The notes beneath the pieces were generated by a model. The model was not told the DNA's origin. It saw only the letters and a list, made by a program, of their open reading frames with translations, and ran no database searches. A stretch of DNA of 12,971 nucleotides, taken from assembly GCA_031425655.1 (NCBI GenBank), contig JANPJS010000148.1:1-12971 (forward strand), given 5' to 3'. Source of the stretch: Abditibacteriaceae bacterium. GTDB taxonomy: Bacteria; Armatimonadota; Abditibacteriia; Abditibacteriales; Abditibacteriaceae. Each line of letters starts with the position of its first letter. Position 1 is the stretch's first letter. This document shows, in pieces, positions 1 through 12,971 of this stretch. Both the position numbers and the translations under genes were made by a program.

Positions 1-38
1 TGACCTGCCCCCAAATTCTGATCCAGTTTTAAGGTTAG
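1..38. repeat. IS right terminal inverted repeat (IRR)
   Basis: Inverted match to 1207-1245. The orfB stop codon (35-37) lies inside it. Confidence 0.93.
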
Positions 39-919
39 TCTTTTTCTTTGTCTGACTCGGCTTGGGCGTTTAGGAAGGCCTGCCGAAACTCGGCGGGTGT
101 TTGATAGCCCAAACTCGAATGGGGACGCTCTTCATTGTAATAGCGCTGGTAGCGTGCCAGAAGCACCCGCGCTTCAGCCCGGTTTTTAAACCACTCCCGG
201 CTTAAGCATTCGTCGCGGAGCTTGCCGTTGAAACTCTCGGCGATTCCATTTTGCCACGGACTACCCGGTTCGATGTAGTGCGTTTGCACCTGCTGCTCAT
301 GCAGCCAGTTTTTGACCGCCTCGGCAATGAACTCCGGCCCGTTGTCACTGCGGATGCCTGAGGGGGCACCACGTTCGGCAAATACCCGGCTCAATACGAC
401 CACAACGGCTGAGGCCGTCATCGAACCACCCACTTCCAAGGCTAAACTTTCGCGAGTGAATTCGTCTTCCAGAGTGAGTATTTTGAGTTTCGCACCATTA
501 GCGCACTCGTCATGGACGAAGTCGTAGCACCAAATGTGGTTGGGACGCACCGCCCGTTCCCCGATCCGAGACACTTGAGAAGCCGGGTGCCGTTTCTTGG
601 GACGGCGGCGAGGCAAGCTCAAACCGGCTGTCTTCCACGCTCGTTGCACACGCTTGTGGTTGAGCGGCTTGCGTTCTTGGCCCTTCTCCTCCCGGTTAAG
701 CAATGCCCCAGCGCGACGGGAGCCAAATCGGGGATGCTCCAGAGCCAACCGACGCAAGCGCTCGGCCAGTGCCTGATCCCGCTCCTGCTTAGTTGGACTG
801 GGCGCATAACGCACGCTGGATCGGCTGAAGCCCAACGCTTGGCAGACACGCCGTTGAGAGAGGGGATGGTGCGCCGCCACCTGTTGCACCATCTCACGTC
901 GGGCAGCGGGGTTGGCTAC
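35..919 (-). CDS. IS3-family transposase OrfB (integrase-like DDE domain), probably expressed as an OrfAB fusion of about 382 aa
   Basis: Catalytic motifs WCYDF, IRSDNGPEF and NGIAESFNGKLRDECL, plus YNEERPHSSLGYQTP. The frame is open from the slippery site (…KKVANPAARREMVQQ…); the first ATG is at 892. Confidence 0.95.
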   Translation of the reverse strand, partial: VANPAARREMVQQVAAHHPLSQRRVCQALGFSRSSVRYAPSPTKQERDQALAERLRRLALEHPRFGSRRAGALLNREEKGQERKPLNHKRVQRAWKTAGLSLPRRRPKKRHPASQVSRIGERAVRPNHIWCYDFVHDECANGAKLKILTLEDEFTRESLALEVGGSMTASAVVVVLSRVFAERGAPSGIRSDNGPEFIAEAVKNWLHEQQVQTHYIEPGSPWQNGIAESFNGKLRDECLSREWFKNRAEARVLLARYQRYYNEERPHSSLGYQTPAEFRQAFLNAQAESDKEKD

Positions 920-925
920 TTTTTT
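874..925 (-). promoter_or_regulatory. Programmed -1 ribosomal frameshift signal: A_AAA_AAG plus a downstream stem
   Basis: Minus strand reads GGA AAA AAG TAG at the end of orfA (heptamer at 919-925). Nine nt downstream, CCGCUGCC (909-902) can pair with GGUGGCGG (881-874), giving 8 bp with 2 G-U pairs. orfB is in the -1 frame. Confidence 0.85.
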
Positions 926-1182
926 CCCAACACCTCCTTAAGAATGGCGTTGTCGAGCATAGTCTCAGCCACCAGCTTTTTGAGGCGGCTGTTCTCTTGT
1001 TCCAACTCACGCAGGCGCCGCGCCTCGTTGATTTGCAAGCCGCCATACTTCTGGCGCCACTTGTAGAAGCTGTTCTCACTGATCCCGTGCGCGCGGCACA
1101 GCTCAGCGATGGTTGTCTCGCCTTTTTCCGCCTGCTGTAACAGGCCGATAATCCGTTCCTCGCTCCACTGTCGGGTTTTCAT
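916..1182 (-). CDS. IS3-family transposase OrfA (HTH + leucine zipper), 88 aa
   Basis: MKTRQWSEERIIGLLQQAEKG…IAELCRAHGISENSFYKWRQKYGG…LRELEQENSRLKKLVAE. AAGGA RBS lies 8 nt upstream (1191-1195). Confidence 0.95.
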   Translation of the reverse strand: MKTRQWSEERIIGLLQQAEKGETTIAELCRAHGISENSFYKWRQKYGGLQINEARRLRELEQENSRLKKLVAETMLDNAILKEVLGKK

Positions 1183-4100
1183 CTCGTCGTTCCTTTGGCT
1201 GAGATTCTAACCTTTCAAATGGATCAGTTTTTGGGGTGCAGGTCATAGTGCATGTTAAAAGCATAAGAATTGACCATTCTAACCTCCAACGCTCCCTGCG
1301 CGCCACATCAAGAACATGGCTTAACTCGCTGCTGCTCGGCCAACCTTCGCACAAAGCAGCTATTTGTCCTTTACGAATCGAGTGCTTAAGATTATTAACT
1401 TCGCTGTCATCCTGTTGAAGCCGTTGTTGGTATTCTTCCCACTGTGTGCCCAGTATGCGATTTAGAACCTTCTTGTCTCCAGCGAAATGTTGACCAATCA
1501 GTTCTGCCGCGAGATAAGGTTGACCTAAATCCAACTCATCGAGACAAAAATCAAGTAACAATTCCCTTTCACCTACACGATTAAGAAAAAGCAAAACCTC
1601 ATCTCTGATAATCCCCAGTTCCTTTTTATTGCGAATGAATTTCAAAGCCTCGGCACGCGCGATGGGATAATCATCTATAAGTGGTAACGCCAAGTCCCAA
1701 AACTCATGTGCATCATTGCCAAGGGAAAGCAATTTGACCGGTGGATAACCTAACGAGTGCTCTATGTATTGCCAATTTGCGAGGATTAATTCTACGAATG
1801 GTGTGTTGTCATGAGTCCAAAAATAATGCTGATCCCGTGAATAGACCTGCAAGATATCCAGACGATTCATAGTAAGTATGCCGCTAAATGCTGCCATGCC
1901 CTTCTCATGTCCGTAAGGCATTCGCACAGCTAAGCCAGCAGATAATGATTGAATTGCATCTTCCTCTAAAGTGCTTCGCATCCGTTGGTGGTAACCGCAG
2001 GAAGCGATAGTCATGGTCGCTGCATCAGAATCGTAATCATATAATTTCAAAAGTTCCAAATCAAATGCATCATTACCACTACCATCACGCAAATGTGTGG
2101 CGATAACGCGCCGCAAGTTGGCTGAAATCGGAGTTGCTAAATTTAAAATTCGGCTGCGGATTTCGGGGTCTTTTTCGTAGGTTTTCGCGATGGCCGCAAA
2201 TTGACCGGCTGACTTTTGCAACATCTGTAAAGCCAATGGGCGCACACGTGGATCGAATGAGTAATCTATTACAAGGTGAGCTAAAGCTTCTTCATAGCGC
2301 TCATCGTGAAGCAACTTATCTGCACCAACTGAAAAAAGTAGATTCGTTACTTCCGTATCTTTAGGCAAAACGCCAAGTTTGTTAAGACCCACCAAAACGC
2401 CACTTTTGTGTCGGCATGATTCATCAGCTAATAACTCAACCAGTCGTTTACGACAAGCATCTTTATCGGCTATGATGTTTGGTAGATTATAGGCAATGTT
2501 ACCTGCTTTATCTGAAGGGCCGTAAGCCAAATTTGTCAGTAACTCTTTGACTTCTATATCATCCATTCCCCAACCATCAAGTAAGGCTTGGGCAGGGAGA
2601 TTGGGCCAATCTACTCGTGTTGCTTCGGTGGCGTTTTCAAGCAGTAAGGCTTTTCCTGTAGGGGTGCGGCCAATCAGAACAGCCTCGCCTAAGAAAATGC
2701 GGTGTTCGTAATCAGGTGCTTGAGTCAGCCATGCTTCGACTGCCTCGACCACAATCGGGTGATCTTTGAAGTTCTGATTTAAGAGTTCAAATTCTTTGCC
2801 GTGCAAATTAAAAAGCAGATTATCCAACGAGTAATTTTTTGTTTCTGTCTGACGTAAGCGGTGGCGAATTTGCCACGCTACGAATCGCGCTACAACATCA
2901 TCTTGTGAATAGTTTTTCAAAAGAACTGCACCTACTGTCTCAGCCAGATAGTGACCATCACTACTACCTAATTTTCTATGAAGAATGCGCCCGGCTAAAG
3001 CAAAACATTCCCGACGAAGTTCCAAAGAACCGGGCCATCCTTTAATTAATGCGTCGGCTATAGAGTCCCGGTATGACAGACTTAGTTCCTGCCAATACTT
3101 CCCGCTGTAGAGCAGTGCCTTCATATCAGCGGATGCTTGTCGTCCTTGAAGCACTTTGCCGATGTGCCCAAATATACGTAGGTCGTGAAAAAGAGAGGAA
3201 CAAGCTGAATCTACCGACTGTTCGGCTTTTGGATGATTGGGCCATCCTTCAAGCAAACCTTCTAATGCAGCAGTTCTCACCGAAGGATTGACTGCATTGA
3301 GAGAAAGTTCTGCTATTTGATCTCCACATTCTACATCGCCTTGGCAAAGAGCAGCATATGCTTTTGCCGCAGCGCGGCAGTAAGATGCTTCTTCATCGAA
3401 CATGGCACGCCAAAGAGATTGCTCTACATCCGGTTTTCGTTCCCATGTTCCCAAGTTTCTAAGCAGACCTTCCCACATTCCTTGACGCCGGGGAAACCAA
3501 CTGCGAACTTTTTCACTTGCTCGATCTTTTAGACGCGCTGACCGCAAGCCAAACAAAACACGCTCCATCATACGTTCGGCGTGGGGCGCGTAATGGGCAT
3601 ACTCTATGCGTTCAAAAGCTCGTTCTGCCAGTTGCTTGGCCAAATTAGCAGGACAGCCGAAGGGGCCAAACGCGACCTCACTCAGGAGTTCCGCGACATT
3701 ATATTCTGCGACATGATTGGCCGCACCTGCTTTATCCAAATTCTCCACCATGCGACGCACTTTGTCTGGCGCTGAAGTAAGGGAAAAGAGGGACAGAATG
3801 GTTTCGCGCCACTGGCGGTTCGCCCCTTGCTTTTCTAAAACTTCCAATTGTTCAATTTCTGGCAAAGTGTTTAGATGTTCAGCCGCTAAATATTCTTGAA
3901 ACACACGATGGAAAAATCCCACCTGTGTCGGCGATTTACGGGTTAAAAGTCCAGTGTTTTGGTCGCCAATAGTTATCAATGCATGGCTGAGTTGCTTAGC
4001 TTTTCGTATTTCCAGACCAAGCCTGTTTTCATCATGCAAAAAATCTTCAACTATGCCTTTAGCTGCTTCAATTTCGATGACACCCTGACTCTGTTCGCTT

Positions 4101-5818
4101 TGCACAGAAAAGGCAAGATAGGCAAAGATAGCTCGCAATTCATAATTTTCCAAGACACGAGATGAACTGCTTAATGCCGCTGCTTCGCGTCGTCTTTGTG
4201 GATGCGTCTCAATCATATACGTCACAGCATCGCGGTAGGCCGTAAAACGATCTGAGGGCAAACGCTTGTTTTGAATCCGAAAGGCAATCAAGAGGCACAA
4301 CAAAAGAGGCACTTTCGCCAAATCTCCTAAATCCACCAAGCGACGCACCTCACCTACAAAACTTGCTGTCATGGCTTCGACTTTTGCGGTTTGTGCTGTC
4401 TCATCTAAACCTCCAAACTCATGCTCTACATATCGCTTAAACCAGACTTTCGCTAACTGTTGTTGCTGAGATGGTGAAAAATCACAAAGAGTGCCGATTT
4501 GCCAGCCTTCCGAGGGCATGGACAATTGCTCAAAGCCATATGGACGACTGGTTAAAATAGTTGGCAGTTGTCGCTGTTCTATGAATAGTTGCAGTTTTCG
4601 CAATGCCTGTTTCGCAGCATCAGCATTATTCCATTCATCCAGTCCATCTACAATCAACAGCAAGCGTTCGTCTTCCAATGCTTGTTGAATCAGAGGCCAT
4701 AGACGTTCTTCTTCATTGCCCTTTAACCATGCCTTCAGGAGTTCAGACAACGAGCAATCGGCAGTTGATGTTTCGGCGAGTTTACGCGTCCAATATCCAA
4801 ACGGAACCCAAATAGGAAGATATTGCCCCCACTCCTGAGCCAAAGCAGTGATTTGTGGTGCTTCCTTCAACAAGTCCGTCACAACAAATCGGGCTAATGT
4901 GGATTTGCCAGAACCCGGATCGCCTAATATGACGCTACGCTTCTGGCTGCTTAACCATTGGGCAAACGGGCGGCGGGCTTGATAGGTTGTGCGGCGCGAC
5001 GGTTGGCGCAGATTATCCGATGATTTATCTCGCGCCGCATCCAATGAACTCTGTTGCTCTATCTGAGTATTCGGCCCAGTCCAAGTAGAAATGGATTCTT
5101 GAATATCGGGATGAACAAAGCGTTCCGCTAATGAAGGCGCACCCATGTTAGGGTCTGCGCCACCCGGTAAACCAGCATCGAGTTTGAATACGTTTTCGTA
5201 AAATGCGCCCAGTTTTACTCGCAAGACATGAATCGCTGGGCCGTCAAGCCTGTGGCGATTGCTCAGAGTATTCGCTGCCTCTTCTCCGCAAAACTCTTTT
5301 ACCCATGCGCGGCCAAAGAAATCGTCTACAACTTCCGGTAAATCTTTGAGTTTTTTATTGAGTGCAACGCTATCCCACTCGGTAAATTGAATGCCCGCTT
5401 TGGCTAATAAGCGCCGTTGAAAGATTACTTCATCGCTTCGTTGCTTGGATTGCAATTGCTCACGCGTGCAAAGCACAAATTCATTACTGCGAGAACGCCA
5501 ATTCCCTTTACGGAATAGTCGAACCGCAGCACGAATTTTCGCTGGCCCAAAATCTTGCACGTTCTTACATTGGTAGGTCTTATATTTCTCGCTGCCCCTA
5601 ATTCGAGCGAATATATCTATGCCTTGCTGGTCATCTCCCTGCACACCATATTGGCGCGCATCTTCTACTTGCGCCTCTAACAGAACCACGCGAAGGCACA
5701 ACTTTTCAAAGTCTTGCCAAGAAAGTTCTTCAAAAGGCAACTCGTGCTTTTTTGTCTCGACGGGCGGATTTACGGCTGAGGTTGGCGGCGTGTAAAGATT
5801 CGCGGGAACGTTGTTCAT
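1103..5818 (-). pseudogene. Restriction-endonuclease-like (Mrr/PD-(D/E)XK) - NACHT NTPase - HEAT-like repeat protein (NLR/Avs-like), 3'-truncated by the IS. 1524 native codons (5818-1247) plus 47 junction/IS-derived residues
   Basis: N-terminal nuclease motif FEKLC…QQGIDIF…YQCK (GID 5615-5623, QCK 5564-5572). Walker A GDPGSGKST (4898-4924) and Walker B LLLIVDGLDE (4634-4663). Also ILTSRP, PLLLCL and winged-helix FFHRVFQEYLAA. There is no stop before the IRL at 1245, and the frame ends at a stop inside orfA (1103). Confidence 0.88.
1207..1245. repeat. IS left terminal inverted repeat (IRL)
   Basis: Inverted match to 1-38, upstream of orfA. Confidence 0.93.
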
Positions 5819-6013
5819 AAAGCATCCAATGCATTTAATTATGAGTGGAGTAGGTGCTTATGGACACCGAGCATTTTGGACAGAGCGAGATCAACAGCAA
5901 AAATAACGTTCAATTTGGTGCCAAGTTGGGCGAAGACGCGATTTCACGGCGGACACGGTGTACAGTTTCAGTGTGAATGCACCTTTGCCAAACTAAAGCT
6001 ACGAGGGAATTTT

Positions 6014-6343
6014 ATGGCTGACACGATTTTTGGAAAAATTGCGCGCGGCGAGGTGCCGGTCGAGCTATTGCACGAAGACGAGATTTGCGTGGCTTTCGCC
6101 GATGTCAATCCGCAGGCGCCGGTTCATATTTTGGTGATTCCACGCGAACCATTCGAGGACGCCGTGCAGGCCGACGCAGCCACGTTAGGCCATGTTTTGC
6201 AGATTGCCGCGAAACTGGGCGCCGAAAAATGCCCCGGCGGTTTTCGCCTCGTCACCAACATCGGCGGCGATGGCGGGCAAAGCGTGGCGCACCTGCATAT
6301 TCACGTTTTGGGCGGGCGCGCGATGAAGTGGCCGCCGGGATGA
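6014..6343 (+). CDS. hinT: Histidine triad (HIT) nucleotide-binding protein, HinT/PKCI-like, 109 aa
   Basis: MADTIFGKI…DVNPQAPVHILVIP…GQSVAHLHIHVLGGR…WPPG, containing the HxHxH triad. The ATG at 6014 has GAGGG RBS at 6003-6007 and is preferred over the track's TTG at 5876. Confidence 0.95.
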   Translation: MADTIFGKIARGEVPVELLHEDEICVAFADVNPQAPVHILVIPREPFEDAVQADAATLGHVLQIAAKLGAEKCPGGFRLVTNIGGDGGQSVAHLHIHVLGGRAMKWPPG

Positions 6344-6346
6344 GGG

Positions 6347-6414
6347 CAGTTTTGAGTTTTGAGTTTTGAGTTGCTGGGTTGAACTCAAAACTCACAATTC
6401 AAAACTCAAAACTG
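6347..6414. repeat. Palindrome built from heptamer tandem repeats: (AGTTTTG)n … (CAAAACT)n
   Basis: Left arm 6347-6372 CAGTTTTGAGTTTTGAGTTTTGAGTT, 9-nt loop, right arm 6382-6414 AACTCAAAACTCACAATTCAAAACTCAAAACTG with one extra degenerate unit. Confidence 0.92.
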
Positions 6415-6425
6415 ATGGTTGCTTG

Positions 6426-6431
6426 TATAAT
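6426..6431 (+). promoter_or_regulatory. Candidate sigma70 -10 box for a leaderless yqeY transcript
   Basis: Perfect TATAAT separated by 7 nt from ATG 6439. No SD and no recognisable -35. Confidence 0.55.
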
Positions 6432-6438
6432 TTTCGTG

Positions 6439-6903
6439 ATGGCTACTTTAACCGAACAAATTACCGAAGGCTGGAAAGACGCGATGCGCAGCGGACAAAC
6501 GCAGCGTAAAGATGTGCTTTCGACCTTGCGCGCCGCGATTAAGAAAGAAGAAATTGATGCGCGCGTCGGCGGCGAATCGGAAGCGTTGGACGATGCCGGC
6601 GTGATGCGTGTCATCGAGCGCGAAGCCAAAAAACGCCGCGATGCCGCCGATGAATACGACAAATATGGCCGGGGCGAACGCGCTCAAGCCGAACGCGACG
6701 AACTGGCGATTTTGCAGGAATTTCTGCCTTCGCAGCTTTCCGACGACGAACTGGATGCCATCGTAGGCGCCGCGATTGCTCACGTTGGCGCGACGGCGCC
6801 CGGCGACATGGGCAAAGTCATGCCGATTGCGATGGTTCAGGCCGCAGGCCGCGCCGACGGTAAACGCATCAGCGCCAGCGTGCGAAAATTATTGACGGGG
6901 TAA
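6439..6903 (+). CDS. yqeY: GatB/YqeY domain protein, 154 aa
   Basis: MATLTEQITEGWKDAMRSG…LRAAIKKEEID…REAKKRRDAADEY…AERDELAILQEFLP…DMGKVM…GRADGK. The track's extension from 6379 merely translates the repeat arm. Confidence 0.93.
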   Translation: MATLTEQITEGWKDAMRSGQTQRKDVLSTLRAAIKKEEIDARVGGESEALDDAGVMRVIEREAKKRRDAADEYDKYGRGERAQAERDELAILQEFLPSQLSDDELDAIVGAAIAHVGATAPGDMGKVMPIAMVQAAGRADGKRISASVRKLLTG

Positions 6904-7968
6904 TTGGAGCGGCACGATTCTTCGCGCCTGCCCACCACTTTGACAGAACAAACTTCCTCTCCATCCAACGGCGCGACCGCGAAAACATCGTTGGCCGTCC
7001 CCGTCGCCGAGCGCGACGCTTTGCCGCTCATTCTTGGGCAGCAAGACCAGACGCGACGCCTCATCGAGCGCGAACTCGGCGTTGACATCGCGCTCCGCGA
7101 CACGACTTTTCTCGTTTCGGCAACGCAGGAAGACAACGCGCGGCGCGCCGTCAGCGTGCTCGATCAACTGATCGGAATCGCACAAAACAGCTTGCGCGGC
7201 GGGCGCGAACTCAACGCCGACGACGTGCGGCGCTTGATTCAACAAGCCAAAAGCGGCGACGCTCCGGCTGCGGCCAAAGCCGTCGAGCAAATCGGGCGCG
7301 CTTTTGGCGATACGGTTTTGGTTTCCGAGCGCGGCAAACCGATTGGCCCGCGCACGGCGGGCCAGCGCAGCTATCTCGAAGCCGTGCAGCGCGCCGATTT
7401 GACGTTCGCCATCGGCCCGGCGGGAACAGGAAAAACCTATCTCGCGGTGGCGACGGCTATCGCGGCGTTTAAGGCCAAGCAGGTGGCGCGCATTATTCTC
7501 ACACGCCCGGCAGTCGAAGCCGGCGAACGATTGGGTTTCTTGCCGGGCGATCTGGAAGCGAAAATTGACCCGTATCTGCGCCCGCTTTACGATGCGCTTT
7601 ACGACATGATCGAAACCGAAAAAGCCATCAAGATGTTCGAGCGGCGCACCATCGAAATCGCCCCGCTGGCTTATATGCGCGGGCGCACCTTGAACGATTC
7701 GTTCATCATTTTGGACGAAGCGCAAAACACCACGCCGGCGCAAATGAAAATGTTCCTGACGCGACTGGGCTTCGGCTCGAAGATGGTCGTGACCGGCGAT
7801 ATTACGCAAACCGACCTGCCAAACGGACAGGAATCGGGCTTGCGCGTGGCCCAGCGCGTGTTAAATGGCGTGTCCGGCATTGAAATCGTGACGTTGGGCA
7901 AAGCCGACGTGGTGCGCCACAATTTAGTGCAGCGCATCATCGAAGCGTATGAAGACGAAGGCGCGTAA
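6904..7968 (+). CDS. phoH: PhoH-family ATPase (PhoH-like/YbeZ). Start uncertain (TTG 6904 or TTG 6940)
   Basis: GPAGTGKTYLA, RIILTRPAVEAGERLGFLPGDL, PLAYMRGRTLNDSFIILDEAQN, KMFLTRLG, GDITQTDLP, DVVRHNLVQRIIEAY. Confidence 0.96.
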   Translation: MERHDSSRLPTTLTEQTSSPSNGATAKTSLAVPVAERDALPLILGQQDQTRRLIERELGVDIALRDTTFLVSATQEDNARRAVSVLDQLIGIAQNSLRGGRELNADDVRRLIQQAKSGDAPAAAKAVEQIGRAFGDTVLVSERGKPIGPRTAGQRSYLEAVQRADLTFAIGPAGTGKTYLAVATAIAAFKAKQVARIILTRPAVEAGERLGFLPGDLEAKIDPYLRPLYDALYDMIETEKAIKMFERRTIEIAPLAYMRGRTLNDSFIILDEAQNTTPAQMKMFLTRLGFGSKMVVTGDITQTDLPNGQESGLRVAQRVLNGVSGIEIVTLGKADVVRHNLVQRIIEAYEDEGA

Positions 7969-7976
7969 CAGATGTT

Positions 7977-8119
7977 TGTCTCTCGCAAAGACGCAAAGAC
8001 GCAAAGAAGCTTTGAGCTTTAAGTGAAAAGAAGTGTCGTGGTTCGCTTACTCTGCTTTTACCCTCAATGCCGCTCTTAACTCAAAGCTTCTTTGCGACTT
8101 TGCGTCTTTGCGAGAGACA
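7977..8119. repeat. 143-bp MITE/REP-like inverted repeat with 40-bp arms containing the octamer CGCAAAGA x3
   Basis: 7977-8016 TGTCTCTCGCAAAGACGCAAAGACGCAAAGAAGCTTTGAG matches the revcomp of 8080-8119 at 39/40 positions, with a 63-nt spacer. Confidence 0.92.
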
Positions 8120-8151
8120 TAAAGCGAGAGACATAAAGCGAGAGACAAAAA
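8110..8151 (+). repeat. 14-bp direct repeat x3 (GCGAGAGACATAAA)
   Basis: Units at 8110-8123, 8124-8137 and 8138-8151 (last has 1 mismatch). It duplicates the outer end of the right IR arm. Confidence 0.92.
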
Positions 8152-8160
8152 CTCCTCCGA

Positions 8161-10947
8161 ATGAACTCCCCTGAACCGCATTCCGTTGACGACAGCGCGA
8201 CACAGCCCGTCTCGTTGCAAGCCATCGGACAGGCGCCGCTGCTGCCGCCGCGCGAGCCTTTGGGCGCCCGCATCGCCGGGTCGCTGGGACGCCATCATTC
8301 GCTGCTAATCGCGGTTTGCGTGCTGCTTTTGTGGGCCATCGTGGCCATGCCGCCGCTTTGGAATCGCGATCCCTATCAGCCCGGTTCCGTGTCCGGACAC
8401 GACGTTTTAGTGCCGCAGCCGGCTTATCTGCTCGACCACGAAGAAACCCGCCGCCGTCAGGAAGAAGCCGCCAATCTCGTCACGCCGTATTACGACCCTA
8501 ATGCCGGCGCGCCTTCGTTGGCTATCTCGCATTTGGCTTCGCTCTGCGATTCGGCGCGCGAACTGGCGCCGTCGTCGCCTGCGCTGCCCGACGCGGCGCG
8601 TTTGCGCGGTTGGCGTGCGCGGTTGCATTTGCCGCGCAAGAAAGTCGGCGATGCGGCACTGACTGCCATTGTGCAGATTCCCGGCGCGCGCTGGAACGCC
8701 GTGGAAAACGTGGCGCGAGGTGCGGTCACGGCGGTTTACAAGAACGGACAACTGCGTTCGGACGTGCTGGCCGCCGAAAACTCCAGCGATCTGGCTGCCG
8801 CGCGTGTCGTGATTCTGGCCTTTACGCGACGCGCCCAGCAAAGCGGCAGCCGGGAGCCTGTTCTGATGGCCAACGAAGCTCTGGCGGCTTCGGCTCTGGC
8901 CGAATTCGTGGTCGGAATGCACCCAAATCAGGTTGTCAACGGAGCTAAAACCCGGCGGGCGCGCGAAGCGGCGGGCGAAGGCGTGCCGGAGGTTTATCAG
9001 CGTTATCACGCCGATGACGTGCTGCTGCGGGCCAACGAAATCATCACCGAGCGCAAATGGGCGCAAATGCAGGAATTGGGCATCGTTACGCCGAAGATTT
9101 CATTGAAAGTCGCTCTGGCGCGGCTGGCGCTGGTCGTGATGCTGGTTTGCTTCGGCGCGGCGTATTTGAAGCATTTTCATCCGCGCCTGATGAACCAGCC
9201 GGCGGCGCTCTGGCTGGCTGGCATGGTGCCCATTGCCTTTGCTCTGGCGTTTCGATTGCTGCTGCGCGTGCCGCACTCCGAGTATTTAATGGTGCCACTC
9301 GCGGCGACCGGCGCCATGCTGCTCACGATTCTGCTGAACGCGCGCGTCGGCGTGATGGGCGGCTTCGTTTTGGCGGCAGTGTGCAGCGTGATGGCGCGCG
9401 TGGACGCGACGTGGCTGCTTGCGGCAGCGCTGACTTCGTGGATCGGCGCGCTCAGCGTGGCCGATATTTCGTCGCGCGCCCAAGTGGTGCGCGCTGGCGT
9501 GGTTTTAGCCGCCACGAACGCTGTTCTCATTGCCGCGATTGGCTTTCTCGGCGATTTGCCGCTCAAAGAAATTATTTCCACGAGCAGTTGGGAAGCCTTC
9601 GCCGGTGTCGCGTCGGTGGCTCTGATGGCGGGCATGGCGACGTTTTTAGAACGGCCTTTCGGCATCACCACGCACTTGCGGTTGCTCGATTTGCTCTCGC
9701 CCGACGAAACCGTGATGCGCCGGATGCAGGCCGAAGCGCCCGGCACTTTTACCCATTCGTTCATGGTGGCGATGTTGTCGGAAGCCGGCGGCAAAGCGGT
9801 CGGCGCCGATGCGCTGCTGTGCCGCGTCGGCGGTTTGTATCACGACATCGGCAAGTTGCGCCGCCCGCATTGTTTCATTGAAAATCAGAGCGGGCACAAC
9901 ATTCACGACGAATTATCGCCGCAGCTTTCGGCACTGATTATTTTGGCGCACGTCAAAGACGGCCTCGAACTGGGCCGCGCTTTGCGTTTGCCGCTTCCGG
10001 TTCTCGACATAATCGCGCAGCATCACGGCACTTCCGTTTTGACTTATTTTTACAATCGCGCTTTGCAAGGCGCGCAATCGGCCACGATTCCCGCCGCCGA
10101 CGTGGCTTTTGGCGAAGTCGAAGCGCCAAGTGCTATCGGTTCGCCGGACATTACGATGTTTCGCTACGCCGGGCCGCGTCCGCAGGGCAAGGAAGCCGCG
10201 ATTGTGCTTTTGGCCGACAGTATCGAAGCCTCATCGCGCGCTTTGCCCGACGTGACACCCGAAAAACTGCGCGAACACATTCGCGCCATGATCGCGCTGC
10301 GTTTGCAGGAAGGCGAGCTTTCCGAATGTGAGTTGACGTTGCGCGATTTGGGCATCATCGAGAACGCCTTTACGCACGTTTTGCGCGGCGCTTTGCATCA
10401 GCGCATTCAATATCCGGGCGCCAGCCGCGAACTCGAAGCCAACAGCGATTGGCTGAGTAACGGCGTGCCAAACGAACGGCGCGCCGTGAAACGCGAGGTC
10501 AAAAGCGAGCGAGGCACACAAAACGAGGTGGCGAGGCCCGAAAATAGCCCCGCAAACGAAAAAGAACGCTCCGGCGGTCGCCGCCGCCGTCGCCGGGGCC
10601 GCAAAAACGAGGCTAAAACCGACAGTGCGGCCCTGACGCCCGTAGAAAACCTGCATGAATCCAAAACCCGACCGAACCTCGAAACCAGCCGCGAAGAGCG
10701 AAATCACGAACGCGCGCCCGGCCAAAACGGCAGCGCCAATCAGCGTGAAAACACCTCGCAACGCGAAAGCGAATCCACAAGCAAAAGCGAAAACCAGCGT
10801 CAGTTGGAGTCCGGCAGCGCGCCGAGCCGCGAAGAATTCCATGCCGGCGGTCACCTGCCGGGAACTTTCTCAGACGGTGCGCCGGGCGGTGAAGGCGACC
10901 TTGCAAAGCGCGCCGCCGCGATTCCCGATGCTACTCGCCGCCGTTGA
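8161..10947 (+). CDS. pgpH: Membrane 7TM-HD (HDIG) phosphohydrolase, PgpH/YqfF-like putative c-di-AMP phosphodiesterase, 928 aa
   Basis: N-terminal TM helix, extracellular domain and a run of hydrophobic TM segments. These are followed by EAPGTFTHS, GLYHDIGK, HVKDG, AQHHGT and LADSIEA. Classic position between phoH and ybeY. The substrate is inferred from family membership only. Confidence 0.88.
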   Translation: MNSPEPHSVDDSATQPVSLQAIGQAPLLPPREPLGARIAGSLGRHHSLLIAVCVLLLWAIVAMPPLWNRDPYQPGSVSGHDVLVPQPAYLLDHEETRRRQEEAANLVTPYYDPNAGAPSLAISHLASLCDSARELAPSSPALPDAARLRGWRARLHLPRKKVGDAALTAIVQIPGARWNAVENVARGAVTAVYKNGQLRSDVLAAENSSDLAAARVVILAFTRRAQQSGSREPVLMANEALAASALAEFVVGMHPNQVVNGAKTRRAREAAGEGVPEVYQRYHADDVLLRANEIITERKWAQMQELGIVTPKISLKVALARLALVVMLVCFGAAYLKHFHPRLMNQPAALWLAGMVPIAFALAFRLLLRVPHSEYLMVPLAATGAMLLTILLNARVGVMGGFVLAAVCSVMARVDATWLLAAALTSWIGALSVADISSRAQVVRAGVVLAATNAVLIAAIGFLGDLPLKEIISTSSWEAFAGVASVALMAGMATFLERPFGITTHLRLLDLLSPDETVMRRMQAEAPGTFTHSFMVAMLSEAGGKAVGADALLCRVGGLYHDIGKLRRPHCFIENQSGHNIHDELSPQLSALIILAHVKDGLELGRALRLPLPVLDIIAQHHGTSVLTYFYNRALQGAQSATIPAADVAFGEVEAPSAIGSPDITMFRYAGPRPQGKEAAIVLLADSIEASSRALPDVTPEKLREHIRAMIALRLQEGELSECELTLRDLGIIENAFTHVLRGALHQRIQYPGASRELEANSDWLSNGVPNERRAVKREVKSERGTQNEVARPENSPANEKERSGGRRRRRRGRKNEAKTDSAALTPVENLHESKTRPNLETSREERNHERAPGQNGSANQRENTSQRESESTSKSENQRQLESGSAPSREEFHAGGHLPGTFSDGAPGGEGDLAKRAAAIPDATRRR

Positions 10948-11416
10948 AAATTCCATGACTTCCGAATCTTTCCCCGAATCCGGCGACGGCCCTAAACGAA
11001 GCCGCGCCGCCGGCGCCGTGAAACCCGGCCCGGCGGCGCCTTCGCTTGTTTTCGACGTTGACATGAGTTTCGTCAGCGACGACGAAATCGCCCTTCTCAA
11101 CCGCGACTATCGCCACAAAAACAAGCCGACCGACGTGCTTTCTTTTGCCCAATGGGAAGGCGATTTCGCCTCCGATATGCCGCTTTTTCAGTCGCCCGCC
11201 GGTGAAGCGTTGGCGCTGGGCGATCTGGTCATTTCCATCGAAACCGCACAGCGTCAAGCCGCCGAACTTGGCCATAGTTTGTCGCAGGAAATCGAGTTTT
11301 TAGCCGCGCACGGCGCTTTGCATTTGCTTGGCTACGATCACATCCGCGACTCCGACCGCCGCGCGATGTGGCAATGGCAGGAGGCGATTACCGAAGGGAT
11401 GAGGGATGAGGGATGA
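10655..11416 (+). CDS. ybeY: rRNA maturation endoribonuclease YbeY. Start uncertain (ATG 10655, GTG 10745 or ATG 10841)
   Basis: MSFVSDDEIALLNRDYRHKNKPTDVLSF, LGDLVISIETA and the metal-binding HGALHLLGYDH (H3xH5xH). Confidence 0.93.
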   Translation: MNPKPDRTSKPAAKSEITNARPAKTAAPISVKTPRNAKANPQAKAKTSVSWSPAARRAAKNSMPAVTCRELSQTVRRAVKATLQSAPPRFPMLLAAVENSMTSESFPESGDGPKRSRAAGAVKPGPAAPSLVFDVDMSFVSDDEIALLNRDYRHKNKPTDVLSFAQWEGDFASDMPLFQSPAGEALALGDLVISIETAQRQAAELGHSLSQEIEFLAAHGALHLLGYDHIRDSDRRAMWQWQEAITEGMRDEG

Positions 11417-11464
11417 GGGCGGAAGTGCCCACTTTTCATCCCTCATCCCTCATCCCTCATCCCT
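11395..11464. repeat. Palindrome built from heptamer tandem repeats: (AGGGATG)3 … (TCATCCC)4
   Basis: Left arm 11395-11419 includes the ybeY TGA (11414-11416). Right arm 11436-11464 ends immediately before ATG 11465. Confidence 0.93.
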
Positions 11465-12886
11465 ATGTTTTTGGTCATTGCTTTAATTTGCGTGCTGTGC
11501 GAAGCCGTTTTCACTGCGTTGGAAGTGGCCTTTGGCACGGTTTCGCGCGCCCGATTGCGCGCTTTGCTGGATGCTGAACACGAACGGCATTTGGAAGAGC
11601 GGCGCGACCGCAGCGAAAACGGCAACGGGCGCTTTCAGGCTTCGGGTGCCGAGCGCCGTTTGCGTCGCGCGCTGGCGCTGCAAGAGCGGCCCGAACGCCT
11701 CGCGCTGCTTTTTCTGACGGTAACCACGCTAACGCTGTGGGCGGCGGCTTCGCTTTTAACGTGGCAATCGCGCGCCGACAACTGGCCCGATTGGGCGCTT
11801 CCGGCATCGCTGGTCGGCGTGCTTTTCGTCGCCGAAGTGCTGCCGCTGCTCATCGCGGCGCACCATCCCGAAGTTATTGTGCTGCGCGGCGGCGGGATAG
11901 CGCGTTTGAGCCTGCAATTATTGTGGCCGCTGCTGTGGCTATTGCACTTTTTGGGGCGCGGATCGGCGCGCGTTTTCGGCGCGCTGCCCGAAGCCTCGGC
12001 GCAGGTGACCGAAGGCGAATTGCGAACCGCTTTAGCCGCCGCCGAAGAAGAAGGCGTGATCGAAAGCGACGAGCGCGCCATGCTCGAAGGCGCGATGGAA
12101 TTTCGCGAAAAATGCGTGCGCGAAGTGATGACTTCGCGCCTCGACATGGTTGGTGTAGACGCCGCCGCCACCTTGCCGCAAGTGCTGGAAATTGCCATGC
12201 GCGAAGGCCATTCCCGCTTGCCTGTCTGGGATGGCACGCCCGATAAAATCATCGGCATCGTGGCCACCAAAGACTTGATTCCGCATCTGCGCCACGAAGT
12301 CAGCGACCCGCGCCACGCCGGTGAAAAATGCGCCCGTGATGTGGTGCGCCAGCCGTATTTCGTGCCCGGCACGCAGCGCATCTCGGCCACGATGGAAGAA
12401 TTGCGCCTTCAGCGTTCGCTGCTTGCGATTGTCGTGGACGGCGACGGCGGCACCGCCGGATTGGTGACACTGGAAGACTTGCTCGAAGAAATCGTCGGCG
12501 AAATTCAAGATGAATACGATAGCGAAGAAGCGCCGCTGCGCGTGGTCAATCACGACGGCCAAAAAGTCGTCGCCTGCGACGGCGGCGTGACCGTCCGCGA
12601 CTTCGAGCGTTTCTGGGAGCGTAGTTTTGGCTTGAGCGCGCGATTGCTCGACCCGCAAGGCGCCGATGCCGACGATTCGCTGTCTTTGGCCGCTTTAGCC
12701 CTGCGTTTGTTTGAAAGCGTGCCTTCGCCCGGAGCGCGCACCAAAGCCGGCGAATGCGGCCCGATTGCCGCGCCTTCGCGCTTGGAACTCGAAGTCGTGG
12801 CGATGAACGGCCCGCGCATCGAAGAAGTCAAAGTCGCCGAGGTGAAAATCGAAGAAGCGGCAGAAGAAATCGGGCCGGTTTCGTGA
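11465..12886 (+). CDS. Hemolysin-family / CNNM(DUF21)-CBS-CorC_HlyC membrane protein (Mg2+/Co2+ transport-related), 473 aa
   Basis: N-terminal EAVFTALEVAF and TM segments with FVAEVLP. Then EEEGVIESDERAML and a CBS pair (VREVMTSRLDMV, HSRLPVW, AIVVDGDGGTAGLVTLEDLLEEIVGEIQDEYD), followed by a CorC-like C-terminus. Confidence 0.93.
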   Translation: MFLVIALICVLCEAVFTALEVAFGTVSRARLRALLDAEHERHLEERRDRSENGNGRFQASGAERRLRRALALQERPERLALLFLTVTTLTLWAAASLLTWQSRADNWPDWALPASLVGVLFVAEVLPLLIAAHHPEVIVLRGGGIARLSLQLLWPLLWLLHFLGRGSARVFGALPEASAQVTEGELRTALAAAEEEGVIESDERAMLEGAMEFREKCVREVMTSRLDMVGVDAAATLPQVLEIAMREGHSRLPVWDGTPDKIIGIVATKDLIPHLRHEVSDPRHAGEKCARDVVRQPYFVPGTQRISATMEELRLQRSLLAIVVDGDGGTAGLVTLEDLLEEIVGEIQDEYDSEEAPLRVVNHDGQKVVACDGGVTVRDFERFWERSFGLSARLLDPQGADADDSLSLAALALRLFESVPSPGARTKAGECGPIAAPSRLELEVVAMNGPRIEEVKVAEVKIEEAAEEIGPVS

Positions 12887-12923
12887 TTTCTCCGCCGCGA
12901 TTTCGCCGCCGCGATTTCGCCCC
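12882..12923 (+). repeat. 14-bp direct repeat x3 (CGCGATTTCGCCGC)
   Basis: Units CGTGATTTCTCCGC, CGCGATTTCGCCGC and CGCGATTTCGCCCC. The first contains the stop codon and the last runs into the REP-like hairpin. Confidence 0.88.
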
Positions 12924-12967
12924 ATTGAAATGGGGCGCTACTATTACGAAGTCCGCCTTCGCGGACT
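12918..12967 (-). repeat. GTAG-type REP-like element with two hairpins
   Basis: Minus strand reads AGTCCGC-GAAG-GCGGACT TCGTAATA GTAG CGCCCCATT-TC-AATGGGGCG, i.e. a GTAG tetranucleotide directly followed by a palindrome. Confidence 0.75.
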
Positions 12968-12971
12968 GGAC

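Follow-up and report, generated by a model that had tools for sequence, protein, structure and literature searches.

The window, the whole stretch of 12,971 nucleotides analysed here, contains a gene for a protein with nuclease, NACHT and solenoid domains, probably a single-protein antiphage receptor of the Avs/bNACHT type. The gene has been cut by 122 residues through insertion of an IS3-family element, leaving the copy probably inactive (Table 1). The encoded protein has three domains, conserved catalytic and ATP-binding residues, and a family of relatives with the same architecture; the insertion sequence (IS) and the displaced tail of the gene are both present in the assembly. It is a bacterial relative of the animal NLR immune receptors, one that probably kills the cell upon sensing a phage protein.

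Table 1. Features of the sensor gene, its upstream region and the interrupting IS, in window coordinates.
Feature	Position	Strand	Remarks
IS3-family element with inverted repeats at both ends	1..1245	-	orfA 1182-916, orfB 892-35
Read-through into the IS, 47 codons and stop codon	1103..1246	-	outside the native protein
4-bp target-site duplication ACTA	1246..1249	-	second copy after the IS right end on contig C134
Native part of the nuclease-NACHT-HEAT-like sensor gene	1247..5818	-	codons 1-1524
HEAT/ARM-like alpha-solenoid, predicted sensor, aa 700-1524	1247..3721	-	without the last 122 aa
NACHT module, about aa 186-699	3722..5263	-	Walker A K305, Walker B, helical domain, winged helix H637
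Mrr-like PD-(D/E)xK nuclease domain, about aa 17-185	5264..5770	-	E38, D68, Q83, K85
Intergenic gap separating the gene from a divergent cluster of housekeeping genes, HIT-yqeY-phoH-HD-ybeY-CNNM	5819..6013	.	variable site in the genus

The gene reads as a single open frame of 1571 aa on the minus strand, starting from the ATG at 5818. The last 47 of these residues are IS-derived and run to a stop at 1105-1103, and the read-through stretch is found again at other IS ends. The codons missing from the gene, its last 122, sit on contig C134, and the native protein is about 1646 aa. The first-pass annotation had described 1246..5818 as a gene for a protein of more than 1500 aa. The open frame is there, but the interval is not the whole gene, as it stops at the left end of the IS3 element. 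The C-terminus of about 800 helical residues given at that time is also too short, since in an intact relative the sensor region measures about 927 aa.

The insertion point is after codon 1524. The element was identified by the NCBIfam IS3 transposase model (247 bits, cut-off 160) and has the features of the IS3 family, including the orfA/orfB DDE transposase, TG...CA ends with inverted repeats and a short target duplication. The genome carries 9 to 11 copies, based on 9 left ends in the assembly and a depth of 135.8 versus 12.5. Contig C134 starts with the right end of the IS, followed by the matching 4 bp and then by the missing codons in frame, and the C-termini of 54 relatives gave 41 tblastn matches on this contig. 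The link between C134 and the window's own contig, C148, is drawn from the target-site duplication and homology rather than from a read across the whole IS.

Is the interruption an artefact, generated when the assembler collapsed a repeat? It is true that the contig ends with the IS and that the assembler put its only full IS copy here. Against this, a separately assembled, unbranched contig from the probable source run spans 6200 to 1216, crossing 1246 and continuing 30 bases into the IS, with no alternative letters and no loose end at 1246. The right IS end, same 4 bp and in-frame codons on C134 also argue against an artefact, as does the finding of a right partner with matching 4 bp for 6 of the 9 left IS flanks in the genome. 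We therefore regard an artefact as highly improbable.

Loss of the C-terminal 122 residues suggests that the copy in the window is probably inactive. Of 97 full-length representatives, 96 retain the tail, in which R838 and D842 are each conserved at 94%. In the model of an intact relative (L012) the tail is ordered, with five helices, a beta-hairpin and a final helix. In Avs7, the C-terminal helix is proposed as the driver of activation (PMC13581612). These observations speak against the alternative that the truncated read-through allele still works, or is a retuned sensor from which the IS trimmed a dispensable end, and we consider that alternative unlikely. In its favour, average tail conservation (0.31-0.33 per 50 columns, against 0.27-0.43) is slightly below that of most of the sensor, and the 1524 codons carry no lesion other than the insertion, with every catalytic and ATPase motif intact. 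However, so clean a remainder would also be expected if an active, multi-copy IS had inserted recently. Some residual activity may persist, because about 85% of the sensor is retained. As the interruption had been missed by the first-pass annotation, the phage challenge proposed there would probably fail trivially with this allele.

The N-terminal nuclease has the motif E38, G66-I67-D68 and Q83-C84-K85. D68 and Q83 are invariant in 69/69 aligned members, position 85 holds K in 54 of them and R in the other 15, and the motif is present in all 97 full-length representatives checked. The Pfam Mrr_cat model scores below its cut-off of 21 in the window copy (17 bits, E 0.006) and above it in 5/6 relatives. 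Fold matches include 1y88 (Z 10.7, rmsd 2.5 over 111), MspJI (Z 9.8) and AspBHI (Z 9.6). The E…GID…QCK nuclease first proposed from its motif is conserved, with a restriction-endonuclease fold.

The domain order, effector-NACHT-sensor, is that of bacterial NACHT (NLR-related) proteins. The Walker A sequence is GDPGSGKS (299-306) and the Walker B DGLDE (391-395), which fits the D[GAS]hDE signature. K305, D391, G392, D394 and E395 are present in 69/69 aligned members and the winged-helix H637 in 68/69. Pfam NACHT matches the window protein at E 5e-11. The model of the NBD, HD1 and winged helix (pLDDT 90.3) resembles NOD2 (Z 19.9, rmsd 4.4 over 419) and NLRP3 (Z 19.7). The Walker and NACHT helical and winged-helix motifs were correctly read as intact from the start.

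The C-terminal region of L012 is modelled as an almost all-helical solenoid (pLDDT 93.9). Its nearest folds are karyopherins (Z 11.6-11.7), and the top matches are HEAT/ARM proteins with Z 10-12 and TM no higher than 0.24; the sensor folds of Avs3/Avs4 (8dgc/8dgf) are not among the matches listed. A Pfam HEAT_2 match is present in the L012 sensor, whereas Pfam gives none at E<=0.05 in the sensor of the window copy. Searches of the ESM Atlas gave leads to unnamed or generic HEAT clusters (best 0.87). When three profiles were searched against PDB sequences, they matched designed HEAT/ARM repeats and, weakly, NLR proteins, with no Avs chain among the matches listed. These results bear out the earlier view of a HEAT-like rather than TPR sensor.

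How does this architecture compare with known systems? Avs4 has a TPR-type sensor. EcAvs4 (8dgf) resembles the family in combining an Mrr-like nuclease with a STAND ATPase and a long helical sensor, all within one protein of about 1550-1650 aa, and the N-terminal model matches it at Z 9.6. The window ATPase, however, is far nearer to the NACHT of NOD2 and NLRP3 (Z about 20). PADLOC Avs4 has no match in 30 family members. The PADLOC Avs2 model touches the nuclease only, at about 20 bits in 3 of 29 members, compared to 952 bits for a genuine Avs2 beside one relative. KpAvs2 (PMC11564622) is alike in its Mrr-family nuclease, STAND module, long C-terminal sensor and abortive infection. The best antiphage match in NCBIfam is Erebus EruA (NF058535), also a NACHT antiphage protein, which scores 36.7 bits for the window protein and does not exceed 38.6 across 27 members, over the NACHT span only. 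As Lee et al. 2026 equate Avs10 with Erebus/Hypnos/bNACHT64 and place the Avs10 nuclease at the C-terminus (E1263/K1265), the opposite end from that of the family (PMC13581612), and as the score is far below the cut-off of 1000, identity with Avs10/Erebus EruA was rejected.

The E. coli proteins bNACHT25 and bNACHT32 (NACHT clade 6) are also single genes with an N-terminal PD-(D/E)xK/Mrr-like DNase and a true NACHT module, including the D[GAS]hDE Walker B and winged-helix histidine. Compared by description, bNACHT25, with an NCH1 C-terminus and a requirement for DnaJ (PMC12169576), appears to differ from the family, which has a HEAT/ARM-like solenoid of about 930 aa. Avs7 and Avs11-24 share the QxK-motif nuclease, STAND ATPase, large helical sensor and likely mechanism; they may differ in the sensor, which Lee et al. 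mostly describe as TPR-like (PMC13581612).

The PADLOC 2.0 Avs models and Avs8/PD-lambda-4 do not match the window protein at E<=0.1, so there is no full-length match to the modelled Avs types, and no PADLOC or NCBIfam model names the nuclease-NACHT-HEAT family. The accessions of four relatives are absent from 7 source-data files of Lee et al. 2026. Our literature search found no phage test of the family and no NACHT-HEAT-nuclease antiphage paper since 2023. The suggestion of an uncharacterised subtype thus holds for the family against every library searched, but proteins of this kind are already well documented. Kibby et al. report restriction-endonuclease effectors and HEAT sensors among bacterial NACHT proteins (10.1101/2022.07.19.500537), and Lee et al. 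2026 catalogued 684 sensor clusters and tested about 30 beyond Avs7 (PMC13581612).

With an E-value limit of 1e-30 and clustering at 50% identity, the family falls into 818 clusters, patchily distributed over many bacterial phyla and methanogen-related archaea; its FastTree phylogeny is of rows that exclude characterised Avs/bNACHT proteins. The sensor is present in 2/401 genomes of its own phylum, this genome counted, in 0/3 of the genus and in 2/401 of a Pseudomonas-centred order. Enterobacterales members exist in Enterobacter (WP_063863497.1) and Pantoea (WP_158132222.1). A sensor query found no match in 50,697 phage records by tblastn, and 5,426 E. coli genomes gave none by blastn at the DNA level.

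By analogy with Avs7, bNACHT25 and KpAvs2 (PMC13581612; PMC12169576; PMC11564622), we infer that the resting protein would be closed and ADP-bound, with H637 holding the nucleotide. The solenoid would wrap around a conserved protein of tailed viruses in its monomeric form, after which ADP would be exchanged for ATP and the NACHT domains would oligomerise. The nuclease heads, brought together, would then cut DNA non-specifically and the infected cell would die. As members occur in archaea as well as bacteria, the most likely trigger is one of the core head or tail proteins common to the tailed viruses of the two groups. A more specific proposal is doubtful, though possible: that in this NLR-like receptor family, which bacteria share with methanogen-related archaea, the importin-like HEAT solenoid sees a conserved tailed-virus protein outside the known targets of Avs1-21, with the IS here creating a natural knockout. 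Lee et al. name the small terminase, tail sheath, minor tail and baseplate hub proteins as candidates of that sort (PMC13581612).

Alternatively, the family may be one already tested as Avs11-24, such as Avs12 or Avs17, which sense the portal adaptor and the tail assembly chaperone, respectively (PMC13581612), and the trigger would be known. With 818 clusters the family is large enough for the 90 prevalent clusters of Lee et al., it has members in the Enterobacterales that they favoured, and the positions of the nuclease mutants MsAvs12 Q81A-K83A and KpAvs17 Q96A-K98A are near Q83, Q86 and Q90 of the family. Yet only about 30 of 684 clusters were tested (PMC13581612), most of the sensors are described there as TPR-like whereas this one matches HEAT/ARM folds, the E. 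coli genomes lack a match, and Moraxella, Klebsiella, Salmonella and Citrobacter are absent among the named rows listed, although most protein rows are nameless. Membership therefore seems rather unlikely. Guarding of a host protein or sensing of stress, as by bNACHT25 with DnaJ, would need no direct phage-protein binding and would suit the shared NACHT and N-terminal PD-(D/E)xK nuclease of bNACHT25/32, HEAT solenoids being general protein binders. It appears less probable still: the NCH1 C-terminus of bNACHT25 is unlike this solenoid (PMC12169576), and direct binding was proved in 12/14 long-sensor STAND families (PMC13581612).

Since the family is common across phyla, with a fixed architecture and culturable members in the Proteobacteria, it offers a ready entry for phage-gene toxicity screens, which map what bacterial NLR-like receptors recognise. 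A HEAT-type sensor found in archaea as well could add a new viral pattern. The window copy, being broken, is of little weight itself and mainly illustrates how an active IS can destroy a defence gene soon after its acquisition.

The sensor gene has a GC content of 46% and GC3 of 41%, compared to 57% GC for the genome and 72% GC3 for phoH. Its low GC and variable site count towards a defence receptor. Housekeeping genes flank it on both sides, and it has no defence neighbour. No sigma-70-like site was placed close upstream by the promoter scan. One sequencing run, probably the source, carries the sequence, and no RNA run is among the matches listed. A gene-end duplication bracketing the insert is absent from the 40 blastn rows listed.

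Among the relatives' neighbours, defence matches are moderately enriched at the level of ORFs (33/295 versus 5/138 in controls, Fisher p 0.01, with related loci non-independent and the controls from the window's phylum rather than the relatives' host genomes). At the level of loci the difference is not significant (22/63 versus 3/17, p 0.24), and 41/63 loci have no PADLOC neighbour. The defence-island enrichment proposed as a check is thus significant per ORF and not per locus. The scan covered 295 of 354 neighbour ORFs from simple heuristic calls, the other 59 belonging to L077-L091. Individual relatives adjoin Avs2 (L064, 952 bits) and PD-lambda-4A (L043, 610 bits), and one sits between HmaB and HmaC (L066). 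Others are near a type IIG/III restriction-modification gene (L031), JetC (L067) and ThsB (L075), and L111 is on a plasmid with TIR and SLOG genes nearby.

The gene under study is real but has been broken by an IS. It belongs to a family that is widespread and has no name, and the kind of antiphage receptor it encodes is already known. Its single long frame contains the nuclease and NACHT motifs named in the first-pass annotation, and these are conserved in an alignment of 69 members. D68 and Q83 of the nuclease site are invariant, as are the NACHT residues K305, D391, G392, D394 and E395; residue 85 is K in 54/69 members and R in 15/69, and the winged-helix H637 is present in 68/69. The annotation had also presented a candidate single-gene system. 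The motifs are there, but the gene is cut by an IS3 element after T1524, its last native codon, and the final 47 residues of the 1571-aa frame are IS3-derived. The four bases preceding the IS3, ACTA, reappear immediately past an IS3 right end on another contig, C134, followed by 122 in-frame codons and a stop. With the C-terminal 250 residues from each of 54 relatives as queries, tblastn gave 41 hits on this contig (best 41% identity, E 3e-25). The native protein was ~1646 aa. The break falls at sensor position 801–803, and the lost tail includes the conserved R838 and D842 (94% each) and D902 (88%).

Does an uninterrupted copy persist in the population? In the probable source sequencing run a single contig spans 6200 to 1216, without other letters and without a listed loose end at the junction. 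Thus no IS-free allele was seen in that run, in which contigs drop rare variants. The truncated allele is probably null, because an auto-active nuclease would have little chance of reaching fixation in the population and because the tail is kept almost universally. The assembly has nine left and nine right IS3 ends, 100% identical over their assembled length; depth in the same run is 135.8 for IS3 vs 12.5 for the gene, and copy number is 9 to 11. Judged on sequence, the IS3 expansion in this genome is recent. On C169 another copy terminates an exported-protein-like open frame of 525 codons (GC 46%).

Features of the window, of its genome (contigs, C) and of compared loci (L)
Feature	Location	Strand	Details
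Nuclease-NACHT-sensor frame	window 5818 to 1103	minus	1571 aa
IS3 element	window 1245-1	minus	inverted repeats, orfA and orfB; NCBIfam IS3 247 bits (cut-off 160)
IS3 copies	window 1-1245; contig ends C16, C30, C82, C152, C169, C207, C228, C251
IS3 copies, further contig ends	C63, C126, C133, C134, C135, C144, C213, C248
Housekeeping genes	beyond the frame's 5' side		HIT, yqeY, phoH, 7TM-HD hydrolase, ybeY, CNNM/CBS protein
Intergenic inverted repeats	window 6347-6414, 7977-8119, 11395-11464		short 7-8 base units; 6347-6414 has many further copies across the genome
Second, distant NACHT gene of this genome	C312:55484-56569		25% identity over 388 aa
phoH of same-genus genome G003	L115:2067-4378		interrupted after GTGK motif, with frame break
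Member in Acidobacterium sp. S8	L025:9956-15574		ends at 971 aa, directly followed by GajA C-terminal half and full GajB
Member on Deinococcus aetherius plasmid	L113:5851-10718		annotated as two genes, nuclease (229 aa) and NACHT-sensor (1334 aa)
3' part of broken member	L041:12422-14849	opposite	overlaps another long ORF
Member as cargo in Hma system	L066:6925-19560		between HmaB and HmaC; SspH-like gene follows
Member in tandem with Avs2	L064:5393-14869
Member in tandem with PD-lambda-4A/Avs8	L043:5966-14815
Well-supported subclade	L024, L031, L034, L035, L042, L045-L048, L050, L051, L055, L056, L058, L067, L072, L077, L078, L091

Unrelated genes lie upstream of HIT in two same-genus genomes (the contig of a third stops short of the site), and C134 continues past the displaced tail with an SDR oxidoreductase and then other metabolic genes. 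The gene was thus acquired alone, at a site whose content varies. The frame has a GC of 46% and a GC3 of 41%; genome GC is 57% and phoH GC3 72%. By eye, the phoH insert of G003 resembles a homing-endonuclease intein.

The predicted structure of residues 17–760 (pLDDT 90.3) has an N-terminal head with a restriction-endonuclease fold (1y88 Z 10.7, MspJI 9.8, AspBHI 9.6), as expected of the Mrr-like nuclease proposed earlier. The modelled ATPase resembles NOD2 (Z 19.9, rmsd 4.4, 419 residues) and NLRP3 (Z 19.7), and the Avs4 structure 8dgf aligns with the nuclease-NACHT model at Z 9.6. The intact sensor of a relative, L012 (927 aa, 37% identity to the window's sensor; model pLDDT 93.9), is modelled as an unbroken helical solenoid with a terminal beta-hairpin and helix. 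Its closest solved folds are the HEAT/ARM proteins Kap121, importin-beta and CAND1 (Z 10–12, TM<=0.24), which agrees with the proposed HEAT-like sensor; in these models such matches show the repeat type and no close relative.

A word-seeded search returned 63 proteins. Besides the protein of the window itself, they comprise 54 relatives, most of them 1600–1800 aa long, and 8 weak NACHT-only matches. In GTDB genomes a relative is encoded at 314 of 383 pattern matches. The best 80 loci span many bacterial phyla and the archaea ANME-1, Methanothrix and Methanoperedenaceae. The gene is intact at 65 of these loci and split or short at 11, and at the other 4 a contig end truncates it. Nuclease and NACHT profiles score in all 80 and sensor profiles in 79, the exception terminating at its contig end. 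Against 1.84 billion representatives, the sensor-only profile matched 818 clusters at E<=1e-30. The best 150 matches include 143 new proteins, of which 97 are at least 1550 aa; each of these 97 carries nuclease and NACHT, and 96 carry the tail. A further 39 lack the nuclease; they begin within NACHT or sensor and are fragment-like. Per-lineage frequency is low (2/401 genomes of the window's own phylum, 2/401 of a Pseudomonas-centred order), and three plasmid records match. In a FastTree phylogeny the window's protein clusters with two proteins from metagenomes, within a clade that mixes Acidobacteriota, Ignavibacteriota, Chloroflexota and archaea; this sequence-based placement is compatible with horizontal spread, and we claim no donor. 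In the Streptomycetaceae and Chloroflexota subclade the sensors are for the most part longer (about 1000 aa) and have diverged further, and their target may be another one. In Acidobacterium sp. S8 it is as if a deletion had fused two defence genes. The Deinococcus annotation reflects either a natural split or a broken gene, and the opposite-strand part at L041 either an inversion or an insertion.

Is this an uncharacterised subtype, as had been suggested? By the tests applied, the window's protein is a bacterial NACHT protein whose effector is Mrr-like, and it fails the profiles for PADLOC Avs systems, PD-lambda-4 and EruA, in keeping with that suggestion. However, the parts of Kibby et al. 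(bioRxiv 2022.07.19.500537) used here already catalogue both REase effectors and HEAT sensors for bacterial NACHTs. As excerpted, Lee et al. (PMC13581612) sorted 34,990 sensors by structure and obtained 684 clusters, so the family is very likely in their catalogue; it is unlikely to be among the families, roughly 30 in number, that were tested there.

Excerpts of the same paper describe Avs7 as ADP-bound and closed until its sensor clamps a phage protein monomer; ADP is then exchanged for ATP, tetramers form and DNA is cleaved, and the C-terminal helix has a part in this. In the sections consulted, bNACHT25/32 require the nuclease and a winged-helix histidine keeps the off state (PMC12169576; bioRxiv 2022.07.19.500537), and KpAvs2 protects via abortive infection (PMC11564622). 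By analogy, these steps most likely apply to this family. The resting receptor would be ADP-bound and closed, its winged-helix histidine maintaining the off state; once the sensor had clamped a phage protein monomer, ATP would replace ADP, and the resulting oligomer would cleave DNA and cause abortive infection. Our best guess for the trigger is a structural protein conserved among tailed viruses, given that the family occurs in both prokaryotic domains.

Enrichment in defence islands was supported by ORF but not by locus. At 63 loci, three ORFs per side within 4 kb were considered and 295/354 scanned (PADLOC, E<=1e-15); 33/295 matched vs 5/138 control ORFs from 17 arbitrary, not taxon-matched stretches of the window's phylum relatives (Fisher p 0.01), with kin non-independent and some matches on both sides generic. 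At E<=1e-30 there were 25 neighbours vs 3 controls (p 0.011); per locus, 22/63 vs 3/17 (p 0.24). The PADLOC matches of the scanned neighbours include no recurrent partner gene, which fits a stand-alone system. At two further loci, L065 and L039, a second STAND-like gene lies close to the family member.
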